Positions 1 to 64,000 of a stretch of DNA of 64,000 nucleotides are shown here, one piece after another. Source of the stretch: an uncultured Bdellovibrionales bacterium (GTDB lineage: Bacteria; Patescibacteriota; Minisyncoccia; Moranbacterales; UBA1568). The notes beneath the pieces are model-generated. The model saw nothing but the letters and a program-made list of their open reading frames with translations, made no database searches and was not told the origin of the DNA. The DNA is taken from contig CAZCNN010000001.1 in assembly GCA_964500505.1 (NCBI GenBank), positions 131,826 through 195,825 of the forward strand, in the 5' to 3' direction. The position numbers were made by a program, and so were the translations under genes. Within the stretch, counting starts at the first letter, position 1; each line of letters begins with the position of its first letter.

Positions 1-945
1 ACGAACGGGCACCGTAAGAGTATCAGATGGTTCTACATCGGCGCGACCCTCAAATGGGAGGTCCACTTCTTGCACCGTTCGATACGGTACGACATGCACC
101 TCTGCTTTGGGGAGAAAGAGAAATATCGCCACACCGATGAGTGACAAAAGTGAAATGCCTCCAAGTATGGCAAAAATTCGACCAGCCTTGGGCGACGTCA
201 CGGGGACGCGAGGTGCGGATGAGGGGGCCACTTCGGCCAACTTGGGCTCTGACTCATTTCTCGGTACACCGCCTTGAGTAAAAAAATTGCGGAGGCGAGC
301 TTCTCGGACAGTTTGAGTATCCTCGCGATTCGCCACACGTTCACTTGGGGTCGGAGGCACGACAGGCATCGAGCGCTCAATCGGGAGTACTATCTGTGGT
401 CGGAGACCCTGCGGAGCGGGTTTCGCTTGCATACTCGGCGCACCATCAAAGCGCTTAGAATTGAGACTCGGTGGCCGTTCGGGTGTAGCATTGCGGATAC
501 GGAGTGTCCGCGTGGCTGGCGCCACCGGTGCGCGAGGTGGCACACTCATCGGAGGTTTGGTCCCCCCTCCATAAAAATCACTACTTCCGATATCCTGAGA
601 TCGGAGCCCACCGAACGTGGGCTTGATGGTAGAAAGAGGCGCAGGTGTCACTTCCGGGGTGAGTTCGATATGCTCTGCAGCGCGTGAAAAATCGTCCGTA
701 TAGCGCTCGGCCGTGAGCCCAGCCTTCTCAGCGAGGAGCATCCCAGCCTCGTCTTGGGTCACGATCACGATGCGTTTGCCAAGCTTTTCTGCTTCACGTT
801 GAAAGAGTCGCAAGTTGACAATACTCTGAAGGACTAGCGCACGCTTGGGAAAGACAAAGTAATTCTCCTCGGATGATGAGCGACGCAATCGCCCAATCAC
901 CGAGATTATTTCTTCGTCGTTTTCGATATAAAATGTCTGAGGCAT
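1..945 (-). CDS. Partial hypothetical membrane protein (C-terminus runs off the window): about 90-aa N-terminal domain, Pro/Arg-rich linker, one TM segment (IFAILGGISLLSLIGVAIFLFL), then an extracytoplasmic part. It sits immediately downstream of ftsA where ftsZ would be expected, but it is not FtsZ.
   Basis: I scanned the plus strand in frame 1-3 for TTA/CTA/TCA and found none from position 1 to 945, so the minus frame is open to the window edge. ATG (cat) at 943-945 with AGGA about 8 nt upstream. No recognisable catalytic motifs. Confidence 0.45.
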   Translation of the reverse strand, partial: MPQTFYIENDEEIISVIGRLRRSSSEENYFVFPKRALVLQSIVNLRLFQREAEKLGKRIVIVTQDEAGMLLAEKAGLTAERYTDDFSRAAEHIELTPEVTPAPLSTIKPTFGGLRSQDIGSSDFYGGGTKPPMSVPPRAPVAPATRTLRIRNATPERPPSLNSKRFDGAPSMQAKPAPQGLRPQIVLPIERSMPVVPPTPSERVANREDTQTVREARLRNFFTQGGVPRNESEPKLAEVAPSSAPRVPVTSPKAGRIFAILGGISLLSLIGVAIFLFLPKAEVHVVPYRTVQEVDLPFEGRADVEPSDTLTVPVR

Positions 946-969
946 ACCACTATCCTATTATGTGTTTGA

Positions 970-2238
970 CTATTTTTTTTCAAGTGATTCCATACTCCGA
1001 TGGAGGATAGCAGAGAGCATCTTTTCTTCCTCGATAGCATCGAGAAGCGCCAGATGAGCGAGGCCAATCGGGGTCATATCCTGAGGATTATTGAGCTCGC
1101 CCGTCTCATCGGTGATACTCGCTACATCATGAGGCTGGAGAAAAGAAACCTGGGGTGGCTTGGAAAATGGTAGCGTCCCAGCCCATTCTGGAGTAAGGAG
1201 TGACTGTTTGATACCCGGGAGCGCCGAACCACCACCACAGAGAAAAATACGTGATGGCAGGAGATCAGTCTCAGCAAACTCCATAAGGGAAAGCTCCACT
1301 CCACCGAGCCAAATCCGACAGTCATCGGCAAACAGCGCTGCTACCCGCTCGGCATCATCGCTCTTGAGTCTCCCGTTGGCGTAGTCGAGTTTCATAGTTT
1401 CGGCCAGCTCAAAAGACAGACCGAACTCTTGGGCCAAGCGTTTGGTAAAAGCACGACCGCCGAGAGCAAACATTTTGGTCCCTTCGAGACCGCCATTTCT
1501 GACGACTGCGATATCCGTCGTCCCACCACCGACATCAATAAATATGGCACTAAAATCCATCATATCCTCAACCTCCACCGAACGGGCGACCGCGTAGGGC
1601 TCGGCCGCTACTGAGAGGAGGTCGAGATCAAGCTCATCAGCAATCGTCTCGAGAGCTCCCAAGTGAATCATTGGGGCGTAGGCGTTAAACACGCTCATTG
1701 ATACTGACCGGCCCTGGAAATCTATGGGGTTCAAGACATGATAGCCATCGATACGGACATCTACCATGGCAGCATTGATGAGCTTCACATCGATATCATT
1801 CTGACCCGTCTCCCACGACAGCTGGCGCTTGATACGTTCATAGGCCTTTTCCTGAACCTTTTGAATGATCATCTTGAGCTCGGACACGCCGATGTGCATC
1901 TCTGGATTGACTCGCTCATAGTGTACAGTCGTTGTCGTCCCCTTGACGAGCTCACCAGCGATACCGATAATACTCTTCTCAATACGCTTGACCCCTGCCT
2001 TTTCCTTGGCGATAGTGATGGCCTCTCGCGCAGATTCAATCACGCCACTGATGTCAGAGACGGCGCCACTTTGCATATTGCCAATCTTCTGAGCTGTCCG
2101 GCCGACACCAATGACGACACCACGACGCGCACCCTTTTCAATACGAAGAATAAGCGCTTTGACCACCTCGGTCCCGATATCAAGCGCCAAGACCAGATCT
2201 GAATCTTTACGAAATGAGAGACTACCAAAAAGACCCAT
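970..2238 (-). CDS. ftsA: Cell division protein FtsA (actin-like ATPase)
   Basis: N-terminal LALDIGTEVVKAL, phosphate-2 FIDVGGGTTDIAV, C-terminal LCGGGSALPGI and an amphipathic tail; 422 aa, typical FtsA length (PilM is shorter). Confidence 0.8.
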   Translation of the reverse strand: MGLFGSLSFRKDSDLVLALDIGTEVVKALILRIEKGARRGVVIGVGRTAQKIGNMQSGAVSDISGVIESAREAITIAKEKAGVKRIEKSIIGIAGELVKGTTTTVHYERVNPEMHIGVSELKMIIQKVQEKAYERIKRQLSWETGQNDIDVKLINAAMVDVRIDGYHVLNPIDFQGRSVSMSVFNAYAPMIHLGALETIADELDLDLLSVAAEPYAVARSVEVEDMMDFSAIFIDVGGGTTDIAVVRNGGLEGTKMFALGGRAFTKRLAQEFGLSFELAETMKLDYANGRLKSDDAERVAALFADDCRIWLGGVELSLMEFAETDLLPSRIFLCGGGSALPGIKQSLLTPEWAGTLPFSKPPQVSFLQPHDVASITDETGELNNPQDMTPIGLAHLALLDAIEEEKMLSAILHRSMESLEKK

Positions 2239-2273
2239 AGTATACGCGAAATGTTTGTGTTTCTATTATAGCA

Positions 2274-3299
2274 CTACCCGAGTCGTTCCGGGGTGATACT
2301 CTTTCTCATGGCCTCCATCGTTGACTCATCGAGGAGCCCCTCGATGGCACCATACTCCCCGACGACGCTTCCGCTATTGGCAATCCCACAGGCAAGCGCC
2401 TCAGGCAGTGTCCGGCCAGCTAGGTGCGCCCCAAAGAAGCCTGATCCAAACGCGTCACCTGCTCCGGTACTATCTACTACCGTAGTGCGTGTATGAATCG
2501 GACAGTACCAGAGTTCCGTCCCGTCATAGCCCCAAGCCCCCCGCTTACCATCAGTCATCCCAATCATCTTGACACCATGACGGGCGAGACTCCGGAGGAG
2601 AAAGGCTTCGTCGTTCAGTTCATCATCAGTCGGTCGAGGACTCGACTGCATGAGGAGCTCGATGGCTTCGTCTTTATTGAGGAGAAGCACGTCGACCTCG
2701 GGAAGCATCTCAAAGATATACTTGGCATCCTCACGGATATTGTGTTGCCCCGGATTGAGCGCGAGCTTTTGTCCATACTGCTTTTTGGCCTCGCGTATGG
2801 CCAAGAGATTAGCGTGCCAATCGCCGTTTAAAGCACTGACAAAAAGCCACTCTGCCCCCTTGAGTCGAGATGACTCGACGACGAGTCGTTCATTGGCATC
2901 ACGATTGTGAAAGATAGTGCGCTCACCAGTCTCCATGACCACAATGATAGCCGAGAGGTCAGTCTTGGCATCGGGATACGTCGTAAGGAGGTCTGTGGCG
3001 ACACCGATACGGTCGAGTTCGTGCATGATGTACCGACCAATTTCGTCTCCGCCGATACAACTGTATGTTGCGACAGAGCGACCGAGTCGTGCCAAACCAC
3101 AGGCGACATTGGCCGCTACACCACCAATCGCTTCGTAGCGGTCCGCGACGCGGTACTTACCACCGAGCTCAAACGCGATTTTCTCTTTGGCTGTGATATC
3201 ATCAGGCGTCTCGAATATGATGCCTTCATCGGTCGGAAAAAATATATCCTTCGAAGAGGAGCCGATACAAATAACCTCTGGACTTTTATGAAACCACAT
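2274..3299 (-). CDS. PfkB-family carbohydrate kinase (ribokinase-like)
   Basis: C-terminal DSTGAGDAF anion-hole motif and N-terminal GG motif of the ribokinase superfamily. Confidence 0.75.
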   Translation of the reverse strand: MWFHKSPEVICIGSSSKDIFFPTDEGIIFETPDDITAKEKIAFELGGKYRVADRYEAIGGVAANVACGLARLGRSVATYSCIGGDEIGRYIMHELDRIGVATDLLTTYPDAKTDLSAIIVVMETGERTIFHNRDANERLVVESSRLKGAEWLFVSALNGDWHANLLAIREAKKQYGQKLALNPGQHNIREDAKYIFEMLPEVDVLLLNKDEAIELLMQSSPRPTDDELNDEAFLLRSLARHGVKMIGMTDGKRGAWGYDGTELWYCPIHTRTTVVDSTGAGDAFGSGFFGAHLAGRTLPEALACGIANSGSVVGEYGAIEGLLDESTMEAMRKSITPERLG

Positions 3300-3310
3300 A
3301 GTGGACTCGC

Positions 3311-4621
3311 TTATTCAGTTAGTGTGACAGGTATCTCAACCTTCTGAAGCTCTTGATAGATTTCGGAGAGGCGATTGTACTTGGCGAGGCGTTCACCTCG
3401 GGAGAGCGAGCCTGATTTGATGAATTCAGCCCCTGTCCCGACAGCCAAATCAGCGATGAAATCATCTGGTGTCTCACCAGAACGATGAGAGATGATGCGG
3501 TTCATGCTATTTGCTTGAGCAAGGCGCATACAATCCAGGGTCTCCGTCACCGTTCCGATCTGATTGACTTTGATGAGGACCGCATTGCAGGCCTTTTCAG
3601 CAATCGCTTTTTCCAATCGGGAGACATTGGTCACCAAGAGATCATCACCGATGAGCATCACGGTCTGGTGCCATGAGGCTGGCTCACGCTCGAGCTTTTC
3701 CTTCATGGCGGCCCATCCCTGCCAGTCTTCTTCATGGAGACCATCCTCGATCGACACGATAGCGTGCTTAGTCATCCATTCGCGGTAGAGATTGACCAGT
3801 GATTCTCGTGACAGCTTTACGTCTTCGGGCTTCAAGAGATACTGATCCTCTGTCTTATCATAAAATGAATCAGCTGCCACATCGAGCCCGACATAGATCT
3901 GCTCCCCGAGCACGTAGCCTGCCTCGCGCACTGCCTCGCCGATGAGTTCGAGTGCCTGAGCATGTCCCTCCACTCGTGGCGCAAATCCACCCTCATCGCC
4001 CACCGCGGTGGTGAAGCCACGTTGATGGAGCAATTCTTCCAAGGCGTGAAAAATCTCACTCCCAGCCCGGAGTTGCTCAGGAAATGAGGCAATGCCAAAG
4101 GGAACAATCTTGAATTCCTGCACGGAGAGCCCAGAATCGGCGTGTTTACCACCATTCACGATGTTGAACATCGGGACTGGGAAATGCCCCTTGGCTTCTT
4201 TCTTGCCATACAAACTGGCGATATGAGTATGAAGCGGTACACTTGCGGACAAGGCGGCAGCACGACAGACAGCAAGTGACACCCCGAGGATAGCGTTCGC
4301 CCCGAGTCGCCCCTTGTTGGGCGTCCCATCGAGCGTCCGCATCGCTTGGTCGAGCTCGGTCTGTTTCGATGCCTCCATGCCTCGCACCGCATCAGCTATG
4401 AGCGTATTTACGTGCGCCACGGCCTGAAGCACTCCTTGGCCACGGTATCGTCTGGTGTCGCCGTCACGAAGCTCCAATGCCTCAAAAGCACCGGTTGACT
4501 TCCCTGAAGGGACCCCTGCCTTGGCCACGGTACCATCGTCGAGTGTCACCCGAACCTCGACGGTCGGATCGCCCCGTGAATCAAGAATTTCACGCGCCCA
4601 CACTTCTAGAATCTTGGCCAT
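3311..4621 (-). CDS. eno: Enolase (phosphopyruvate hydratase)
   Basis: Classic enolase N-terminus (ILDSRGDPTVEV), SIEDG and KVNQIGT motifs; 436 aa. Confidence 0.95.
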   Translation of the reverse strand: MAKILEVWAREILDSRGDPTVEVRVTLDDGTVAKAGVPSGKSTGAFEALELRDGDTRRYRGQGVLQAVAHVNTLIADAVRGMEASKQTELDQAMRTLDGTPNKGRLGANAILGVSLAVCRAAALSASVPLHTHIASLYGKKEAKGHFPVPMFNIVNGGKHADSGLSVQEFKIVPFGIASFPEQLRAGSEIFHALEELLHQRGFTTAVGDEGGFAPRVEGHAQALELIGEAVREAGYVLGEQIYVGLDVAADSFYDKTEDQYLLKPEDVKLSRESLVNLYREWMTKHAIVSIEDGLHEEDWQGWAAMKEKLEREPASWHQTVMLIGDDLLVTNVSRLEKAIAEKACNAVLIKVNQIGTVTETLDCMRLAQANSMNRIISHRSGETPDDFIADLAVGTGAEFIKSGSLSRGERLAKYNRLSEIYQELQKVEIPVTLTE

Positions 4622-4671
4622 ACATGATGTTTTTAGAGGCGACTTGTGCTCACTCCTACTGGTCTATTATA

Positions 4672-5721
4672 TCACGCCTGGAGAGCCACGAGACCCGGGA
4701 GACTGTCTCCACTCAAGTACTCAAGCATCGCTCCACCACCAGACGACACAAAACTAATTTTGCCAATGGCATCCGCCTTTTCGAGTACTGCGAGCGACTC
4801 TCCGCCACCAATGACAACATAGGCTTTGCTTTCGAGGATAGCGTGGAGGATAGCGTCGGTCCCTATGTCATACGGCTTTTCTTCAAACTTACCCATCGGT
4901 CCATTCCAGATGATGGTCTTGGCGGTAGCAATAATCTGCGTATAGTACCCGATGGTTTGCGGTCCGATATCGAGACGGAGCGATGAATCAAAGTCATTCG
5001 GAAGGAGTACTCTCTCTGAGAATGCAATTTTCTGATCCAACGCTTCATTGGCGATTCTCCCACCCACCAAGACCGCATCATAGCTCTGTTCGAGCGCCTG
5101 AATGAGCGGGAGTTTGGTCTCGATCTTGGCACCACCGATGATAGCGATGGCCGGATGCTCGGGAGCGGTCCGCACCCGATCAAGCTCGGTCAACTCCTCC
5201 ACGAGCCGTAGTCCAGCGTAGGATGGCAGGAGCCTGGTCACGGCCTCGACCGAGGCATGAGCGCGGTGACAAACGCTAAACGCCTCATTGACGTAGTGAG
5301 TAAACGGAGTCACGAGTCGCTTGGAAAATTCTCCATCGTTCTTTTCTTCTTCGGCGTAAAAACGGACATTTTCGAGGAGAAGCACCTGCCCCGGGAGGAG
5401 TGCCTCCAGTGCTGTCACGACTGAATCCCCGACACAGTCAGGCACAAAGACGACTTCACGGTCGAGCGCTCTGGCCACAGCATCGGTAAGTTTGGCCACC
5501 GAGTACCCCTGGTCCGGCTTGCCATCCGGACGGCCAAAATGAGTGAGGAGAGCGATTTTGACATGGGCACTTTCAGCAATCCGGTCCACGGATTTCTTGA
5601 CGATATCTAGTCGGAAATGCTCTTCGATGTCACCGATATTACTCTGCTCGATGTTGAAATCAACTCGCATGAGGACACGTGCACCGGAAAAATCTACCCC
5701 CTCCATACTGCGCAGTTCCAT
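4672..5721 (-). CDS. pgk: Phosphoglycerate kinase
   Basis: VLMRVDFN motif near the N-terminus. Start placed at MELRSM (ATG at 5719-5721), not at the longer ORF start at 5847, which would overlap mraY. Confidence 0.9.
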   Translation of the reverse strand: MELRSMEGVDFSGARVLMRVDFNIEQSNIGDIEEHFRLDIVKKSVDRIAESAHVKIALLTHFGRPDGKPDQGYSVAKLTDAVARALDREVVFVPDCVGDSVVTALEALLPGQVLLLENVRFYAEEEKNDGEFSKRLVTPFTHYVNEAFSVCHRAHASVEAVTRLLPSYAGLRLVEELTELDRVRTAPEHPAIAIIGGAKIETKLPLIQALEQSYDAVLVGGRIANEALDQKIAFSERVLLPNDFDSSLRLDIGPQTIGYYTQIIATAKTIIWNGPMGKFEEKPYDIGTDAILHAILESKAYVVIGGGESLAVLEKADAIGKISFVSSGGGAMLEYLSGDSLPGLVALQA

Positions 5722-5750
5722 AGGTTTCTTGTCTTCAAAAATTACTGAAA

Positions 5751-6887
5751 TTATTCGCCCATGCCGAGGATACCGATCATGACACCAATGAGCGCGGTCA
5801 GTGCCGTAAATATCCAGGCGCGCATAACAATCTTGGGCTCTGGCCATCCCTTGGCTTCAAAATGATGGTGGATGGGGGCAGCGAGAAATACTTTGCGACC
5901 AAAGAAACGCTTGGAAAGGAGCTGAATGGCGACACTGCCTGACTCGATAGAGTAGATAGCCACGATCACAAAGAGGACGAGAGCAGAATTCGTGAGCATC
6001 GCGACCACCCCGAGTGTCGTCCCGAGCGCAATGGCACCCGTATCGCCCATAAAGAATCGTGCCGGGTAGATGTTGAACCAGAGAAACGCGAGGAGTGCTC
6101 CAGCGAGCGCTGCACAGAACGCGGCGAGATCCATCTTGTTGTGTACAAAGGCAATGAGCGAAAAGGCACTGAAGGCGATGAGCAGTACTCCACCGTTTAA
6201 CCCATCAAGTCCGTCGGTTTCATTGGAGGAAATAGCTGCAAACAGAATAACAAAGATAAAAAGCGGGACATACCACCAGCCGATAGTGAAGTCACCGACA
6301 GCCGGGATATGAATCTCATCCCAACCAAGCTTGCTATAAAACCACCAGGCCCCAAATCCTGCGATAAGAAACAGCCACCAGAACCGAAAAGCGAAACGCA
6401 TCCCGCCACCCTTGTTGGTCCCTTTGCCACGGACGCTCATGTAGTCATCGAGGAGGCCCAGGAGGCCAGCCGTGACGAGGACAAAGAGTGGGAGCCACAC
6501 CTGAGAGCGCTTGAAGAAATCCAGCCGAGCGATGAAGTTCGTATTAGTCCACTCAGCGATAAACGGGAAAACATAGTGGGAGAGGAGTACGAGAAGGAGC
6601 ACCGTCACCCAGACGATGACTCCACCCATTGTCGGTGTCCCGGCTTTACCCGCATGGAGCTTGTTCACAAACGTGAGCTGCTCACCATTAACTGAGCGCT
6701 CTTTGATTTTGATGCCAAATTTGTACTTGTAGAGAAGATGCGTCCACAGCGGCGTCAATCCAAACGCGATAAGAAACGCCAAGAGACCCGTGGTCAATAC
6801 TTTGAGCACGTTTATGATCGTGGGAACACTCTGAATCTGCGCAATTTGTATAGCATCCATACCGAGTAATTTAATAACTATTTCCAA
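5751..6887 (-). CDS. mraY: Phospho-N-acetylmuramoyl-pentapeptide transferase MraY
   Basis: NETDGLDGL and PIHHHFE motifs; polytopic membrane protein. Confidence 0.9.
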   Translation of the reverse strand: MEIVIKLLGMDAIQIAQIQSVPTIINVLKVLTTGLLAFLIAFGLTPLWTHLLYKYKFGIKIKERSVNGEQLTFVNKLHAGKAGTPTMGGVIVWVTVLLLVLLSHYVFPFIAEWTNTNFIARLDFFKRSQVWLPLFVLVTAGLLGLLDDYMSVRGKGTNKGGGMRFAFRFWWLFLIAGFGAWWFYSKLGWDEIHIPAVGDFTIGWWYVPLFIFVILFAAISSNETDGLDGLNGGVLLIAFSAFSLIAFVHNKMDLAAFCAALAGALLAFLWFNIYPARFFMGDTGAIALGTTLGVVAMLTNSALVLFVIVAIYSIESGSVAIQLLSKRFFGRKVFLAAPIHHHFEAKGWPEPKIVMRAWIFTALTALIGVMIGILGMGE

Positions 6888-7921
6888 TCATGCGCCTGAA
6901 AACTCCAGTCAAACATAGACCGGATACTCTGCCAGCGTGACTGATCATCGAGGACTACGGCCACTACTTTGTGATTCGCAGTATAGTCAGTCGCTACGGC
7001 GAGAAGCGAGTATCCAGCGAGTGGGGTAAAGCCCGTCTTGGTGCCGATGAGATTCGGGAATTGGCCGAGCAGTTCATCAGTATTGAAAATTTCATGCTGG
7101 TAGCGACCATCGGCCGAAGTGATAAACTGCTTTTCATTGCGCATAATTTCCCAAATTTCCGGGTATTTGAGAGCATGGATGGTCACTTTCGCGATATCTG
7201 CCGCCGAAGAATAACACTCCGCCTCGCGTCCATCTGGCTCCAGTCCCGAGGGCGTACAGAAGTTTGAATTTTCTAGCCCGAGCTCCTTCGCTCGCTCATT
7301 CATAATCTTGGCAAAGCCATCCTGCGTCTTGCCGATGTGTTTGCCTAAAGCGATAGCAGCGTCATTGGCGCTATTCATAAGGGCCGCCTTCAAGAGATTT
7401 CGAACGCTCATTTGCTCCCCCGGCTTGAGGCGAACGCCGTTACAGAACCCGGAGCGTGGACATCCGACTCGTGTCCCCTCCGCATAGACCGCTTCTTCAT
7501 CGATGGTCACGAGTTCATCAAGATCCTTGACCCGCTCCATGACGATCGTAGCCGTAAAGAGCTTGGTAAGCGAAGCAATCTGACGCTGTTCATGGGCATT
7601 GCGCTCATAGAGCACTTTGCCTGATTCAGCATCCATGATAATCGAAGCATGCGCCGTTACTATAGCCAGACGAGGCGAATATTCTTTCAGTTCTGGTTGG
7701 AAACTAGTAGCGAGCTCCCGACTTTCTTCCACCACTGGCTGTACTTCTTGCGCGACGCCGAGCACCGCCGTCGCTACTGGAGCATCAAATCGGTCCGCTT
7801 CAGAAAAATAAGCATCGAGCGTTGACTCGAACCACGCGAGAAGTGGCTGACTCCCACCGCTGTACCACCCAAAAGCAAAGGCGGTTGCGACAAGCATAAG
7901 ACTGAGTAAGAAAAAGCGCAT
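6878..7921 (-). CDS. Serine-type D-Ala-D-Ala carboxypeptidase (PBP5/DacA-like), secreted
   Basis: Signal peptide, SLTK (SxxK) active-site motif, S11 peptidase-like layout. Confidence 0.75.
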   Translation of the reverse strand: MRFFLLSLMLVATAFAFGWYSGGSQPLLAWFESTLDAYFSEADRFDAPVATAVLGVAQEVQPVVEESRELATSFQPELKEYSPRLAIVTAHASIIMDAESGKVLYERNAHEQRQIASLTKLFTATIVMERVKDLDELVTIDEEAVYAEGTRVGCPRSGFCNGVRLKPGEQMSVRNLLKAALMNSANDAAIALGKHIGKTQDGFAKIMNERAKELGLENSNFCTPSGLEPDGREAECYSSAADIAKVTIHALKYPEIWEIMRNEKQFITSADGRYQHEIFNTDELLGQFPNLIGTKTGFTPLAGYSLLAVATDYTANHKVVAVVLDDQSRWQSIRSMFDWSFQAHDWK

Positions 7922-7924
7922 AGA

Positions 7925-8533
7925 TTATTCTTCGATGGGTGATGACTTTTTTGTTTGCGTCTCCTCATCAGATGCGACATCTGGCTGTCCAGCCAAGATG
8001 AGCTTGAGTCGCTCATCCTGGGAGAGAGTCTCAAAATCCGGTAACTCCGAAATCTGCCCCAATCCCAATGACTCAAGAAATCGGAACGTCGGGCGGTAGA
8101 GATACCCCCGACTGTCACTCGGATTCCCCTCACGTGAAATAAGGTCTCGGAGGAGAAGGTTGCGGAGCGTAAAGCTACAGTTGACTCCGCGGATAGCATC
8201 GATTTCAGAGCGCGATATCGGGGAGCGATACGCGACAATCGAGAGCACCTCTAGCGCCGCTTTGCTCAGGTTTTCTTGGAGCTCGCTTTTGGTCAGGGCC
8301 TCAACGATTGGGGCGTGCTCAGGTTTGGTAGCCATAAGTAACGACTCGCCATCCGAAAGAATCATGAGTCCGCGCAAAGCATTACTCTGATATTCTACCG
8401 CCAATGCTTGTCCTGCTGCTCGTATCTCATCTTTGGGTACACCGAGAATTTTCTCCAGACGAACGAGAGACAGTGCCTCCCCACTGACAAAAAGGAGCGC
8501 TTCGAGTGATGACTGGAGGGAGGATTGAGACAT
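7925..8533 (-). CDS. scpB: Segregation and condensation protein B
   Basis: SLEALLFVSGEALS N-terminus typical of ScpB; adjacent to scpA. Confidence 0.8.
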   Translation of the reverse strand: MSQSSLQSSLEALLFVSGEALSLVRLEKILGVPKDEIRAAGQALAVEYQSNALRGLMILSDGESLLMATKPEHAPIVEALTKSELQENLSKAALEVLSIVAYRSPISRSEIDAIRGVNCSFTLRNLLLRDLISREGNPSDSRGYLYRPTFRFLESLGLGQISELPDFETLSQDERLKLILAGQPDVASDEETQTKKSSPIEE

Positions 8534-8536
8534 AGG

Positions 8537-9244
8537 CTAAGAAACCAATCTTTTTATACGGATATCGCTAAAATACCTCTCCTGCTCCACCGAGATAAAG
8601 CGTTGCTTGATGAGCTCGAGCATAGCGAGAAATGAAACGATGACTTCCACCCGATTCTCGGCATTTTCGATAATCTCTCGGAACGATGACTCTACCCGCG
8701 CGCCGAGGGTCGTCTGGAGATGTGAGATTTTTTCCTCAAGGGTAATCACGAGGGCGATTTCCTTTTCTGGTAGGACTTCAAATACAGGAATATCACCGAG
8801 GACATCGACAAAGTGCTGGCGTAGCATTTCTTTGGTCAGTCCCTTGGGAGGATAAAAGACCACCTGTGTGCCAAGAAAACTCTCGCGATGATAGGCGCTT
8901 TTCCTCGTCCGAAAAAAGTTTCCCAGTCCCTGTGAAGCCTCACGAAACAAGCGATAGGCTTTGAGATGATACTCGAGGTCCTCCATCGCCTCTTCTTCTT
9001 CATCACTAAAGGTGAGAATAGGGAGGAGCGCTCGCGACTTGATCAGGATGAGCCGAGCCGCGATGGTGAGAAACGCCGAAAGATTCTCAAGCGACAGATG
9101 CTCTTCATCTCGAATGTAGGCAAGGTACTGATCGGCCACCTGGGCGAGACTGACTTGGGTGATGTCCATCTTCTCCTTTTCGATGAGCGTGAGGAGGAGA
9201 TCAAGTGGTCCCTCAAACTTTTCCAGATGAAATTGATACGCCAT
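8537..9244 (-). CDS. scpA: Segregation and condensation protein A
   Basis: MAYQFHLEKFEGPLDLLLTLIEKEK start typical of ScpA. I chose the internal start at 9244; the longer ORF start is 9271. Confidence 0.8.
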   Translation of the reverse strand: MAYQFHLEKFEGPLDLLLTLIEKEKMDITQVSLAQVADQYLAYIRDEEHLSLENLSAFLTIAARLILIKSRALLPILTFSDEEEEAMEDLEYHLKAYRLFREASQGLGNFFRTRKSAYHRESFLGTQVVFYPPKGLTKEMLRQHFVDVLGDIPVFEVLPEKEIALVITLEEKISHLQTTLGARVESSFREIIENAENRVEVIVSFLAMLELIKQRFISVEQERYFSDIRIKRLVS

Positions 9245-9339
9245 AAGAGTCAAAACGGAGTAAAAGCGCACAAATGAAAGAGGAAATGGGACAATCCACT
9301 TCCTCTCTACGATACCATTTTTATGCCTTTTTTGAAACC

Positions 9340-11301
9340 TTACCCAAAAAACCCAGCCACCTGAGTCACCAAGACCAGGGCTGCGAGAGCAATAGCGATA
9401 GCGATAGTAGCATAGGTCACGATCTTCTTGCCTGTTTCTGCCTTGCCTTCATCTCCTCCAGCCGTGAGATACATGAAGCCACCGATAACAAGCATGATGA
9501 TCGCGATGATGCCGACGATGGAGAGGAGGAAGCTTAAGACCTTAGAGGCTATCTCAGTAAAGGTTTGGGCTTCTTCGACGACTTGGGTTACTTCTATCCA
9601 GCCTAAAAGTTCTCCAATTTCTTTGAGGAAGGCAGGAGCAGCGATAGCGAGAGCGAGACCGACTACCGAAGCAGTGATAGCCACTTTGGCTTGAGAGACT
9701 CGTGATTCATTCCCGGCCGAGAGGATATACATGACCGCTCCTACGATAATCATGATGATAGAGAGGACGACGATGATACTTTGGAGCGTTGAGAGGACGG
9801 CAGTTAGCACGCTGTCTAGGGAGTTGTACTTGAGGGGGTTGAAGTAGCCTACTCCAGGAGAAGGGAGGGCGAGTGGGGCACAACAAGAGAGTCCGGTATC
9901 ACCACAGGTGCCAGGGGCAGGCTTGTATTTATCAGGTGCACACCCTCCTGAAACACAGGTATTGGGTGATTGGCAGGTGCCGTCGCCACCAGGGGAACTG
10001 GGTGATCCTGGTGACGGTGATCCAGGTGGGAGGGGTGGAGGCGGGGTATTGTTACCTTCTACCAAGACAGTAACTCCTCTTTTCGGACCACTGCCCTTTG
10101 ACTTGGTAGGGTCTTGACAAAACAGAATATATTCCGTACTCACCTGAGGAGAAACAACCAATGATCCTTTCTGCGTACCACTGGCTGTTGATGGACTGGC
10201 CAGTGGCTCTCCACTCATATTCCGATTATCCCACAGTGTACAACCAAAAAAAGCTTCGTGTTTAAACTCCCAAACAAGCGTAACAGATTGGCCGGGGTAG
10301 ATCTGTTGAGGTGGGGCTGGCGAGGCAAAGAATTTGACGATAGTAGTAAAGTATCCAACCTTCACCAAAGCTCCCTTGATCTGCGCATTCGGATGAGAGC
10401 CGGTCTCAGTAGCTACTCCACTACTATCGAGACACCGCAGATTATAATACCCGGTCTGGGTCGGCCATCCTTCAATACTCCCATTCACAGAGACATCTTG
10501 CCAGTCAGACCAATTTGGATCGTAATCCGCTTTCATCTGACAACTCACTGCTCCTGGTGCCTCCCACGAAATCTCCGTGGTGTTTCCCAGCTCTATCTCA
10601 TCAGGATTAGCATCTATATCGATGGGAATATTAGGAGAAGAAGGGGTGCCATTCGAATCCTGACATACACTGTTAAGCCCATCTGGGTTGTATACATAGC
10701 CACTTTTACACCGAAATTCACATTTTTGATTCGTATCCGTTTCAGAATAGGTCCATGCGACACTACCCGTTACATTATCCGTATCATTAGGATAAACTTC
10801 GACATTATCCCCATATGGCATTTGCCCGGTACAGGAGAAATTCCCTCCTCCTACTACCGTAATATTGACCACTGGAGAGGCTGACGTATAGGTAGATAAG
10901 TCGCTACTGACATATCCACAGCGAAATTCATAGATAGTGTTTTGGGTAGGGGTGTAAGAAAATACTTTTTTCGTCAACTCATCATGGAACTCAGGGGCTG
11001 AAGTAGCGCGGATTATCTCTGAATATCCGCTACTATCCGAGATAACACAGGCTAAAGGCTGATTAGAAAGGTTACTTGGCGTGCTGGAGACATGATATAT
11101 GATCCTAATAGTCTCCCCCTTATTAATGGTTGCCGTTGATGGCACCACCCCTTTCGTATCATCCCAACGATCCATGTAAATAACCCAGCCATCAGTCGCA
11201 AGAGATACGGGTGAAGTCAGTCCAAAACTCATGATGAGTCCCATGATGCCTCCGAGGAAGAGGGTTCGAAGATGGGTGTGGGTACATGGGGTGGGTGACA
11301 T
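9340..11301 (-). CDS. Large secreted/surface protein: signal peptide, roughly 400-aa extracellular region, Pro-rich linker, Cys-knot, two tandem TrbC/VirB2-like (T4SS-pilin-like) 2-TM modules (paralog A)
   Basis: Probable start MSPTPCTHTHLRTLFLGGIMGLIMSFGLTSPVSLA (ATG at 11299-11301). C-terminus has two repeated modules, IVGAVMYILSAGNESRVSQAKVAITASVVGLALAIAAP and VIGGFMYLTAGGDEGKAETGKKIVTYATIAIAIALAAL. Linker PPPPLPPGSPSPGSPSSPGG. Paralogous to the gene at 28455-30410. Confidence 0.7.
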   Translation of the reverse strand: MSPTPCTHTHLRTLFLGGIMGLIMSFGLTSPVSLATDGWVIYMDRWDDTKGVVPSTATINKGETIRIIYHVSSTPSNLSNQPLACVISDSSGYSEIIRATSAPEFHDELTKKVFSYTPTQNTIYEFRCGYVSSDLSTYTSASPVVNITVVGGGNFSCTGQMPYGDNVEVYPNDTDNVTGSVAWTYSETDTNQKCEFRCKSGYVYNPDGLNSVCQDSNGTPSSPNIPIDIDANPDEIELGNTTEISWEAPGAVSCQMKADYDPNWSDWQDVSVNGSIEGWPTQTGYYNLRCLDSSGVATETGSHPNAQIKGALVKVGYFTTIVKFFASPAPPQQIYPGQSVTLVWEFKHEAFFGCTLWDNRNMSGEPLASPSTASGTQKGSLVVSPQVSTEYILFCQDPTKSKGSGPKRGVTVLVEGNNTPPPPLPPGSPSPGSPSSPGGDGTCQSPNTCVSGGCAPDKYKPAPGTCGDTGLSCCAPLALPSPGVGYFNPLKYNSLDSVLTAVLSTLQSIIVVLSIIMIIVGAVMYILSAGNESRVSQAKVAITASVVGLALAIAAPAFLKEIGELLGWIEVTQVVEEAQTFTEIASKVLSFLLSIVGIIAIIMLVIGGFMYLTAGGDEGKAETGKKIVTYATIAIAIALAALVLVTQVAGFFG

Positions 11302-11326
11302 AGAAGAATGCTCCAAGTGAATTAAA

Positions 11327-12526
11327 TTATGATGTGTACGTATGTGTGGCCTCGGGATGAACCGTAGTATCATGAAGGAAGCAAGTTTCAAAGAGTGCGA
11401 CGAAGAGGACGATGGCCACGAGGAAGAAAATACTCTGCACTGGGAAGACAGCGAGCATCAGTGCTGAGAGGAGTGCGGCCAGGATATTAGCGACGGGCCG
11501 AGCGGTCCGGAAAAACGCAATGATATCCATGTCATCAGGACCAATCTGCTTGTAAAAGTACGAGTCACGAAGGATCTCGATACCCGCGATACCGACCCGG
11601 GTCATAAAGAGGGCCGTCCCCCACACCACGATGTCACCCGGCGCGAGAAATGGCAGGATAAAGGTGGCTGCGGCTGCGATGGCAATACTCCCGATGAGCA
11701 TCTCTTTCTCTCCGAAATAGCGATCAGCCAACCTCCCGAGTGGGTACTGGAGGAGGACAAACGGGAGGAGCATGACGGTAAAGATGATCCCAATCTCACT
11801 CCAGGCAAAACCACTCTCACGGAGATAGAGAGGAGTGTAGACAATCATCAGGGCATAAAAGAACTCAAGCGCGAGCGATACGTGGTAGATTCGGGACAGA
11901 TTCCGCGAAGCGAGCATCTTGCCGAACGTCGCCCGAAATCGAATTTTCTTCTGAATGGTCCGATTATCCAACCGAAAACCGACCAACGTGGCAATGAAAA
12001 TGATGGTATAGCCAATCACCAAGGCCAAAAAGATCCCGCTGTAATCATAGGATTCAAGCGTTTTCACCGAAAGAACTGGAGCAATGAGGAGCCCCGCGTT
12101 CATGATAGTGAGGTAAAGACCCCGGATACTTCCCGACACCTTATCCTCCGAAAAGCTCTCAAGGAGAATATCGAGTGTCACCCAGGTCACATTGGTCGCG
12201 ATAAGGAGAAGGAGTGCTGCCCCAAGCGAAATGTAGGCCGAGGTCGCCGACGCGAGAACCGCAGAAGCGCAGATCGAGAGACCGAGTGAGAGATAGAGGG
12301 CGCGAGCCCGTCCGATAATCCGAATCAGGGGCTGGAGATAGAAGAGACTTCCCAAGACGACGACGTAGGCAAGGAGGTAAAAAACACTAACATTGTCACT
12401 CCCTGATACCTCTGCAAAAAAAGTCGAAAGGATGTAAATAAAAAAAGCGTCGAGAAAACCGAACACGAACGATACGGCACTCACGAAGCGAACTTTTTTC
12501 TTGTTGAGATTTTCTTTGTGCGGCAT
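11327..12526 (-). CDS. MFS-type transporter
   Basis: About 12 predicted TM helices in a 6+6 layout over 399 aa. Confidence 0.65.
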   Translation of the reverse strand: MPHKENLNKKKVRFVSAVSFVFGFLDAFFIYILSTFFAEVSGSDNVSVFYLLAYVVVLGSLFYLQPLIRIIGRARALYLSLGLSICASAVLASATSAYISLGAALLLLIATNVTWVTLDILLESFSEDKVSGSIRGLYLTIMNAGLLIAPVLSVKTLESYDYSGIFLALVIGYTIIFIATLVGFRLDNRTIQKKIRFRATFGKMLASRNLSRIYHVSLALEFFYALMIVYTPLYLRESGFAWSEIGIIFTVMLLPFVLLQYPLGRLADRYFGEKEMLIGSIAIAAAATFILPFLAPGDIVVWGTALFMTRVGIAGIEILRDSYFYKQIGPDDMDIIAFFRTARPVANILAALLSALMLAVFPVQSIFFLVAIVLFVALFETCFLHDTTVHPEATHTYTS

Positions 12527-12630
12527 GCTTTTTGTTTTACCCTGAGCTCGTCACCGTGGTTACGAGAACGACGTGACACGTCGAAGGGTTTTCTCTGTAT
12601 GTATTGAGTATATCACAAAGCCATGGACTG

Positions 12631-13050
12631 TCACTTCATACAGCTCGCGACATAGCCCCGCTTCTCCGCTTCTTCCTTGGTTGCAAAGCAGAGGCGATTC
12701 TCCGGTTTGATCCGCTTGGCCGCTGCGCACGTGGCAAGGTGATACTTGGTGCTATTTTTGCTCCCGACAAACACACACTGCCCCATCTCTGCCCCGACCG
12801 TGACCACTGGCTTGGGAGTACCAAGGATATTCTGTGACGCCGGTACCGTGACCGACTCTCCGGCCACTGCCTGAGCTGGCACCACGCTCGTCGGCATAGG
12901 TGGGAGCGTCACCACAAGTGACCCCTCAGCTTGACTACCTCGGTAAAAATACCCAGCCTCAAAGGACAAAACGCCCACCAAAAACATCCCCAAAAGGAGG
13001 CCGAGACGCCCACCATGCTCGCGAAACCAGTTGATGAGTTGGTCTTTCAT
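12631..13050 (-). CDS. Membrane-anchored hypothetical protein with a C-terminal Cys/His-containing module (YHLATC...RIKPENRLCF...EEAEKRGYVASC), possibly an Ada-like metal-binding fold
   Basis: Start placed at MKDQLINW (ATG at 13048-13050), followed by one TM segment. Divergent from rpmA. The fold assignment is a guess. Confidence 0.4.
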   Translation of the reverse strand: MKDQLINWFREHGGRLGLLLGMFLVGVLSFEAGYFYRGSQAEGSLVVTLPPMPTSVVPAQAVAGESVTVPASQNILGTPKPVVTVGAEMGQCVFVGSKNSTKYHLATCAAAKRIKPENRLCFATKEEAEKRGYVASCMK

Positions 13051-13067
13051 ACTCTTCCTTGCCCTGC

Positions 13068-13096
13068 TTGACCATTCGGGAAAGCCGTGATATACT
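13068..13096 (+). promoter_or_regulatory. Near-consensus sigma70-type promoter for rpmA (TTGACC-17 nt-TATACT)
   Basis: TTGACC at 13068-13073, a 17-nt spacer, TATACT at 13091-13096; AAGGA RBS at about 13131 and the rpmA ATG at 13145. Confidence 0.55.
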
Positions 13097-13144
13097 CTCT
13101 CTACAGTATATCGCAATTCTTCTAATGTGTAAGGACCCCCTCCT

Positions 13145-13441
13145 ATGGCAACCAGAAAAGCGGGTGGATCAACCGCCCTCGGCCGTGACTCGATTTCCAA
13201 GCGCCTCGGCGTCAAGATTTTCGGTAACCAGTCTGTTTCGGTCGGTAACATCATCATCCGTCAGCGTGGGACCAAGTTTCACCCCGGCAAGAACGTCAAG
13301 CAAGGAGAAGACGATACCCTCTTTGCCCTGGCCTCAGGTTTCGTAGAGTTCCAGGCCAAAAAGGTCAAGGATTTCACCGGAAAGATTGTTTCTCGCACGT
13401 TCGTGAATGTCCTCCCAGAAAAGAAATCCGAACAGCAGTAA
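13145..13441 (+). CDS. rpmA: 50S ribosomal protein L27
   Basis: [25 protein letters not shown]...[13 protein letters not shown] matches the L27 signature. Confidence 0.9.
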
Positions 13442-13455
13442 CGTTCGTCCCATCA

Positions 13456-13492
13456 AAAAACACCCCCGAGATTTTCGAAGGGTGTTTTTTGT
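13456..13492. terminator. Bidirectional Rho-independent terminator shared by rpmA (+) and the DUF2207 gene (-)
   Basis: AAAACACCC...GGGTGTTTT 9-bp stem flanked by an A-run (13455-13460) and a T-run (13485-13492). Confidence 0.6.
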
Positions 13493-13503
13493 ATCCATAT
13501 ATA

Positions 13504-15219
13504 CTACCATCCACCGCCCCCGCCCCCACCACCGCCTCCACCCGAGGAGCCTGAGCCACCCGAACCGGAAGGCGTCCCGGTATTCGAAGCAATACTCGAC
13601 GAAAGGGACTCGATGTGGGATGAAAAGCTCTCAGTATCGAAACCTCCCATATCCGACGCCACAAACCAGGCTGGATGATAGCCAGTGAAATACGCTTCGC
13701 CGTAGAGCTCTCGCATCTTGGCGACCCACTCCTTGGTCATCCCAAACACGATTGCAGCCGGGAGCAAAACTTCAAAAATACGCTCTTTTTCATAAAACTG
13801 TTGGCGCGCCTTTTCGGCTGTTTCCATATAGAGTTTGAGCCCTCCGATCTTCCAATTCGTCTCAGTGCCAAGAAGCGTGCGCTTGGGCATCACGAGTCCA
13901 AAGCCGATGAGAATAAGACCCGAAAAGCACACTGCCCCTGCTGCTACCAAGTACGAATGAGCGAGCAAGAAAACGCTCGCCATAATCAAGAGCACTCCCA
14001 ATATCAGGAACAAGACTCGATACTTCAGTCCCTCTTTCACGAGCAATCCCTTGGTAGCGAGTGACTCGGTGACTGACTTTTTGATTTCTGGCACCACTCT
14101 ATAAAACTTATTTTTGAGCGCTGAGAGTTTCACGCTATCGCCGGTGGCAAATATGGCATCAAGGAGAAGCTGCTCTGCTTTCGTCAGCGTGAGACCAGGG
14201 CGTTCATGCTTTTCCAAGATAAACTCCTTGGTCGAGAAAAACAGAATCTTGGTCTCCTCCTCTCGAATAGAAAGTGCTCCCTTGACCGCGAGCTCGATGA
14301 TGCCAGCCGTCACAAACTCGTTCTTCCAGTCACCATTGGTCGAAAGCATGCCGAGTTCAAGAGCATTCAAGTGTGCTGGGATTTCATATTCCGGGATCAC
14401 GACTTTATCCCAAGCTGGATCGTCACCATACTTCCGCCATGTGCGGTACGCCGATCGCCAAACAAGGAAGGGCAAGAGCCAGACGAGATAGGCGCCATAG
14501 GTTTCCCACCAGCCGAATTGATACGGAGTAAATATCCCCTTTGGGACACTGACTGAGAGGGTGATGCCCTCGCCCGGTGCGAGCATCCGCTTGCCGACGA
14601 TAATCAGTCGTTCTCCCTGCCAGCTCGCCTCGGCAAGAGTATTGTCCTTGGCTCCAAGTACCCCGCTATAGAGCGAGAGATTATTCTCCTCACGAGTCAC
14701 TCCCGCCGGAAACACGATACTCGCCTCATAGGCATCGATGTCCATGTCCCAAAAATGGCCATTCACATTCCAGTAAAACTCGTCTGAGGCCGGGTTCGAC
14801 CGGATGACGTTACGCACCTGATACACGATTTTGTATTGGTGGACCCCCGTAACCGTCACATCAGGATCGCCAATCTTCCACGTGATGGTCGCATCACCAC
14901 GATTGACTGTCTCCGTATACGGATAGGACTGCCCGGCAAAGTCAGTGATCGAGATGAGCTCCGTCGGAGTCTTGATCGTTTCTCTCTCAGTTCGGGCCTC
15001 GGTCGGCACAATCCGGAAAATCCCGTGCTTCCCCACACACTCGCCACAGTCAGCCGTGATCCACTCCGTCACCGTCATAGTCGAATCCGGTGCGAGCACA
15101 AACTCGGCTCGGAGATCCTTCACATACCAATTGGACACATTCTCCCGCGCTTCTGCTCCTGATATTCCCATCATGAAAAGCATGAGAACAACTCCGAAAG
15201 TACCAAGAACTCTACCCAT
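13504..15219 (-). CDS. DUF2207-family membrane protein with a C-terminal poly-Gly tail
   Basis: Signal peptide, large extracytoplasmic N-domain, 3 TM helices, cytoplasmic region ending SGGSGSSGGGGGGGGGGGW; architecture typical of DUF2207. Confidence 0.7.
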   Translation of the reverse strand: MGRVLGTFGVVLMLFMMGISGAEARENVSNWYVKDLRAEFVLAPDSTMTVTEWITADCGECVGKHGIFRIVPTEARTERETIKTPTELISITDFAGQSYPYTETVNRGDATITWKIGDPDVTVTGVHQYKIVYQVRNVIRSNPASDEFYWNVNGHFWDMDIDAYEASIVFPAGVTREENNLSLYSGVLGAKDNTLAEASWQGERLIIVGKRMLAPGEGITLSVSVPKGIFTPYQFGWWETYGAYLVWLLPFLVWRSAYRTWRKYGDDPAWDKVVIPEYEIPAHLNALELGMLSTNGDWKNEFVTAGIIELAVKGALSIREEETKILFFSTKEFILEKHERPGLTLTKAEQLLLDAIFATGDSVKLSALKNKFYRVVPEIKKSVTESLATKGLLVKEGLKYRVLFLILGVLLIMASVFLLAHSYLVAAGAVCFSGLILIGFGLVMPKRTLLGTETNWKIGGLKLYMETAEKARQQFYEKERIFEVLLPAAIVFGMTKEWVAKMRELYGEAYFTGYHPAWFVASDMGGFDTESFSSHIESLSSSIASNTGTPSGSGGSGSSGGGGGGGGGGGW

Positions 15220-15231
15220 ACAATTGAAAAG

Positions 15232-16881
15232 CTATTTTTTCTTTTTACACGCTTCGAGAAAAGCGACGAAAAGCGGATGCGGGTGAAGGAGTGATGACTG
15301 GAACTCCGGATGAAACTGGGTGGCGAGGAAGAACGGATGGACGCTCTTCGGTAGCTCGGCTATCTCCATGAGGATGCCATTCGGTGAAGTGGCCGAGAAG
15401 ACCAACCCAGCCGCTTTCAACTGTTCTACATATTCCGGATTCACCTCATAGCGATGACGATGACGCTCCAGAATCTTGGTCGTACCGTAGGCCTTAGCAG
15501 CAAGCGTCTTCGGTAGTACGAGCGCTCTATACTCCCCGAGGCGCATGGTGGCGCCATAGTCCTTCTTCCGCAACTTTTCTTTCTGCTCGGGCATGATATC
15601 GACGACCGGATAAGGCGACTTTTGGTTCACTTCGGTCGTGTTCGCCCCGGACAAACCAAGAATATGGCGAGCATATTCGATCACAGCGAGTTGCATCCCA
15701 TAGCACAGGCCAAAATACGGTATCTGATGCTCTCGACAGTAGCGAATCACCGCTATCTTGCCCTCGATACCCCGACTGCCAAATCCCCCCGGGATAAGAA
15801 TACCATCATACTGCTTGAGCGTGCGGAGGAGCTTGGGATCCTCCTCAAAGTCGGTACTCGCAATCCAGGTGAGCTCGGCTCGGCGCCCCGTCGCACATGC
15901 CGCGTGTTTGATGGCCTCTATGACGCTGATATAGGCATCCGAGAGCACAAAATCACCTGTTTTGAAGTATTTGCCCACGATGCCAATTTTGACCGTTTCT
16001 TTAGCATTCTTGATGCGTTTCACCCGTTTCTCCCATTCCCCCGCTACCATCGCTCGCTTGATTTTTAACCCAAGTTTCTTCATCAGGATTTCACTCAGAC
16101 GATCCTTTTCAAAATTCAGTGGCACATCATAGATACTGTCGACATCAGGAGCGCTTATGACGTCTTCTTGATGCACGCCACAAAAGACGGCGAGTTTCTC
16201 CTTTCGCTTTTCATCAAGGGGCCGATCGGCTCGGGCGATGATGATATCTGGTTGAATACCAGTGCCATTTAAGGTCCGGACGGCGTGCTGAGTTGGCTTG
16301 GTCTTCATTTCTCCGACCCGAGAAGGGGTAGGCACATAACTCACTATGACGGTGGCGATATCACCAGGCGACTCAAATTTGAGCATGCGAATCGCTTCCA
16401 AGAACAAAATGTTTTGGTACTCACCGATGGTTCCGCCTATTTCCACGATGGCAATGTCGGCCTTTGCTTGTTTGGCTGCGTGCTTGATTCGACCGATGAC
16501 CTCGAGTGGGATATGTGGCACCACCTCGACGCATTTACCCCCATATTCCAAGTTTCGTTCCCGCTCGATCACCCGCTGATAGACCGATCCCGTGGTCATG
16601 TAATTTTCCCGAGTGAGCTTGATATTGAGAAATCGCTCGTAGTTCCCCATGTCCTGATCGGTCTCATAGCCGTCAGCGAGCACAAACACTTCGCCGTGCT
16701 CGGTCGGATTCATGGTTCCCGCATCCACATTGATATAGGGATCGATTTTGATAGCAGTTACCACTAGACCTCGAGACTGGAGAATCTTGCCGATAGAAGA
16801 CGCCGTAATACCCTTGCCAACGCCACTCATCACACCCCCTACCACAAAGATATATTTCGTCCGCTTTGCTGTTTGTTTCAT
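15232..16881 (-). CDS. pyrG: CTP synthase
   Basis: KYIFVVGGVMSGVGKGI N-terminus and a GATase C-terminus (GLCYGMQ). Confidence 0.95.
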   Translation of the reverse strand: MKQTAKRTKYIFVVGGVMSGVGKGITASSIGKILQSRGLVVTAIKIDPYINVDAGTMNPTEHGEVFVLADGYETDQDMGNYERFLNIKLTRENYMTTGSVYQRVIERERNLEYGGKCVEVVPHIPLEVIGRIKHAAKQAKADIAIVEIGGTIGEYQNILFLEAIRMLKFESPGDIATVIVSYVPTPSRVGEMKTKPTQHAVRTLNGTGIQPDIIIARADRPLDEKRKEKLAVFCGVHQEDVISAPDVDSIYDVPLNFEKDRLSEILMKKLGLKIKRAMVAGEWEKRVKRIKNAKETVKIGIVGKYFKTGDFVLSDAYISVIEAIKHAACATGRRAELTWIASTDFEEDPKLLRTLKQYDGILIPGGFGSRGIEGKIAVIRYCREHQIPYFGLCYGMQLAVIEYARHILGLSGANTTEVNQKSPYPVVDIMPEQKEKLRKKDYGATMRLGEYRALVLPKTLAAKAYGTTKILERHRHRYEVNPEYVEQLKAAGLVFSATSPNGILMEIAELPKSVHPFFLATQFHPEFQSSLLHPHPLFVAFLEACKKKK

Positions 16882-16957
16882 ACGGTATTTAAAGAGAAAG
16901 AGCCGCTACCAGAGATGAAGTGGCGAGCGGCTCATTGTAAGTTACGTTTTCGCGTGA

Positions 16958-17398
16958 CTATTCCGATTCTACCACAAGTTCAAACGAGGCTTTCACACCA
17001 TGACCAAAATCAGCCGAGAGAGCGAACTCTCCAGTCTCTTTGATGGCTTTGTCGAGGACGAGCACACTCTTGTCGATGGTGATCCCCATGGCCGAGAGAG
17101 CGAGGACGACTTCTTCGCGTCCGACCGAACCAAAGAGCTTGCCATTTTCTGCCTTACTCTTGATCACTACTTTCTTGCCAGAAAGTGCGTTGGCCAAAAC
17201 ACGGCTTTCTTCCGTCATTTTTGCCGACTCTGCCTGACGCTTGGCGACAAACCGCTCGGCCTGCTTGAGTGCTCCGGGCGTAGCCAAATCAGCCAACCCT
17301 TCGGGGAGGAGATAGTTGAAACCGTAGCCATTCTTCACTTCTTTGACTTCAAGCGCCTTCCCAAGGCCCCGAACGTCTTCCAAAAGGATTACTTTCAT
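16958..17398 (-). CDS. rplI: 50S ribosomal protein L9
   Basis: MKVILLEDVRGLGKALEVKEVKNGYGFNYLLPEGLA; start at ATG 17396-17398. Confidence 0.9.
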   Translation of the reverse strand: MKVILLEDVRGLGKALEVKEVKNGYGFNYLLPEGLADLATPGALKQAERFVAKRQAESAKMTEESRVLANALSGKKVVIKSKAENGKLFGSVGREEVVLALSAMGITIDKSVLVLDKAIKETGEFALSADFGHGVKASFELVVESE

Positions 17399-17457
17399 AC
17401 CAAAATCAGTCACCTATTAACTCAGACCAGGATAGCCTACTTCCGGCCTTTTGACAA

Positions 17458-17488
17458 GGTACCACACCAATCATATTGGTGTGGTACC
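17458..17488. repeat. Perfect palindrome GGTACCACACCAAT-CAT-ATTGGTGTGGTACC in the rplI upstream region, plus a half-site TTGGTGTGGTACC at 17508-17520
   Basis: 14-bp arms with a 3-nt centre; the same core recurs at 23845-23901. Confidence 0.6.
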
Positions 17489-17541
17489 AAGGTTCCTACT
17501 CAACAGTTTGGTGTGGTACCAGGGCATCAACGTCTAGCGAA

Positions 17542-18603
17542 CTAGAGAATGAGCATACTATCCCCAAAAGAGTAGAACGCATAGCGCTCCTGGATAGCGA
17601 GGTTATAAAGGTCCATAATGTCCCGCTTAGCCCCCTTATGCCCGAGAAAGGCATCGACTAAGAGCATGAGTGATGTCTCGGGGAGATGAAAGTTGGTCAT
17701 GAGAGCATCTACGGCTTGGAAATGATAGGGCGGGAAGATAAAGATGTCGGTCGGACCACTCATGGGGCGCACCTGGCCACCCTCCATGGCCGACTCCAGG
17801 GTCCTGGTCACCGTTGTCCCCACTGCTACCACTTTCTCCCCCCGCTCATGGGCTGTATTGATAGCCTCAGCCGTTTCCACGGGAATGTGAGCATACTCAC
17901 AATGAAGTCGCTTGGTCTCAAAGTTTTCCGGTCGGAGCGGCGCAAAGGTTCCGAGGCCGACATTAAGCGTCAAACGAGCTGTTTCAATGTTTTTCTGCTG
18001 TAAAGACTCAATGACTCGCTCGGTAAAGTGAAGTGACGCGGTCGGGGCGGCGACCGATGCCCCAGATTCTGCAAAGACCGTCTGATAGCGCTCCCTGAGC
18101 TCCGTCTCAGGTGTACCAGCCCCCTCGAGATAGTGTGGGAGTGGCGTCTCACCAAACTGATCAAGAAGAGCGAGGAGACCCCCTTCAGAGTGAAGTTTCA
18201 CCGAAAAAATATTCTCGGCCTGATCGACCACTTCACAGTATTCACCATTGGGAAAATACAATTTCTGACCGAGAGTGACTTTGCGATCCACGAGGACCGG
18301 GATACGCTCTTCATCCTCAATCTGATTGGCGAGTACAAACACCTCAATCTTACCCCCGGTCTCTTTCGTGAGCCACAGGCGCGCCGGAAGTACCCGGGTG
18401 TCGTTCAAGACCACCAGTGACTGGACCGGAAGATACTTGGCCAGGTTGGCAAAAGTACCCATCGACACAATGTCTGTCTTGGTGTCATACACAAACAACC
18501 GGGCGCTATCACGGGGTTCTAGACCTTTGGTCCTCACAAGTTCCGCCGGTAAATCATAGCGATACCTGGCCAAGTCGGAAAAATGCATCATCTCAATCAA
18601 CAA
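17542..18603 (-). CDS. queA: S-adenosylmethionine:tRNA ribosyltransferase-isomerase
   Basis: TPLPHYL, GTTVTRTLES, HLPETSLMLLV and FYSFGDSMLI motifs. Confidence 0.9.
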   Translation of the reverse strand: MLIEMMHFSDLARYRYDLPAELVRTKGLEPRDSARLFVYDTKTDIVSMGTFANLAKYLPVQSLVVLNDTRVLPARLWLTKETGGKIEVFVLANQIEDEERIPVLVDRKVTLGQKLYFPNGEYCEVVDQAENIFSVKLHSEGGLLALLDQFGETPLPHYLEGAGTPETELRERYQTVFAESGASVAAPTASLHFTERVIESLQQKNIETARLTLNVGLGTFAPLRPENFETKRLHCEYAHIPVETAEAINTAHERGEKVVAVGTTVTRTLESAMEGGQVRPMSGPTDIFIFPPYHFQAVDALMTNFHLPETSLMLLVDAFLGHKGAKRDIMDLYNLAIQERYAFYSFGDSMLIL

Positions 18604-18653
18604 AAATTGATAGCAACACCTTGGTTACATAGAAGTACCTTTGAGCTCGCCCT

Positions 18654-19337
18654 TTAGAGATATTTCAGTGCAAAAAATCCGAGAATGAGGAGGGCAACAA
18701 AAACAATCGAGAGGGTATCTATATACTTTTCAATCGAATCCTTGTACCGCTGTCCTAGATGGTACATAAAGGTGGCCACTAGGAAAAACCGCATCCCGCG
18801 TCCAATAAGTGAGGCCAGGACAAACATGAGGAAGTTGATGTGGAACACGCCACCCGCAATCGTAATCAGCTTGTACGGGATCGGCGTAAAAGCCGCTGTA
18901 AATACCGTCAAAAAGGCATTGTCCTGGTAGCGCTGCCCTATATACACGAACTCCTCCTGCAATCCATAGGTGTTCACGATCCAGGCACCAATAGTACTGA
19001 ACAACAACAGTCCGATGACGTAACCGAACATACCCCCAAACACACTGGCAACTGTACAAATAGCTGCATGGCGGAGAAAGGAGACTGGTCTGGCCATGAC
19101 CATAGCGATGAGGAGCGGATCGGGCGGAATCGGAAAAAACGAACTTTCCACAAACGATACGCCGGCCAGAGCCTGTTCGGCCCGCTTGGTCTCAGCCCAG
19201 CCCACCACCCAACCATACATCTTGCGAATCATCTTTCGTGGCCAAGAAAAGAACGACAAAACAAGCAATATCGGTTTCGACGTGATAAACGCTTGAAAGA
19301 GCGGAGCATCACGCCATACCTGTAGAGTTTTGAACAT
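18654..19337 (-). CDS. DedA/YqaA-family membrane protein
   Basis: VESSFFPIPPDPLLIAM DedA signature; 5-6 TM helices. Confidence 0.7.
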   Translation of the reverse strand: MFKTLQVWRDAPLFQAFITSKPILLVLSFFSWPRKMIRKMYGWVVGWAETKRAEQALAGVSFVESSFFPIPPDPLLIAMVMARPVSFLRHAAICTVASVFGGMFGYVIGLLLFSTIGAWIVNTYGLQEEFVYIGQRYQDNAFLTVFTAAFTPIPYKLITIAGGVFHINFLMFVLASLIGRGMRFFLVATFMYHLGQRYKDSIEKYIDTLSIVFVALLILGFFALKYL

Positions 19338-19363
19338 ACCCAGTATCTTTAGCTTAAATAAAA

Positions 19364-19391
19364 TGGTGGACTTGGCGAGAATCCCTGCCCG
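19364..19391 (-). repeat. Degenerate duplicate of the tRNA-Cys 3' half (T-arm plus acceptor plus CCA)
   Basis: Minus strand reads GGGCAGGGATTCTCGCCAAGTCCACCA; the genuine tRNA 3' end reads GGCAGTTCGATTCTGCCTAGGTCCACCA. The copy does not fold into a full tRNA. Confidence 0.5.
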
Positions 19392-19445
19392 CCCTTGGAG
19401 GGGGCCGCCGCCCCTGCCTACGGCAGATTAATCTGCAATGCTCAC

Positions 19446-19553
19446 CCTGTTAGACGTATCGTTGGTGGACCTAGGCAGAATCGAACTGCCGTCTCCACAA
19501 TGCGAATGTGGCGTCGTACCACTAGACCATAGGCCCATAAAAGTCTAACAGGG
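19446..19553. repeat. 11-bp perfect inverted repeat (CCCTGTTAGAC ... GTCTAACAGGG) bracketing tRNA-Cys
   Basis: Arms at 19446-19456 and 19543-19553, 6-7 nt outside the mature tRNA ends; could pair as a leader-trailer processing stem. Confidence 0.5.
19463..19536 (-). tRNA. tRNA-Cys (anticodon GCA)
   Basis: Hand-folded cloverleaf: acceptor GGGCCTA/TAGGTCC, anticodon stem CCACA/TGTGG with loop TTCGCAT, T-loop TTCGATT, encoded CCA. Confidence 0.8.
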
Positions 19554-19666
19554 CGCGTGTAGCGTTGTACCCTTAGACCCCGCCCAAATCTCACTCAAGT
19601 GAGAAATGTGGCGGGACAGGTACAGGCCCGGACACTTGGGTAGGATAGCAAATAGCCGGAATGGTA

Positions 19667-20812
19667 TCAAGAAACCTGTGCCGTAAAGCCGAGTGGTGGC
19701 TTCTTGATTCGAGTGAGGAGATACCGTCTCAACTCTTTCCAATCAACTGTTGCTTCACTCAAAATATCTTCATGTAGCAAATGTATCCGCTCGCTCATAC
19801 CCAATGCATCGGCGAGAGCGTTTATTGTCCTTGTGTAGTTTAGTACATTGTAGAGTGCATAGACATCCTCTTCGCTCAGCGCTATTTGGCCGGTTATATA
19901 CGAGTACAGAGCCTGCTGACCCCGGAGGAGCATCCCTGTATCAGCACCCGGATAGGCAGCATCAATGAGGAGATGCTGCCACGACTCTCCCGACTTCATA
20001 AAGACGACGTTATTTTTTCCTGCGAGATCAAGAAATTCATACGTATTCTGACTGTACTCTATGGCGCGTGAAACAAAATCCGAGAGCGTTTCCCGAAATT
20101 GAGCGTCGGTCTCGGCGAGTACTATCACCTTTTCCAAGGACGGACTTTGAAGACAGCTAGAGAACGTCTTCCGATCAAAGTTTTTTGGTGATTCACGATT
20201 CAAAACCCACTGATCAGACCCTTGTGAATACAACTCAAGCTCACCTGGGTCATCACTCAACTTCTCTTCTGCATACGAACTCGTAAGATCCAACAGCGTT
20301 TCTCTTTCACGAAGATCAATTGCTTCCTGAATTCTCACAACTACGGGCAGAGTTACACTATCTTGACCTGAAGGAAGTAGGTCTTCATTATAAAGGTCTC
20401 GAAGAATATGGGCCGGGATAGGGAGATTCATAGTACTCACTCTCTGTCGTGCCATATGTTCACGCCCAAAAAACTCCTCTATGTCAGCCAATTTTGCCCG
20501 TGCCACGACCGCCTGGTGTCGCAACGTGCGTTCTGCAAGCACTCCCCCTGAACCCTCTCTACTCTCGACATCATGGAGCGTGGCTACTATCATATTGTGT
20601 GCCACTTTGAATACAATTTTCTCATGACCAGGTATTGTAAATACCAAATGCTCGCCACCCCGGCCTGCAAATTTTGGGTTATACTCACCATATAAGGCAT
20701 GATCATCTTTACCTAAATCAAATTTAGGTCGCGGAAGTTCGGCACTTCTCAGAGTCTTAGTCTTCTCTGGTTTAGTGCTCAGATGTGGTTGTTCGAGAAC
20801 TTCGAGTGACAT
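19667..20812 (-). CDS. Hypothetical protein, possibly an atypical protein-kinase-like/APH-like phosphotransferase
   Basis: Gly-rich GRGGEHLVF followed by KIVFKV (a VAIK-like Lys), then DLAGKNNVVF and LIDAAYPG resembling the HxDLxxxNxL and IDFE brace of APH/choline-kinase folds. Weak, by eye. Confidence 0.45.
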   Translation of the reverse strand: MSLEVLEQPHLSTKPEKTKTLRSAELPRPKFDLGKDDHALYGEYNPKFAGRGGEHLVFTIPGHEKIVFKVAHNMIVATLHDVESREGSGGVLAERTLRHQAVVARAKLADIEEFFGREHMARQRVSTMNLPIPAHILRDLYNEDLLPSGQDSVTLPVVVRIQEAIDLRERETLLDLTSSYAEEKLSDDPGELELYSQGSDQWVLNRESPKNFDRKTFSSCLQSPSLEKVIVLAETDAQFRETLSDFVSRAIEYSQNTYEFLDLAGKNNVVFMKSGESWQHLLIDAAYPGADTGMLLRGQQALYSYITGQIALSEEDVYALYNVLNYTRTINALADALGMSERIHLLHEDILSEATVDWKELRRYLLTRIKKPPLGFTAQVS

Positions 20813-20815
20813 AGA

Positions 20816-21913
20816 TCAAGATTTTGTTTCGGTGATATAGGTGGTACTGAGGCCCTGTTCAGCCTGATGGCGCTCGAGCGCGAGATCGATCAGCCGGGTG
20901 AGGAGATCGGTATACGAGAGACCACTCGCTTCCCAGAGCTTGGGATACATGCTGATAGCGGTAAAGCCCGGGAGAGTATTGATCTCATTTACCAGTATCT
21001 CACCATTTTCGCGCAAGAAAAAGTCTACGCGCGCCAGTCCAGCACACTCAAGGACACGAAAGGCATGGCAAGCCACCTCCTGAAACATTGCGATCTGCTC
21101 CTGGGAAAGCTTGGCTGGAATCTCGAGACGAGCACCGGCCTCATCGAGATACTTGGCCTCATAGGTATAAAACTCTTTGGTGGGGATAATCTCACCCGGG
21201 ATGGAGGCCTCTGGATGGTCATTGCCGAGGACTGAGACCTCAATCTCGCGCCCGACGATACTCTCTTCGATGAGAACCTTGGTATCGTAGAGGAAGGCGT
21301 CCCTGAGGGCTCGTTCATACCCCTCATGGTTTTTTACTTTGTGGACCCCGACAGATGAACCGGCGTTGGCTGGTTTGACAAAGACGGGCGTGCCCAAGGT
21401 CTCTACCACCGACTCATATGAGGGAATAGTAGCCCGTCGAATGGTGAGGAAGCGTGCGACCGGGATACCAGCATCGCGGAGGAGTCGCTTCATCACGTCC
21501 TTATCCATCCCGATAGCTGAACCAAGGACCCCTGCCCCGACAAAGGGCACACCAGAGAGTCGGAGGAGCCCCTGGATCGTCCCATCCTCACCGGCACCAC
21601 CATGCAGAACCGGAAAGATGACATCCAGAGCCTGGCTCACACCACCTGCCACTCCGATCTGACCATGGCTCTCCGGGAGAAACATCACACTTTCATCACC
21701 CTCTTGTCGGGTGGTGACATCAGTGAGACCACTCTCGAGTGCTCGGGGGTCACGCTCCGGGAGGAACCACTGCCCAGCTCGGTCGATGGCGATAAGGACC
21801 GGTTGAAATCGGTCCCGATCCAGACTCTCCAGCACGTTTTTGGCTGACCAGAGAGACACTTCGTGCTCAGTTGACTTGCCACCACAGAGGATACCGACGC
21901 GGAGTTTTTTCAT
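20816..21913 (-). CDS. ddl: D-alanine--D-alanine ligase
   Basis: KLRVGILCGGKSTEHEVSL N-terminus and an ATP-grasp C-terminus. Start placed at MKKLRV (21913); the longer ORF start at 21946 lies within the TTACGTAA repeat array. Confidence 0.9.
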   Translation of the reverse strand: MKKLRVGILCGGKSTEHEVSLWSAKNVLESLDRDRFQPVLIAIDRAGQWFLPERDPRALESGLTDVTTRQEGDESVMFLPESHGQIGVAGGVSQALDVIFPVLHGGAGEDGTIQGLLRLSGVPFVGAGVLGSAIGMDKDVMKRLLRDAGIPVARFLTIRRATIPSYESVVETLGTPVFVKPANAGSSVGVHKVKNHEGYERALRDAFLYDTKVLIEESIVGREIEVSVLGNDHPEASIPGEIIPTKEFYTYEAKYLDEAGARLEIPAKLSQEQIAMFQEVACHAFRVLECAGLARVDFFLRENGEILVNEINTLPGFTAISMYPKLWEASGLSYTDLLTRLIDLALERHQAEQGLSTTYITETKS

Positions 21914-21947
21914 AACAGTTGTTACGTAACGAATTACGTAATTCATT
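21912..21947. promoter_or_regulatory. Three tandem 12-bp units each containing the palindrome TTACGTAA (gTTACGTAAcga / aTTACGTAAttc / aTTACGTAAttg): a candidate operator upstream of ddl
   Basis: TTACGTAA at 21912, 21924 and 21936, an exact 12-bp phase; located between the upstream Nudix gene stop and the ddl start. Confidence 0.55.
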
Positions 21948-22422
21948 ACGTAATTGAGAGTTCATTCACTTCCTCGACGTGATTCTCGAGGACCGAGTCT
22001 CCTTCACCAAAAAGAAACCGGGTCCGAAACTTCTTGCCGGCGAGAAACACTGGTATCCAGTGGATATCGTCTGGCCACATGGCATCATAGGGAATAGCAT
22101 CGGTAGTAAACCACTGGGGGCGCATCTCCTCAGTCTCACGAGGCTCACCTTCCCAAGCAGTGACTCGGTAGACATAAACCTCGAGGATATTGCCCCGGTC
22201 GCGGGCAAATTCAAACTCGTGCATCCCTACGGCCTCCATCTCGGTAATAGTCACACCGGATTCTTCCAGCGTTTCACGCTTGGCTCCCTCTTCGATACTT
22301 TCGCCCTCTTCAACTTTCCCACCGAACCCATTCCATCGACCAGCACCAAAACCACGCTTCTTCATCCCAAGGAGGATGCGACCGTCGCGGACAATGAGGC
22401 AAAGAGTAAGAATGGTTCTCAT
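21946..22422 (-). CDS. Nudix hydrolase
   Basis: Nudix box GGKVEEGESIEEGAKRETLEESGV. Confidence 0.8.
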   Translation of the reverse strand: MRTILTLCLIVRDGRILLGMKKRGFGAGRWNGFGGKVEEGESIEEGAKRETLEESGVTITEMEAVGMHEFEFARDRGNILEVYVYRVTAWEGEPRETEEMRPQWFTTDAIPYDAMWPDDIHWIPVFLAGKKFRTRFLFGEGDSVLENHVEEVNELSIT

Positions 22423-23795
22423 AATTTGGATTCAGCTACTACCGGCCGATACATGAGATTCTCAGCGACATAGGGATTGTCTTTCTTCCAGATGACGTTG
22501 TCAATGAAGTAATGATGGATATTGAGAAACACCGTAAAGAAAAAGAAATAAAGCGAGGTCCCAAAGACAGTGGTCGGGTAGCTGAGCCACGCGGGTGCTG
22601 TCCCCCGAGCAACCCAGAGGTCGAGCCAGATCGGGATCAGAGCAAAGAAGAGTGCTCCCAGGAAATAGGCGGAACCAAAAAACGTCACTATCCCCCATCG
22701 GCCTCTTGCCTGCCGATGATACAGGAGCGTGAGCATCCCGACGGAGAGACAGAGGAGTGCGCCCGTGACCCAGCCAATCGTCGTGAATCCTGAGGAGAGT
22801 GTCATGATATAACGATCAAGGGTAAGAGTCGCCGATTCCTTGAGTGACAGACCGATTAACACCGCCGGCAAGAGGAGGAGGAAAGCACCGCCCCAGAGGT
22901 TGTAGCGACTCGCTGTATTCCGCGTCACAGGAGTGTCTCTCTCTTCACGGATGGCCTGATTACGTCTCGCAGCAAAAACAAAGAGGAGATACTGGAGCGA
23001 ATGAAAGAGTGGGATGATATAGAAAAAGTACGGGTGAGAGAGGGCGGGAATGTACCAGAGGTAGATCGAAACGAGTGCGATCACTGCCGAGACTGGTGGG
23101 GTCACTCGCGAAATGATGTACTTCACGATAAACATGGCAAGAAGGAGGTTACTGGCGACAAAGAGCACCTGCTCCGACAGCTTGAGCCACAGAGGCGGGA
23201 GCGTCCAAGCAGTATAGGGCACCTGATAAAACATATTGTGTGCCCCAGAGATATTGGCCGAGAAGAATGACAAGGCCCACAGGAGGTAGAGTGGGAGGAG
23301 GATTGCGGTACGCTCGAGACGACTATAGTACACTTTTTTCGTGGCTGAGAGGACGACCACACAGCCAAATATCTGCTTGATATAATGCCAACCGACAAAA
23401 AAGAAGAGAGCATTCACGAGGTAGCCCATGAGCATGATACTCCCCTGCGACTTGGCGTAAAGAAAATACCCAATAAGGAGTACCGGGACAGCGAGCCCCG
23501 CCCACCACATCTTGATCATAAATCTCCGTCCCGTTCGTAGCGATCCAAACGATTGGCGAGCATCGCCATACATGAGGAGATAGGAGGCAGCAAAGTGCGG
23601 GAAATTGATGAGAAACGCGGCGTAGTAGAGCGCGATGGACCAGGTAAAGATATCGGCACCTTTACTCACCGCCACTTGGAGTATGATATAGGCGATGATA
23701 GACACGCCTCCGACGAGCATGCTATCGAGAAAGGGTGAGACGAGTGACGTCTGACTCGGTGCAAACCAGCCCTGAACCATCCTTATTATGCGCAT
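22419..23795 (-). CDS. Polytopic integral membrane protein of unknown function (about 12 TM)
   Basis: Hydrophobic throughout; sits between two Nudix genes. Confidence 0.55.
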   Translation of the reverse strand: MRIIRMVQGWFAPSQTSLVSPFLDSMLVGGVSIIAYIILQVAVSKGADIFTWSIALYYAAFLINFPHFAASYLLMYGDARQSFGSLRTGRRFMIKMWWAGLAVPVLLIGYFLYAKSQGSIMLMGYLVNALFFFVGWHYIKQIFGCVVVLSATKKVYYSRLERTAILLPLYLLWALSFFSANISGAHNMFYQVPYTAWTLPPLWLKLSEQVLFVASNLLLAMFIVKYIISRVTPPVSAVIALVSIYLWYIPALSHPYFFYIIPLFHSLQYLLFVFAARRNQAIREERDTPVTRNTASRYNLWGGAFLLLLPAVLIGLSLKESATLTLDRYIMTLSSGFTTIGWVTGALLCLSVGMLTLLYHRQARGRWGIVTFFGSAYFLGALFFALIPIWLDLWVARGTAPAWLSYPTTVFGTSLYFFFFTVFLNIHHYFIDNVIWKKDNPYVAENLMYRPVVAESKL

Positions 23796-23844
23796 ACAAG
23801 CCTTGTTACATGACCCTATTGTATCACGAAACAGCCTGTACTAT

Positions 23845-23901
23845 ACCACCACACCAACATACCCCACACACATCTGCTTGCATAAATGTTGGTGTGGTGG
23901 T
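23845..23901. repeat. 16-bp perfect inverted repeat ACCACCACACCAACAT ... ATGTTGGTGTGGTGGT (25-nt spacer) upstream of the membrane-protein gene; same core as the 17458-17488 palindrome
   Basis: Arms at 23845-23860 and 23886-23901; a second hairpin GGTGTCAgccatTGACACC follows. Confidence 0.6.
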
Positions 23902-24153
23902 AAATTCGAGGTGCGAGGATTCGGGGATTGCAGGGGCTTCGGTGTCAGCCATTGACACCACAATAAAGCAACGCCTTTCTTTTTCCCTCTCCCCTCCTCG
24001 CTCCCTTCTACAGCGCGAAGCTGTACCGATGAGGCCCTATGAACCCATAGGGCCTCAAAAAATTTCTTAGACACTTATGATCCGGTTGACATCTCCATCG
24101 AGAATCTCTGGTTTCATACCGAAAATCGTGATCCTCTTAGGCCCAGTGATATT

Positions 24154-24609
24154 TTAAATTTTTGCACCTGCTTCTCGAATCATTTTCAAATGCTTACGAG
24201 TCATTGAATGAAGTGGTCGAGGAAGCTTATCAATAGGAAACCAGCCAATATCGTCCATCTTGTCTGGCTCACCTATCTTTGCTTTTTTCGGATCTACCTC
24301 AGCCGTAAACAAAACAGCAATCCAGTGTGTTCTCGTCTTACCATTCCATCTCAGTGCATTATTAACAGCCCAAAACTTGAGATTTTTTGGCGTCACACAA
24401 TACTCTTCCTGAATTTCTCGCTTGGCGGTCTCGAGGAATGTCTCTCCAAATTCCATCGATCCCGAACCCGGATCCCATCGCCCATGCTCATCGCGACAGT
24501 TTATACTTCGTTTGTGCATGAGCAAATTACCCTTGCCATCATGACAGTAAAATACACAAGTCACCCCGATGAAGTCTACGCCCTTCTTCAGATCAAAAGA
24601 TTGTTTCAT
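24154..24609 (-). CDS. Nudix hydrolase (second copy)
   Basis: Nudix box GSMEFGETFLETAKREIQEEYCV. Confidence 0.75.
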   Translation of the reverse strand: MKQSFDLKKGVDFIGVTCVFYCHDGKGNLLMHKRSINCRDEHGRWDPGSGSMEFGETFLETAKREIQEEYCVTPKNLKFWAVNNALRWNGKTRTHWIAVLFTAEVDPKKAKIGEPDKMDDIGWFPIDKLPRPLHSMTRKHLKMIREAGAKI

Positions 24610-24668
24610 ACGCTATGCGCGATGGCACCCGCCCACATCCGTCCCAGAAGTGTGTCGGGCAAGCTTCT

Positions 24669-27371
24669 TTACTTTTTATGCTCTGGAGCGTTGATCATCC
24701 CACAGCGCTTGTACTTCAAACCAGAACCGCAAGGACAAGGGTCATTACGACCAGTAACTTCCTGGTTCACTATTGGAGCTTGTTTCGCGGCCTCTCCGGA
24801 CTGTGTACTCCCTCCGCCAGCTACCGCTTCACCCTTGAGGGTAGCGAATGATTCTATGTTTTCACTGGCACCACGAAACTGCATCTCGCGGGGCTTTTCT
24901 TCCGTGAAAGAGTCTGTCCGTTGTTCTATCTTCATGATGGTCATGAGATAGGTCTTGCGCACAGTGTCCATGAGACCGAGGAAGAGGTCAAAGGCCTCAC
25001 GCTTGTATTCGATGAGCGGATCACGCTGACCATAGCCCCGGAGGCCGATACCCTGACGCAAATAATCAATCTCGTCGAGGTGATTCATCCAGAGCGTATC
25101 GAGTGAACGGAGGTAGAGCGACTTCTGGATAGCGTTCCAAGTCTCTTTGCCAATCATGGTTTCCTTGGCCCGATAGATGACCTTGCCTTCACCGAGGAGA
25201 TACTCGAGGATGAGACCACGCTTCTCTATCTCGTCTTTGGAGCGATCGTCTCGGATAGATTCCAGCTTTTTGAGAGCGCTTTCCTCATCGAGCGCCGAGA
25301 ACATAGCATTCCCTTCGTTCACGATCTCCTGCATATTCCACTCCCCTTCTTCGACTGAAGTGTGAAACGAGATGACATGATCGAGCTCTTCTCCGAGGAG
25401 GCGTAGGGTCTCTTGTTCGAATTCGCTCATCTCGAGAATTGTGCGGCGCTTGCGGTACACTACCTCACGCTGTTTGTTCATCACGTCATCGTAGTCGAGC
25501 ACGTGTTTGCGAATATCAAAGTTGAAGCCCTCGATCTTGGACTGAGCACCTTCAATAGTCTTCGAGATAATACCGTTCTGGATCGGCTCATTGTCTGGGA
25601 GCCCGAGCGTCGTCATCATGCTCTTCATCTTTTCACCCCCGAAACGTCGCATCAGTTCGTCCTCGAGCGAGACAAAGAACTGTGACCTACCAGGATCGCC
25701 CTGACGTCCAGCCCGACCACGGAGCTGATTGTCGATGCGACGCGCCTCATGCCGTTCAGTCCCGATGATGAGGAGTCCGCCCACTTCGCGCACGCCGTCA
25801 CCGAGTTTGATGTCAGTCCCCCGACCGGCCATGTTGGTAGCAATAGTGATAGCGCCTTTCTGACCGGCGAGCGCAATAATCTGAGCTTCCCGTTCGTGGT
25901 TCTTAGCGTTCAAAACCTCATGCGTGATACCCTCGCGTGTGAGCAGTGCCGAGAGATACTCAGACTTTTCGATGGCCACGGTACCGATGAGGACCGGCTG
26001 GCCAGTCGCGTGCACACCCTTCACATGCTCCACAATGGCCTGGAACTTGGCTTCTTCGGTCTTGTAGACGATATCTGGGAGGTCCTGGCGAGTCATGGGA
26101 CGATTGGTTGGGATCTCAAGGACATCGAGCTTGTAGACCTTGGCCAATTCTTCGGCCGAAGTCGAGGCGGTACCTGTCATACCGGCCAGTTTATCGTAGA
26201 GTCGGAAGTAGTTCTGAAAGGTGATAGTAGCGAGAGTCTTCGACTCGCGCTGGACGGTCACACCTTCCTTGGCCTCTATCGCCTGGTGCAGTCCCTCACT
26301 ATACCGACGTCCCGGCATGAGACGCCCCGTAAAGTCATCGACGATAATGACCTGATCGTCTTTGACCACATAGTCCCGGTCCAATTTGAAAATGATATTG
26401 GCCTTGAGTGACTGCTCAAGGTGGTGAACATACTGGACATTGCCGGATGCGTAAATGTTCTCCATACCGAGGAGTCGCTCCACCACGTTCATACCCTCGT
26501 CGGTGAGGGTCACGGCCTTCATCTTTTCATCAACCGCGTAGTCGGTCCCAGCCTTGAGATTGGGCACAATCTTGGCAAAACGCTCGTAGAGCTTGGTCGA
26601 CTCGCTGTCCGGAGCTGAGATGATGAGTGGCGTCCGCGCCTCATCAATGAGGATCGAGTCTACTTCGTCGACAATGGCGAAATGGAGTGGTCGCTGGGTC
26701 ATCTCCTCGAGGGTTGACACCATATTGTCACGGAGATAGTCGAATCCGAACTCGTTGTTGGTCCCGTAGGTGATATCGGCCGCGTAGGCTTCTTTGCGCG
26801 TAATAGCGAGGAGATTCTCCACCTGCCTGCCGGTAGGCAAGGTCTCGACGCTCACTTCATCAGTGTCTTTGATCTTGGAAACATACTGGTATGATATGCC
26901 TTGCCCGACGATACAGGCGGTCGTGAGTCCAAGGGCTTCATACACTTTGCCCATCCAGTTACAGTCACGTTTGGCCAGGTAGTCATTGACCGTCACGACG
27001 TGGACCCCCTTGCCAGTCAAGGCATTGAGGTAAATGGGGAGAGTCGAAGTAAGAGTCTTCCCTTCTCCGGTCTTCATCTCAGCAATCTTGCCCTGATGGA
27101 GCGCGATACCACCAAGCATCTGAACATCGTAGTGACGCTCACCGATTACGCGTTTGGCCGCTTCCCGGACCACAGCATAGGCCTCGGGCAAAATATCATC
27201 AAGCGTCGCCCCCTTGGCGAGGCGCTCTTTGAATTCAGTTGTCTTCCCCCGGAGCGATTCATCAGAGAGAGAGGCTAGGGTCGCGTCAAAGGTATTGATA
27301 GTCGCCACGATCGGACGGAAGCGGTTCACCTCACGTTCGTTTGAGCCAAAGAGTTTTTCGAGGAATGACAT
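24669..27371 (-). CDS. secA: Preprotein translocase ATPase SecA
   Basis: 900 aa; DEAD-like motor (MKTGEGKTL) and a C-terminal zinc motif CPCGSGLKYKRC. Confidence 0.95.
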   Translation of the reverse strand: MSFLEKLFGSNEREVNRFRPIVATINTFDATLASLSDESLRGKTTEFKERLAKGATLDDILPEAYAVVREAAKRVIGERHYDVQMLGGIALHQGKIAEMKTGEGKTLTSTLPIYLNALTGKGVHVVTVNDYLAKRDCNWMGKVYEALGLTTACIVGQGISYQYVSKIKDTDEVSVETLPTGRQVENLLAITRKEAYAADITYGTNNEFGFDYLRDNMVSTLEEMTQRPLHFAIVDEVDSILIDEARTPLIISAPDSESTKLYERFAKIVPNLKAGTDYAVDEKMKAVTLTDEGMNVVERLLGMENIYASGNVQYVHHLEQSLKANIIFKLDRDYVVKDDQVIIVDDFTGRLMPGRRYSEGLHQAIEAKEGVTVQRESKTLATITFQNYFRLYDKLAGMTGTASTSAEELAKVYKLDVLEIPTNRPMTRQDLPDIVYKTEEAKFQAIVEHVKGVHATGQPVLIGTVAIEKSEYLSALLTREGITHEVLNAKNHEREAQIIALAGQKGAITIATNMAGRGTDIKLGDGVREVGGLLIIGTERHEARRIDNQLRGRAGRQGDPGRSQFFVSLEDELMRRFGGEKMKSMMTTLGLPDNEPIQNGIISKTIEGAQSKIEGFNFDIRKHVLDYDDVMNKQREVVYRKRRTILEMSEFEQETLRLLGEELDHVISFHTSVEEGEWNMQEIVNEGNAMFSALDEESALKKLESIRDDRSKDEIEKRGLILEYLLGEGKVIYRAKETMIGKETWNAIQKSLYLRSLDTLWMNHLDEIDYLRQGIGLRGYGQRDPLIEYKREAFDLFLGLMDTVRKTYLMTIMKIEQRTDSFTEEKPREMQFRGASENIESFATLKGEAVAGGGSTQSGEAAKQAPIVNQEVTGRNDPCPCGSGLKYKRCGMINAPEHKK

Positions 27372-27454
27372 TTCGGTAGAATTTAGAATATTGAATATCG
27401 AATGCAGGCCAAAAAATAACCTCTTATTTAAGCCATAAAATCCATTTAATTATA

Positions 27455-27486
27455 GCAAAAAGCAAAGCTCTCGTAAAGAGAGCCTC
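27455..27486 (-). terminator. Rho-independent terminator after hpf, with the secA -10 element (TATAAT on minus at 27449-27454) just downstream
   Basis: Minus strand GGCTCTC-TTTAC-GAGAGC followed by TTTGCTTTTTGC. Confidence 0.5.
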
Positions 27487-27521
27487 ACTCAATGGAACTA
27501 TTCTACGTTCTACATTCTTCT

Positions 27522-27872
27522 TCAAAACCGAGCGGATTCGTCGACGGTCAGTTTCTTCTTGATCGAGCGATTGCCACGAAGTTTCAGATCACGATTACGG
27601 TTCTTTTTCTTATCGATCTGGGCCTCAAGCTCGTCAATCACGACGTCAGTTGATCCTTCGATACTTACCGTCGTTTCTTCGGCCCGATAGAGGTTGTGCG
27701 GGGTCTTGACCATGATTTCCACTCGAAACTTGCCTTTCTTGTCCTGATCAATCTCAATCGAAAAGTCACTCACTGGATCAACGAGTTTCTCGATACGGAC
27801 CAAACGCTTCTCGATATAGTCTCTCGTCCGGTCATCGATCTCCACTCCTTTGAATAAAAAGCGCGTATTCAT
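27522..27872 (-). CDS. hpf: Ribosome hibernation promoting factor / RaiA-family protein
   Basis: 116 aa; MNTRFLFKGVEIDDRTRDYIEKRL...FRVEIMV pattern of HPF/YfiA. Confidence 0.75.
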   Translation of the reverse strand: MNTRFLFKGVEIDDRTRDYIEKRLVRIEKLVDPVSDFSIEIDQDKKGKFRVEIMVKTPHNLYRAEETTVSIEGSTDVVIDELEAQIDKKKNRNRDLKLRGNRSIKKKLTVDESARF

Positions 27873-27891
27873 ACTCGTTTCGTTAAAGAAA

Positions 27892-28095
27892 TTAGAGTCC
27901 GTAAGCAGTCGAGAGCGTGCTCAAGAAAAACGGGACTGCAAAAACAAGACCAATAAGAGGGAGTACAAACGTGACGAGCGTCGCAATCATCGTCCACAAG
28001 AAATACTTGCGCGTCTTCTCAACAGACTGATAGATCTGCTCGAGCCGTTCATCCTGCGCCTCCAGTTTTTTCTTGAGTTCTGGGTCCATACCCAT
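27892..28095 (-). CDS. Small membrane protein (67 aa, 2 TM), hypothetical
   Basis: Charged N-terminus then two hydrophobic helices; tightly packed after the zinc-ribbon ORF. Confidence 0.35.
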   Translation of the reverse strand: MGMDPELKKKLEAQDERLEQIYQSVEKTRKYFLWTMIATLVTFVLPLIGLVFAVPFFLSTLSTAYGL

Positions 28096-28155
28096 AGTAT
28101 AGCACTCCTTGAGAAAGAAAAAAGGAGGTCCAGGAAACTCCCATAACCTCCAGAG

Positions 28156-28434
28156 CTACTCCATCTGTGCCTCTCCGCGCTTGCGCGGAGCCACTTCACT
28201 CACTTGTGGTGAACGACGCAAACCATCACCCATGTGTCGCACGGGGTCAGATTCAGCAAACTGTACTGCTGGGGCATCCGGTACCCCTTGGTACTGATAT
28301 CGCAGGTGCCACTCGTCACGACACGGAAGCGAGCACAGTCGAACTTCGTACAAGTCGTGATAGCCATCAGCCCAATCAAATGTCCCCTTACACTGAGGAC
28401 ACACAGCGATATATACAGCCATCTTGTCCTCCAT
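28156..28434 (-). CDS. Small zinc-ribbon protein (CPQCKG...CSLPC), hypothetical
   Basis: Four Cys in CxxC...CxxxC spacing. Start placed at M9 (28434) to clear the upstream stop; an ATG at 28422 is an alternative start. Confidence 0.4.
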   Translation of the reverse strand: MEDKMAVYIAVCPQCKGTFDWADGYHDLYEVRLCSLPCRDEWHLRYQYQGVPDAPAVQFAESDPVRHMGDGLRRSPQVSEVAPRKRGEAQME

Positions 28435-28454
28435 GTTGGTTCGAAAGAACGAGA

Positions 28455-30410
28455 TCACCCCCCAAAGAACTTCGCCACCTGAGAGATGATAACGAGAGCT
28501 GCAAGAGCCACCGTGATACCAATAAGGGAGTATTTGACGATAGATTTACCGGTATTGATCCGGTCTTCATCTCCAGTGGCCGTGAGGTACATGAGGCCTC
28601 CAATCACGAGCATGATAATCCCGATGATACCAATGACTGAGAGGAGGAAGTTCAGGATCCCTGTAAGAATCTCGGTGATACTCTTGGCACTGTCTGCTGG
28701 GCTACCATCAACCGCTCCCCAGCCTAAGATAGCGCCAATCTCTTTGAGGAATGACGGTGCAGCGAGAGCGAGAGCAAGGCCAATGAGAGCGGCGGTAATA
28801 ATGAGTTTGCCGGTAGAGAGCTTGGAGTCATTGCCTCCGGCCGTCATGTAAACTATGGAGCCAATCACAATCATGATAAGAGAGAGGATGACGATAATCG
28901 CTTGGAGGAAGCCTAAGAGAGAGGTAAGAATCTCATCGACGGTATTAAAGGCTAAGGGGTTACTAATGGGGATAGTGTAGAGGACGGCTTCAGAGCCAGT
29001 TCTCGCAAGGCAACAGACTCCCGTACCATCTTTGGTCCGACCGACCACTTGTTCGGTGGCGTCGTTACAGCTCGCTTTGGGGGTGCCTACATCACATTTG
29101 CTGTTGTCGGTGGGAGGATTGCCAGGAGCTGGTGAGCCTGGTGGCAGAGGAGGTGGAGTATCACCAGAACCAATTGTAACCTGGACAGTCTCTTTAGGAC
29201 CAAATCCATAAGCGCCGTCCTGCCGTTGACAAAAGAATATATAGGTTGTTGTTGCTTTTGGCGCTACAACCCGACTCCCAGTCTGGGGACTATTATCCTT
29301 CGCTACAAATAAAACAGCATTATTGCCAAGTTGTCCATCATTGCGTGTGTTCTCCTCCAACCTACAATTAGTGCCGTTTTTGATACTCCAGAAGAGAGTG
29401 GTCGTCTCCCCTACTGTTTGGAGAGATAAAGGCTCAGCATAAAAATCCAAAATTTGTGGATAAAAACCAACATTTACATAAGCAGAAAAGTGAGGGCCAT
29501 AATTACTCGTAATAGCCCCTACGCCCTTACTATCAACACACAGCATGTTATACGCCCCAGATGCAGTAGGCTGAGAGGTCATACTACCATTGACTGGGAC
29601 ATCGACCCAAGATGCGAGATTTGAATCTTGATCTGCCTTTATTTGACAACTCACTGCCCCCTGAGTTATCCAAGACAACTTGGTTGTTTCACCTGGTTCT
29701 ATGTATTGTGGATTGGTAGTAAGAGATATGTAGCTTACCTCGGAGACTGATGGAGGAGGACCAGAAGAAGCCTCTATGCAAGCAAAATTACCTAGTTGAT
29801 CCTGACCCGGGACATGATTGGGACCACAATGCCACTCACACTTACGAGCAGTATCCGCCACACTATATATCCAAGACGTATCGGCTAGGACATCGATACT
29901 ATCAGTAGGATATATCTCTATACCACTCGTTACTAGCCATGGTTCGAGTCCCGTACATTTGCCATTGGCGATGACATTAACCGTTACCTCGTCATACAAA
30001 AGGTTCTCTTCGGCAAGATACGCATACCCGCAACCAAGGCGATACGTGACCTGTCCAAGTGATGTTGGGATAAAAATACGTGGCTGAGTATGAATCGGAT
30101 GAAATTGATCCTGGATATCGGGTACCATCGAATCTGGATCAAAATACAGAGTCGCAGTTGCTACCTGTCGATAGCCATCACTGCTAGTAAAAACACATTG
30201 CTTTGGCTCGGTATCACGAGGGAACTGGTCAGCTTGGATGAATAACTCCACTTCTTCGCCAAGTCCAATTGTAGCCGGACTCTCTAAAACAAGATCAACA
30301 GACTCATTTGCTGCTTGCGCTGAAGTGATGAGACCGAGACTCATGGTAAAACCTAGGCCACTCACTAATAGCAAATTTCTAAAATACGCCTTGCATGAGA
30401 TAAATGGCAT
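28455..30410 (-). CDS. Large secreted/surface protein with C-terminal tandem TrbC/VirB2-like 2-TM modules (paralog B)
   Basis: Signal peptide MPFISCKAYFRNLLLVSGLGFTMSLGLITSAQA, shared domain (SCQIKADQDSNLASWVDVPVNGS, cf. SCQMKADYDPNWSDWQDVSVNGS in paralog A), linker TPPPLPPGSPAPGNPPT, Cys-knot, then IVIGSIVYMTAGGNDSKLSTGKLIITAALIGLALALAAP and VIGGLMYLTATGDEDRINTGKSIVKYSLIGITVALAAL. Confidence 0.7.
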   Translation of the reverse strand: MPFISCKAYFRNLLLVSGLGFTMSLGLITSAQAANESVDLVLESPATIGLGEEVELFIQADQFPRDTEPKQCVFTSSDGYRQVATATLYFDPDSMVPDIQDQFHPIHTQPRIFIPTSLGQVTYRLGCGYAYLAEENLLYDEVTVNVIANGKCTGLEPWLVTSGIEIYPTDSIDVLADTSWIYSVADTARKCEWHCGPNHVPGQDQLGNFACIEASSGPPPSVSEVSYISLTTNPQYIEPGETTKLSWITQGAVSCQIKADQDSNLASWVDVPVNGSMTSQPTASGAYNMLCVDSKGVGAITSNYGPHFSAYVNVGFYPQILDFYAEPLSLQTVGETTTLFWSIKNGTNCRLEENTRNDGQLGNNAVLFVAKDNSPQTGSRVVAPKATTTYIFFCQRQDGAYGFGPKETVQVTIGSGDTPPPLPPGSPAPGNPPTDNSKCDVGTPKASCNDATEQVVGRTKDGTGVCCLARTGSEAVLYTIPISNPLAFNTVDEILTSLLGFLQAIIVILSLIMIVIGSIVYMTAGGNDSKLSTGKLIITAALIGLALALAAPSFLKEIGAILGWGAVDGSPADSAKSITEILTGILNFLLSVIGIIGIIMLVIGGLMYLTATGDEDRINTGKSIVKYSLIGITVALAALVIISQVAKFFGG

Positions 30411-30519
30411 AAGTGCACTCTTCTTTATATTTCGTTTGTTTAATTATAGCACATACGAGTAACGCTCACCAGAAAAAACACACCCTTTAAACTTCCTTGC
30501 CATGGGTGATATAGTTTGA

Positions 30520-31452
30520 TTAAAATCCAACCAATTGCACTTCTTCTTGGAGTTTCACGCCAAGTTCGTCGCGGACACGGGTCTTGACGAGGCTCGCCAG
30601 CATGACGATATCAGTTGCCGAAGCGGTCCCAGTATTTACGAGATAGTTCGGGTGTTTGGGACTCACCTGAGCACCTCCGATGGTCTTGCCCCGTAGTCCC
30701 ACGTGATCGATGAGCCAGCCTGCTGGGAGCTTGCCATCCTTCGAGGAGTTGCCGGTATCCTTTTCAAATTCTTTGAGTAAGTGTTCGTCATTCACCAACG
30801 GATTCATAAAAAATGAACCAGCGCACTTGGCATCCTGAGGGTGCTTGGACTCACGAGTGGCCATGGTTTCCTTGATAGTACGCTCGAGGAGTACCCGATC
30901 GCCCCCCTCACGGAGTGAGAGCTCAGCCGAGAGGACCACGAGTGACGGATGCTTCTTAAAATGGCTTGTTCGGTAGGAAAATTCACATTCGGCCTGCGTA
31001 TATTCATGCACCATGCCCGTCTTCTGATCAAGCGCTTTGACCGACGTCACATACTGCCCTATTTCTGTCCCAAAGGCACCCGCATTGCCCCGGACCGCCC
31101 CGCCAAGTGACCCAGGGATACCAGCGAGTTTCTCGATTCCTGAAAGTCCAGCGTCTTTAGCAGACCAGACAACATTCATAAGCGGGACACCGGCTCCGAC
31201 CATGATTTTTACTCCCTTTACCTTGATACCCCCAGGTACAATTCGGGCAACAATTCCCGGGAAGCCTTTGTCTGCAAAAAGAACGTTGCTTCCTCCTCCG
31301 AGGACCCAAAGCGGGAGCTTGTGTTTTTCAGCATAGTCAAATACCTCCGAGAGTTCAATGGCCCCCGAGGCTTCGGCATAGTAGCGTGCTTCTCCTCCGA
31401 CCTTAAACGTGGTAAATGGAGCGAGTGGCACATGTTCACGAAGCGCAATCAT
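30520..31452 (-). CDS. murB: UDP-N-acetylenolpyruvoylglucosamine reductase
   Basis: MIALREHVPLAPFTTFKVGGEARYY FAD-binding N-terminus. Confidence 0.9.
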   Translation of the reverse strand: MIALREHVPLAPFTTFKVGGEARYYAEASGAIELSEVFDYAEKHKLPLWVLGGGSNVLFADKGFPGIVARIVPGGIKVKGVKIMVGAGVPLMNVVWSAKDAGLSGIEKLAGIPGSLGGAVRGNAGAFGTEIGQYVTSVKALDQKTGMVHEYTQAECEFSYRTSHFKKHPSLVVLSAELSLREGGDRVLLERTIKETMATRESKHPQDAKCAGSFFMNPLVNDEHLLKEFEKDTGNSSKDGKLPAGWLIDHVGLRGKTIGGAQVSPKHPNYLVNTGTASATDIVMLASLVKTRVRDELGVKLQEEVQLVGF

Positions 31453-31464
31453 TTGAAAGGAGAA

Positions 31465-32877
31465 TCATCGTTTAGCGAGCGCATGAGATATCTCCCACAC
31501 ATTGCCCGCACCTACGGTAATAATAACATCGTTTCGGCCCATTGTCTTCTCAAGCTCGGTCGTGAGTGCCATACTATCAGTCACATACTCTGCTTTGCCC
31601 GGAAAATAACGATTGAGCTCGTTCACCAAGTCAGCCGACGATACATGGCCAGCCACTTCACGGGCACTACCGTAGATATCAAGGACATAGACCCGATCGG
31701 CATCATCAAAGCTCTGGGCGAATTCCGAGAGGAGTGCCTCGGTCCGGGTAAATGAATGCGGATGAAAGATAGCGGTGATTTTTTTATCAGGATAGAGATC
31801 GCGGAAGGCACGGAGCGTCACGCGGAGCTCCTCTGGATGATGAGCATAATCATCGTAAAGCATCGCACCATAGCGCTCACCGATATACTCAAAGCGTCGC
31901 TCGGTCCCGGTGAACCGCTCAAGGGCCGCTGTCACGCGCTCATTCTTAAGCCCCAGGGTCGAGAGGAGCGCCACCACGGCTGTGGCATTCAAGGCATTGT
32001 GGACCCCAGCGAGACGCAGACGATAACTCTCAGCCTGTTCTCCAGTTACCACCGAAAGGCTCTGGCGAAACATGTCCTTCTCGGTCACAAATCCCGGTGT
32101 GACAGGTAAATAGTCAGTTACCCGAAACTCTGCCTCCTTATGAGTCCCGTAGGACACTTTGCGACAGTGAGCATGCTCCGCTATCCGAACGACACTGGCT
32201 GAATCAGCGCAATAGACGAGGACTCCCTGGGCAGGGATACGAGCGACAAAATCGATAAATGCCTGTTCGTAGGACTGTTCGGTCAGGAAAAAATCCGGAT
32301 GATCATAGTCGACACTGGTGAGGATGACCGCAAACGGCTGGTAGTGAGCCAGTTTGTTCTGATACTCATCTGCTTCCAGTACCAAGTAGTTCCCATGGCC
32401 CGCGAGCGCATTGCCACCCCAGCTTATGATGCGACTGCCGACAATGGCCGAAGGATCTTGGCCGAGATACTCGAGGGTGTCGGCGAGGAGCGCGCTCGTC
32501 GTCGTCTTGCCATGCGTGCCGCAAACTGCCAGAGTGAGTTTTTCACGAGTCAGGAGGCCGAGCGCTTCGGGATAACTGAGTACCGGTCGCTTACTCGCCA
32601 GAGCGGCCGCGAGTTCCGTATTTCGCTCGGGTGTATAAGCCGTCGAATAGATGATGAGGTCAGCATCCTCCGGGATATGCTCGGGAGCAAACCCCACCTC
32701 TACCACTATCCCGAGACGATTGAGTATCTCGTCGGTAAAAAAGACCTCGTCTGTATCGGATCCCGTGACCGCCATCCCATTCCGAAGGAGGAGCTCAGCC
32801 AAGGCCGTCATCCCGGCCCCCTTGATACCAATGAGGTGCGGCTTTTTGTAGCGAAACAAAGAAAGAGTGTCTGACAT
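31465..32877 (-). CDS. murC: UDP-N-acetylmuramate--L-alanine ligase
   Basis: IGIKGAGMTALAELL and Mur ligase central/C-terminal motifs. Confidence 0.9.
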   Translation of the reverse strand: MSDTLSLFRYKKPHLIGIKGAGMTALAELLLRNGMAVTGSDTDEVFFTDEILNRLGIVVEVGFAPEHIPEDADLIIYSTAYTPERNTELAAALASKRPVLSYPEALGLLTREKLTLAVCGTHGKTTTSALLADTLEYLGQDPSAIVGSRIISWGGNALAGHGNYLVLEADEYQNKLAHYQPFAVILTSVDYDHPDFFLTEQSYEQAFIDFVARIPAQGVLVYCADSASVVRIAEHAHCRKVSYGTHKEAEFRVTDYLPVTPGFVTEKDMFRQSLSVVTGEQAESYRLRLAGVHNALNATAVVALLSTLGLKNERVTAALERFTGTERRFEYIGERYGAMLYDDYAHHPEELRVTLRAFRDLYPDKKITAIFHPHSFTRTEALLSEFAQSFDDADRVYVLDIYGSAREVAGHVSSADLVNELNRYFPGKAEYVTDSMALTTELEKTMGRNDVIITVGAGNVWEISHALAKR

Positions 32878-32879
32878 AC

Positions 32880-34013
32880 CTAGCGGACAATAATCGAACG
32901 GATACCAGTCGCTATCGCCTCGGCTGCATCCGGATGATGAAAGACTGAGAGCTTCTCGCCCATCGACTGACGGAGTTCCGGATTGTTCACGAGTTCGATA
33001 ATTTTTTGGGTCAAGAGATGCTCGCCGAGGTTCGGCTCTTCGAGGACGATGGCTCCCCCGATAGCGGCGACATCATAGGCATTCATCCGCTGTTCATCAT
33101 TGGCCGCTCCAAGAAGTGGCACGAGGATGGTAGCCTTTTTGGTCGCCGCGAGCTCAGCGATAGAGCTAGCACCAGCCCGCGATAGGACCACGGTTGCCAG
33201 AGCCAGAGCGTCCGCGAGTTCGGGCGCAGTCAAGAAATCACGCACCACGTAGCCATTGCCTGGTGCGATGCCATTTTCTGCGAGTACCTTTTGGATGGTA
33301 TCAAAGTTCTGTTTGCCTGACTGATGAATAATCTGGATACCGGCCTGGAGGAGTTCGAGAAGGATGCGGAGGACGGCTTCATTGAGTACCATTGCCCCCT
33401 GGCTGCCGCCTAAGACGAGGAGAGTCGGTTTGTCCATAGATAAGCCATAGGTACTCGCCGCGCGACTAGCATCACCCGAGAGGATTTCTGCCCTCACCGG
33501 GTTCCCCGTGAGTGCGGTCTTGCCCTCAAGGAAATAGGTACGAGCGCTCGGATAGGCGATAGCGATCCGCGTCGCAAAGCGAGCGAGGAAGCGATTGGCA
33601 CGCCCAGCCACTGCGTCTGAATCATGGAGTACGACCGGAATCTGGTAGAGCCAAGCGGCGATAACAACGGGGACCGAAGCCGATCCGCCCTTGGCAAAGA
33701 CGACATCTGGCATGAAGACAAAGAGTCGCCACAGGGACTGAATGATGCCAATCGGCACTTTAAAAGGATCGACAAAGTTTTGCCACGAAAAGTAACGGCG
33801 CATCTTGCCGGTCATGACATACTGTGCGGGGATATTTTCAGTGGCCATGGCGTCACTCTCAAACTGGCCACGCGACCCAATAAACAAGAACTCTATCCCT
33901 TCGGGAAATTGTGCCCGAAGAGCGCGCGCCACAGCAATAAGTGGAAAGGTGTGTCCGCCAGAAACACCGCCAGAGAGGACCACGCGAGGAATAGCCATAA
34001 TAAGATGAATCAA
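32880..34013 (-). CDS. murG: Lipid II-forming UDP-GlcNAc transferase MurG
   Basis: LSGGVSGGHTFPLIAVARAL; GT28 layout. Confidence 0.9.
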   Translation of the reverse strand: MIHLIMAIPRVVLSGGVSGGHTFPLIAVARALRAQFPEGIEFLFIGSRGQFESDAMATENIPAQYVMTGKMRRYFSWQNFVDPFKVPIGIIQSLWRLFVFMPDVVFAKGGSASVPVVIAAWLYQIPVVLHDSDAVAGRANRFLARFATRIAIAYPSARTYFLEGKTALTGNPVRAEILSGDASRAASTYGLSMDKPTLLVLGGSQGAMVLNEAVLRILLELLQAGIQIIHQSGKQNFDTIQKVLAENGIAPGNGYVVRDFLTAPELADALALATVVLSRAGASSIAELAATKKATILVPLLGAANDEQRMNAYDVAAIGGAIVLEEPNLGEHLLTQKIIELVNNPELRQSMGEKLSVFHHPDAAEAIATGIRSIIVR

Positions 34014-34083
34014 GAATCAGGAATTATGAATCAGGAAAACAAAGAAAAGTATTTTCAGGCTCACTCTTCGTGCTTCTGTATTC

Positions 34084-35199
34084 CTAATTCCGCTCCTTCA
34101 GTGTACTGTGCTTGCTTATATTAAGCAAGATTCCCATGGCTGCCAAAATCACTGCCAGTGACGTCCCTCCGTAGCTAATAAATGGGAGTGGAATACCGGT
34201 GAGTGGGATGAGTCCCGTGATGGCAGAAATATTGATAAAAGCCTGAAATACGATCCACGAGACGATACCGACGGCGAGGAGTCGCCCGAATTCATCCGGC
34301 GCTCGAGCGGCGATACGGAGTCCGCGCCACGCGACAAAGAGAAAGAGTGAGACCACCACGACAGCGCCGATCATGCCGAGTTCCTCACCGAGGACTGCAA
34401 AGATAGAGTCGGTCACCGGCTCGGGGAGATAGTTGAACTTTTGACGACTCTGGCCGAGCCCGGCCCCGACGATGCCACCCGACCCGATGGCGAGGAGCGC
34501 CTGGGTCATCTGATACCCAAAGCCCATCGGATCATGCTCGGGATTCATAAAGACGAGAAAACGCTGCATCCGATACGGGGCAATCTGGATGAGAATAAAA
34601 AGAAACAAGAGCCCCCCAGCAAAGAGACTGAGGATATGACGGATACTGGCCCCGGAAGCAAAGAAGATAGCGAGCGAAATAAGGAAAATGAGTCCGAGCG
34701 TCCCGGTATCAGGCTGTTTGATGATGAGAAAGCCGACAATGGAGAGAAGAGCGAGAAATGGCACCAGCCCTTCAAAGAGATCAGATGTCTTGGCCCGACC
34801 TTTGCCGGAGAGCCAGGCCGAGAGGTAGAGAATAATAGCAAATTTCATCACTTCCGATGGCTGAAAGGAAATCGGTCCAATCTCGACCCAGCGAGCCGCT
34901 CCATAGACCGTGGTCCCAAACCCGGGGATAAAAACGAGGACCAAGAGGACGAGCGCCGTGATAAAGATAGGGAGGACAAACCGGCGCCACACCCGATAGT
35001 CGATTTGCTGGAGAATCAAGAGAAACGTGAGGCCCACTCCGAGACCAAGGAGTTGCTCCTTCAAGAAATAATAGTCATCACCAAAGCGCACTCGACCGTA
35101 CACCACACCGGCACTGGCGATCATGATGAGGCCGAGACCGAGGAGGGATAGGAGAGCAAAAAACAGCGGTCGGTCAAAATTAAACGTTGGTCGTTTCAT
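34084..35199 (-). CDS. ftsW: SEDS-family protein FtsW/RodA (probably FtsW)
   Basis: 10-TM SEDS pattern; position between murG and trmD. Start placed at MKRPTF (35199). Confidence 0.75.
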   Translation of the reverse strand: MKRPTFNFDRPLFFALLSLLGLGLIMIASAGVVYGRVRFGDDYYFLKEQLLGLGVGLTFLLILQQIDYRVWRRFVLPIFITALVLLVLVFIPGFGTTVYGAARWVEIGPISFQPSEVMKFAIILYLSAWLSGKGRAKTSDLFEGLVPFLALLSIVGFLIIKQPDTGTLGLIFLISLAIFFASGASIRHILSLFAGGLLFLFILIQIAPYRMQRFLVFMNPEHDPMGFGYQMTQALLAIGSGGIVGAGLGQSRQKFNYLPEPVTDSIFAVLGEELGMIGAVVVVSLFLFVAWRGLRIAARAPDEFGRLLAVGIVSWIVFQAFINISAITGLIPLTGIPLPFISYGGTSLAVILAAMGILLNISKHSTLKERN

Positions 35200-35881
35200 C
35201 GGTTTCTGTTGTTTTGGTATGAGTTTTGGCGACACTCTCACGCCACTTGGCGATGGCGGCATGGTGACCGGAGAGGAGTACCTGTGGGACGCGATTCCCC
35301 TGCCAAACTTCTGGCTTGGTGTACTGCGGATGCTCGAGGACGCCAGCTACCGTGTGTGACTCGGTTACCGCACTCTCATCATTGCCGAGTACCCCCGGCA
35401 CGAGTCGGGCCACCGCGTCGACGACGATCATGGCGGGGAGTTCTCCGCCCGTGAGCACATATTCGCCGATCGAGAGCTCCTCATCGACGAGATGCTCCGC
35501 GACGCGCTCATCGACCCCCTCGTAGCGTCCACAGAGAAGAATCAGCCGATCGTAGGTGGCGAGCCGCTTCACATCATCTTGGGTCATGATTTTACCCTTG
35601 GCAGAAAAGAGGATGGTTCGAGTAGCTTGTAGCGTGTAGGTGGTAGGTAGTAATTTTTTAACTGTTTCGAGCGCTTCAGCAATCGGCTCGACTTTGAGGA
35701 CCATGCCTGCCCCACCACCATACGGTGTATCATCGACCGTCTTGTGCTTGTCATGAGCATAGTCACGCAGTTGATGTGTCTCTACCTCAATCAGCCCCTT
35801 GTCAGAGGCGCGCTTGAGCATCGACACGCCAAAATACGAGTCGAAACTTTCTGGAAAGAGTGAAATAATATCAAATCTCAT
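35180..35881 (-). CDS. trmD: tRNA (guanine37-N1)-methyltransferase
   Basis: MRFDIISLFPE..., TPYGGGAGMVL and SIGEYVLTGGELPAMIVVDAV motifs; start at ATG 35879-35881. Confidence 0.9.
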   Translation of the reverse strand: MRFDIISLFPESFDSYFGVSMLKRASDKGLIEVETHQLRDYAHDKHKTVDDTPYGGGAGMVLKVEPIAEALETVKKLLPTTYTLQATRTILFSAKGKIMTQDDVKRLATYDRLILLCGRYEGVDERVAEHLVDEELSIGEYVLTGGELPAMIVVDAVARLVPGVLGNDESAVTESHTVAGVLEHPQYTKPEVWQGNRVPQVLLSGHHAAIAKWRESVAKTHTKTTETDETTNV

Positions 35882-35989
35882 GTGAGTCATGTTATCGCCT
35901 ACATTATCATCCATTGTAGCATAGCTCCATTCGCTTTTGTAGAAAAAAAAGCCGTTGAGATATGTCCCAACGACTAACACATACACGGC

Positions 35990-36793
35990 TCAGGCGGTCG
36001 CCACATCCCCGACATCCGTGAGAACGGGCAGGACAAAGTCGCGGATCAGCCGCAGATCTCTGGCGTCATTCGGCGCGAGAACGCCAGGATAGACGTCATG
36101 CAACCGCCAAGTGATGTCCGTTGACATGTCAGGATGTCGCTCGCTCACCAGAAACACGGTAACTGGATTGGCGAACACATCAAAACGCGTCTTCACGCCG
36201 ATCGGAATCAGGTGATCCTGCTCAGGTGGCACCCACACATCGAGAGCATACCTGCCGCTGACCATGACATCAGGACAATCGGCATCAAACAGTAGGCTGA
36301 GTACTCGGCCCTTTGACGGATAAATGGCCGTCTTATGCAGGACACCTGACAGGCGACACTCAGAGCCATAGTAGCGTCCAGTGCGCGCCAGGTCGCTCAT
36401 GTACCAGGCTTTCCGCCACTTGATATAGCGACGTATCCCGTACCACTCGATGACGCTCGCGCCGGTCAGCACCAATACAAGACTCGGCCAACCACTCGTC
36501 CATCTCGAGAACAGGAAGAGCAACATCATGTTGAAGCAGAAGAAAAGCAGTCCCCTTCGCCACGAGATGCCACCGTCAAATCGCTCGAGATCTCGAGCGA
36601 GCGCTGGTCTCGGATAGCCGGTGAAGAACGCACCCGTGCGAGCGCAGTGCTTCTGCAAAAAGCGCTCGAGATAGCGTTCAATATCGAGGAGGTTCATCCC
36701 CGACCAATGCGCCAGCATACCCGCCATCGCAAAGGTCCCGATGAAATAAAAACTCGAGATGAATACCTCGAACGCCGTCAGTTCAAATCGCAT
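35990..36793 (-). CDS. Hypothetical membrane protein (N-terminal TM helices plus a soluble C-domain)
   Basis: ORF with several TM segments; no motif recognised. Confidence 0.45.
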   Translation of the reverse strand: MRFELTAFEVFISSFYFIGTFAMAGMLAHWSGMNLLDIERYLERFLQKHCARTGAFFTGYPRPALARDLERFDGGISWRRGLLFFCFNMMLLFLFSRWTSGWPSLVLVLTGASVIEWYGIRRYIKWRKAWYMSDLARTGRYYGSECRLSGVLHKTAIYPSKGRVLSLLFDADCPDVMVSGRYALDVWVPPEQDHLIPIGVKTRFDVFANPVTVFLVSERHPDMSTDITWRLHDVYPGVLAPNDARDLRLIRDFVLPVLTDVGDVATA

Positions 36794-36998
36794 GAGAAAT
36801 CTCCTGCGCCGTAGCGCCTTGTTGTAAAAGCCTCAGATGAGGCGATGGAAAGAACGCTGCCAAATTGTATGCAAACAAAAAGGCAGTAGTGAAGGGGTAT
36901 CAAGAGCACATGCAGGATACCCCTTGGCTACTGCCTCGAAACTGCGGGTTTCGAAACAGCTGGAACCCGCATCGAGTGCGGGATGACGCAGAATTACG

Positions 36999-38393
36999 TC
37001 ATTTAATCTCACTATATATTGTGTTTCTATTGAGAGTAAACGTCTTGGTTTCTTTGGTGCCATCAGCCTGGATGACCGTGACTGAGACTGGCACATCGTT
37101 GAGACCTGGTTGCTTCTCTACCTTCAAATCATACCATGTCCGCTCCATGTCCTTCGGCAAGGTATAGCGAAGCGTCACTGTCTTTTCGGTACCGAGAGGC
37201 ACATGGACGAGCATCCCAAAATACTTTTTGTTGGCAAACTCACCAAATACGGGTTCGGTCGCGGTATTGGTCGCACTCGTGAGATAGCTCCCCTGTGGCA
37301 CATAGACCCGGAGGAACGTCTGATAGTCCTTAGTAAACCAGTCTCTCTTCTCGGCGGTATGACGATACGTCACCGCAAGCGTCACTTCGGGGGCGTCCTT
37401 ACTGAGGTCTACGGTATAGTCATACGAGCGCTTGACGAAATAGTCACTCTTAAAGGAGTTCAGGTTCGCATCCACGAGGAGGAGATAGTCATTCTGCCAG
37501 TCAATATCGAGACGTCCGTCCCAACCCGCTGCCACCACCGTCTCCTGCAGGTTCTCATCACGAAACAAGAGCTGGACGTCTTTGCGATTGAGATCATCGA
37601 GCATGACTTGGAAGAGCTCATATTTCTTGTTAAGCGGCAGAGCTTTGACTCGATCGAGTATCTCGAGTCCGAGGATTCCCATCACTGATTTGCGTTCGCC
37701 AAAATCGATATTTTGCTTGAGATAGCCCTGTTCTACCTGATACTCTAGATCGAGGATCGCGTTGTCAGCCCCATAGGTACCTGGGTAGCCCTCAAGTTCC
37801 ACCGGTCCAGTTACCCGGAGGAATGACGTGAGGACGTTCGTAGTCACCCCGATGATACCATCAAACTTTTCGCCACCCTGCCCCATCTGATAAAACGTTT
37901 CGGCCCACTTGGCATTTTCGGCAAAGTCAGGAGAATAGTTGGAATCACGAAACTTCCACGAAGGAATCTTGAGGGTTTCCTTCATGGGGTACGGCGGAGC
38001 AACCGTGTCGGGGATACGCCCGTCAAAGTTGCCGGTGTCATGGACCAGAAACTGGGTGATATGACCATCACGAACCTTGAGAATACCAAAACTCCCGATG
38101 AAGCCACCTCCTGGGCGGAGTTCCATGCTGTTCTGGAACAACAAAAGAAATGTTTTTTCCTGGCCATCAGTATCGAGGAGTGAGTCAGCGAGCGAGATGA
38201 CGGTGTCGAGATCGGTCCGTGTCTCTTGCCCTACCGGGAGAATCCCAAGGAGACGCTTCAGACTCTCGAGCCCGTGAGTGCGCACTTCCCAAAACACAAA
38301 CCAACCGGTCAAAAAAATGACCGCCACGGTAACAAAGATGATCCAAAACTTCTTAGAATGCTGCATGGTGATAGAAAAGAAATTATTTTCCAC
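36999..38393 (-). CDS. DUF4012-domain protein (envelope/polysaccharide-locus associated)
   Basis: N-terminal TM helix plus LLLFQNSMELRPGGGFIGSFG, matching the DUF4012 core motif as I recall it. Confidence 0.7.
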   Translation of the reverse strand: MENNFFSITMQHSKKFWIIFVTVAVIFLTGWFVFWEVRTHGLESLKRLLGILPVGQETRTDLDTVISLADSLLDTDGQEKTFLLLFQNSMELRPGGGFIGSFGILKVRDGHITQFLVHDTGNFDGRIPDTVAPPYPMKETLKIPSWKFRDSNYSPDFAENAKWAETFYQMGQGGEKFDGIIGVTTNVLTSFLRVTGPVELEGYPGTYGADNAILDLEYQVEQGYLKQNIDFGERKSVMGILGLEILDRVKALPLNKKYELFQVMLDDLNRKDVQLLFRDENLQETVVAAGWDGRLDIDWQNDYLLLVDANLNSFKSDYFVKRSYDYTVDLSKDAPEVTLAVTYRHTAEKRDWFTKDYQTFLRVYVPQGSYLTSATNTATEPVFGEFANKKYFGMLVHVPLGTEKTVTLRYTLPKDMERTWYDLKVEKQPGLNDVPVSVTVIQADGTKETKTFTLNRNTIYSEIK

Positions 38394-39393
38394 CTGAAAG
38401 GAGTTCGTTCAGACGTCGTTTGTATTCTTCGATCGTCGGCTCATCCTTCTTCACTGGTTCCGGTGTGGCCGGCGCAATCGGCGTCGACTCGACAAAGCCA
38501 TTCATGACCGGGAGATCGGCGAGCTCGGTCGTCTCCTCTGCTTCATCATCTGGGAAATTGGTCTCAAACTGAAAAGGGAGCTCGGTCGCATCCATCCCTG
38601 GGAGCAGTCGCTCCGTAGTCACACTTTCCGTCTCCGCTTTAGCCGGCGTCTCGGGTGTCTCTCCCCGTGTTTTGGGAGCGGACTCAAATGTCATCACCGG
38701 ACGCTCCGGGACAAATTTCTGAGGATCGATATATGGGACACTCGCCCCGACTGGAAACTCAGGCGTCCGTCCTAGATCCCGACCAAAAAGAGTCGGGAGG
38801 AGCGACAGAAGCATAAAGAAAAGAGTGGTCAAAAAAAGCGCACTCCCGAGGCTCGTCACGACATACCGTATCGGCTCCCCGACAACCGTCTTGATGATTG
38901 GTTCATCAACGACGCGGAGATCGATATCGGTCTTCACATTATAATAGAAAGCAGCCACCGCAAACAGGGCCCGCCCGGTCTCTTCTGAGAGACGCTTGGC
39001 CGATTCTGGTGACGCTTCGCGCGCGGTCACGACGAGTACGCCACTTTGAGCGCTACGATTGACGGTCACCATCTCGTTCCAGGCAGCTTTACGCTCATCC
39101 TTGGTATACCCTTCGAAATGATCATCAATGAGATCATTGCCAGCGAGCACTCGCTCATAGAACGACAAATTGCGTGAAAGCTCGGTAAAGTTCTCAACCA
39201 CCTGATCGGTTGCGACCGTAGGCACTTTGCCAATGACGAGGATACGCATCTCTGACTGATACACCCGGTAATCATCCAGCCAAAAGAGAAGCGACGCGAG
39301 GGTGACAAAAAAAAGCGCCACAAAAAAAGAGCGACGCCAGGACGCATGAATCGGAATAAAATTAGCGACCTTGAGATTTGACATAGTGTTCAT
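38383..39393 (-). CDS. Wzz-like polysaccharide chain-length determinant family protein (paralog 1), with an acidic Pro-rich C-terminal extension
   Basis: TM1, periplasmic domain, TM2 topology; WNEMVTVNRS block shared with the 53413-54075 paralog (WSKMVTVNKN). Confidence 0.5.
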   Translation of the reverse strand: MNTMSNLKVANFIPIHASWRRSFFVALFFVTLASLLFWLDDYRVYQSEMRILVIGKVPTVATDQVVENFTELSRNLSFYERVLAGNDLIDDHFEGYTKDERKAAWNEMVTVNRSAQSGVLVVTAREASPESAKRLSEETGRALFAVAAFYYNVKTDIDLRVVDEPIIKTVVGEPIRYVVTSLGSALFLTTLFFMLLSLLPTLFGRDLGRTPEFPVGASVPYIDPQKFVPERPVMTFESAPKTRGETPETPAKAETESVTTERLLPGMDATELPFQFETNFPDDEAEETTELADLPVMNGFVESTPIAPATPEPVKKDEPTIEEYKRRLNELLSGGK

Positions 39394-40531
39394 TCAAATT
39401 GCCTCCCGTCACATCGCGGTACACTTCGATCGTTTTCTTGGCCACGGCTTCCCAGCTGTAGTGCTCACGGACTCGCTCCTGAGCGGCCCGACCGAGGACA
39501 GCTACTTCGTCACTTTTGTTGATGAAATAGGCCAATTCTTTTTTGAGCCCTTCAATATCTTTGACCGGGAAGTAAGCGCCGGTATTGGCTACAGCCTCTT
39601 TGTGTGGTTCGATATCACTCACAAGTGGCAGGAGTCCATGTCCCATCGCCTCAAGGAGAGCGAGTGACAATCCTTCTTGTTCAGATGGCTGGACGTAGAG
39701 GTAGGCATGCGAATAGAGTGATTCCATCGCCTGTCCTGTCCGCTCACCGGCCATGATGATATTGGAGCGTCCCTCTGCCAAGTGCTTGAGAAACTTTTCG
39801 TACTCTTCAGTATCAGCATGTGTCCCCACGATCACCAACTTAAAGTTGTTGGGGATACGATTGGTGTCCTCCAGTTCCTTAAAGGCCTTGATGAGATAGT
39901 GTGTCCCTTTGTGTGGGACGAGCCGATGCACCGCGAGGAGATAGCGCTTGGAACGAAGCCCGAGCTCGGCAAGTACGGTTGTATCTGATTCAAAAGCTAC
40001 TTCAGCCCCACTCGGGATAAAGGCCACCGTGCGACCATAGGTCGATTTGGCATAGTCGATGAGGGTCTCACTTGAGACGATGGTACGCTCCGGCACCGTA
40101 CACGTGATGTATTCGGCCATATGGAGAAACGTACGCGCCATCCATCCCCACTTCTTGTGGGTATAATCTCGACTGTGAAACGTCGCGACGACGCGACACT
40201 TGGGCTTCAAGAGCCGTGGGATGATGGAGAGGATGCTCGGCCCAATCGACTGATAGTGGATCACATCATACTCCGCAAAGAGAGCATGGAGCGTCGCAAA
40301 CAGTGTATGTGAGATAGCATCGAGATGCTTGGTGTGGATACTCGGGACATGCACGAGCTTCACCCCCTGAAAGGTCTCGAGTGTCGCCGGGGTATAGTGT
40401 GAACGGACATAGACCGTCACCTCATGACCCTCAGCCACGAGACGTGTAGAGAGTTTCTCGACGTGCTTCTCCACCCCGCCCGCGATGGCAGGGATTCCCT
40501 TCTGGCCGATGAATGCAATTTTCATACTCAA
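39362..40531 (-). CDS. Glycosyltransferase family 4
   Basis: GT-B fold; C-terminal EQEGLSLALLEAMGHGLLPLVSD (E-x7-E motif region). Confidence 0.8.
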   Translation of the reverse strand: MSMKIAFIGQKGIPAIAGGVEKHVEKLSTRLVAEGHEVTVYVRSHYTPATLETFQGVKLVHVPSIHTKHLDAISHTLFATLHALFAEYDVIHYQSIGPSILSIIPRLLKPKCRVVATFHSRDYTHKKWGWMARTFLHMAEYITCTVPERTIVSSETLIDYAKSTYGRTVAFIPSGAEVAFESDTTVLAELGLRSKRYLLAVHRLVPHKGTHYLIKAFKELEDTNRIPNNFKLVIVGTHADTEEYEKFLKHLAEGRSNIIMAGERTGQAMESLYSHAYLYVQPSEQEGLSLALLEAMGHGLLPLVSDIEPHKEAVANTGAYFPVKDIEGLKKELAYFINKSDEVAVLGRAAQERVREHYSWEAVAKKTIEVYRDVTGGNLNEHYVKSQGR

Positions 40532-40561
40532 ACGGTCATGAGAGACGAGTCTCTCGGTGGG

Positions 40562-41518
40562 TTAGAAACCACGAAGTACCGGTGAAGTGCTGCCGACACG
40601 ATTGGTATCGATGCGATTGTCATTGACCCCTGTACCGAGAATAATACCACCGAATGACTTGTAGCCGTTAGCAGTACGAGCGACACGAGCGATACCGTAG
40701 CGTCCATTGCCTACCAACTGGGCCTTCTTCAAGCCCACGTTACCGGCGGCACCATACGAGTTCACTTCGACACCCTCACGGGCGTTGTTGCGGATACTGT
40801 TGGATTTGGACCAGACCGAAGCGCCATCGAGGACCACCTTGATACCAGATCCACCGTTACTGTTGATGCGGTTGTCTTCGAGCCATGCCTCCATGCTGGC
40901 AGCCAGGTCGAGACCATCGCTCTTGTTGTTATGGATATTGCTATTGATAACGACGATATCACGCTTCTCAGAGTAGATACCGGCGCGAGCACTATCTCGC
41001 ACTTCAACGCTGTCGATCAGGGCTCGGTGCTTCTTATCACGAGGAGCCGAGTCGATATGGATACCATCACGGCCACTCTTCTTGATGGTCACCTTGTAGA
41101 TCTTGGCCTTGGCATCCTCGAGGACACGCACGCCATGACGACCACCCTCAATCGTGAGGAAGTTGAGTTCCGTCTGATGCTTCATAGTCACCGTCGGTTT
41201 GTCGCCGTTGTCAGACTTGATCACGACATCACCGATATCTTTCTTCTTCCCAAAAAGCTTCACGCCCTTGGGGATGGTGATGTTTTCTTTGTACGTTCCC
41301 TTGGAAATATGAACGTTCGTTCCTTCCTTGGCGTTCTTGAGCGCTTTGGAGATACTGTGATATGGATGATTCGAGGTTCCCTCTTCGGAACCCTTGGCGT
41401 CCTTATCGACATAAACGTCTTTGGAGCCACCCAAAACAATCACCGGGACGGCGATCAATAGAGTCAGTGCGGTACCGAGTAAAACCTCTCGGGAAAGCCA
41501 AAAGTTACGAGTTTGCAT
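40562..41518 (-). CDS. Secreted right-handed parallel beta-helix repeat protein
   Basis: Signal-anchor MQTRNFWLSREVLLGTALTLLIAVPVIVLG, then repeated N/G/D-rich about 22-aa units typical of pectate-lyase-like beta-helices. Start placed at M38 (41518). Confidence 0.6.
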   Translation of the reverse strand: MQTRNFWLSREVLLGTALTLLIAVPVIVLGGSKDVYVDKDAKGSEEGTSNHPYHSISKALKNAKEGTNVHISKGTYKENITIPKGVKLFGKKKDIGDVVIKSDNGDKPTVTMKHQTELNFLTIEGGRHGVRVLEDAKAKIYKVTIKKSGRDGIHIDSAPRDKKHRALIDSVEVRDSARAGIYSEKRDIVVINSNIHNNKSDGLDLAASMEAWLEDNRINSNGGSGIKVVLDGASVWSKSNSIRNNAREGVEVNSYGAAGNVGLKKAQLVGNGRYGIARVARTANGYKSFGGIILGTGVNDNRIDTNRVGSTSPVLRGF

Positions 41519-41571
41519 AGGGAGCCATGAGTCAATTTTTAGACCTTTTATCTTAGCAAATTTTCGGCTTT

Positions 41572-41600
41572 TTGTCAAGGGTACGGTTTTGCGGTAAAAT
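41572..41600 (+). promoter_or_regulatory. Candidate sigma70-like promoter for acd (TTGTCA-17 nt-TAAAAT)
   Basis: TTGTCA at 41572-41577, TAAAAT at 41595-41600, about 35 nt upstream of the ATG at 41635; the region is divergent from the beta-helix gene. Confidence 0.4.
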
Positions 41601-41634
41601 AGAGACACAAAATAGCCTAAAACAAACACTCCGT

Positions 41635-43740
41635 ATGAATCTCCATCCTCTCTTTTCTCCGCGTTCTATCGCCGTCGTCGGTGCTTCGACCAAAGTCGGC
41701 AGTGTCGGCTCAAGTCTCACCAAGAACCTCCTCTCCTACGGCTACACCGGGCACATCTACCCCGTCAATCCCAAAACTGACCGTCTCTTTGATCTCCCCT
41801 GCTACCCCAGCCTCTCCGATATCAAGGAAGAAATCGATCTCGCCATCATCATCATCCCGGCTGCCCTCGTACCAGCCGTACTCCGGGAAGTCGGTGAAAA
41901 GGAAATCCCCGCAGCGGTCATCATCTCATCAGGATTCAAAGAGACCGGTGCCGACGGTACCACACTCGAGGATGAAGTTCGTGAGATCGCCGAAGAATAC
42001 AACATTGCCCTCCTCGGACCCAACTGTCTTGGCTTTCTCCATCCCGCGCTTGGTCTCAATGCCTCGTTTGCGAGTGGTATGCCCAAAGTGGGGGGTATCA
42101 CCTTCTTTTCCCAAAGTGGCGCCCTCTGTACAGCCCTCCTTGATCTCTCGGCGGGACGACTCGGATTCTCAGCCTTTGTGAGTGACGGCAACAAGGCCAT
42201 CCTCAGCGAAATAGAGTTCCTCGAGTACTTTGCCCAGGATGAAGAGACGAAAGTGCTCTCCTTCTACGCGGAGGGTATGCGCGATAGTGAACATATCATC
42301 GAGACTGGTCGCGCCATCCTCGCTCGCTCCGAGCCCAAGCCCGTAATCGCACTCAAGTCCGGCACCACCGATGCCGGGACCGCCGCCTCAAGCTCACATA
42401 CCGGGGCGCTTGCTGGGAGTAACGCTGCCTATGAAGCCCTCTTCCGTCAAGCTCGCATCATCCGCGCCGAGTCCCTCCAGTCACTGGCCAACCTCCTCAT
42501 GGTCTTTTCTCGCAATCCCCTCCCCGAGGGGAAACGGATTGGGATCATCACGAACGCCGGTGGTCTCGGCGTCCTCGCTACCGACATGGCCTCGCAGTGT
42601 GGCCTCACCCTCGCCACCCTCTCCGGAGAAACCGTCACCGCCCTTGACCCTCTCCCACCCTCGGCCTCGCGACACAACCCGGTCGATGTCTTGGGTGATG
42701 CTCCAGCCGACCGCTATCGTCTTGCCCTCGAGGCACTCGCCCGTGATCCCGAAGTCGACATGCTCCTCGTCATCATCACTCCCCAAACGACGACTGAGGT
42801 ACGTGACACGGCGCTGGCTATCGTCGATACCAAACATCATACCGAGAAACCGATCGTCGCTATCATGGCCGGCGCTGGCGCCTTTGCCGAAGGGATAGCG
42901 ATCCTCGATGAACACGAAGTAGCCGTCCTCACCTATCCCGAGGACGGGGCTCGTGCCCTTGGAGCGCTCGCTCAGGTCGCCAATTGGCGCACACACCAAC
43001 TCTCTACTCCGTTTGCCTGGAGTGATATCGACCGAACCAGCGCGCAGAAGATTATCAAACAGGTGAGGGCTGATGGACGGACCACGCTCTACGAATCCGA
43101 AGTCTGGGACGTCCTCTCGGCCTATGGGTTTCAGTTCCTCCGAAGTGCTACGGTACACAGTGCCGACGAGGCCAAAGCGGCGAGCCGGGATTTCACTGGT
43201 CCGGTCGCCCTCAAAATAGTCTCCCCCGATATCAGTCACAAGTCTGATGCTGGTGGTGTCATGCTCAATGTCAAACCAGAAGAGGCTGGGGAGCAGTATG
43301 ACGCGCTCCTCGCCCGAGTGGCCGAACATGTGCCCGAGGCCAAACTCGAGGGCGCGCTCATGGTCGAGATGGCCGAGACCGGTGGTCGTGAGATTATCCT
43401 CGGGATGAAAGAAGAGCCAGGACTCGGCCAGCTCCTTATGGTGGGACTCGGTGGTATCTATGTCGAGACCTTTCATGATGTGGCGTTCCGCTTTGCTCCA
43501 CTCACCGAAGAAGACGCCCGTGAGATGTTGAGTGAGCTTGAGAGTCTCCCGCTCCTCACTGGTACTCGGGGGCAGGCTGGCATCGATATGGACACGCTTC
43601 TCGGTGCCATCGGCCGGCTCTCACTCCTTGTCCGCGACTTCCCAGAAATTGCCGAACTCGATATCAATCCCCTCCTCGCTTTCCCCGAGGCCTCGCGTTT
43701 CCGGGTCCTCGATGCCCGCATCCGATTGAAAGAAAGCTAG
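41635..43740 (+). CDS. acd: Acetyl-CoA synthetase (ADP-forming), fused alpha/beta
   Basis: CoA-binding N-terminus RSIAVVGASTKVGSVGSSLTKNL and a C-terminal ATP-grasp; about 700 aa. Confidence 0.85.
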   Translation: MNLHPLFSPRSIAVVGASTKVGSVGSSLTKNLLSYGYTGHIYPVNPKTDRLFDLPCYPSLSDIKEEIDLAIIIIPAALVPAVLREVGEKEIPAAVIISSGFKETGADGTTLEDEVREIAEEYNIALLGPNCLGFLHPALGLNASFASGMPKVGGITFFSQSGALCTALLDLSAGRLGFSAFVSDGNKAILSEIEFLEYFAQDEETKVLSFYAEGMRDSEHIIETGRAILARSEPKPVIALKSGTTDAGTAASSSHTGALAGSNAAYEALFRQARIIRAESLQSLANLLMVFSRNPLPEGKRIGIITNAGGLGVLATDMASQCGLTLATLSGETVTALDPLPPSASRHNPVDVLGDAPADRYRLALEALARDPEVDMLLVIITPQTTTEVRDTALAIVDTKHHTEKPIVAIMAGAGAFAEGIAILDEHEVAVLTYPEDGARALGALAQVANWRTHQLSTPFAWSDIDRTSAQKIIKQVRADGRTTLYESEVWDVLSAYGFQFLRSATVHSADEAKAASRDFTGPVALKIVSPDISHKSDAGGVMLNVKPEEAGEQYDALLARVAEHVPEAKLEGALMVEMAETGGREIILGMKEEPGLGQLLMVGLGGIYVETFHDVAFRFAPLTEEDAREMLSELESLPLLTGTRGQAGIDMDTLLGAIGRLSLLVRDFPEIAELDINPLLAFPEASRFRVLDARIRLKES

Positions 43741-43800
43741 GTAAAGAAAAAAGCAGCCGCCCGCGAATGCGGTGACTGCTCGAAGGTTCCGGTCAGATGC

Positions 43801-44304
43801 TCATGTACGGAGACCAGGGTCATCCGTGCGACGAAGGATTGACTCTCGCCGGCGCTTGAAATGCTCGGACGAAAATCGTTCGACAAACACCAAGAGATCG
43901 TCGACCGAATCGAAGACCCCGATTCTTTGGAGACCTTTGTCTCCAGCCCACAGCCGGTCCGAGAAACACTCAGCCCTGAAATACGGGTCCGTCTTCTCAC
44001 CCGTCTTAGAATTTCTGAGCTGAAGGACCATTGCCTCACACTTGGCGGGCTCCACGTAGCGGGTCCCGTCCTGCATGGGGTGCATGTACTCGCCCACCTG
44101 CTGTTCGAGCACCCACATGATGGCCCGAGCACGGACAGATTCTTCCCGTGAGGGACGCACCACTTCTACGGGGATGAAACGATCCCCAGCTACGGCATTC
44201 TTGGGCACGTAGACGACAGAAAATTCGCCCTCGCCCGCAAACGCAGCCGTCACGGTCAACAGGTAACCCAGCAACAAGGACCAGAAAATTTTCAACGCGG
44301 TCAT
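43801..44304 (-). CDS. Secreted hypothetical protein
   Basis: Signal peptide MTALKIFWSLLLGYLLTVTAAFA; no motif recognised. Confidence 0.5.
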   Translation of the reverse strand: MTALKIFWSLLLGYLLTVTAAFAGEGEFSVVYVPKNAVAGDRFIPVEVVRPSREESVRARAIMWVLEQQVGEYMHPMQDGTRYVEPAKCEAMVLQLRNSKTGEKTDPYFRAECFSDRLWAGDKGLQRIGVFDSVDDLLVFVERFSSEHFKRRRESILRRTDDPGLRT

Positions 44305-44346
44305 TACTCCCCCTCAGGGTGGTTGGAAATGTTAAACAGCTACAAT

Positions 44347-45348
44347 CTAGACTCGGTTCCATTTTACGAACCGAGCGACGTTCATGTCAAACCAAGAGGT
44401 CCGAATGACGGGCTCATGAACGTATTTCTCCTTGAGATAGGCATGGGTTTTTTCCAGTCCGACCTCAAGCGAGGTCATCGGGTAGTACCCAAATTCTTCG
44501 CTCGCCCGACTGATGTCAAGCACGATTTTTTGTACGTCAAAAGGACGCTTTTCCAAGCGTTTCATGCGAGGCATCGACTGGGTCGTTTTGGCGAGCATGA
44601 GGACGAGCTCAAAGAGCGCCACGCCCCGGCCACTCCCCACATTGTAGGTTGAGTTCTTGTGCTTCTCGGCAAAGTTGTCCGCCATAAAGCCGGTCACATC
44701 TTTGACGTAGACATAGTCACGCACCGTGTTGCCATAGAGTTCAATGAGCTCATTCTTCATCATGTGCTTCATGAAGATCGGGATCGCCCCTTGGATACCA
44801 TTCGGATCCTGGCGTTCACCGTAGGGATTGGCGATACGGTAGATGACGAAGGAGAGACCGTACTGACGTCGGTAAAAATGCAGGTGTTCTTCGATGGCGA
44901 GCTTGGTCACCGCATAGGGCGACATCGGACGAGCCTGAGTCGTTTCACTCGCCACTTCATCAAGGGCATTGCCATAGACCGCACCACCCGAAGACGGATA
45001 GATGATTTTCTTGATATTATGTTTCACACACAAGTCGAGGAGCTGGAGGGTTCCTTCGAGGTTCAGTTTGATTTCACGCTGCGGATCATTGGCGGTCGAG
45101 GCGGGGGTACTCAGTGACACAAAGTGAAAGACATAGTCCATGCCCTTGAGGGCTCGGGACAGGTGGCGTTTGTTCAAGAAGTCACCTTTCTGGAATTCAA
45201 TAATCCCCTTCAAATGGTTGAGGTTCTTGATGCGACCCTTGTGGAAACGGTCAAAGACCCGCACCTCATACCCGCGGGCGAGGAGGTCGTCGACGAGGTG
45301 AGAGCCGAGAAAGCCGTCACCACCAAGTACCACACATTTCTTTCCCAT
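44347..45348 (-). CDS. NAD-dependent sugar epimerase/dehydratase (UDP-glucose 4-epimerase-like, extended SDR)
   Basis: VLGGDGFLGSHLV Rossmann motif and a YxxxK catalytic region. Confidence 0.85.
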   Translation of the reverse strand: MGKKCVVLGGDGFLGSHLVDDLLARGYEVRVFDRFHKGRIKNLNHLKGIIEFQKGDFLNKRHLSRALKGMDYVFHFVSLSTPASTANDPQREIKLNLEGTLQLLDLCVKHNIKKIIYPSSGGAVYGNALDEVASETTQARPMSPYAVTKLAIEEHLHFYRRQYGLSFVIYRIANPYGERQDPNGIQGAIPIFMKHMMKNELIELYGNTVRDYVYVKDVTGFMADNFAEKHKNSTYNVGSGRGVALFELVLMLAKTTQSMPRMKRLEKRPFDVQKIVLDISRASEEFGYYPMTSLEVGLEKTHAYLKEKYVHEPVIRTSWFDMNVARFVKWNRV

Positions 45349-45421
45349 AAGAAAAGACCCATTTACTGATAACGGGTCATATTACACTATTTTTGCCATT
45401 CTGTCAAGGGGTACTGAATGG

Positions 45422-46648
45422 CTATTTTTTGGCTCTAGTAAGGGAAGAATAGAGACTGGTGATGGCCGAGAGGTAGGTCGCCTGGTCAAGCGCCATGACG
45501 CTCTCCCGGGCGTTTTTCTGGAGTTCTGGGAGTGATACAGTGTCAAGCGCTCGAATCCTGTCCGCCAAATCATGGGCATCCCCTGGCGTAAAGAGAAATC
45601 CATTGTACCCGTCCTGTACTCGCTCTGGAAGTGACCCCACACGAGCCGCGATCACGGGCGTCCCAGAGGCGAGGGTTTCGAGGAGTGCATACGGCGTGTT
45701 CTCATACCACTCGGACGGGACGACGACCGCTCGGGCTGGGAGGAGTATCTTTTGCAGATCATCGCCATACACCGGGCCGAGGAACTTCACTTTGTCGGAG
45801 AGAGCCAGTGTAGATGTGAGTGACTTCAGTCGTTCTTCTTCTGGCCCAAAGCCGACGATCGAGAGGGTCTCGCCATCATGGAGTTCGGCAAACGCCCGGA
45901 TGAGTGTCCCTATCCCCTTTTCAGCTGAGAGTCGTCCGAAATAGAGAAAATTCTTGTCAGGCTTGTCTGGAAGTGGCTCCGTGAGATCAGGAAGTGGGAC
46001 GAGAGGCTGCGGGAGGAGCTGGATATCATAAGGGAAGCCCAGGCGCTTGTAGGTATCGATGAGGAATTGGCTGAGCCCGATATAAGCCCCTACCTGGCCA
46101 TAGGTACCGAGGAGTCGATGGAGCCATTGCTCAACGGCACACACGAGACTCTTGCCATACGAATCTTTGACACAACGATCGACGAGACAGCGGAAGCCTG
46201 ACGCATGCTCCCAAATCTGACCCCGTACAAACAGGCTATAGTTCGGTGAGGCAAGTTTGTAGTCACAAAGCGTCATCACAATCGGGACCCCTTTCTTCTT
46301 GAGGGCCCAGATGATGGAGGGTGAGAGCTGGTGATAGGTAACAAAGAGGTGAGCGACGTCAGGTTTGTACTCATCGATGAGGGCCTCGAGGTTACGCTTG
46401 GCCTCGGGATTCCAGATGATGTTGCGCGCCACGATGAGCTTGTCCCAGAGTGACAACTGATTCGCCTCTTCGTAGTCCACCTGCTTCACAAAGTATCGAC
46501 TCCACTCGGTCGGCTCATTTTTGGGATGAGCCATGGCAAAAAACGCGACCTCGTGACCCTCCGCCCGGAGGAGTTTGGCCGTATCAAAATACAAACGCTG
46601 CGGACCAGCGTACTGGCGATGATATTTGTCGATGAGGAGGACGCGCAT
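45422..46648 (-). CDS. Glycosyltransferase family 4
   Basis: C-terminal YENTPYALLETLASGTPVIAARVGSLPERVQDGYNGFLF; start at MRVLLIDKY (46648). Confidence 0.8.
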   Translation of the reverse strand: MRVLLIDKYHRQYAGPQRLYFDTAKLLRAEGHEVAFFAMAHPKNEPTEWSRYFVKQVDYEEANQLSLWDKLIVARNIIWNPEAKRNLEALIDEYKPDVAHLFVTYHQLSPSIIWALKKKGVPIVMTLCDYKLASPNYSLFVRGQIWEHASGFRCLVDRCVKDSYGKSLVCAVEQWLHRLLGTYGQVGAYIGLSQFLIDTYKRLGFPYDIQLLPQPLVPLPDLTEPLPDKPDKNFLYFGRLSAEKGIGTLIRAFAELHDGETLSIVGFGPEEERLKSLTSTLALSDKVKFLGPVYGDDLQKILLPARAVVVPSEWYENTPYALLETLASGTPVIAARVGSLPERVQDGYNGFLFTPGDAHDLADRIRALDTVSLPELQKNARESVMALDQATYLSAITSLYSSLTRAKK

Positions 46649-46705
46649 ATTTTGACTTTTTGGCTTAACAATGGCATTATACAATAAAGCATACCCAAAA
46701 ACAAT

Positions 46706-47365
46706 ATGTCGCTCATCGAAACTATTGCCTATCGTATCTCGGCTTCGAGTCGAGCCAAGAAGTTCTCGCAGTTTCTCACGCTCATGGCGCCACAACCCCA
46801 CGAATCCATCGTGGACGTCGGGGTCAACACCACTGAGTACTCAGATACCGACAACTATCTCGAAAAGTTTTACCAACATCCCGAAAAAATTACCGCGGTC
46901 GGCATGGGAAGCGATACCGAGGTAGCCAGTTTCCGCGCCCGCTATCCGCTTGTCACGACCGTCGCGGGTGATGGTCGGGCTCTTGCCTTTGCGGAGAATA
47001 GTTTTGATATGAGCTACTCCAACGCCGTCATCGAACACGTTGGCAACTTTGATGACCAACGTCGCTTCCTTGCCGAGCTCTACCGAGTCAGTCGACGGGG
47101 CTATCTCACCACGCCCAACCGTCATTTTCCGATCGAGCTCCATACCCGCATCCCGCTCCTTCACCTCCTCCTCTCCAAGAGGAACTTTGATCGCTTTGTC
47201 ACCTGGATCGGTAAAGGTTGGGCAGCTGGCGACTATATGTCTCTCCTCTCCGTATCCGACCTGCGACAGCTCCTCTCGGACGTCGGTATCACTCACTCTA
47301 CCCTCATCCCCAACCGCTTCTGTGGTCTCACTATGACCTATACCATCATCTGGCACAAAGACTAG
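46706..47365 (+). CDS. Class I SAM-dependent methyltransferase
   Basis: VVDVGVNT motif-I-like block; Methyltransf_11-like size. Confidence 0.7.
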   Translation: MSLIETIAYRISASSRAKKFSQFLTLMAPQPHESIVDVGVNTTEYSDTDNYLEKFYQHPEKITAVGMGSDTEVASFRARYPLVTTVAGDGRALAFAENSFDMSYSNAVIEHVGNFDDQRRFLAELYRVSRRGYLTTPNRHFPIELHTRIPLLHLLLSKRNFDRFVTWIGKGWAAGDYMSLLSVSDLRQLLSDVGITHSTLIPNRFCGLTMTYTIIWHKD

Positions 47366-47366
47366 T

Positions 47367-48722
47367 ATGCATTCACTCTCATCGATGAAAATCCTCCTCG
47401 GCCTCTCAGCCATCACCACCTTTGGGGCGATGCTCGGTCTCGTCGTCGGATTTTCACCCCTCCTCCCTGTGGTAGGAGCGGCCGGGATACTCGCTCTCTT
47501 TCTCCTGTTTCGGGCTCCTCTCATGCTCCTCTTTGCGCTCATCGTGGTCCGGATGTCACTCGACTATTCTTCACAGTATGTGAGCCTCACACTGTACCAG
47601 ATTACCCTCACGCTCTCTCAGCTCCTCGGTGTCGGTATCGCGTGCCTCGGATTCCTCATCATCATCCTCAAGCGTCAGTATCTCACTCGCTACCCACTCA
47701 ACGCACCCTTTCTCCTCCTCTTTATCTGGGGCGGTCTCACCCTCTCGTATAGTATCGCTCCCGGGACCACTCTCTCCGAACTCCTCCGCATCTTTGATCT
47801 CTTTGTCCTCGGCTTTCTCGCTTACGCCACGGTGCGCACAGCTGATGATTTCCGCCACCTCCTTCAGTCGTTCTTTGTCTCGAGTATCCTCCCTATTGGC
47901 TTTGGACTGTACCAATTTTTCTTTCACATCGGTCTCGCAGATGAGAATGTCTCCATCCTCCGCATCTTTGGCACCTTTAGTCACCCAAACGTCTACAGCC
48001 TCTACCTCTTTGCTCTCGTCGTCTTTGGGACACTCTACCTCACCCTCTTTGCCCGGACCATGTGGCAGCGTCTACTCATCCTCACGCTCCTCGGCCTCTT
48101 TACCCTCATGCTTCTCCTCACCTTTGCTCGGGTGGCCTGGATCGCACTCTTTCTCTTTGTCTTCTTGATCGCGCTCTTTCGCTATCGCCTGCTCCTCTTT
48201 CCGCTCTTTCTCTTCCCCTTTGTCCTCTTTGTCTTTTCGCAGAGTTTCCAGGCCCGCGTGAGCGAGAGTCTCCAGTCTGATCCAGATAGCTCGCTCCTCT
48301 GGCGCGTCACCCTCTGGCAAGACGTCACCCGCTACTCGGTCCAAGAAGAACACGCTCTCCTCGGGTCCGGTATGGATACCTTTCCTCGCGTCTCGGAGAG
48401 TCTCCGTGGTACCTCTCATGGTCCCAATGATCCGCACAATGATTTTGTGAAATTCTTTATCGAAGGTGGAGTGATCGGGATTGGAGTCCTTGTCCTCTAC
48501 CTCGGACTCATCGCTCGCCTCCATATCCGTGGTTACCGCATGAGTCGCGCTGGGAGCGGGCTCCAGATAGCATTTGGCATCATGCTCGTCTTTTTCCTCA
48601 CCCTCGAAGCCTCGGCCCTCACCGACAATATATTCAAAAACACCCCCGTCCAGTGGCTCTTCTTCACGGCCCTCGGCGCCCTTCTCGCCCTCTCCGAAGC
48701 CAAGAAAAAACTTGATCAATAG
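47367..48722 (+). CDS. O-antigen ligase / Wzy-like polymerase family membrane protein
   Basis: About 12 TM with a large loop late in the sequence; position within the polysaccharide locus. Confidence 0.65.
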   Translation: MHSLSSMKILLGLSAITTFGAMLGLVVGFSPLLPVVGAAGILALFLLFRAPLMLLFALIVVRMSLDYSSQYVSLTLYQITLTLSQLLGVGIACLGFLIIILKRQYLTRYPLNAPFLLLFIWGGLTLSYSIAPGTTLSELLRIFDLFVLGFLAYATVRTADDFRHLLQSFFVSSILPIGFGLYQFFFHIGLADENVSILRIFGTFSHPNVYSLYLFALVVFGTLYLTLFARTMWQRLLILTLLGLFTLMLLLTFARVAWIALFLFVFLIALFRYRLLLFPLFLFPFVLFVFSQSFQARVSESLQSDPDSSLLWRVTLWQDVTRYSVQEEHALLGSGMDTFPRVSESLRGTSHGPNDPHNDFVKFFIEGGVIGIGVLVLYLGLIARLHIRGYRMSRAGSGLQIAFGIMLVFFLTLEASALTDNIFKNTPVQWLFFTALGALLALSEAKKKLDQ

Positions 48723-48791
48723 CCAGTTTTCTCTCTTTATCTTTTGTTTTTCAACTTTTCCCTGTATCTCCACCTATCTCCCATCTCTTTC

Positions 48792-48826
48792 GGCTCCCGA
48801 AATCGCGGTCGCGAATATACGAGCCA
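48792..48826. repeat. Repeat copy 1: GGCTCCCGAAATCGCGGTCGCGAATATACGAGCC
   Basis: Direct repeat of 49401-49434, with the central GGTC replaced by GACC (inverted core) and a C/G difference near the 3' end. Confidence 0.7.
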
Positions 48827-48836
48827 TCATGCATGT

Positions 48837-49382
48837 ATGAGACTTGGACCAACACAGCAAAAGATACTTCTCCTGCTTCTTGGTGGACTCGCCCTTGGTT
48901 GTTCTTTCTCACCAAAAACCAGTTTTCGTGTTGTCAAACTCGTGCACCGGGGATGGCGGGACATCAATCAGAAGAATCTGAATCGATCTTTACGACTCCT
49001 TTATACCCAACAGCTGATCACTGATCGAAGGAACCCTGATGGATCTATCTCTCTCATTCTGACGCCAGAAGGAAAGCGCCAAGCCACACTCGGACAACTC
49101 CTCGGTCTCAAAATTAAAAAACCAAAGCGTTGGGACCAGCTCTGGCGCATCGTGCTTTTTGATATTCCAGAAAAACACAAAAAGTTTCGCGATATTTTTC
49201 GCTCTCACCTCAAAGCCATCGGCTTCCATGAACTCCAGCACAGTGTCTTTGTTTTTCCCTTCCCTTGTGAAAAAGAGATACTATCATTGGTCGAACTCTA
49301 TCATGCCACACCGTACGTTCGCTTCATTACTGCCAAACATATCGATAACGAGTCGACGCTCAAAAAGAAATTTTCTTTATAG
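48837..49382 (+). CDS. Winged-helix regulator-like protein with a PaaX C-terminal-like block (WDQLWRIVLFDIPEKHKKFRDIFRSHLKAIGFHELQHSVFVFP)
   Basis: Start at ATG 48837; resembles the PaaX-family C-terminal motif (WDGxW..V.F.VPE..R..R..LR..L...GF..L...VW). Confidence 0.5.
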   Translation: MRLGPTQQKILLLLLGGLALGCSFSPKTSFRVVKLVHRGWRDINQKNLNRSLRLLYTQQLITDRRNPDGSISLILTPEGKRQATLGQLLGLKIKKPKRWDQLWRIVLFDIPEKHKKFRDIFRSHLKAIGFHELQHSVFVFPFPCEKEILSLVELYHATPYVRFITAKHIDNESTLKKKFSL

Positions 49383-49400
49383 AAGCAATTTCTTTATACT

Positions 49401-49434
49401 GGCTCCCGAAATCGCGACCGCGAATATAGGAGCC
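49401..49434. repeat. Repeat copy 2: GGCTCCCGAAATCGCGACCGCGAATATAGGAGCC
   Basis: See copy 1. Confidence 0.7.
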
Positions 49435-49495
49435 ACTGGTATAAAATTGGTGCGATAGGGTTCGATAGTAGGATAGATGGAAAAATATAATTTGG

Positions 49496-49540
49496 GTAAA
49501 AAAAGAGGAGTTCCAGAGTGCGGTTGCACTTGAAACTCCT
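49496..49540 (-). terminator. Rho-independent terminator for the 49594-50235 gene
   Basis: Minus strand GGAGTTtcaagtgcaaccgcactctgGAACTCC followed by TCTTTTTTTACC. Confidence 0.55.
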
Positions 49541-49593
49541 GTTGTTGAACCGCATCAGCGATGCGGGGCTTGGCCTTGCCGGCGCCGGGATGC

Positions 49594-50235
49594 CTAGGCG
49601 GCGTCCTGGCAGGCGCTGGCGTACTCCTCGCGGTTGTACTTGTCGGCCTCTTCCTTGGTGGCCGGCCGCCAGGTGCCGTTGGCTTCGACGAAGAAGACGC
49701 TGGCCTGTTGCGACTTTCCCTTGCACGTGAGCTGTTGACGCGCTTCGGCCGGGTGCGAGACCCAGGTGATGTGCTTGCCGCTGTTGTCGCGGAGCTCCGG
49801 CGTCATGGCGACCACCTCACCACGGACGTCGGTGGCCACCTGGTGCTTGGCCACGCCCTTGGCACTCACCGTCGAGCACGACATCTGGCTCCAGCCCTTT
49901 CGGCCGACGCCACGCCAGCACAACTTGTAGTTGGCCATGCCGACGTTGTCGCCGAAGCTCGAGATGTTGGCGTTCTTGCTCGGATCGCTCGTGTCGGGCT
50001 TGGTTGCCTCGACCTTGAGGCCAGCCGGCGCCGTCTCGTCCGACAGAACCACCATCTTGATACCGGAGGTCTTGAAGATGGCCACGCCAGGCTTGCCCTT
50101 GACGTTCTCGATGGCGACCGACGTGTCGCCGTCGCCGACCTGGTTCACGTTCTTCTGCGAGGTGAACTGAGCCAAGGCCGGGAGGGCTGCGAGTGCCACG
50201 ACGAACGTGGCGAGGATCTTGGAAACGAACTTCAT
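49594..50235 (-). CDS. Secreted hypothetical protein (island gene 1)
   Basis: Signal peptide MKFVSKILATFVVALAALPALAQ; strongly GC3-biased codons unlike neighbouring genes. Confidence 0.6.
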   Translation of the reverse strand: MKFVSKILATFVVALAALPALAQFTSQKNVNQVGDGDTSVAIENVKGKPGVAIFKTSGIKMVVLSDETAPAGLKVEATKPDTSDPSKNANISSFGDNVGMANYKLCWRGVGRKGWSQMSCSTVSAKGVAKHQVATDVRGEVVAMTPELRDNSGKHITWVSHPAEARQQLTCKGKSQQASVFFVEANGTWRPATKEEADKYNREEYASACQDAA

Positions 50236-50428
50236 GGCGCTGTCCTTTCAGACAGTTGTGGTTGAGTTGATGCGCCTGATAATCAACCCAACCGAGTCGA
50301 TGAATTCAGGCGCGAGGAACAGAAACCGTCCAACGGGCACCTCTTGACGAGGTATCCACTGAACAATTCAGTATACACCCAAATGGCTCTTTTGTCAAGA
50401 GCTAATTGTGGGCAGAAATAAGCCTAGA

Positions 50429-50471
50429 ATAGCGCGTAAAAAAGACTTAGGCCGGGATCCTCGATGAGTTC
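50429..50471 (-). terminator. Rho-independent terminator for the 50672-52261 gene
   Basis: Minus strand TAGGCCGGGA-12 nt-TCCCGGCCTA followed by AGTCTTTTTTAC. Confidence 0.6.
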
Positions 50472-50671
50472 CCGGCCTAGTTGTGCGATGTTGTCGCTGA
50501 CTGTTTTGCTCTCGCTACCTACATCAAATCTCGTCGTGTACGTCGCATGTGCATGTTCTGCACCTTGGCGCGTAACCTTTTTATAGAACGTGAGAAGAGC
50601 CCAAATGGTTTCTCAGACGCTAGATGCTCCTAGGGAGCACCTACTTAGATGTTGAAGGTAGAGAATGTCTA

Positions 50672-52261
50672 TCAGTCTGGCGTTTCGTCGTCGGGGTCGA
50701 GCGGGGTCATGACAGTGCCGTTACCGAGCACGGCCGTCTTCCCGTCACTCACCTGGTCCAGGCGATAACCTTCACGACCGACTTCGACCAACTTGACGCC
50801 GTCGCACCACCAGCCGTAGCCGGGTGCTTCGCCACCATGAAGGAGATCAAAGTCGAACCCTATGCCAACACCACAGACCCTGAGGGGGTCCGAGATGCCA
50901 AGGCGCAGATTGGCCGTCTGAGAGAACGGGAGTTCACTGAAGAACCCTACCCGTGCCCAGAACGTCGCGAACTTCGCGTCGTAGATGTCCTGGTGGACAC
51001 CGGCCTGAAACACCACGCTGTGGCGCTCCAGTTCCGACGCGTCAGTCGGTTGCAAGAAGTTGCTCGCCGTGGCCCGCACTGAGGTCGGGATACCCACGCT
51101 AGCGTAGATGCGCGTTTCCGGCATCCACTTCTTGCCCGCCAAACGATTCGAGTAATCGTTGTAAGCCACCGAAGCGCCAACAAAATCGATTTCCCGTTCG
51201 TTGCGGTACTGTGCCTGGCTGAATGCCTGGTGCATGTGGCCAAAGAGCAACTTGCCCTCTGCCGTCCAGCCCTTGTCGCTGATCCGCTCAACAGCAGGAC
51301 CAAAGGCGAGTGATTGACCGTGAGCCCTTCCGGACCCAAAGTTCACGCGCACATCCCACCATGAGTTCTGGAGGCCGACACCCCACCCCGTGTAGCCGTC
51401 CCCAACCCGCTTGATGCAGTACAGGGCAGCCGTCACAAAGGTTGAGTGAGACTCGTTGCCGTTGTCGTTCGGCTCATGCTCTTGTCCGAACACGAGCTTG
51501 GGATCAAGGAGGCAACGCCTCTCTGCAACCACCGTCTTCGGCGGGATGACGAGCTCGCCGATTTCTTCCTCTTCCACCACCTTTTTGCGAGGTGGTATGA
51601 CGAGCTCGCCGATTTCTTCCTCTGCCGTCCGCGTTGTGATTGCAGGCGGGAGTGGCGTACCAACGACCCAGTTGTTGCAATTACGTACCCAGTGGAAGAC
51701 CTTGCCACTCTTGAGGATGTAGGTCCTCGCGAGCACCACGGTCTTCTCGCTCCAATCGGCCAAAACGTTCTTCTCGAACGACACCTTGCCGTCCTTACAG
51801 AACGCCACTGCCTGGAACCGATCACCGGGCTTGAAGAAGGTGTATGCTGGATGTGGTTGAGCCGACACCAGTCCGCGGAGTTCGGATTTCTCCTCGTCCG
51901 TGAGACCCATCTGGGTCCACGCTTCTTCATTCAGCACCGCTTCGGTCTTGTTGCCGCAACCATAGAGCGGTGCGCCCCCGACCTTCTTCCAGCGAAATTC
52001 GCCGGCTTCGGTCGAGGCAACTGCCGACACGGACCGCGTACGGACACCAGCCGGGAGGATATAGCTCTTCCCAGCGATGATGCCGTTGCAATTCGTGATA
52101 CGACCAGCGACCTTGTTGGCGTCGCACACCGCTTGGGCATGCTTGCCGAAAACCGCTGACAGCGTGTCTCCGCGCTCTGCCCGATACTCGGACTGAGTCG
52201 CGTGTGCACCACCCACTCCGGAGAGCAAAGCAGCGCACAGAGGAATCATGAGCCATTTCAT
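50672..52261 (-). CDS. Exported protein with an N-terminal LysM-like motif, a tandem 17-aa repeat and a beta-rich C-domain (island gene 2)
   Basis: Signal peptide MKWLMIPLCAALLSGVGGAHA; YRAERGDTLSAVF...SYILP resembles LysM; EEEIGELVIPP occurs twice; C-terminal about 270 aa has alternating hydrophobic/aromatic strands. Confidence 0.55.
   Translation of the reverse strand: MKWLMIPLCAALLSGVGGAHATQSEYRAERGDTLSAVFGKHAQAVCDANKVAGRITNCNGIIAGKSYILPAGVRTRSVSAVASTEAGEFRWKKVGGAPLYGCGNKTEAVLNEEAWTQMGLTDEEKSELRGLVSAQPHPAYTFFKPGDRFQAVAFCKDGKVSFEKNVLADWSEKTVVLARTYILKSGKVFHWVRNCNNWVVGTPLPPAITTRTAEEEIGELVIPPRKKVVEEEEIGELVIPPKTVVAERRCLLDPKLVFGQEHEPNDNGNESHSTFVTAALYCIKRVGDGYTGWGVGLQNSWWDVRVNFGSGRAHGQSLAFGPAVERISDKGWTAEGKLLFGHMHQAFSQAQYRNEREIDFVGASVAYNDYSNRLAGKKWMPETRIYASVGIPTSVRATASNFLQPTDASELERHSVVFQAGVHQDIYDAKFATFWARVGFFSELPFSQTANLRLGISDPLRVCGVGIGFDFDLLHGGEAPGYGWWCDGVKLVEVGREGYRLDQVSDGKTAVLGNGTVMTPLDPDDETPD
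51546..51647. repeat. Two tandem 51-nt repeat units inside island gene 2 (encode EEEIGELVIPPRKKVVE / EEEIGELVIPPKTVVAE)
   Basis: ATGACGAGCTCGCCGATTTCTTCCTCT occurs at 51546 and again at 51597. Confidence 0.7.
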
Positions 52262-52366
52262 GGCGTCACTCCTTGTGAATACGGTTGAGAAGCCAGGATT
52301 GGACTACGTGAGCAGCCCAAGTCCTGGCACGAATGCCTAACTTTTTGGCTACTTTCATTTCCTTTC

Positions 52367-53218
52367 CTAGTTACTCTTTTTCGCAAGGCAGTCCTCCTGA
52401 GTGGCAACATGAATGTTGCGCACCAGAGAGATCGCCACGAATACCGGGATCAAGCCTGGCGAGACCGTGAACGATCCGCAGGAAATGACCCGGTCGGCCA
52501 CCGAACTGAGATTGGTGAACTTGCCCATGATCGTCTTGGCATCTTTGGTACCAGAGTACCAGATGTCATTGACCACCAGGGTTTCGCTGAAGCGCCACTT
52601 GAGATACGAAATGATCGGATCGGGGCTCTTCAGCGTAAGAACCTGGCGCAGGTCAGAGGGATGTTCACGGAAAAAGCCCTGGGGCAGTTGCCGCAAATCC
52701 TGACCGACTGGCAGTGTCACCATTTTCTTGCGCCCCGTCATGAGCCACGTGCCGTCAGACGACACGATGACCAGGTGCCCCCGGAGAGCCGCAGCCCGTT
52801 CCAGTGGCAGATTGACGAAGAACATCCGGTAGTCAGGATGAAAGATTGCATCGAAGAGCTCAAGCAGCCTGCCATCCTCGTTGTAGAGCAAAGCGCGCTC
52901 TACTACACGGACCAGTGGCTTTGACACCACCTTGCCATCGACCTGCTTGGCCGGATAGACGCGCCCTTCATCGACCAGCTCGTTTTCCCACTTGAGAGGG
53001 AACGGCTCTGGCAAATTGAATGGCGCTACGGCCAGCGTCTCGATGGCACTGACGTTGCCCATCAACGTCACATTGTGCCATGGCTCCTGACGCACTACTT
53101 CAGCCGACTTCGGCTGCACAGTGAATCCAGAACCCTCTTTGATGCTCGCGCATCCCGAAAGGACAACGAGAGCAACGGAGGTTACAAGAACCCCCGTCAA
53201 ACGACGAATATTGTTCAT
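52367..53218 (-). CDS. Hypothetical lipoprotein (island gene 3)
   Basis: MNNIRRLTGVLVTSVALVVLSGCAS lipobox; start at ATG 53216-53218. Confidence 0.55.
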   Translation of the reverse strand: MNNIRRLTGVLVTSVALVVLSGCASIKEGSGFTVQPKSAEVVRQEPWHNVTLMGNVSAIETLAVAPFNLPEPFPLKWENELVDEGRVYPAKQVDGKVVSKPLVRVVERALLYNEDGRLLELFDAIFHPDYRMFFVNLPLERAAALRGHLVIVSSDGTWLMTGRKKMVTLPVGQDLRQLPQGFFREHPSDLRQVLTLKSPDPIISYLKWRFSETLVVNDIWYSGTKDAKTIMGKFTNLSSVADRVISCGSFTVSPGLIPVFVAISLVRNIHVATQEDCLAKKSN

Positions 53219-53322
53219 GTGACCTCCAGAGTGAAATGACATCACGCCTACATCCGACCGGACATAAGCGTTTTAACACTAAAACTGATAGACAGATTGT
53301 TAAACTACAACATTCGAATCTA

Positions 53323-53375
53323 TCCTAGGAAGAAAGCAGTGGTGACGATAACGCCGCACCGCTCTCTTCCTAGGA
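53323..53375. repeat. 15-bp imperfect inverted repeat (TCCTAGGAAGAAAGC ... GCTCTCTTCCTAGGA) at the right edge of the high-GC island
   Basis: 14/15 matching arms with a 23-nt spacer, between the island lipoprotein start and the Wzz-like paralog stop. Confidence 0.5.
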
Positions 53376-53412
53376 ACCAAGAGGGTTGAAGCTCTCAGTC
53401 TAGGAGATGGCT

Positions 53413-54075
53413 TTAGGCCATCGGGTCATTGAAAGGTACATGGGTGCCTCGGACGATCGTGGCACGGGATTCCTCCTTGGCAATCACAAAGAAGGCACTG
53501 AGGAGGAAGCCGGCGACAAAGGCGAGGAGGACTACCTTGAGAATCTTGGCGACGTTCGGACTCTGTTCGAGGATCGGACCAGAGAGGATACGGATCTCGA
53601 CACTCTTTTCATCACCACTGCGGAAGAGAGAGTTGCGCTCCGTCAGTACCTGGGCGATACCGTCCATGATACGAGCGACATCGCGCTCTCGGTCACCCGA
53701 GACGGTCACGCTGATGATTCCGAGTTCGAGGTTCTTGTTGACCGTGACCATCTTCGACCAGGTGGCGAGACGCTCCTGCTTGTCGAACGGGAGAAATTCT
53801 TTGTTCACTTTGCCAGTCTCGACGAGGGCATCGATAAAGCGGTCGCTGTAGACTGCTTCAGAGAGAATCTTGCCAAGATACTCGGACGACTTGAACAGCG
53901 TATAGAAGTCCTGATTGTTGGCATTCGACTGCACCACGAGGAAATCCATCTTGGTCTGAAATGGCTTCTCGGTCACCATGAGACCAAAGAAAGACAGTGC
54001 ACCAAAGAGGAGCCCTACGATAACGAGGGTACCAAATTTAGAGCGGAGCAGTGCGAAAATGTTCTGATTGCCCAT
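53413..54075 (-). CDS. Wzz-like polysaccharide chain-length determinant family protein (paralog 2)
   Basis: TM, periplasmic domain, TM topology; shares the WSKMVTVNKN block with 38383-39393; start at M14 (54075). Confidence 0.5.
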   Translation of the reverse strand: MGNQNIFALLRSKFGTLVIVGLLFGALSFFGLMVTEKPFQTKMDFLVVQSNANNQDFYTLFKSSEYLGKILSEAVYSDRFIDALVETGKVNKEFLPFDKQERLATWSKMVTVNKNLELGIISVTVSGDRERDVARIMDGIAQVLTERNSLFRSGDEKSVEIRILSGPILEQSPNVAKILKVVLLAFVAGFLLSAFFVIAKEESRATIVRGTHVPFNDPMA

Positions 54076-54197
54076 AGGGTATATAGAGTATTTAACGACC
54101 TTATATATTACCAAAAAATACGAGAAATGTCAATAGCTAGCCGAGACAAAGGAAAAACCCCTCATTTGAGGGGTTTTTGGCGGTTCCAGCAAGAGAA

Positions 54198-55346
54198 TTA
54201 CGAGAAGAGCCGGGTCAGCTTGTCGAGGATCTGAAATTGGGCAAAATCACGTACCGTGACGAGGAGCATGAGGACCAAAAGGAGGATAAATCCGACTTGG
54301 TGGATCATCCCCTCCACGCGATGACTCACTGGACTCCCCTTCAACTTCTCAATCAGGATAAAGAGGATGCGTCCACCATCAAGCGCCGGAATCGGGAGAA
54401 TGTTGATGATGCCGAGGTTGATAGAGAGGAGCGCGGCAAACTGGAGGAGGTACGGGAGACCAAGATCGCTCATCTGCTTGGTCAGGTAGACGATGCCGAC
54501 TGGGCCCGTGACGTCGAGCGCCGTCTTGGCTCCGCCAAAGAGTGAAGCAATCATCATCCCAAAGGCACCGAGGATAGCGAGCGTAATGTCATAGGTCGCG
54601 ATAGCTCCCCGATAGATAGCCTCGTACCATGGGTAAGACACTACTGCGGTCTCGGAAAAAGAAATCCCAAGTGCGCCCTCCGTCGCTGGATACTCAGTGC
54701 GAGGAGTCCCGGAGAGGGTGAGGGGCTTGCCAAATCGGTCTACCACCACTGTGATAGTCTGTCCCTTGTGGCTACTGATAGCCTGGGTCACCTGATCCAG
54801 TGTCGTGATGGCCTCACCGTTGATACTCACGATAGCATCACCCATACTGAGACCCATCATCTCGGCTGGGGTCCCCTTGCCGACGGCGAGGACCTGGATC
54901 TTGGCATCAGCGAACTTGCCATGATCAGCTGGCTCAATCGGCTGAGGCAAACCGAGCATAAAGACGACTGAGATGAGGAACCAGGCAAAGAGAAAGTTCA
55001 TGAAGACACCGGCAGCGAGTACCCGGATCCGGGTCCAGGCGGACTTGCCCGCGAAACTGGTCGGGTCGGTCGTATCGTGTCCATCCTCACCAGCGATTTT
55101 CACAAACCCGCCGAGAGGAATCCAGTTGAGCGAATACACCGTCTGCCCACTCGGCATTTCTTTGCTCCCCCACACGAGCTCGTACTTGCCCTCGGCATTC
55201 TTGGTCACCCCAAAGAGTCGGGGCGGGAAACCAAAACCAAATTCGTCCACCCGGATACCATTCCATCTGGCGACCAGGAAATGTCCCAACTCATGCACAA
55301 ACACGAGGAGACCGAGGATGATGACAAAAATGAGGATAGTCAGCAT
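54198..55346 (-). CDS. rseP: Site-2 protease (M50 family) RseP
   Basis: HELGHF zinc motif in the first TM helix, a PDZ-like middle region and a C-terminal LDGG motif. Confidence 0.85.
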   Translation of the reverse strand: MLTILIFVIILGLLVFVHELGHFLVARWNGIRVDEFGFGFPPRLFGVTKNAEGKYELVWGSKEMPSGQTVYSLNWIPLGGFVKIAGEDGHDTTDPTSFAGKSAWTRIRVLAAGVFMNFLFAWFLISVVFMLGLPQPIEPADHGKFADAKIQVLAVGKGTPAEMMGLSMGDAIVSINGEAITTLDQVTQAISSHKGQTITVVVDRFGKPLTLSGTPRTEYPATEGALGISFSETAVVSYPWYEAIYRGAIATYDITLAILGAFGMMIASLFGGAKTALDVTGPVGIVYLTKQMSDLGLPYLLQFAALLSINLGIINILPIPALDGGRILFILIEKLKGSPVSHRVEGMIHQVGFILLLVLMLLVTVRDFAQFQILDKLTRLFS

Positions 55347-55448
55347 AGTTTACAGATGAATACTGAATAATGAGTTATGAATCATGAATAAGAATCCGGA
55401 GAAAGACACTCTTCATACTTCCTGCTTCGTACTTCATGCTCCAGCTTT

Positions 55449-56006
55449 CTAGACGGTCATCACTTCTTCTTCTTTCTTTTTGCGGAGGACTTCAAGTTTC
55501 TGATTGTATTCATCGATGACTTTCTGGAGTTCGTCCTTGCCAGCGAATTTGTCGTCTTCGGAGATAGTCCCTTCCTTTTCAAAGTCCTGGATGTCTTTCC
55601 AGATTTCTTCGCGGATGTTGCGGACGGCGATACGAGCCTCCTCGGCGCGCTGGTTCAATGACTTGACCAGGGTCTTGCGGGTCTCCTCGGTGAGAGCCGG
55701 GAGGGTGATCCGGAGGGCGACACCATCATTGCCGGGATTGAGTCCCAGGTCGGATTCACGGATGGCTGCTTCAATGAGGACCAGTGACCCCTTGTCCCAC
55801 GGCGAGATGAGGATCTGACGGGCCTCGGGGATACTGATGCTCGCTATCTGACGAAGTGGCGTGCGCGTACCATAATAATCCACCGAGAGGTTCTCGACGA
55901 GTCCCGGATGAGCCCGGCCCGTACGAATCTTGGCCATTTCAACAGAAAAATGTTCGATAGCACTCTCGAAACTGGCTCGCTTGTCTTCAATCAGTTCTTT
56001 GACCAT
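55449..56006 (-). CDS. frr: Ribosome recycling factor
   Basis: 185 aa; FSVEMAKIRTGRAHPGLVENLSVDYYG typical of RRF. Confidence 0.9.
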   Translation of the reverse strand: MVKELIEDKRASFESAIEHFSVEMAKIRTGRAHPGLVENLSVDYYGTRTPLRQIASISIPEARQILISPWDKGSLVLIEAAIRESDLGLNPGNDGVALRITLPALTEETRKTLVKSLNQRAEEARIAVRNIREEIWKDIQDFEKEGTISEDDKFAGKDELQKVIDEYNQKLEVLRKKKEEEVMTV

Positions 56007-56044
56007 AGTCGTTCACTTAACAATCAACAATTATTAGGGGTATC

Positions 56045-57169
56045 TCACTTGATATTGCGGAGGGCCATATAGATGATACTGGAATCGGCGGGGTCATAAG
56101 CGAGGACTGAGACGCTACGGTCGATGTAGAGATCGACCACCGCCCAGGTATCACCACCATTGGTCGAACGATAGAAGGCGGAGCCGGCGGAAAAGATGAT
56201 TTCTTGGGAGTTGCGCGGATTCACGACGACGGTACGCACGGGGAACTTCTCAGCACTTTCGATGATGTTGACCTTGTTCCACGTCCGGGTAAAGTCATCG
56301 CTCCGGTAGAGGCCGCCATTCTTCGTCGCGTAGAGACGCCCAGAGACGATTGGATCAGCGGTGATAGAGAGGGCCATATCTGGTCCGCCGGTCGACGTCG
56401 TAGCAGGAGCATTATTATTGGTATTGGTCACTTGCATCTGGTCAGTCCACGCTACGCCACCATTGTCCGAATAATAGATTTTCTTGTTGATACTCAAGGC
56501 ATAGATTGACATGGGCTCGACTGCATCGAACGAAATCTCGGTAATCGGACCATCGAGGGTCTGACCGACGTTCTTCCAGGTCTCACCACTATCGGTACTC
56601 TTCACCACGGTCCCGGCGCTCGTCCCAGCAAAGAGGACATTGGTATCTCGTGGATGCTGAGCGAGGATAGTGATCACTACGCCCGCGCCTGGCTCAGTAT
56701 AGACCGCGCGCCACTCGGTACCTCCGTCATCCGTCCGAAAAATCTTGCCGAGATTGCCGATGGTCCCCGAGGCGAACATGCGATTGTCCGGGTCGTTACG
56801 GTCTAGGATGAAACTATAGATTTTCTTCGGGGGAAAGACTATCTGCTCCCAGTACTCTCCGGCATCCATGGATTTGAAGATGCCGTGATCGGCGGTCGCG
56901 ATATAGAGGATGTTCGAGTCATTGGGATGAAACGAGAGCGCCAACACGTCGGCTTTGGTGATGGCTTGTTTGTCATCCACCCGTGACTTGACCTCAAAAG
57001 TCTGGCCTGAATCGATACTCTTCCAAACACTCCCCGCCTGAATCTTTTTGCCAAAGACATCGGTCGGTTGCTCGCTCGCGGTTGGTGTCGGGACACTGAA
57101 TGGCAACTGGATGGTACACCCGGACAAAACGACCGCCGACACCACGAGTAAGAGTGATTTTTTGAACAT
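56045..57169 (-). CDS. BNR/Asp-box repeat beta-propeller lipoprotein (Ycf48-like)
   Basis: Lipobox LSGC; repeated S/T-x-D-x-G-x-T/A-W Asp-boxes (TDDGGTEW, STDSGETW, SDNGGVAW, STNGGDTW). Confidence 0.65.
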   Translation of the reverse strand: MFKKSLLLVVSAVVLSGCTIQLPFSVPTPTASEQPTDVFGKKIQAGSVWKSIDSGQTFEVKSRVDDKQAITKADVLALSFHPNDSNILYIATADHGIFKSMDAGEYWEQIVFPPKKIYSFILDRNDPDNRMFASGTIGNLGKIFRTDDGGTEWRAVYTEPGAGVVITILAQHPRDTNVLFAGTSAGTVVKSTDSGETWKNVGQTLDGPITEISFDAVEPMSIYALSINKKIYYSDNGGVAWTDQMQVTNTNNNAPATTSTGGPDMALSITADPIVSGRLYATKNGGLYRSDDFTRTWNKVNIIESAEKFPVRTVVVNPRNSQEIIFSAGSAFYRSTNGGDTWAVVDLYIDRSVSVLAYDPADSSIIYMALRNIK

Positions 57170-57274
57170 AGTTTTGATAGATTCTTTGACTTCAGTATAG
57201 CAGAAAATATCCCCGGGAAACAGGGCCTCTCTGGCTCGTTTCTGCCAAATCTCTCCCTATGCTAGAATCGGAAT

Positions 57275-57700
57275 ATGTCACAATCTCTCCTCCCCACTGG
57301 TATGGTTTTTGGTGTTTTTGATGGATTTCATCCTGGACACCAGTTTTTCCTCTCGCAAGCTCGAGCACGCTGTGAGAAACTCGTCGTCGTGGTCGCCCTC
57401 TCGGAGGTAGTCGAGCGGATGAAGAAGCGTCCGCCACTCTATAGCTACGAAGAGCGCGTGGCTCGCATAGAGGAGTTCGATAGTAGCCTCACGGTGGTCC
57501 CGAGTGACCCTGGTCTCGGTGACTGGCAGGTACTCAAAGATCACCAGCCTGATATCGTATTCCTCGGGTATGATCAGGTCGCTCTCGGCCAAGCCCTCTC
57601 AGATATCTCCATGCCCCACACCTTTATCGACTCGCACCACCCCGAAAAATACAAGTCCGGTTTGCTCCGTTCGGCGCAAGAAACTCAGGAGGGCAATTGA
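57275..57700 (+). CDS. Cytidylyl/adenylyltransferase-like protein (HxGH nucleotidyltransferase, RibF N-domain-like)
   Basis: GVFDGFHPGHQ matches the FAD-synthetase/CTase (H/T)xGH motif; 141 aa. An alternative start at M10 (57302) is possible. Confidence 0.55.
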   Translation: MSQSLLPTGMVFGVFDGFHPGHQFFLSQARARCEKLVVVVALSEVVERMKKRPPLYSYEERVARIEEFDSSLTVVPSDPGLGDWQVLKDHQPDIVFLGYDQVALGQALSDISMPHTFIDSHHPEKYKSGLLRSAQETQEGN

Positions 57701-57748
57701 CGGATTGGCTCAAATTCATTAGACTACACACTGTTATGTGAAAATCAT

Positions 57749-57824
57749 GGGTGCGTAGCTCAGTCGGTAGAGCAGTGGCCTTTTAAGCCAACGGTCGAGG
57801 GTTCGATTCCCCCCGCACCCACCA
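57749..57824 (+). tRNA. tRNA-Lys (anticodon UUU)
   Basis: Hand-folded: acceptor GGGTGCG/CGCACCC, D-loop AGTCGGTA, anticodon loop CTTTTAA, T-loop TTCGATT, encoded CCA. Confidence 0.8.
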
Positions 57825-57829
57825 GACGA

Positions 57830-57857
57830 AAAGTCCCCGTAAGGGGATTTTTGTTTT
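57830..57857 (+). terminator. Rho-independent terminator after tRNA-Lys
   Basis: TCCCC-GTAA-GGGGA followed by TTTTTGTTTT. Confidence 0.6.
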
Positions 57858-57911
57858 GGGGTAGGAGGAAGCCAACTGCTTGGCTTACGAGAGGGATGAG
57901 AAAGGCGGAGT

Positions 57912-57962
57912 GATATTTCGCGAGCACGCGAAACCACGAGCCGGGGTCGCGGAAATATGGCC
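57912..57962. repeat. Divergent copy of the CGCG/AAATAT repeat family seen flanking the PaaX-like gene (ATATTTCGCGagcaCGCGAAA ... GGTCGCGGAAATATGGCC)
   Basis: Compare GGTCGCGAATATACGAGCC at 48808-48826; lies inside the tRNA-Lys duplication scar. Confidence 0.4.
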
Positions 57963-57989
57963 ACGTCGGTGGACAGATTATCTGTGACC

Positions 57990-58009
57990 GATTCCCCCCG
58001 CACCCACCA
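57990..58009 (+). repeat. Exact 20-bp duplicate of the tRNA-Lys 3' end (GATTCCCCCCGCACCCACCA)
   Basis: Identical to 57805-57824, 166 bp downstream: an att-like direct repeat. Confidence 0.75.
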
Positions 58010-58012
58010 ATC

Positions 58013-58045
58013 AAAAAAAAGACCCTATTTCAGGGTCTTTTTTCT
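58013..58045. terminator. Bidirectional terminator (serS on minus; tRNA-Lys region on plus)
   Basis: A8-GACCCT-ATTTC-AGGGTC-T8. Confidence 0.65.
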
Positions 58046-58060
58046 TTCTAACTAGGCATT

Positions 58061-59383
58061 CTACCCCTTCGGTCGAATCACATCCTTGCCGACAAAGGGA
58101 CGGAGGACTTCGGGGACGATGACTGAGCCATCAGCCTGTTGGTAGTTCTCGAGGATTGAGATAAAGATACGCGGGCTCGGGAGAGCTGTGTTGTTGAGCA
58201 TGTAGACATGCTTCTTGTCGCCGTTCTCGTCCTTGTACTTCACATTGAGACGACGTGACTGCCAGTCGAGGAAGTTCGAGGCTGATCCTGTCTCTCCGTA
58301 ACGGTTCATCCCTGGCATCCAGGCTTCGAGGTCAAAGGCACGGTATTTGCCGGCGCTCATGTCACCGCTACAAATCTGGATCTTGCGGTATGGGAGACCG
58401 AGCTCACGATGCATCTCTTCGGAGACAGCGATCATTTCTTCCTGAAGCTGGTTGGCCAGTTCGATATCGGCCGGACAGAGGACGACCTGCTCAACTTTCA
58501 TGAACTCATGTACGCGGTACATGCCCTTGGTGTCCTTACCATAGCTCCCAATCTCACTGCGATAGCACTGACTGAACCCCGCGAGGCGGAGTGGCAGCGT
58601 CGCACCATCAAGCACTTCGCCCGAATAGTACGCGAGGAGTGATGGCTCGGCAGTCCCGACCAAGAACTTGGCTTCTTTGGAGACACTCCCATCGGCTTCT
58701 TTGTCTGAGGTAGCGACCTGATAGATCTCATCGACGCCACCATCATATTCGAGTCCCTTGAAGTAGCCACTACCAAAGAGCGGAAAGCCCTTGACCAAAG
58801 TCGGTGGAATCATCGGAGCAAATCCCTTCGCGACCATTTTCTGAATAGCATAGAGCATCACACCCATGACGAGGAGCGTCCCTTCGTTCTTGAGATAATA
58901 GCCCCGATAGCCAGACACCTTGGTCCCCCGCTCGAGGTCGAGGATATCGAGCATCTGGCCGAGTTCGATGTGGGTGCGCGGAGTGAAATCAAACGACTTT
59001 ATCTCGCCGTACTTTCCGACTTCTTGATTCTCAGCATCACTCTTGCCCCGTGGGGTATCTGGAGAAATGATATTGGGTACCTGGGCCATAAGCACTTCGT
59101 ACTCATCTTTCACCCGAGCGAAGAGTGGTTCGAGCGCCTCGGTTTTTTGCTTGATTTCTTTGCCTTTCTCGATCACTTCGGCCCGCTCTTCGGGAGTCTT
59201 CGCCTGCTTGATGAGGTCATTGATATCATTCTTGAGCGACTGGAGCTCTTCAATTTCTTGGAGAAGTGCGATCCGCTCTCGGTCCTTGGCCAAAAGAACA
59301 TCAATATCGACTGACAGATTCTTGGCGGAGACAGCCGCTTTGACGGCATCGACATTGTTTCGGATGAATGCGATATCAAGCAT
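58061..59383 (-). CDS. serS: Seryl-tRNA synthetase
   Basis: N-terminal coiled coil, class II motifs, 440 aa; MLDIAFIRNN start. Confidence 0.95.
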   Translation of the reverse strand: MLDIAFIRNNVDAVKAAVSAKNLSVDIDVLLAKDRERIALLQEIEELQSLKNDINDLIKQAKTPEERAEVIEKGKEIKQKTEALEPLFARVKDEYEVLMAQVPNIISPDTPRGKSDAENQEVGKYGEIKSFDFTPRTHIELGQMLDILDLERGTKVSGYRGYYLKNEGTLLVMGVMLYAIQKMVAKGFAPMIPPTLVKGFPLFGSGYFKGLEYDGGVDEIYQVATSDKEADGSVSKEAKFLVGTAEPSLLAYYSGEVLDGATLPLRLAGFSQCYRSEIGSYGKDTKGMYRVHEFMKVEQVVLCPADIELANQLQEEMIAVSEEMHRELGLPYRKIQICSGDMSAGKYRAFDLEAWMPGMNRYGETGSASNFLDWQSRRLNVKYKDENGDKKHVYMLNNTALPSPRIFISILENYQQADGSVIVPEVLRPFVGKDVIRPKG

Positions 59384-59434
59384 ATGGGTAGCTTATAACT
59401 TTTAGCTTCACTAGCCTATAGAATTCTAAAAATT

Positions 59435-59511
59435 TGGTGGTCGCACCTGGACTCGAACCAGGGACCTCTGCAATGTGAATGCAGCATTCTAACCAACTGA
59501 ACTATGCGACC
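59435..59511 (-). tRNA. tRNA-Val (anticodon CAC)
   Basis: Hand-folded: acceptor GGTCGCA/TGCGACC, anticodon stem CTGCA/TGCAG with loop TTCACAT, T-loop TTCGAGT, encoded CCA. Confidence 0.7.
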
Positions 59512-59526
59512 AAATTTTTGACACTC

Positions 59527-60987
59527 TTACTCTTTGTCTTTCATCGGCGGAAAGATGACCGTCTCGCGGATGGAACGGTTCATGAGGATAGCAAAGAGTC
59601 GCTCGCTCATCCCAAACCCGCAAGCTGGTGGCATGCCGTACTCAAGCGCCTGGATAAAATCCTCGTCAAGCATCATCCCCTCTTTGTCGCCAGCATCACG
59701 GAGCTTCATCTGCTCCTCAAAGCGAGCCCGCTGATCGATCGGGTCGTTGAGCTCTGCAAAGCCGTTCCCGAGCTCACTCTTCCCAGCAATCGGCTGAAAA
59801 CGGAGGGTTCGGCGAGGATTGTTCGGGTCGAGTTTGGCAAGCGGCGACACTTCGAGTGGATGTCCCACCAAGAAACACGGCTGAAGCAATTTCTGACGCA
59901 CCGTTTTCTTGTAGATGGTATCAATCATGCGGCCCTTGCCGTAGTTCTTTTCGTACTTGATATGGAGTTCATCGGCTTTCTTCTGGAGCTCCGCGACGGT
60001 CACCTCGCCAGAGAGATCAATCCCCGTTTCTTTCTGAAACTCAGTGAAATAATCAACGCGAGGGAAGTCCACGTTCCAATCAATCGTCACGTCTTCATAG
60101 GTAGTCTGCATACTCTCACCAACCACGGCTCGAACGATGTCCTTGTAGAGGCGTTCGACGAGCGCCATGCCCTGCTCCATGTTCATGTAGGCAGCGTAAA
60201 ACTCCATGTGATCAAACTCCTGGAGGTGCTCACGGTCGATGCCCTCATTGCGGAAGACGCGACCAATCTCAAACACGCGTTCATAACCACCGACGAGGAG
60301 ACGCTTGAGCGCGAGCTCAAGTGAGATACGGAGATAGAAGTCGGCATCGAGGGCATTGTGATGCGTCACAAATGGTTCGGCTTCGGCGCCTCCAGGGATG
60401 TGTTCGAGGACTGGGGTCTGGACTTCGAGGAAACGCTCCTCGGAAAGAATCCGTCGGACCGTCTGCCAAAAGGCGTTTTTCTTCACAAAGAGATCGCGTG
60501 TCTCCTGATTCATGAGGAGGTCGAGGTAACGACGACGGAGGAGCTCTTCTTCGTCCTTCAATCCATAGAATTCACTCGGGATAGGACGGAGAGACTTACA
60601 GATCATCTGCCAAGACTCGACGCGAATACTCTTCTCATCTTGCTTGGTGAGAAAGACTGCACCCGTGAGCGCGAGGAAATCACCGAGGTCGACCGTCTCT
60701 TTGAACAATTTGAAAGACTCGTCACCAAGGGTCTCAAGTGCAAAAAATCCCTGTACCCGACCGCTCCCGTCTTCGACATGACAAAAGGCAATCTTGCCCA
60801 TGACCCGGAGCGACTTAACGCGTCCGACGACTGAGACCGGAGTCGCAGCGCTTTCAAGCGCTGTGAAATCCCGGAGCACCTCGGCGCTAGTATGAGTCCG
60901 AGTGACCGTGTCAGGATAGGCCGTCTTGGCGGCTCCTGTAATCTTCTCGAGCTTTTCGAGTTTGGTTGTGAGAATATCTTCACGCAT
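59527..60987 (-). CDS. lysS: Lysyl-tRNA synthetase (class II)
   Basis: OB-fold N-domain, class II motifs, 486 aa with a LysS-like C-terminus (GMPPACGFGMSERL, GMGIDRL-type motif). Confidence 0.95.
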   Translation of the reverse strand: MREDILTTKLEKLEKITGAAKTAYPDTVTRTHTSAEVLRDFTALESAATPVSVVGRVKSLRVMGKIAFCHVEDGSGRVQGFFALETLGDESFKLFKETVDLGDFLALTGAVFLTKQDEKSIRVESWQMICKSLRPIPSEFYGLKDEEELLRRRYLDLLMNQETRDLFVKKNAFWQTVRRILSEERFLEVQTPVLEHIPGGAEAEPFVTHHNALDADFYLRISLELALKRLLVGGYERVFEIGRVFRNEGIDREHLQEFDHMEFYAAYMNMEQGMALVERLYKDIVRAVVGESMQTTYEDVTIDWNVDFPRVDYFTEFQKETGIDLSGEVTVAELQKKADELHIKYEKNYGKGRMIDTIYKKTVRQKLLQPCFLVGHPLEVSPLAKLDPNNPRRTLRFQPIAGKSELGNGFAELNDPIDQRARFEEQMKLRDAGDKEGMMLDEDFIQALEYGMPPACGFGMSERLFAILMNRSIRETVIFPPMKDKE

Positions 60988-61108
60988 ATAGACCCATAAT
61001 AGCCTCTCCTAAAGCAAAAAGCAACCCGCCTACAGCGCTAGGGCGCAGTATGGCGGGCATGGCCCTATTTCAGAGAGGGCGGCTTTCAGAATTTTCAGAG
61101 ACACAACA

Positions 61109-61564
61109 CTAGTTCACAGAGAGGATTTCGTACTTGACGGTGGCGGCGGGAGTGGTCACTTCTACTTTGTCGCCCTTGCCCTTGCCCAAAAAGGCCTGGC
61201 CGAGTGGGGATTCGTTAGAAATCTTGCCAGCGGCTGGATCTACTTCGTTCGAACCCACGATTTCAAAATTAAATTCTTTGCCTCCAACTTTGACGGCAAG
61301 CTTGGAGCCCATACCGATGGTCTCAGTGCTCTTGTGCTTCTCGGCCACCACCGAGTCCTTGAGCATACTCTCAAGCTCAGCAATGCGTGATTCGTTTTCG
61401 TTCTGATGATTTTTGGCTTCACTATATTCGGCGTTTTCGGAGAGGTCGCCCTGCTCCTTGGCTTCTTTGATGGCATCGGCAATCTCGTGGCGGATTTTGG
61501 TCTTCCGCTCTTCGAGTTCGGTCTGCAATTTTTTGAGCCCTTCCGGAGTAAATATTTTTGCCAT
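61109..61564 (-). CDS. greA: Transcription elongation factor GreA
   Basis: MAKIFTPEGLKKLQTELEE coiled coil plus an FKBP-like C-domain; start at ATG 61562-61564. Confidence 0.9.
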   Translation of the reverse strand: MAKIFTPEGLKKLQTELEERKTKIRHEIADAIKEAKEQGDLSENAEYSEAKNHQNENESRIAELESMLKDSVVAEKHKSTETIGMGSKLAVKVGGKEFNFEIVGSNEVDPAAGKISNESPLGQAFLGKGKGDKVEVTTPAATVKYEILSVN

Positions 61565-61691
61565 AAAAGCGTGTTGATACAAAAGAAAATTCTCTCCCAA
61601 GAGGAAAGAATGGAATTAAGAGTTCCTCAATACTACCAAAATACGAGGAATTGTCAATCCTCATTTTTATGGCTTATAATAGCAAAAATAT

Positions 61692-63578
61692 CTATTTCTC
61701 GCGGTTGAAATACCATTGATAGACCTCTTTGGTCACCGGGACGGCATTGTAACCCTCCTCTCCCTGTCCCTCGACAAGGACAATGATGGCGAGCTCGGGC
61801 GCTTCAAACGGTGCAAAGGACACAAACCAACCGTGCGTCTTGTCCTCGTTGCCGAACTGAGCGGTGCCGGTCTTGCCGGCCACAGCAACGGGGAGATCAG
61901 CCAACTGCTGGGCCGTCCCCTCGGTCACGGTCTCCCGCATACCCTCGCGCACGATACGGAGGATATTGGCATCAATGAATTTCTCCCGAATGATCCGCGT
62001 CGGCACGGCTGTCACTTTGCCGTCATAAGAGCGAATCTGGGAAACGATGCGCGGTTCGTAGAGCGTCCCGCCATTGGCGATAGCGACGATGGAGTTGAGG
62101 ATTTGAAGCGGAGTGGCTGTCACATAGCCCTGACCAATCGACGAGTTGTAGTCATCACCGATGTACCAACGTTCACCAATCTTTGTTTGTTTCCAAGTAG
62201 CATCCGGCAAAAGTCCCGTGACCTCACCGCCGACATCGATGCCAGTCTTGGCTCCATACCCAAAGAGCTCCTCATACTTTTTCATCCGGTTCATCCCGAG
62301 TCCCTGTATCCCGCCATATCCCCCGCCAATAGAATAGAAAAATACATCGCTCGACACAGCGATAGCTCTCCTGATATCGGTAAAGCCGTGAACTTTCCAG
62401 TCACCAAAGAAGAATCGTCCGACATTGATCCCTCCCCGACTCTCTATCTGCGTATGTTCATCCACCACCCCCTCAGTGAGAGCAGCCGCCGCGAGGACTG
62501 GCTTGATAGTCGATCCAGGTGGGTAGGCTCCGGCCACCACCCGATTGAAGAGAGGCTCCGATGGATCATTCAGAAGTGCGCGATAGTCCTCGCCAGAGAT
62601 TCCCCCAGCAAAGAGATTATTGTCGAAACTCGGGAGACTGACGAGTGCCCGTACGGCGCCACTCCGCGGATCGATAGCGACCGCTCCAGCCCGCTTCAAA
62701 TCATTCTTCTCGAGAATCGTCTGGAGACTATCAAAAATTTTCTTCTGAAGGTCGGCATCGATATTAAGGATGAGGTCCTGTCCGGGGACTGGCTGGACAA
62801 CGCCGAGCTCTTTCTTGACCTTGCCAAAGGCATCCACCTCAACCCGCTCCCACCCGTGCTTGCCACGGAGAGCCGACTCGTAGCTCTTTTCTATCCCCTG
62901 TTTGCCAATCGAATCAGTGAGGAGATAGTCCGGGTGCGCCTCGAGCTCTTCTTTGCGAATCTTGCCCTCGTAACCAAGGATATGAGAAAAGATGAGGCTA
63001 TCGAGATACTGACGACGGGTCGTCTGATAGAGGCCTACTCCGGGGAGTTCATGGCTCTGACTCAGATACAGGAGCGTCTCTTCTTGACCGATACGTTCCT
63101 TGAGGAGAATCGGGAGAGTCGAACGCCGGTCCAACTTGGCAAAGGCGTTGTCGATGACCTCACTCTCGAGACCAAAGAGCGTCGCCATCCGACGCTTCAG
63201 TTCGGCCTGGGCTCCTTCATCCGTCGGTACGTCAGCGGGTACGAGCACCGCGTCGACACTGGGGATATTCTGGACCAGGGGCTTACCTGTAATGTCGTAC
63301 ATAATCCCTCGAGGGGCTGGGATGATGAGCGCCCGGAGGCTGTTCTTGAGCGCGATGAGACTGTATTCTTCGCCTTTGATGACGCTCAAGAAAAATATCC
63401 GTCCACCGAGTACGACGAGAAAGAGTATCATCCCCATGAGAAACCAGCGTGAGACTGATCGATTGAGAGGCCATTCCATTTTGACCGCGTCCTTTTCGGA
63501 GAGGGTGAGGACGGCATCATCAATCTCCATACTTCCCCGCTCATGGAGGAGTTCGTCTTTGCGAATAAAGAGTTTCAT
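61692..63578 (-). CDS. mrdA: Penicillin-binding protein 2 / peptidoglycan D,D-transpeptidase
   Basis: N-terminal TM helix, dimerisation domain, and transpeptidase motifs STIKP, SSD and KTGT. Confidence 0.85.
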   Translation of the reverse strand: MKLFIRKDELLHERGSMEIDDAVLTLSEKDAVKMEWPLNRSVSRWFLMGMILFLVVLGGRIFFLSVIKGEEYSLIALKNSLRALIIPAPRGIMYDITGKPLVQNIPSVDAVLVPADVPTDEGAQAELKRRMATLFGLESEVIDNAFAKLDRRSTLPILLKERIGQEETLLYLSQSHELPGVGLYQTTRRQYLDSLIFSHILGYEGKIRKEELEAHPDYLLTDSIGKQGIEKSYESALRGKHGWERVEVDAFGKVKKELGVVQPVPGQDLILNIDADLQKKIFDSLQTILEKNDLKRAGAVAIDPRSGAVRALVSLPSFDNNLFAGGISGEDYRALLNDPSEPLFNRVVAGAYPPGSTIKPVLAAAALTEGVVDEHTQIESRGGINVGRFFFGDWKVHGFTDIRRAIAVSSDVFFYSIGGGYGGIQGLGMNRMKKYEELFGYGAKTGIDVGGEVTGLLPDATWKQTKIGERWYIGDDYNSSIGQGYVTATPLQILNSIVAIANGGTLYEPRIVSQIRSYDGKVTAVPTRIIREKFIDANILRIVREGMRETVTEGTAQQLADLPVAVAGKTGTAQFGNEDKTHGWFVSFAPFEAPELAIIVLVEGQGEEGYNAVPVTKEVYQWYFNREK

Positions 63579-63580
63579 AG

Positions 63581-64000
63581 CTAGCGTATATTGCGAAATT
63601 GGCGCTCGCTCATCTGTCTCACAAAAGTCTCAAATCGGGAGATGCCTGCTACCGTAAGCATAAACACTGGGAGAAAAACAAGCAACGAAAAAATCAAACT
63701 CTCATCGGTAGGAGTCGAGAATCCAAAGACTCGCTTCATCCCACCCTCAACCGAAAGCGCTCCGTATAAAAATTGGTAAAAGAGCGCCGCGAGATAGGAG
63801 AGGAGTCCATAGAGTACCACACCGATACCCTGATGCTCAAGAAGGAGGCGGCGGAGGAGAAAGCTCGTGACGTAGGAGAAAACGACCGCGTAGACCGAGA
63901 ACCACGTCACTCCCCCAAAGGTCACCGCATCATAGAGGAGCGTGAGGGGCACAACCACCAAGAGTGCAGAGGGGAAATTGCGGGCTAGCGTGAGCGAAGC
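63581..64000 (-). CDS. mreD: MreD-like rod-shape membrane protein (N-terminus off the window)
   Basis: Small polytopic membrane ORF immediately upstream of PBP2; the frame stays open to the window edge. Confidence 0.45.
   Translation of the reverse strand, partial: ASLTLARNFPSALLVVVPLTLLYDAVTFGGVTWFSVYAVVFSYVTSFLLRRLLLEHQGIGVVLYGLLSYLAALFYQFLYGALSVEGGMKRVFGFSTPTDESLIFSLLVFLPVFMLTVAGISRFETFVRQMSERQFRNIR

Follow-up and report, generated by a model that had tools for sequence, protein, structure and literature searches.

Two fused VirB2-like pilin units at the C-terminus of a predicted surface protein with an apparently exchangeable ectodomain in Candidatus Moraniibacteriota

Introduction

The locus described here raises the question of what a large protein with a pilin-like C-terminus does in a patescibacterial genome, at a site where no other T4SS gene is found. 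To our knowledge, all cultivated Patescibacteria are obligate epibionts. A pilin with an exchangeable ectodomain would be a testable candidate for host recognition and rapid variation, and a plausible way of varying adhesion. In Southlakia epibionticum, the one species tested, the T4SS and its array of VirB2-like pilins are essential (Wang 2023, PMC10633639), and a survey of these systems in Patescibacteria reports that an adhesin for them has yet to be identified (Quinonero-Coronel 2025, PMC12102498). The window, by which we mean the whole 64-kb stretch of DNA that was analysed, carries two genes of the kind in question, designated hereafter as A and B.

Gene A and its paralog

Gene A is a real open reading frame; the open frame spans 9340..11391 on the minus strand. 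The ATG at 11301 is likely to be the start codon because it is preceded by a GGAG sequence at a distance of 9 nt, and the MFS gene on its upstream side ends at 11327. The orthologues P0002 and P0003 have the same start methionine, and a protein identical to the gene A product was found in another metagenome (P0001). From this start, gene A (9340..11301, minus strand) encodes a polypeptide of 653 amino acids with a signal peptide, a variable ectodomain, a Pro-rich linker, a Cys-rich domain and two T4SS_pilin units. The putative Sec-type signal peptide (11197..11301, minus strand; residues 1-35) has a predicted cleavage site after VSLA, read from the sequence as AXA-like with small residues at positions -1 and -3. 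Hydropathy analysis identified the h-region of the signal peptide at residues 14-32 and four membrane-length hydrophobic segments within residues 494-653. The Pro-rich linker (PPPPLPPGSPSPGSPSSPGG; 9982..10047, minus strand; residues 419-440) forms the 3' boundary of the variable cassette, and a Pro- or Gly-rich linker occupies the equivalent position in six relatives (P0004-P0009). The strings from which the original prediction had been drawn were all located in the gene A product, namely PPPPLPPGSPSPGSPSSPGG at residues 420-439, a stretch with six cysteines at residues 443-474, MYILSAGNESRVSQAK at residue 524 and MYLTAGGDEGKAETGKK at residue 610.

A second paralog had been proposed about 17 kb away. 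This corresponds to gene B (28455..30410, minus strand), which lies ~17.2 kb from A and encodes 651 amino acids with 37% identity to A over the full length (BLASTP, E=1e-116). Its architecture is A-like, the Cys-rich region being a four-Cys variant with the spacing C-x8-C-x17-CC. Common to A and B are a signal peptide, a ~385-aa all-beta ectodomain, a Pro-rich linker, a small Cys-rich domain and a helix-loop-helix unit present twice in tandem. A gene identical to B adjoins murB in a contig from another metagenome. Recent gene conversion between A and B was rejected, the longest exact nucleotide match being 14 nt and third-position identity 0.2-0.6. We infer that A and B are exported by Sec and are surface proteins in an ultra-small bacterium of Candidatus Moraniibacteriota (Patescibacteria/CPR). 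The label 'uncultured Bdellovibrionales' carried by the closest MAGs is probably wrong, as relatives of the seryl-tRNA synthetase and the enolase encoded in the window (clusters of at least 90% identity) are labelled Candidatus Moraniibacteriota.

The C-terminal tandem pilin module

The C-terminal 170 amino acids of A are two fused VirB2-like pilin units of the Pfam T4SS_pilin family. Unit 1 (9598..9852, minus strand; residues 484-568) consists of an NPL motif, a helix, the loop YILSAGNESRVSQAK, a second helix and the sequence AAPAFLKEIG; unit 2 (9343..9597, minus strand; residues 569-653) consists of an acidic linker, a helix, the loop YLTAGGDEGKAETGKK, a second helix and a C-terminal FFG. 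The whole protein matched Pfam PF18895 (T4SS_pilin) in two stretches with 63.9 bits (E=1.4e-17), and each unit alone exceeded the gathering cut-off of 26.6 bits, with 32.2 bits for unit 1 and 50.0 bits for unit 2, far beyond chance. B also matched PF18895 in two stretches (58.3 bits), which bears out its prediction as a paralog. Its tandem module (28458..28973, minus strand) comprises unit 1 at about residues 480-564 and unit 2 at about residues 565-651. The modules of A and B are 55% identical, and that of B scored 226 bits against the module profile (hmmsearch); the two units of A share 27% identity with each other. Among the other open reading frames of the window, searched in six frames, none contained the module.

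The duplicated two-helix hairpin that the original prediction had read from the sequence agrees with the four hydropathy segments and with an AF2 model, which showed two hairpins (H495-527/H532-565 and H581-613/H618-652) with 4-residue turns, a mean pLDDT of 82 and helix pLDDT values of 82-96. Together with the PF18895 scores of the separate units, this is the combination of pilin profile match and hairpin duplication that had been anticipated. A lysine following the loop of each unit is nearly invariant across the family. Fold searches with the module could not tell pilin hairpins from helical hairpins of other kinds, PDB sequence searches with the module and with the module profile matched no pilin chain, and a tblastn search of the module against 72,556 plasmids gave no match.

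As judged from profile matches, the family to which the units belong is the patescibacterial T4SS_pilin family, with canonical TrbC/VirB2 reached weakly and below threshold. The description of the modules as TrbC/VirB2-like thus stands for PF18895 but not for PF04956 (TrbC), against which unit 2 of A scored 20.0 bits (E=8e-4), below the gathering cut-off of 27.9 bits; full-length A was not among the PF04956 matches at E<=1. PF04956 was matched by 14 of 114 relatives (best E 1.7e-10), and an hhalign comparison of the units with bona fide MPF_T VirB2/TrbC proteins gave a probability of 40% (E=2.9e-4) over 65 columns with the helix-loop-helix in register.

The nearest NCBIfam model for A was NF045849 (Mbov_0395 family), a pilin-like conjugal transfer protein of Mycoplasma ICEs, which was matched in two stretches each by A (31.4 bits, E=1.1e-7) and B (30.2 bits). 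This match favours an explanation in which the units would sit in the channel or stalk of a monoderm-type T4SS rather than serve as fibre subunits, with the ectodomain as an appendage of the machine that binds a receptor or penetrates the wall; a channel or stalk role may also apply to the 'pilin-like' proteins of Mycoplasma ICEs. Patescibacterial T4SS are moreover related to the monoderm MPF-FATA type, which is without VirB2 pilins (PMC12102498), and the single chains of 6-7 fused units found in three relatives (P0086, P0106 and P0119) are as suggestive of a closed oligomer as of an open helix. However, the NF045849 scores missed the curated cut-off of 40 bits, no stoichiometric partner is encoded near A or B, and arrays of many divergent pilin genes have been likened to the pilus subunits that vary in Bartonella and Anaplasma (PMC12102498); we regard this explanation as improbable. 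The tandem proteins and the chains of 6-7 fused units also constrain how such units could pack against each other.

Distribution and genomic context of the module

The tandem-module family is large and mostly from Moranbacteria. The whole module was matched by 245 clusters (50% identity) at E<=1e-30, and it lies at the extreme C-terminus in 242 of the 256 proteins collected. A T4SS-pilin-like Pfam family at the C-termini of CPR proteins, as invoked in the original prediction, does exist.

No VirB4, VirD4, VirB6 or VirB11 family was identified by a Pfam scan of the 53 open reading frames of the window, in agreement with the earlier observation that VirB4, VirB6 and VirD4 were missing there, and phmmer with PrgJ, a VirB4 homologue, as query likewise found nothing. 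Neither the 64-kb window nor the 10 kb beyond its left edge contains a T4SS gene or a single-unit pilin gene. The left flank holds housekeeping genes only; the right edge matched a 4.4-kb contig, the other genes of which are already inside the window. Elsewhere in the family the context is of another kind. Of 80 genome loci, seven have a VirB4 homologue 1-1.5 kb downstream of the tandem gene on the same strand, which puts the tandem gene in the virB2 position with PrgI/VirB3 in between; at one of these loci (L067), the gene order is pilin, tandem pilin, PrgI/VirB3, a 228-aa open reading frame without Pfam match, and VirB4. At 52 of the 80 loci the tandem gene is part of a pilin array of 4-8 genes. 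The module genes share a single strand in 51 of these arrays, and the tandem gene closes the array at its 3' end in 51. The conserved hypothetical genes that flank pilin arrays elsewhere have no counterpart in the window.

The main rival to a pilin function is that the double module now serves simply to anchor the protein in the membrane by its four helices, with no pilus or T4SS involved. A and B would then be adhesins or S-layer-like proteins of the cell surface that remain in the cytoplasmic membrane, with the Pro-rich stalk passing through the wall. Four hydrophobic helices would be enough for anchoring, and monoderm surface proteins commonly have Pro-rich segments that span the wall. The surroundings of A and B point the same way, as both lie among housekeeping genes (scpAB, murB) away from any T4SS or pilin array, and forms with long ectodomains are mostly found outside arrays. 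Set against this, the module is 86-99% identical among proteins with unrelated ectodomains, and this conservation, which includes the loops and nearly invariant Lys, Gly and Pro residues, exceeds the needs of a mere anchor. The tandem arrangement has been retained across hundreds of clusters, and relatives occupy the virB2 position or pilin arrays. We consider a static anchor possible but on the whole doubtful.

The Cys-rich mini-domain

The 'Cys-knot' of the original prediction could be refined, at the level of the family, to a six-Cys mini-domain of beta-defensin-like character. In A it extends over residues 441-476 (9874..9981, minus strand) with the spacing C-x5-C-x4-C-x11-C-x6-CC, which fits the six-Cys framework used for comparison, C-x(4-8)-C-x(3-5)-C-x(9-13)-C-x(4-7)-CC, and AF2 predicted three beta strands (pLDDT ~83). 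The hallmark of beta-defensins is a three-stranded antiparallel sheet with C1-C5, C2-C4 and C3-C6 disulfides. A profile of the mini-domain family searched against the PDB matched almost exclusively beta-defensins, with E-values down to 1.1e-4 (hBD1-3, crocodile and chicken), and a shuffle control gave 0 matches. Pfam Defensin_beta was matched by 19 of 55 relatives, and three of ten relatives that were rescanned scored above the cut-off of Defensin_beta or Defensin_beta_2 (PF00711 and PF13841; 21 and 22.2 bits, respectively) with 31.8, 31.0 and 25.9 bits. The mini-domain of A itself reached 13 bits (E=0.11) against the beta-defensin HMM, which is below the cut-off. The CC ending is present in 90 of the 122 family members with at least six cysteines. 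The likeness may reflect convergence with beta-defensins. In bacteria, cis-defensins alone have been reported and trans-defensins are considered animal-only (PMC11561630), for which reason the Cys-rich domain deserves a structure.

The defensin-like profile matches, the three relatives above the Pfam cut-offs and the presence of a Cys-rich domain next to the tandem module in roughly half the family could be taken to mean that the knot is an active warhead, binding membranes or lipid II of the host envelope, for which pilin and ectodomain would provide delivery and targeting. However, 70 of 256 family members have no cysteine before the module, B has four cysteines only, the mini-domains are not notably cationic, and A falls short of significance with its own E-value. 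Such effector display is very improbable in our assessment.

The variable ectodomain

As judged from genome comparison, the ectodomain of A (10048..11196, minus strand; residues 36-418) is a hypervariable, strain-specific cassette that is exchangeable. It consists of four putative all-beta domains with paired cysteines in each. Nucleotide identity to strain L001, which is otherwise 96-97% identical, collapses over 11203-10047; the flanks are 96.5% identical on the signal-peptide side and 97.3% on the other, where similarity is back at position 10046. The limits of the collapse coincide with the signal peptide on one side and the Pro-rich linker on the other, so that the boundaries of the cassette are precise. 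In the slot between the MFS gene and scpA, four genomes carry different ectodomains. Chimeras were also found, in P0002 (the ectodomain of A with the tail of B, at a third locus) and P0003. It is unlikely that the mosaics are assembly chimeras because A and B have no long stretches of identical DNA and the syntenic comparison is between independent assemblies.

Only four homologues of the ectodomain of A were found among 5.8 billion proteins, for which reason the AF2 model lacks depth and confidence (overall pLDDT of 57), with domains 3-4 alone usable (75-88; low elsewhere). A Foldseek search with this model gave matches to strings of Ig/FN3-like domains of surface fibres. A match to Sushi/CCP (PF00084) at residues 179-218 scored 20.7 bits, exactly at the cut-off, in a region with pLDDT of 27-44.

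Proposed function

The reading that we propose, and consider evenly balanced, is that the VirB2-like double pilin of A and B becomes part of a T4SS pilus, or docks to one, and carries a variable adhesin. With a signal peptide at the N-terminus, the chain would cross the membrane four times, leaving the ectodomain, the 25-aa acidic linker between the units and the C-terminus outside and both loops in the cytoplasm. According to published F- and T-pilus structures, VirB2/TraA pilins have outside termini and a cytoplasmic loop prior to extraction into the pilus. The double unit would act as a covalent pilin dimer, either assembling together with the single-unit VirB2-like pilins of the patescibacterial T4SS or docking to them. 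A variable adhesin recognising the host cell would thereby be shown on the pilus or at its base, and its specificity could be swapped by recombination at the conserved signal-peptide and linker flanks. A and B themselves may derive, by dispersal and expansion of the ectodomain, from the tandem pilin gene that relatives have at the virB2 position or at the end of an array. Helical packing could suffer if each subunit bore a 385-aa ectodomain, so that such subunits may be incorporated sparsely or at the tip only.

We know of no PF18895 protein that has been seen to form a filament, and of no reported pilus for the Mycoplasma ICEs from which the nearest NCBIfam relative comes. In the literature, PF18895 proteins are predicted pilins with the potential to elaborate pili (PMC10633639, PMC12857230). 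The proposal in its fullest form, a Moranbacteria T4SS pilus built from or decorated with covalently doubled VirB2 subunits, each bearing a strain-swappable host-recognition ectodomain and a domain of true beta-defensin fold, is rather unlikely as a whole. If true, the doubled subunits would be the adhesins so far missing for the patescibacterial T4SS, and their Cys-rich domain would be the first of trans-defensin type in bacteria, possibly in contact with the host envelope.

Comparison with known systems

Canonical TrbC/VirB2 proteins (PF04956; the T-pilin and RP4 TrbC, with F TraA as structural analogue) share with the units of A and B the two hydrophobic helices, a short basic loop and, by prediction, a Sec leader, and the order virB2-virB3-virB4 recurs among the relatives of A and B, in addition to the weak, in-register profile match. 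In contrast, A has 653 amino acids instead of ~100-120, the unit is duplicated after an extracellular part of ~480 aa, the organism is a monoderm and the PF04956 score is sub-threshold. The VirB2-like pilins of Patescibacteria are closer, with PF18895 matched above cut-off by both units of A, a helix-loop-helix unit combined with a predicted signal peptide, and relatives of A and B in multi-gene arrays beside PrgI/VirB3 and VirB4. These pilins are described as small and encoded by arrays of separate genes (PMC10633639, PMC12102498), whereas A and B fuse two units behind a defensin-like knot, a Pro-rich stalk and a variable Ig-like ectodomain of ~385 aa, and are encoded at scattered sites between housekeeping genes, away from any T4SS gene.

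In being large, adhesin-like extracellular proteins with a stalk, presumed to serve cell-cell contact for a T4SS, A and B resemble the LPXTG-anchored PrgB/Asc10, to which they have no sequence relation; they differ in being anchored by a pilin-derived four-helix module, not by sortase and LPXTG. Patescibacteria have no reported PrgB homologue (PMC12102498). The mini-domain of A has in common with beta-defensins (PF00711, PF13841) the six-Cys spacing C-x(3-6)-C-x(3-5)-C-x(9-11)-C-x(5-6)-CC, a conserved G-x-C before Cys4 and a predicted three-stranded sheet, but it lies inside a bacterial membrane protein and is not a free secreted cationic peptide, and its score is sub-threshold.

A, B and their relatives are also comparable to the variable VirB2 and VirB5 paralogs of Bartonella (Trw) and Anaplasma, which likewise form multigene families of pilus components whose core is conserved and whose exposed parts vary; such variation has been read as host-range or antigenic variation (PMC12102498). 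In A and B, by contrast, what varies is the fused ectodomain cassette rather than the pilin body or a separate VirB5 tip protein.

Genes A and B

The open reading frame of A was confirmed as genuine (minus strand, 9340–11301). Its translation most likely starts at the ATG at 11301, since a GGAG lies 9 nt upstream, the MFS transporter gene stops at 11327 and orthologues start at the identical Met. All features quoted in the original prediction, that of a surface protein ending in two TrbC/VirB2-like pilin modules, were found in the 653-aa product: a signal-peptide-like N-terminus (hydrophobic core, aa 14–32), an extracellular stretch of ~385 aa with cysteines paired at regular intervals, a Pro linker (PPPPLPPGSPSPGSPSSPGG, aa 420–439), a six-Cys stretch (aa 443–474) and four membrane-length hydrophobic segments, arranged as two repeats, between aa 494 and 653. 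Identity between the repeats is 27%; the L, I, M, G, Y, G, K, A and G positions that they share also occur in both repeats of B. This predicted second paralog was also recovered (28455–30410, minus strand, 651 aa); A and B aligned over their full length with 37% identity (E=1e-116) and are old paralogs without recent conversion. Across the window, G+C is lowest in the 2-kb bins 10001–12000 (0.486) and 28001–30000 (0.487; ~0.52 elsewhere), which contain the ectodomain-coding parts of the two genes. An ORF of 100 aa carrying a CPQC...C..PC motif (28156–28458, minus strand) overlaps the stop of B by 4 nt; in the matching metagenome contig, two called genes, of 88 and 67 aa, lie between B and HPF.

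The C-terminal module is of the T4SS_pilin family

A search against pilin models matched A to Pfam PF18895 (T4SS_pilin) in two stretches (E=1.4e-17, 63.9 bits; cut-off 26.6 bits), and B scored 58.3 bits. The single units of A exceeded the cut-off separately, with 50.0 and 32.2 bits. The likeness to TrbC/VirB2 thus held at the level of the T4SS_pilin family, while the canonical model PF04956 gave a sub-threshold match (unit 2, 20 bits, E=8e-4); that model was matched by 14 of 114 relatives (best E=1.7e-10). An hhalign comparison of eight annotated VirB2/TrbC genes from MPF_T plasmids with a profile built from 48 single units placed helix-loop-helix in register over 65 columns (E=2.9e-4, probability 40%). 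The closest NCBIfam model to A was the Mbov_0395 family, which comprises pilin-like conjugal transfer proteins from Mycoplasma ICEs (31 bits, below the cut-off of 40). AlphaFold2 modelling with 114 sequences (mean pLDDT 82) yielded two helical hairpins (aa 495–527/532–565 and 581–613/618–652), as the original prediction had proposed, preceded by a mini-domain of three strands; in fold searches pilin hairpins were not distinguishable from other helical hairpins. Searches with the module against PDB and plasmid sequences found no pilin. Given the PF18895 match, A can be assigned to the patescibacterial T4SS_pilin family, and given the other searches, its module is plausibly, if weakly at the sequence level, related to canonical VirB2.

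Genomic settings of the tandem module

When the 170-aa module was searched against 1.84 billion representative proteins, 11,849 matches were obtained at E ≤ 0.001, of which 245 reached E ≤ 1e-30; almost all of the best 150 spanned the complete tandem module without a break. The module formed the extreme C-terminus in 242 of 256 collected full-module proteins, whose N-terminal parts ranged from almost nothing to >500 aa and reached at least 300 aa in only 24. A scan of species-representative genomes returned 281 relatives, chiefly from Moraniibacteriota MAGs.

Among the 80 loci kept, the tandem-gene family is linked both to VirB3/VirB4 and to pilin arrays. A VirB4 homologue lay 1.0–1.5 kb downstream on the same strand in seven loci. 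One of these regions (L067) reads single-unit pilin, tandem pilin, PrgI/VirB3, a 228-aa ORF without Pfam match that is taken from its sequence to be TrsD-like, VirB4 and a membrane protein, an order in which the tandem gene occupies the classical virB2 position. That A and B are themselves membrane-embedded T4SS components is an unlikely reading. In 52 loci the tandem gene belonged to an array of at least three (mostly 4–8) pilin genes; the module genes were all on one strand in 51 of these, and the tandem gene was 3'-most in 51. In the remaining loci, the setting of the window's lineage, it was solitary or paired, frequently with a long N-terminal part. The relatives P0119, P0086 and P0106 are single polypeptides of seven, six and six tandem pilin units (606, 552 and 555 aa) and amount to entire pilin arrays fused together.

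Directly behind the pilin arrays in other Moranbacteria, on the opposite strand, lies an adjacent gene pair without Pfam family (L003 12804–15338, L005 12345–14946, L006 11205–13267), encoding ~514–533 and 323–325 aa in the first two loci; in L006 the sizes are 363 and 313 aa. Identity between the pairs of L003 and L005 is 44–50%, the L006 pair has no detectable similarity to either, and no counterpart of any of these genes was found in the window.

Surroundings and source organism

The 53 window ORFs scanned against Pfam are housekeeping genes, including those for cell wall and division (ftsA, mraY, murB, murC, murG, ftsW, ddl and a PBP2) as well as secA, scpA, scpB, enolase, PGK, CTP synthase, tRNA synthetases and others alike; the 10 kb to the left of the window is housekeeping too. 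As predicted, the ORFs included no VirB4, VirD4 or VirB6 family, and there was no VirB11 family either. PrgJ, the VirB4 homologue of pCF10, had no match in the window, and a six-frame search with the module profile recovered A and B alone. This housekeeping context and the lack of a T4SS gene nearby favour the main alternative, that the module is a plain four-helix anchor without polymerisation, which we consider possible if rather doubtful; on the other side stands the family's linkage to VirB3/VirB4 and pilin arrays elsewhere.

Close relatives of the window's seryl-tRNA synthetase and enolase (clusters at 90% identity or above) bear the name Candidatus Moraniibacteriota, to which the source organism belongs on this sequence evidence. 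Many of the closest MAGs (L007–L013 and other loci) are titled 'uncultured Bdellovibrionales bacterium'; these titles look wrong, since MAG gene content and the Moraniibacteriota-labelled relatives point to Patescibacteria. Also in the window are two adjoining ORFs of 529 and 292 aa without Pfam match (50672–53245, minus strand; bin G+C raised, 0.571). The larger product begins like a signal peptide and contains an EEEIGELVIPP(R/K)K segment in two copies. The bin of highest G+C (0.588) holds an ADP-forming acetyl-CoA synthetase-like gene (41572–43740, plus strand), and another gene encodes a small product that carries a PaaX central Cas2-like domain (48744–49382, plus strand).

The ectodomain is exchanged above a conserved tail

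A search of 5.8 billion proteins yielded just four homologues of the A ectodomain. The A tail recurs elsewhere: the relatives P0004–P0009 carry an A-type tail (86–97% identity) under unrelated ectodomains. Two further relatives are mosaics: in P0002, which is encoded at a third kind of locus, the ectodomain is A-type (93.5%) and the tail B-type (97%), and in P0003 an A-type tail (99%) carries an ectodomain of a third type. In the near-identical sister genome, the slot of A, flanked by the MFS gene and scpA, is filled by the P0003 gene. Nucleotide identity to that genome was 96.5% until 11204, the end of the signal peptide; the sequence from 11203 to 10047 was essentially unalignable, and from 10046, where the Pro linker starts, identity was 97.3% through scpA and scpB. 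We regard this comparison as decisive in identifying the ectodomain as an exchangeable cassette. The slot had other contents in two further genomes (603 and 592 aa, and 240 and 519 aa), the second large gene (L009 10669–12447, 592 aa; L011 2576–4135, 519 aa) ending in one unit-1-like pilin unit; the window has no such gene.

The AlphaFold2 model of the ectodomain was weak (pLDDT 57). Its domains 3–4 (pLDDT 75–88) were all-beta and matched strings of Ig/FN3-like domains, including those of the GhpA grappling hook and phage T5 pb4. A borderline Sushi/CCP Pfam match (aa 179–218, 10648–10767; 20.7 bits, equal to the cut-off) falls in a part of very low AlphaFold2 confidence; this stretch contains four Cys, and the chimeric fragment P0266 carries an identical copy.

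The six-Cys mini-domain

The stretch originally described as a Cys-knot is indeed Cys-rich (C-x5-C-x4-C-x11-C-x6-CC; 9874–9981, upstream of the pilin module), its family-level resemblance being to beta-defensins, whose spacing it shares with P0016, P0198 and other relatives. About half of the family has at least six Cys directly before the module, CC usually being last; B has a four-Cys variant. A profile of 55 domains gave 21 matches among all PDB sequences, 19 of them beta-defensins (best E=1.1e-4), and none when the non-Cys residues were shuffled with the Cys framework kept. Pfam Defensin_beta was matched by 19 of the 55 members, and three of ten rescanned relatives passed the Defensin_beta or Defensin_beta_2 cut-offs; A's own domain reached only E=0.11. 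The resemblance is a lead, not a demonstration, and display of a defensin-type effector by A and B seems very improbable.

Proposed role and relation to known systems

Overall, both the observation and the interpretation of the original prediction were supported. The four helices would adopt an N-out topology with both loops inside, and the double unit may represent a covalent pilin dimer that joins or docks to a VirB2-type assembly, displaying a variable adhesin for host contact. We give an even chance to A and B being such pilus-associated adhesins.

The T4SS_pilin domain family is already known. Patescibacterial pilins have been described as predicted VirB2-like subunits (PMC10633639, PMC12102498, PMC12857230) that are widespread and arrayed (PMC12102498, PMC12857230) and essential in Southlakia (PMC10633639); no adhesin was detected (PMC12102498). 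Bacterial defensins reported so far are cis-defensins only (PMC11561630). In the literature we found no account of such a fused architecture. It is new here, as are the three genomic settings in which it occurs, the hypervariable cassette with its sharp boundaries and the putative beta-defensin-like domain.

Follow-up and report, generated by a model that had tools for sequence, protein, structure and literature searches.

The window, the 64,000-nucleotide stretch of DNA analysed here, contains two look-alike palindromes, both of them intergenic, situated within a run of minus-strand genes and preceded by a stop codon (Table 1). The first (site 1) lies between queA and rplI, whose real start is the ATG at 17398, and the second (site 2) separates a NUDIX gene from the gene of a membrane protein. 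Perfect terminal inverted arms of 14-17 bp, of the kind seen in the terminal repeats of MITEs, are present in both, while the core-to-core gap differs (5 nt at site 1 versus 31 nt at site 2). The site 1 hairpin folds as DNA with -15.5 kcal/mol (z = -8.4) and that of site 2 with -19.3 kcal/mol (z = -6.1), the stem of the latter comprising 17 bp if the pair T23844/A23902 is counted and 16 bp otherwise. In addition to the intact units, a third half-site, TTGGTGTGGTACC, is found at about 17508-17520 within a decayed unit upstream of rplI, and a degenerate additional arm, ACCCCACACAC, lies within the 25-nt centre of site 2. A sequence-only reading of this DNA had described the perfect 14-bp arms and the extra half-site upstream of rplI, the longer version with its 25-nt centre at 23845-23901, and the position of both in the 5' regions of minus-strand genes without U-tracts; inspection of the sequence and a terminator scan bear out each of these points.

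Table 1. Features of the two palindrome-containing intergenic regions and their neighbouring genes (window coordinates).
Feature	Position	Strand	Description
Site 1 intact unit	17458..17488	.	Perfect 31-nt palindrome, 14-bp arms, 3-nt centre, core ACCACACCAA / TTGGTGTGGT
Site 1 arms GGTACCACACCAAT / ATTGGTGTGGTACC	17458-17471 + 17475-17488		From sequence
Site 1 upstream decayed unit	17489..17520	-	32 nt, GGTACCACACCAAACTGTTGAGTAGGAACCTT; right arm decayed
rplI promoter	17429..17457	-	TTGTCA (17457-17452), 17 nt, TATCCT (17434-17429); promoter scan
rplI (ribosomal protein L9)	16958..17398	-	Pfam Ribosomal_L9_N and L9_C, translation
queA	17542..18591	-	Pfam Queuosine_synth; upstream gene, stop precedes site 1
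Site 2 element (putative insertion)	23846..23904	.	59 nt, plus strand CCACCACACCAACAT-(25 nt)-ATGTTGGTGTGGTGGTAAA, 17-bp stem
Site 2 arms ACCACCACACCAACAT / ATGTTGGTGTGGTGGT	23845-23860 + 23886-23901		25 nt apart
Site 2 junction TGGTATAGT	23840..23848	-	Element end TGG and apparently pre-existing target TATAGT
Extended -10 TGATACAAT of membrane-protein gene	23818..23826	-	21 nt downstream of element; predicted promoter
Membrane-protein gene, 458 aa, multi-pass	22419..23795	-	Downstream of site 2
NUDIX gene	24154-24609	-	Upstream of site 2

The two palindromes are real and are copies of one recurring motif, as the sequence-only reading had proposed and as is illustrated, in addition to the exact arms, by the frequency of the shared string CCACACCAA, which occurs six times in the 64-kb window against 0.37 expected (none of 100 shuffles reaches six), with five of the six occurrences falling in sites 1 and 2. 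When a covariance model built from related copies was scanned over the 64 kb, these two sites were the sole matches (E = 1e-12 for site 1 and 4e-5 for site 2, with E = 0.26 for the third-ranked match), so that copy density within the window is low, at 2 per 64 kb. Contigs from three other samples match the window at every base of the whole intergenic region that holds site 2, and the element is intact in a fourth, shorter contig as well; site 1 is identical in another contig from one of those three samples. Sites 1 and 2 are therefore not an assembly artefact. Neither reaches the gathering score of any Rfam family, and the sub-threshold matches are to generic miRNA-hairpin models.

Other structured elements of the window lack the motif. 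Canonical bidirectional terminators, each composed of an A-tract, a G+C hairpin and a T-tract, lie at 13454-13491, 54153-54178 and 58015-58043, and further long inverted repeats at 36881-36936, 53323-53375 and 21922-21953; an 18-nt overlapping palindrome at the ddl/NUDIX gene junction is also among the inverted repeats. The remainder of the 358-nt intergenic region upstream of site 2 (23905-24153, minus strand) is itself strongly structured (z = -5.7), with a G-rich segment, GGGAGCGAGGAGGGGAGAGGG, pairing with a C-rich segment and enclosing two small hairpins, an arrangement that is similarly kept in the element-free orthologous locus L248. This region, which has no Rfam match, could be a leader or a small RNA.

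Beyond the window, ACCACACCAA-N(1-30)-TTGGTGTGGT was searched for in one genome per species, and the inverted core came up at no fewer than 118 loci. The motif recurs far outside the window, with at least 50 of the loci carrying Patescibacteria names (Saccharibacteria, Moranbacteria, Kaiserbacteria, Paceibacterota, Parcubacteria and Falkowbacteria) and several further listed loci having the same flanks under doubtful or unclassified labels. The genome DP16D_bin.9 has at least 17 exact copies in 16 loci among the matches listed, and several other genomes have two or three, so that the family, like REP elements associated with RAYT proteins, consists of multi-copy extragenic palindromes in the 20-40 nt range. 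Matches outside Patescibacteria resemble fortuitous A/T-flanked terminators or coincidences within coding sequence, half-sites within Patescibacteria loci are nearly always paired, and the repeat family appears to be confined to this group. The window itself is from a Patescibacteria genome: the closest named relatives of the window QueA belong to Moranbacteria MAGs, and the 349-aa form of QueA (P0001) is 100% identical. Several MAG records titled 'Bdellovibrionales' or 'Gammaproteobacteria' (L103, L057 (CAYWLN01), L051, L062 and L028/L078/L091) are nearly identical to the window or contain typical copies, and these titles are probably wrong.

Minimal copies are 25-31 nt long and form a perfect palindrome on the 10-bp core ACCACACCAA/TTGGTGTGGT; the stem sequence is variable at its base and at its tip, where pairing is retained. 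Among Patescibacteria copies the core-to-core gap ranges from 2 to 32 nt. Of about 20 copies in which it is 10 nt or longer, 17 have a spacer that adds 3 bp or more to the stem, unrelated inner sequences pairing over 3-10 bp and giving perfect stems of up to 24 bp. In a set of 22 distinct copies whose centre is 5 nt long, the four stem positions next to the core vary solely through compensatory Watson-Crick substitutions on both sides, with 0-1 unpaired cells and no G-U pairs; the resulting covariation score of 0.225 compares with 0.119 in shuffles (0/500 reach the observed value) and with at most 0.074 in slid controls. Such strict Watson-Crick palindromy points to a hairpin or cruciform, or to a copying process; a dimer that binds the duplex would need no complementary spacer. 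Within a genome, the shared repeat reaches well past the core, over about 60 nt in two copies of L038 and about 75 nt in subfamilies of DP16D, which indicates that copies derive from one another. That the copies of the window and those in coding regions belong to a single family rests on the shared 10-12-nt core together with the taxon restriction. The gap lengths fall into clusters of 2-6, 10-15, 20-24 and 31-32 nt, the intervals 7-9, 16-19 and 25-30 nt being unoccupied; the period of about 9 nt departs from the DNA helical repeat and corresponds to no obvious hairpin rule.

Whereas the window copies are intergenic, other members of the family are found in frame within conserved genes, as in Rickettsia palindromic elements (RPEs), and in three lineages they lie within conserved enzyme domains. 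Copies of DP16D_bin.9 lie in frame within alignments to the Pfam domains PseudoU_synth_2, Peptidase_M16_C, GATase_5, TP_methylase and Mur_ligase_C, as well as within a transketolase and a Wzy_C protein, and here the coding copies bring C/G-rich flanks of 25-40 codons. By comparison, MnmA of a Falkowbacteria MAG and RsmA/KsgA of a Saccharibacteria MAG have an in-frame copy of 27 nt without such flanks, which is translated as HHT..GVV. The Pfam alignments span the insertion in L013, L034, L036, L100, L101 and L065, and that of L088 breaks off there. As the arms are composed of A/C only and G/T only, they can encode no stop codon; of 19 short copies, 16 lack stops in every one of the six frames, where random loops would be expected to yield 75%. 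Selection for stop-free loops was considered and rejected, the property stemming from arm composition rather than from the loops.

Comparison with relatives indicates that the window copies are recent and that elements are gained and lost quickly. At site 2, the orthologous locus L247 is 90.5% identical at the nucleotide level to window 21609-23845, the alignment ends at the palindrome edge and 59 nt are missing; the element is likewise missing from L248, with the same junction (...CCTCGAA|TATAGCAC... in L247/L248 versus ...CCTCGAA[59 nt]TATAGTAC... in the window). The filled site, CCTCGAA[59 nt]TATAGT, set against the empty site, CCTCGAATATAGC, reveals zero target-site duplication, which distinguishes it from MITEs that duplicate their target, and the target is A/T-rich (GAA^TATAG). 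Neither the more distant orthologous locus L249 nor the locus of a membrane-protein orthologue at 50% identity contains the palindrome. On grounds of parsimony, the difference at site 2 is best read as an insertion in the window rather than a deletion in the relatives, but deletion is also conceivable because the empty site itself resembles a degenerate half-site, at 10/14 positions. The insertion also bears on gene annotation: P0121, a 484-aa database entry for the membrane protein, begins 26 codons further upstream, inside the palindrome centre (window 23796-23873), and this start was probably mis-called because of the insertion.

At site 1, the queA-rplI-pyrG order and the rplI promoter are shared by four relatives whose QueA is about 70% identical, and these lack the palindrome; TTGTCA-17/18-TAnnCT is retained upstream of rplI in all four (L123-L126), and the covariance model finds zero copies in about 94 kb of DNA from these relatives. 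The 92%-identical L103, on the other hand, has one 32-nt unit more than the window, with 2.6 copies at a period of 32 and the upstream units decayed, and because this array occupies the same place, the third half-site of the window is read as what is left of an older unit. The array at site 1 is specific to the lineage, the number of units differing between close relatives, and the order left arm, second left arm, right arm recurs in L091. Neither window site is kept at the orthologous promoter in close relatives. Compared with the elements, the promoters downstream of both are conserved and older, the extended -10 of the membrane-protein gene being kept as TGTTACAAT (TGnTACAAT) in the element-free L247 and L248.

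Recurrence, covariation that maintains the hairpin, presence and absence at both sites and in-frame coding copies in relatives are all directly observed, and we consider it probable, at roughly 0.6, that both palindromes belong to a mobile hairpin repeat of Patescibacteria that resembles REP elements, MITEs or RPEs. Mobilisation would proceed through a single-stranded hairpin intermediate recognised by a putative trans-acting enzyme, with insertion, free of duplication, at A/T-rich sites, as in IS200/IS605- and RAYT-type mobilisation. The window copies would have landed directly upstream of intact promoters, flush against the -35 hexamer of rplI at site 1 and 21 nt before the extended -10 at site 2, a placement in which each is probably either neutral or mildly modulatory. 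Where element and target meet at site 2, an additional box resembling an extended -10 is created, with predicted promoter activity, and read-through from the upstream gene would produce an RNA hairpin of 14-17 bp that could slow 3' exonucleases or RNA polymerase. A more far-reaching proposal is that the single 10-bp core marks a mobile hairpin element across the Patescibacteria superphylum, which at 25-31 nt would rank with the smallest such elements known, colonising promoters and, in frame, conserved enzymes; this would imply a conserved, hairpin-specific insertion machinery or a conserved protein that binds the hairpin or the duplex, and the element ends may have been co-opted as a portable extended -10 for leaderless genes. 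We regard this proposal as tentative.

The collected loci, which are genome fragments only, yielded no transposase or other mobilising gene, and tblastn of approximate IS200, IS608 and RAYT queries against these loci gave chance-level matches only; the weak matches in L066 and L121 correspond to ORFs of other genes. An NYN nuclease was rejected as the mobiliser, as it adjoins copies in L038 only. In that locus two identical units of about 60 nt (5335-5360 and 6110-6135) flank the NYN-domain gene in a cassette-like arrangement, and the first overlaps the end of the upstream gene, which is putatively UvrB-like, judging from its tail, and whose TGA stop codon is supplied by the palindrome centre. 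Direct repeats of 6-7 nt possibly flank some copies (L038, DP16D), although not consistently.

The RPEs offer a close parallel, as they too are short dispersed palindromes of small, host-dependent genomes, lie both between genes and in frame within conserved genes, have no known transposase and occur patchily among relatives. RPEs are imperfect, about 100-150 bp in length and restricted to Rickettsia and its relatives, whereas the family described here has a perfect minimal unit of 25-31 nt and a 10-bp core common to several Patescibacteria classes, and its window copies are intergenic. REP elements and BIMEs, together with the RAYT protein (an IS200/IS605-like Y1 HUH enzyme), resemble it in being multi-copy palindromes of 20-40 nt that lie outside genes, for the most part on their downstream side, and in forming hairpins, inserting without target duplication and building local arrays. 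They differ in being imperfect and species-specific, in having a 5' tetranucleotide of the GTAG type and in not normally entering coding regions, and no GTAG-like tetranucleotide outside the stem is conserved among the family copies. Correia elements and other MITEs share the small size, the non-autonomous character, the inverted ends and the preference for TA-rich sites beside genes, and their junctions make -10-like boxes that can alter promoters or terminators, in keeping with the TGG|TATAnT junctions found here. Correia elements, which are confined to Neisseria, measure about 100-155 bp, have 26-bp terminal repeats around a non-palindromic interior and duplicate TA. In contrast, the one clean pair of empty and filled sites available here (site 2) shows no duplication. 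Relative to these analogues, what differs is the very small perfect unit combined with a core common to several classes. A core of 10-16 nt conserved across classes is, however, unusual for REP elements or MITEs and could reflect a conserved binding protein instead. Full-text searches of the available literature found no published description of the motif, or of REP, MITE or RPE elements in Patescibacteria.

Among the other explanations, one holds that the palindromes act as RNA hairpins at the end of the upstream transcript, either as a factor-dependent terminator or insulator devoid of a U-tract or as a REP-like stabiliser of the 3' end placed before the next promoter. The stability of the stems (the site 1 RNA fold and the 17-bp stem of site 2) and the compensatory changes that maintain their pairing are consistent with such a role, as is the genomic context, assigned from crude ORF calls: most copies are flanked by co-directional gene pairs, seven lie between convergent genes as against one that is clearly between divergent genes (rnr and rpsP), another comes after a tRNA gene, three copies have an RNase R gene next to them and nearly all intergenic copies are bordered by the 3' end of at least one gene. 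However, the window stems are followed by CUUGUCAAAAGG and AUAGUACAGGCU, neither of which is a U-tract, the terminator scan is negative at both sites and canonical terminators are used elsewhere in the genome. Moreover, at least nine other loci have a canonical hairpin and T-tract terminator directly before the element, which is thus not the ordinary terminator of those organisms, and although the window sites follow stop codons, related copies are found between divergent genes and inside genes in addition to after such terminators. The complete lack of G-U pairs at the four core-adjacent stem positions would be unusual under selection at the RNA level. Wobble asymmetry is uninformative on such selection, each database scan having fixed one or both arms. 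Given also that a hairpin function leaves the shared 10-nt sequence and the coding-region copies unexplained, this explanation is unlikely, and the suggestion in the sequence-only reading of unusually long terminator stems fails as a primary identity, in view of the negative scan, the canonical terminators elsewhere and the divergent-gene copy. A secondary effect as an RNA hairpin or through protein binding may nevertheless accompany a mobile repeat.

The sequence-only reading had also raised a shared operator for one dimeric factor; here a conserved dimeric or multimeric Patescibacteria protein would bind the inverted ACCACACCAA half-sites on the duplex, shortly before the promoters, and co-regulate rplI and the membrane-protein gene. 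Conservation across classes, strict symmetry and the lack of G-U pairs would all suit a protein-binding site, and so would the similar promoter distance of the two window copies, whose proximal arms end at about -37 and -39 relative to the predicted transcription start, as would be expected of a regulatory site too. The spacing of 32-34 nt between extra half-sites in the window, L103 and L091, corresponding to about three helical turns, and the clustering of the gap lengths point in the same direction. Against this, the variable gap differs from the fixed spacing of an operator, its period is about 9 nt and not 10.5, and the complementarity of the spacers is not required by a duplex-binding dimer; in addition, some copies sit where an operator would not be expected, with convergent genes on either side, behind a tRNA gene or in frame within enzymes. 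The neighbouring genes, which encode L9, S16, HisRS, another class II aminoacyl-tRNA synthetase, RecG, a PriA-like protein, Pif1, RNase R, cyclophilin, aspartokinase and a TraG-like protein, have no functional theme in common that would define a regulon, no regulator gene was seen to adjoin any examined copy, and the site is missing at the orthologous promoters of close relatives. Co-regulation by a common factor is accordingly poorly supported, and we judge it very improbable. The CIRCE element bound by HrcA is similar in being an inverted repeat near promoters that is conserved over a large taxon, but its fixed 9-nt spacer, coherent chaperone regulon and retention at orthologous promoters have no counterpart here, and the consensus and spacing of the NrdR, LexA and CIRCE boxes do not fit the palindrome.

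It is also highly doubtful that the palindrome is a domesticated portable promoter or supercoiling module, in which an outward-facing extended -10 (TGG followed by TATAnT) and an AT-centred palindrome extruding as a cruciform would tune promoters through supercoiling in regulator-poor genomes. This explanation draws on a TATA class of copies from other Patescibacteria, in which the arm continues as TTGGTGTGGTGGTATA(C/G/A)T and the resulting junction, TGGTATA(C/G/A)T, is followed by an ATG after 6-8 nt in 10 independent loci, the junction being as at site 2; the geometry suggests an extended -10 that would drive a leaderless mRNA. One copy between divergent genes has TATA on both sides, single-arm TATACT versions occur in metagenome contigs, some with the same ATG spacing, and centres are AT-rich with perfect arms. 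Yet the conserved promoters of the window lie downstream of the elements and pre-date them, convergent and coding copies need no promoter, and TATA may be just a preferred A/T-rich insertion target, given that the empty site already reads TATAG. The single-arm sites (L193, L195, L199, L202, L218, L227 and L236) read ...TTGGTGTGGTGGTATACT and have no left arm; in some the ATG comes 7-8 nt after TATACT, L195 has TTTACC 16 nt upstream, and 'CT' after TATA is over-represented among the matches.

The remaining candidates were rejected: five half-sites in 64 kb, almost always paired, are far too sparse for a DNA uptake sequence, a Chi-like site (the arm contains TGGTGG) disagrees with copies that are intergenic, paired and rare, the integron attC R-box consensus is unmatched and the flanking genes are housekeeping genes, with some copies inside genes, a TIGR-Tas stem-loop array is absent, copies being solitary or in arrays of 2-3 units with centres mostly of 3-5 nt, and a phage origin is disfavoured by only four matches to the motif in the viral collection.

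If the two palindromes are indeed mobile hairpin repeats, the very small genomes of Patescibacteria would nevertheless carry a miniature mobile palindrome family not described before. Such a family would explain odd insertions in conserved proteins as well as mis-called gene starts, exemplified by the membrane-protein ORF that extends into the palindrome, and would point to a DNA-hairpin insertion activity of possible use as a genetic tool in bacteria that are hard to manipulate. The element may also serve as a marker of recent genome change in uncultured lineages, and the TGGTATAnT boxes made at junctions would allow testing whether a mobile element can rebuild promoters. By the same token, recurring promoter-proximal palindromes need not be regulons.

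Several of the collected loci show features of their own. In L033 (7200-7330) and L039 (2900-3010), the palindrome follows the RNase R stop codon and the last 10-11 codons of the gene (AEKELDFVP[V/A]-stop) are present on both sides of it, with synonymous differences only, a last residue that co-varies (V/V versus A/A) and a second copy that lies in a different frame in the two genomes. Matches with a 30-nt gap in L021 (7698-7823), L089 (1147-1281) and L110 (5263-5397), in MAGs labelled Dojkabacteria and Saccharibacteria, are LOOT RNA (RF03000), in which one helix is exactly ACCACACCAA/UUGGUGUGGU; the Rfam consensus of LOOT RNA has a different sequence for that helix, and LOOT RNA has no match in the window. 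The 16-nt arm, TATACCACCACACCAA, coincides with one synonymous version of the universally conserved Y-T-T-T-P-K codons of S12 (rpsL), and about 20 of 120 matches to this arm are rpsL on the opposite strand (L135, L139, L153, L163, L172 and about 15 other metagenome loci). Elsewhere in the window, 9340-11391 and 28455-30410 encode proteins of 683 and 651 aa, respectively, each ending in a T4SS_pilin domain (PF18895), and a third variant of such a protein, 90% identical, is found in L254.

What the first reader, a model, noticed from the sequence alone, without database searches (positions are those of the whole stretch)
19364..19553. tRNA-Cys with a degenerate 3'-half duplicate and an 11-bp inverted repeat clamping the gene
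Upstream of tRNA-Cys (as transcribed) lies GGGCAGGGATTCTCGCCAAGTCCACCA, a decayed copy of the tRNA's T-arm/acceptor/CCA (GGCAGTTCGATTCTGCCTAGGTCCACCA). This is an older att-like duplication than the tRNA-Lys one. Independently, CCCTGTTAGAC (19446-19456) and GTCTAACAGGG (19543-19553) form a perfect inverted repeat 6-7 nt outside both mature ends. If transcribed, it would form a leader-trailer helix typical of an endonucleolytic (RNase III-like) pre-tRNA processing stem.
Basis: seen in the sequence. Interest (0 to 1): 0.5.

Follow-up and report, generated by a model that had tools for sequence, protein, structure and literature searches.

The report
tRNA-Ala nested in older tRNA wreck
The gene is a tRNA-Ala (not Cys) carried on a small imported DNA block that sits inside the broken remains of an older tRNA-Ala gene; the "decayed copy" is that older gene's displaced tail and the 11-bp inverted repeat marks the two ends of the block, so this looks like a recombination scar, not an RNA-processing signal.

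Summary
The sequences are real, but several readings are wrong. The tRNA (19463-19536, minus strand) is tRNA-Ala(CGC) with G3:U70, not Cys. The 27-nt copy (19364-19390) lies downstream of it. Its last 20 nt match the 3' end of a different tRNA-Ala allele, the working gene in sister strains, at 19-20/20, against 16/20 for the present tRNA.

The 11/11 inverted repeat is at 19445-19455 / 19543-19553. Comparing five haplotypes of this Patescibacteria locus shows a conserved promoter followed by the 5' part of an old tRNA-Ala gene. A 116-nt block (19442-19557) comes next: CGCG, arm, TTTTAT, tRNA, ACGATAC, arm, TGA. Then come the old gene's anticodon 3' piece (GCATTGCAGA) and its 3' end.

The block's left junction is a sharp recombination boundary in other strains. 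The tRNA's 3' end (GTCCACCAA) is a second breakpoint in natural populations. Sister haplotypes carry a different tRNA-Ala insert at the same place, or a plain tRNA, with no flanking clamp.

Best reading: scars of site-specific integration that broke the resident tRNA and supplied a replacement, as in tRNA-dependent lysogeny. The repeat is most simply the block's two ends. An RNase III-type processing stem is not supported. Moderate interest.

The parts
19642..19670 (-). Promoter-like site TTGATA-17-TATCCT with TG extension. It is the conserved promoter of the ancestral tRNA-Ala gene.
   Evidence: The same block (TTCTTGATAC..TTTGCTATCCTACC) directly precedes a plain tRNA-Ala in L092 and heads all other haplotypes.
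19621..19629 (-). GGGCCTGTA, nt 1-9 of the old tRNA-Ala gene (T0, allele A0 type), at the same distance from the promoter as the intact tRNA in L092.
19579..19620 (-). Hairpin-forming insert between nt 9 and 10 of the old gene (CCTGTCCCGC...GGGCGGG). The base is shared with haplotype H1; the top differs.
   Evidence: (I1).
19558..19578 (-). U1: GTCTAAGGGTACAACGCTACA, the D arm and anticodon-stem 5' strand (nt 10-31) of the old tRNA-Ala gene, decayed.
   Evidence: (D1), alignment. Allelic versions occur in L095, L100 and L115.
19442..19557 (-). 116-nt imported block: CGCG + arm + TTTTAT + tRNA + ACGATAC + arm + TGA. Its left edge, 19557|19558, is a recombination boundary.
   Evidence: L115 has 2/957 mismatches right of the junction and 4/25 left of it; L100 has 2/102 right and 35/60 left. 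In L100 the same block is joined to the anticodon-stem 5' strand of a different tRNA-Ala allele, A1.
19543..19553 (-). Inverted-repeat arm CCCTGTTAGAC, upstream as transcribed, 6 nt before the tRNA 5' end.
19463..19536 (-). tRNA-Ala(CGC), allele A2, with CCA encoded, G3:U70 and all stems intact. It is 55/71 identical to A0 and 54/71 to A1, with compensatory stem changes.
19462..19470 (-). GTCCACCAA: the tRNA 3' terminus plus 1 nt. It is a recombination breakpoint. Upstream of it, contigs L001/L002 carry different DNA, and contigs L086/L087 stop exactly at 19462.
19445..19455 (-). Inverted-repeat arm GTCTAACAGGG, downstream as transcribed, 7 nt after the CCA.
19432..19441 (-). GCATTGCAGA, an exact 10-mer of nt 35-44 of alleles A0/A1 (anticodon-loop 3' part and stem 3' strand). 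This is where the interrupted old tRNA resumes.
   Evidence: My estimate of the chance of such a 10-mer here is about 0.005.
19391..19431 (-). Older spacer shared by haplotypes H1 and H2 (ATTAAT, CTGCCGTAGGCAG, GGGGCGGCGGCCCC hairpin).
   Evidence: Alignment.
19364..19390 (-). 3' relic of the old tRNA-Ala gene. The last 20 nt, GATTCTCGCCAAGTCCACCA, match A0 at 19/20. It is followed 26 nt later by the ATG of the VTT/DedA gene.

Best explanation
The locus is a layered scar of site-specific recombination into a tRNA-Ala(CGC) gene of a Patescibacteria (CPR) bacterium.

An older gene, T0 (allele A0 type), still supplies the promoter. Its 5' part (19629->19558) is interrupted by a hairpin insert.

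A 116-nt foreign block (19557->19442) sits in the position of its anticodon loop. The block carries a complete, diverged tRNA-Ala(CGC), allele A2, which is now the functional gene. The two 11-bp arms lie 4 and 3 nt inside the block's two edges. They are therefore terminal inverted repeats of the imported DNA.

The most likely history (inferred) is that an integrative element recombined with the anticodon-loop region through a very short common core. It failed to rebuild the host tRNA and carried its own cognate tRNA, as in tRNA-dependent lysogeny. Everything except the now-needed tRNA and the element's two ends was later deleted.

The arms would then be the element-side recombinase half-sites, which are inverted repeats by design. 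This last step is the weakest (about 0.3).

Independently, the 3' end of A2 (GTCCACCAA) is still a live breakpoint in present-day populations. The A2 tRNA is presumably transcribed from the old promoter with a leader of roughly 100 nt and cut out by RNase P and 3' processing. The arms can pair in that precursor, but nothing indicates that this is required.
For: SHOWN:
- tRNA identity.
- In L092 the same promoter block is directly followed by a plain tRNA-Ala, A0. In the window the same promoter is followed by A0 nt 1-9, then an insert, then a D/anticodon 5' fragment.
- The relic's last 20 nt match A0 at 19-20/20 and A2 at 16-17/20.
- The block CGCGCCCTGTTAGAC-YTTTAT-A2 is joined at the identical point (..GCTRCA|CGCG) to three different 5' fragments: window U1, an L115 variant, and A1(1-31) in L100. 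Divergence changes sharply at the junction.
- Right of the block, the A0/A1 anticodon 3' part resumes (GCATTGCAGA).
- Haplotype H1 has a different insert with its own tRNA-Ala (A1) after nt 33 of the same old gene. It shares the sequence from CTGCCGTAGG to the relic.
- L001/L002 join other DNA exactly at GTCCACCA, and L086/L087 end at 19462.
- There is no clamp around A0, A1 or tRNA-Lys.
- A second mini-relic of the same kind lies at tRNA-Lys.

PRECEDENT: phages that integrate into a tRNA gene through an 8-17 bp core, do not rebuild it, and carry a cognate tRNA (PMC10865867). A 5' tRNA fragment lying upstream of a full tRNA after mobile-element integration is also described (PMC3293823).
Against: - No integrase or other element gene is present. 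The neighbours are ddl, NUDIX, a 381-aa protein with no Pfam hit, VTT/DedA and queA.
- No phage or viral contig with the block, the tRNA or the foreign junction was found.
- The junctions show neither a clean common core nor a target duplication. Three nt (TTC) of the old anticodon loop are missing.
- L100 could be an unequal homologous recombinant between haplotypes rather than an independent insertion.
- The 47 nt of 'foreign' DNA in L001/L002 resemble the VTT promoter of an 80% relative. That variant may therefore be a rearrangement rather than an integrated element.
- The H1 insert has no comparable terminal repeat.
- The left arm aligns with tRNA positions 36-47 and might simply be decayed tRNA sequence.
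Confidence: 0.6

Rival explanations
1. The repeat is a selected RNA element: a leader-trailer helix in the pre-tRNA. It would guide endonucleolytic processing (RNase III or Mini-III type), or insulate folding of the functional tRNA from the homologous pseudo-tRNA pieces in the same transcript.
For: The helix is perfect (11/11) and stable, at -18.6 kcal/mol. It appears in the MFE and centroid folds of the precursor, with z = -4.2 and z = -4.8. It is invariant in all 8 contigs that carry both or one arm, while 3 SNPs fall in adjacent non-arm positions. tRNA-Val in the window also has leader-trailer complementarity.
Against: There is no covariation, and invariance is uninformative at 0.2% divergence. 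The orthologous tRNA-Ala precursors A0 and A1, and tRNA-Lys, have no clamp. The tRNA-Val pairing is A/U-only, abuts the acceptor stem, and looks like the A/T tracts of a bidirectional terminator. In L001/L002 the downstream arm is separated from the tRNA. Eleven bp is below the roughly two helical turns typical of RNase III substrates (general knowledge). The arms coincide with DNA recombination boundaries.
Confidence: 0.12
2. No mobile element is involved. The locus is a decayed array of tRNA-Ala duplicates, reshaped by deletions and by unequal homologous recombination or gene conversion between strains. The 11-bp repeat would be a by-product, for example a small inverted duplication or chance.
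For: Strains are clearly mosaic. L100 can be explained as a crossover between A1 and U1 within ACGCTRCA. No integrase was found. The left arm aligns with tRNA nt 36-47.
Against: Spacings do not fit a tandem array: 51 nt for the 5' copy and 99 nt for the 3' copy. A2 is only 77% identical to A0/A1 while the flanks are 96-100% identical, which implies a foreign origin. Two different inserts occupy the same anticodon-loop position. The breakpoint lies exactly at the tRNA 3' end. A perfect 11-mer bracket has a prior of about 1e-4.
Confidence: 0.15
3. The 116-nt block is itself a complete miniature mobile cassette. It would have 11-bp terminal inverted repeats and a tRNA cargo, be mobilised in trans, and insert specifically into the anticodon loop of cognate tRNA-Ala(CGC) genes, replacing the gene it destroys.
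For: It has terminal inverted repeats 3-4 nt from both edges. The junction is identical in three different target alleles, with a sharp divergence step. In L100 it is nested in A1, which itself lies in an insert in T0. The interrupted target resumes on the right.
Against: Only one locus is known: there is no other copy in the window, and in the other fetched loci the arm occurs only in contigs of this same locus. There is no target-site duplication. No transposase or integrase candidate exists. The three contexts may descend from one insertion plus homologous recombination. The sister insert in H1 has no terminal inverted repeat.
Confidence: 0.12

Closest known systems
tRNA-dependent lysogeny (Guerrero-Bustamante & Hatfull 2024, PMC10865867)
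   Same: A resident tRNA gene is interrupted and not rebuilt. A complete tRNA of the same isoacceptor arrives with the inserted DNA and takes over. Shared cores are very short (8-17 bp in the paper; here at most a few nt at the anticodon loop, and 8-9 nt at GTCCACCAA).
   Different: Here only a 116-nt remnant is left, with no integrase, no prophage and no experimental proof. The host is a Patescibacteria MAG rather than an actinobacterium. The crossover lies at the anticodon loop, with the tRNA immediately next to the junction, and 11-bp inverted repeats bound the remnant.
Classical integration into the 3' part of tRNA genes, leaving a direct repeat of the tRNA 3' end (Campbell model; sublocation classes of Williams 2002, cited from memory)
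   Same: A displaced 3'-terminal tRNA fragment lies downstream of an intact gene. The tRNA 3' end acts as a breakpoint in population variants. A second example sits at tRNA-Lys in the same window.
   Different: The intact gene is not a hybrid of host 5' and element 3' parts. A 5' fragment of the old gene also survives upstream, which classical integration does not produce.
tRNA gene disruption by a mobile element in Caldiarchaeum subterraneum (Sugahara et al. 2012, PMC3293823)
   Same: Population heterogeneity at one tRNA locus. [quoted passage not shown]
   Different: That case is archaeal, with a 1.8-kb element encoding a recombinase still present and introns processed by the archaeal splicing machinery. 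Here the host is bacterial and only a remnant is left.
Leader-trailer processing stems of rRNA operons (RNase III / Mini-III)
   Same: Complementary sequences bracket a stable RNA and could pair in the precursor.
   Different: The helix is only 11 bp, sits 6-7 nt from the mature ends, brackets a single tRNA, and is not conserved at orthologous or other tRNAs. No cleavage data exist.
MITEs / small TIR-bounded non-autonomous transposons
   Same: A short element (116 nt) with perfect near-terminal inverted repeats.
   Different: No target-site duplication, a single locus, tRNA cargo, and arms that are 3-4 nt internal rather than terminal.

Membership tests
   The loop is U32 U33 C34 G35 C36 A37 U38, so the anticodon is CGC.
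tRNA-Ala | Cloverleaf, Ala anticodon, G3:U70 identity pair | tested here: met
   RF00005 at 62.6 bits. ARAGORN calls Ala(cgc). The acceptor pair 3-70 is G-T and all stems are intact.
att relic of a tRNA-targeting integrative element | Direct repeat of the tRNA 3' end downstream of the intact gene | tested here: met
   19364-19383 against 19463-19482 is 80% identical. The match to sister allele A0 is 19-20/20.
att relic of a tRNA-targeting integrative element | Integrase or other element genes between or next to the repeats | tested here: not met
   Only 72 nt lie between the tRNA and the relic. The neighbouring ORFs are ddl, NUDIX, a 381-aa protein without a Pfam hit, VTT and queA.
att relic of a tRNA-targeting integrative element | Occupied and empty variants in related strains, with the breakpoint inside the tRNA | tested here: inconclusive
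   L001/L002 join other DNA exactly at GTCCACCA, and L086/L087 end at 19462. However, the joined DNA resembles a relative's VTT promoter, and its far end was not recovered.
tRNA-dependent lysogeny | The host tRNA is not reconstituted at the junction | tested here: met
   The old gene is split after nt 31 and resumes at nt 35, with a decayed T arm. The outer copy cannot form a tRNA.
tRNA-dependent lysogeny | [quoted passage not shown] | tested here: met
   A2 is Ala(CGC), like A0 and A1.
tRNA-dependent lysogeny | A temperate phage with a tyrosine integrase performs the integration | not testable with these tools
   No element genes remain, and the viral and phage searches were empty.
RNase III-type processing stem | Leader-trailer duplex of about two helical turns | tested here: not met
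   The duplex is 11 bp perfect and does not extend; flanking positions match at 3/7 and 2/6 (read). MFE adds at most 2 pairs.
RNase III-type processing stem | Conserved, or covarying, around orthologous or other precursors | tested here: not met
   It is absent at A0 (L092), A1 (L095) and tRNA-Lys. No variation in the arms is available to test covariation.
RNase III-type processing stem | Mapped cleavage in the stem | not testable with these tools
   No transcript data are available.
MITE / TIR transposon | Terminal inverted repeats | tested here: met
   11/11 arms lie 4 and 3 nt from the block edges.
MITE / TIR transposon | Target-site duplication and multiple genomic copies | tested here: not met
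   No direct repeat occurs at the edges, and TTC of the target is missing. The arm sequence occurs only at this locus in the window, and among the fetched loci only in contigs of this locus.
Archaeal/eukaryal-type tRNA intron (bulge-helix-bulge) | A bulge-helix-bulge motif at exon-intron boundaries, with an outer tRNA restorable by splicing | tested here: not met
   Removing the block leaves a 4-nt loop without an anticodon. The outer T arm and D stem are decayed. The host is bacterial.

The most novel reading that the evidence does not exclude
The 116-nt block would be a self-contained 'selfish tRNA cassette': a tRNA-Ala(CGC) gene bounded by 11-bp inverted repeats. It would be moved in trans by a recombinase into the anticodon loop of resident cognate tRNA genes, destroying each target while supplying its replacement. 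Successive cassettes (A1, then A2) would therefore nest inside one another at a single promoter.
Probability: 0.12. Interest if true: 0.75.

Novelty: new member of a known kind. Interest (0 to 1): 0.35.

Why it matters
The locus shows that a tRNA gene in the small genomes of Patescibacteria can be replaced repeatedly by incoming alleles, and the older layers can still be read. If the replacement mechanism resembles tRNA-dependent lysogeny, that recently described phage strategy extends well beyond actinobacteriophages. It would also explain how a foreign tRNA allele becomes fixed. In practical terms, tRNA flanks in such genomes should be read as recombination scars before RNA-processing roles are proposed. 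The locus also causes assembly breaks in metagenomes.

Tried and rejected
- The genome-contig scan with QueA found only relatives of 41% identity or less, with no usable synteny. That scan is now spent.
- The metagenome-contig scan with the promoter + GGGCCTGTA pattern gave only 2 contigs, but one of them (L100) was the key nested haplotype.
- Viral scans for the block's left end, the A2 tRNA, the L002 foreign end, the L002 tRNA-Arg and the promoter-like 31-mer were all empty. BLAST of the block against 50,697 phage records gave no match.
- I predicted that a circular or attP form would read GTCTAACAGGG-spacer-CCCTGTTAGAC. One viral contig (L116, 8585-8619) has exactly these arms with a 13-nt loop. 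It is an intergenic hairpin inside a siphovirus neck/tail module, with no tRNA, no integrase in the 9 kb and no flank similarity. I estimate that 1-2 such hairpins are expected by chance in a collection of that size. I rejected it as evidence.
- The permissive Rfam scan of 19250-19750 found nothing except the tRNA.
- I considered an outer tRNA with an intron (group I or bulge-helix-bulge). I rejected it because splicing out the block cannot restore an anticodon loop and the outer T and D arms are decayed.
- I considered a simple tandem triplication. I rejected it because the spacings (51 and 99 nt) and the allele identities do not fit.
- The 9-bp outer repeat CCTGCCCGC/GCGGGCAGG in H1 is suggestive, but about 0.2 such repeats are expected by chance in 350 nt, and the window copy has an extra T. 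I left it open.

Full report
THE OBSERVATION

The region was read on both strands. ARAGORN and Rfam both find one tRNA on the minus strand at 19463-19536, 62.6 bits. Its anticodon loop is UUCGCAU, so the anticodon is CGC. It carries the G3:U70 alanine identity pair, and all four stems are intact. It is therefore tRNA-Ala(CGC), not tRNA-Cys.

Because the gene is on the minus strand, this lies downstream of the tRNA, not upstream. It does not extend beyond the 11 nt (read).

Perfect 11-mer inverted repeats with short spacers are about ten times commoner in this window than in shuffles, 27 seeds against 2.8. A bracket this close to both ends of a tRNA is still very unlikely by chance.

19548-19579 is a 75% copy of the 5' half of the tRNA (D1). 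Fragments of tRNA therefore lie on both sides of the intact gene.

CONTEXT AND ORGANISM

The neighbours on the same strand are NUDIX, ddl and a 381-aa protein without a Pfam hit. The tRNA region follows, then a VTT/DedA membrane protein, queA, rplI and pyrG. A T4SS-pilin-type gene lies nearby. VTT homologues are labelled Moraniibacteriota, Patescibacteria or Saccharibacteria. No species representative in GTDB is close: the best QueA match is 41%. The organism is a Patescibacteria (CPR) bacterium known only from metagenomes.

COMPARISON OF HAPLOTYPES

Exact-protein look-ups of the two flanking genes and their homologues recovered the same locus from many samples. One metagenome pattern scan added another. 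When all are oriented from promoter to VTT gene, five states appear.

- H0 (L092). A promoter-like block is directly followed by a plain tRNA-Ala(CGC), allele A0.
- H1 (L094-L097). The same promoter is followed by A0 nt 1-9, a hairpin insert and A0 nt 10-33. A T-rich spacer, a complete tRNA-Ala allele A1 and about 85 nt come next. The sequence CTGCCGTAGGCAG…GGGCAGGGATTCTCGCCAGGTCCACCA then runs into the VTT leader.
- H2 (the window, L003, L088, L099, L114). The same promoter (TTGATA-17-TATCCT) is followed by A0 nt 1-9 at 19629-19621. A hairpin insert and a decayed nt 10-31 fragment (U1, 19578-19558) follow. After them comes CGCG, arm, TTTTAT, tRNA A2, ACGATAC, arm, TGA. GCATTGCAGA follows, which is A0/A1 nt 35-44 exactly. 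The sequence then continues with the same older stretch as in H1, down to the 3' relic.
- H3 (L100). The left part is H1 up to A1 nt 31. It is then joined to CGCGCCCTGTTAGAC-CTTTAT-A2.
- H4 (L115). A third variant of the 5' fragment is joined at the same point to the same block.

The three alleles are all good tRNAs. A0 and A1 differ at 7 of 71 positions. A2 differs from both at 16-17 positions, with compensatory changes in the acceptor, anticodon and T stems.

WHAT THE 'DECAYED COPY' IS

Its last 20 nt match the 3' end of A0 at 19/20, and 20/20 for the relic in H1. They match A2 at only 16-17/20. It is therefore the displaced 3' end of the older resident gene, not a decayed duplicate of the present tRNA. 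The old gene's 5' end still sits at the conserved promoter. The present tRNA thus lies inside the remains of its predecessor.

WHAT THE INVERTED REPEAT IS

The two arms lie 4 and 3 nt inside the edges of the 116-nt segment 19557->19442. That segment separates nt 31 from nt 35 of the old gene.

The left edge is a real recombination boundary. L115 differs from the window at 2 of 957 positions to the right of it but at 4 of 25 to the left. L100 differs at 2 of 102 to the right and is non-homologous (35 of 60) to the left, where the partner is allele A1. The block therefore travels as a unit and is joined at the same nucleotide to three different tRNA-Ala 5' fragments.

H1 shows a different tRNA-bearing insert at the same position of the old gene. 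It has no comparable terminal repeat. The arm sequence occurs nowhere else in the window. Among the fetched loci it occurs only in contigs of this locus.

A SECOND BREAKPOINT

Contigs L001 and L002 come from two samples. L001 is 100% identical to the window over 3.8 kb. Both match the window only from 19470 downward, that is, GTCCACCA plus the downstream flank. Upstream of that point they carry different DNA, with a tRNA-Arg(TCT) in L002.

Contigs L086 and L087 come from the other side and stop exactly at 19462, directly after the tRNA. This is what an assembly-graph branch would produce. The 3' end of A2 is therefore a junction that is polymorphic among near-identical strains, as expected for an attachment site.

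One caveat applies. The 47 nt next to the junction in L002 are 36/47 identical to the promoter region upstream of the VTT gene in an 80% relative. I cannot tell whether the alternative partner is the end of an integrated element or a rearranged piece of chromosome.

MECHANISM

The following points are shown by the data:
- An old tRNA-Ala gene is interrupted in its anticodon region.
- A diverged cognate tRNA sits in the gap.
- The 11-bp arms bound the inserted block.
- The block and the tRNA 3' end are both recombination breakpoints.

The rest is inferred. An integrative element recombined with the anticodon-loop region through a very short core and did not rebuild the host gene. It supplied its own tRNA-Ala(CGC). 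In a small genome, everything except the now-needed tRNA and the element ends was then deleted.

This is the logic of tRNA-dependent lysogeny. In that system phages integrate through 8-17 bp cores, fail to reconstruct the tRNA and must carry a cognate tRNA (PMC10865867). A 5' tRNA fragment left upstream of a full gene by a mobile element has also been described in an archaeal population (PMC3293823).

On this reading the arms could be the element-side recombinase half-sites, which are inverted repeats by construction. This is the least secure step. The junctions show no clean common core, three nt of the old loop are missing, and no recombinase was found.

THE RNA-PROCESSING IDEA

The helix is stable, at -18.6 kcal/mol, and is predicted in precursor folds. 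If the old promoter drives transcription, both arms are in the transcript. Several observations count against a processing role:
- The orthologous tRNA-Ala precursors in H0 and H1, and tRNA-Lys, have no clamp.
- tRNA-Val has only A/U-tract complementarity abutting its ends.
- Strains exist in which the downstream arm is no longer next to the tRNA.
- There is no sequence variation in the arms from which covariation could be judged.
- Eleven bp is short for RNase III (general knowledge).

I give this rival about 0.12.

SEARCHES THAT LED NOWHERE

Viral-contig scans and a phage BLAST for the block, the tRNA and the foreign junction were empty.

A scan for the predicted joined form found one viral hairpin with the same 11-bp arms. 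It is an intergenic stem-loop in a tail-gene module with unrelated flanks. By my estimate it is within chance expectation, so I do not count it as evidence.

A permissive Rfam scan found nothing apart from the tRNA.

VERDICT

The att-type duplication is supported in corrected form. The processing-stem interpretation is not supported.

The locus is a multi-layer recombination scar at a tRNA-Ala gene, with replacement of the gene by an imported allele. This is a new example of known phenomena in a poorly studied phylum.

One open and more novel possibility remains: that the 116-nt block bounded by inverted repeats is itself a mobile tRNA cassette. I put this at about 0.12.

Noticed in passing
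window 57749-58045: tRNA-Lys(TTT) at 57749-57824 has a perfect 21-nt copy of its 3' end (CGATTCCCCCCGCACCCACCA) at 57989-58009, about 165 nt downstream. Each copy is followed by its own hairpin plus T-run. This is a second small att-type relic without element genes.
   Followed up: partly
window 59428-59519: tRNA-Val(CAC) on the minus strand is bracketed by A/T-only complementarity (AAAAATTT before, AAATTTTT after) directly abutting the mature ends. The fold predicts a leader-trailer helix (z = -2.2). It looks like the A- and T-tracts of a bidirectional terminator rather than the Ala-type clamp.
   Followed up: partly
window 17458-17520 and 23844-23902: Perfect palindromes share the core ACCACACCAA/TTGGTGTGGT in two different intergenic spacers (rplI-queA, and downstream of the 458-aa gene). 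This may be a REP-like repeat family.
   Followed up: no
window 19579-19620; L095 5616-5652: A hairpin is inserted exactly between nt 9 and 10 of the old tRNA-Ala 5' fragment. Its base (CCTG[T]CCCGC…GCGGG) is shared between haplotypes, but the top is completely different. In H1 the first 9 nt (CCTGCCCGC) are also perfectly complementary to GCGGGCAGG in the 3' relic, 270 nt away.
   Followed up: partly
L002 1-360; L001 1-34; L104 2350-2436: The DNA joined to GTCCACCA in L001/L002 contains a tRNA-Arg(TCT). It also contains a TGCTATAAT promoter-like stretch that is 36/47 identical to the VTT-upstream region of an 80% relative that has no tRNA there. This suggests either an outward-reading promoter at an element end or an ancestral VTT promoter.
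   Followed up: partly
window 17544-18470 versus L002/L004: Divergence between strains is strongly mosaic. There is no difference from 19470 down to 18471, then 77 mismatches clustered in queA. This indicates frequent homologous recombination within the population.
   Followed up: no
L094 5773-5875; L097 end; L085, L089 ends: Assemblies repeatedly break, or are scaffolded with N-runs, inside or at the 3' end of this tRNA-Ala gene. Allele A1 in H1 lacks an encoded CCA (…GTCCACAC).
   Followed up: no
L092 3624-3959; L094 5232-5489; L091 1365-1547: A small proline-rich ORF (85-111 aa) lies between the 381-aa gene homologue and the tRNA promoter in the H0 and H1 relatives. It is absent from the window haplotype.
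   Followed up: no
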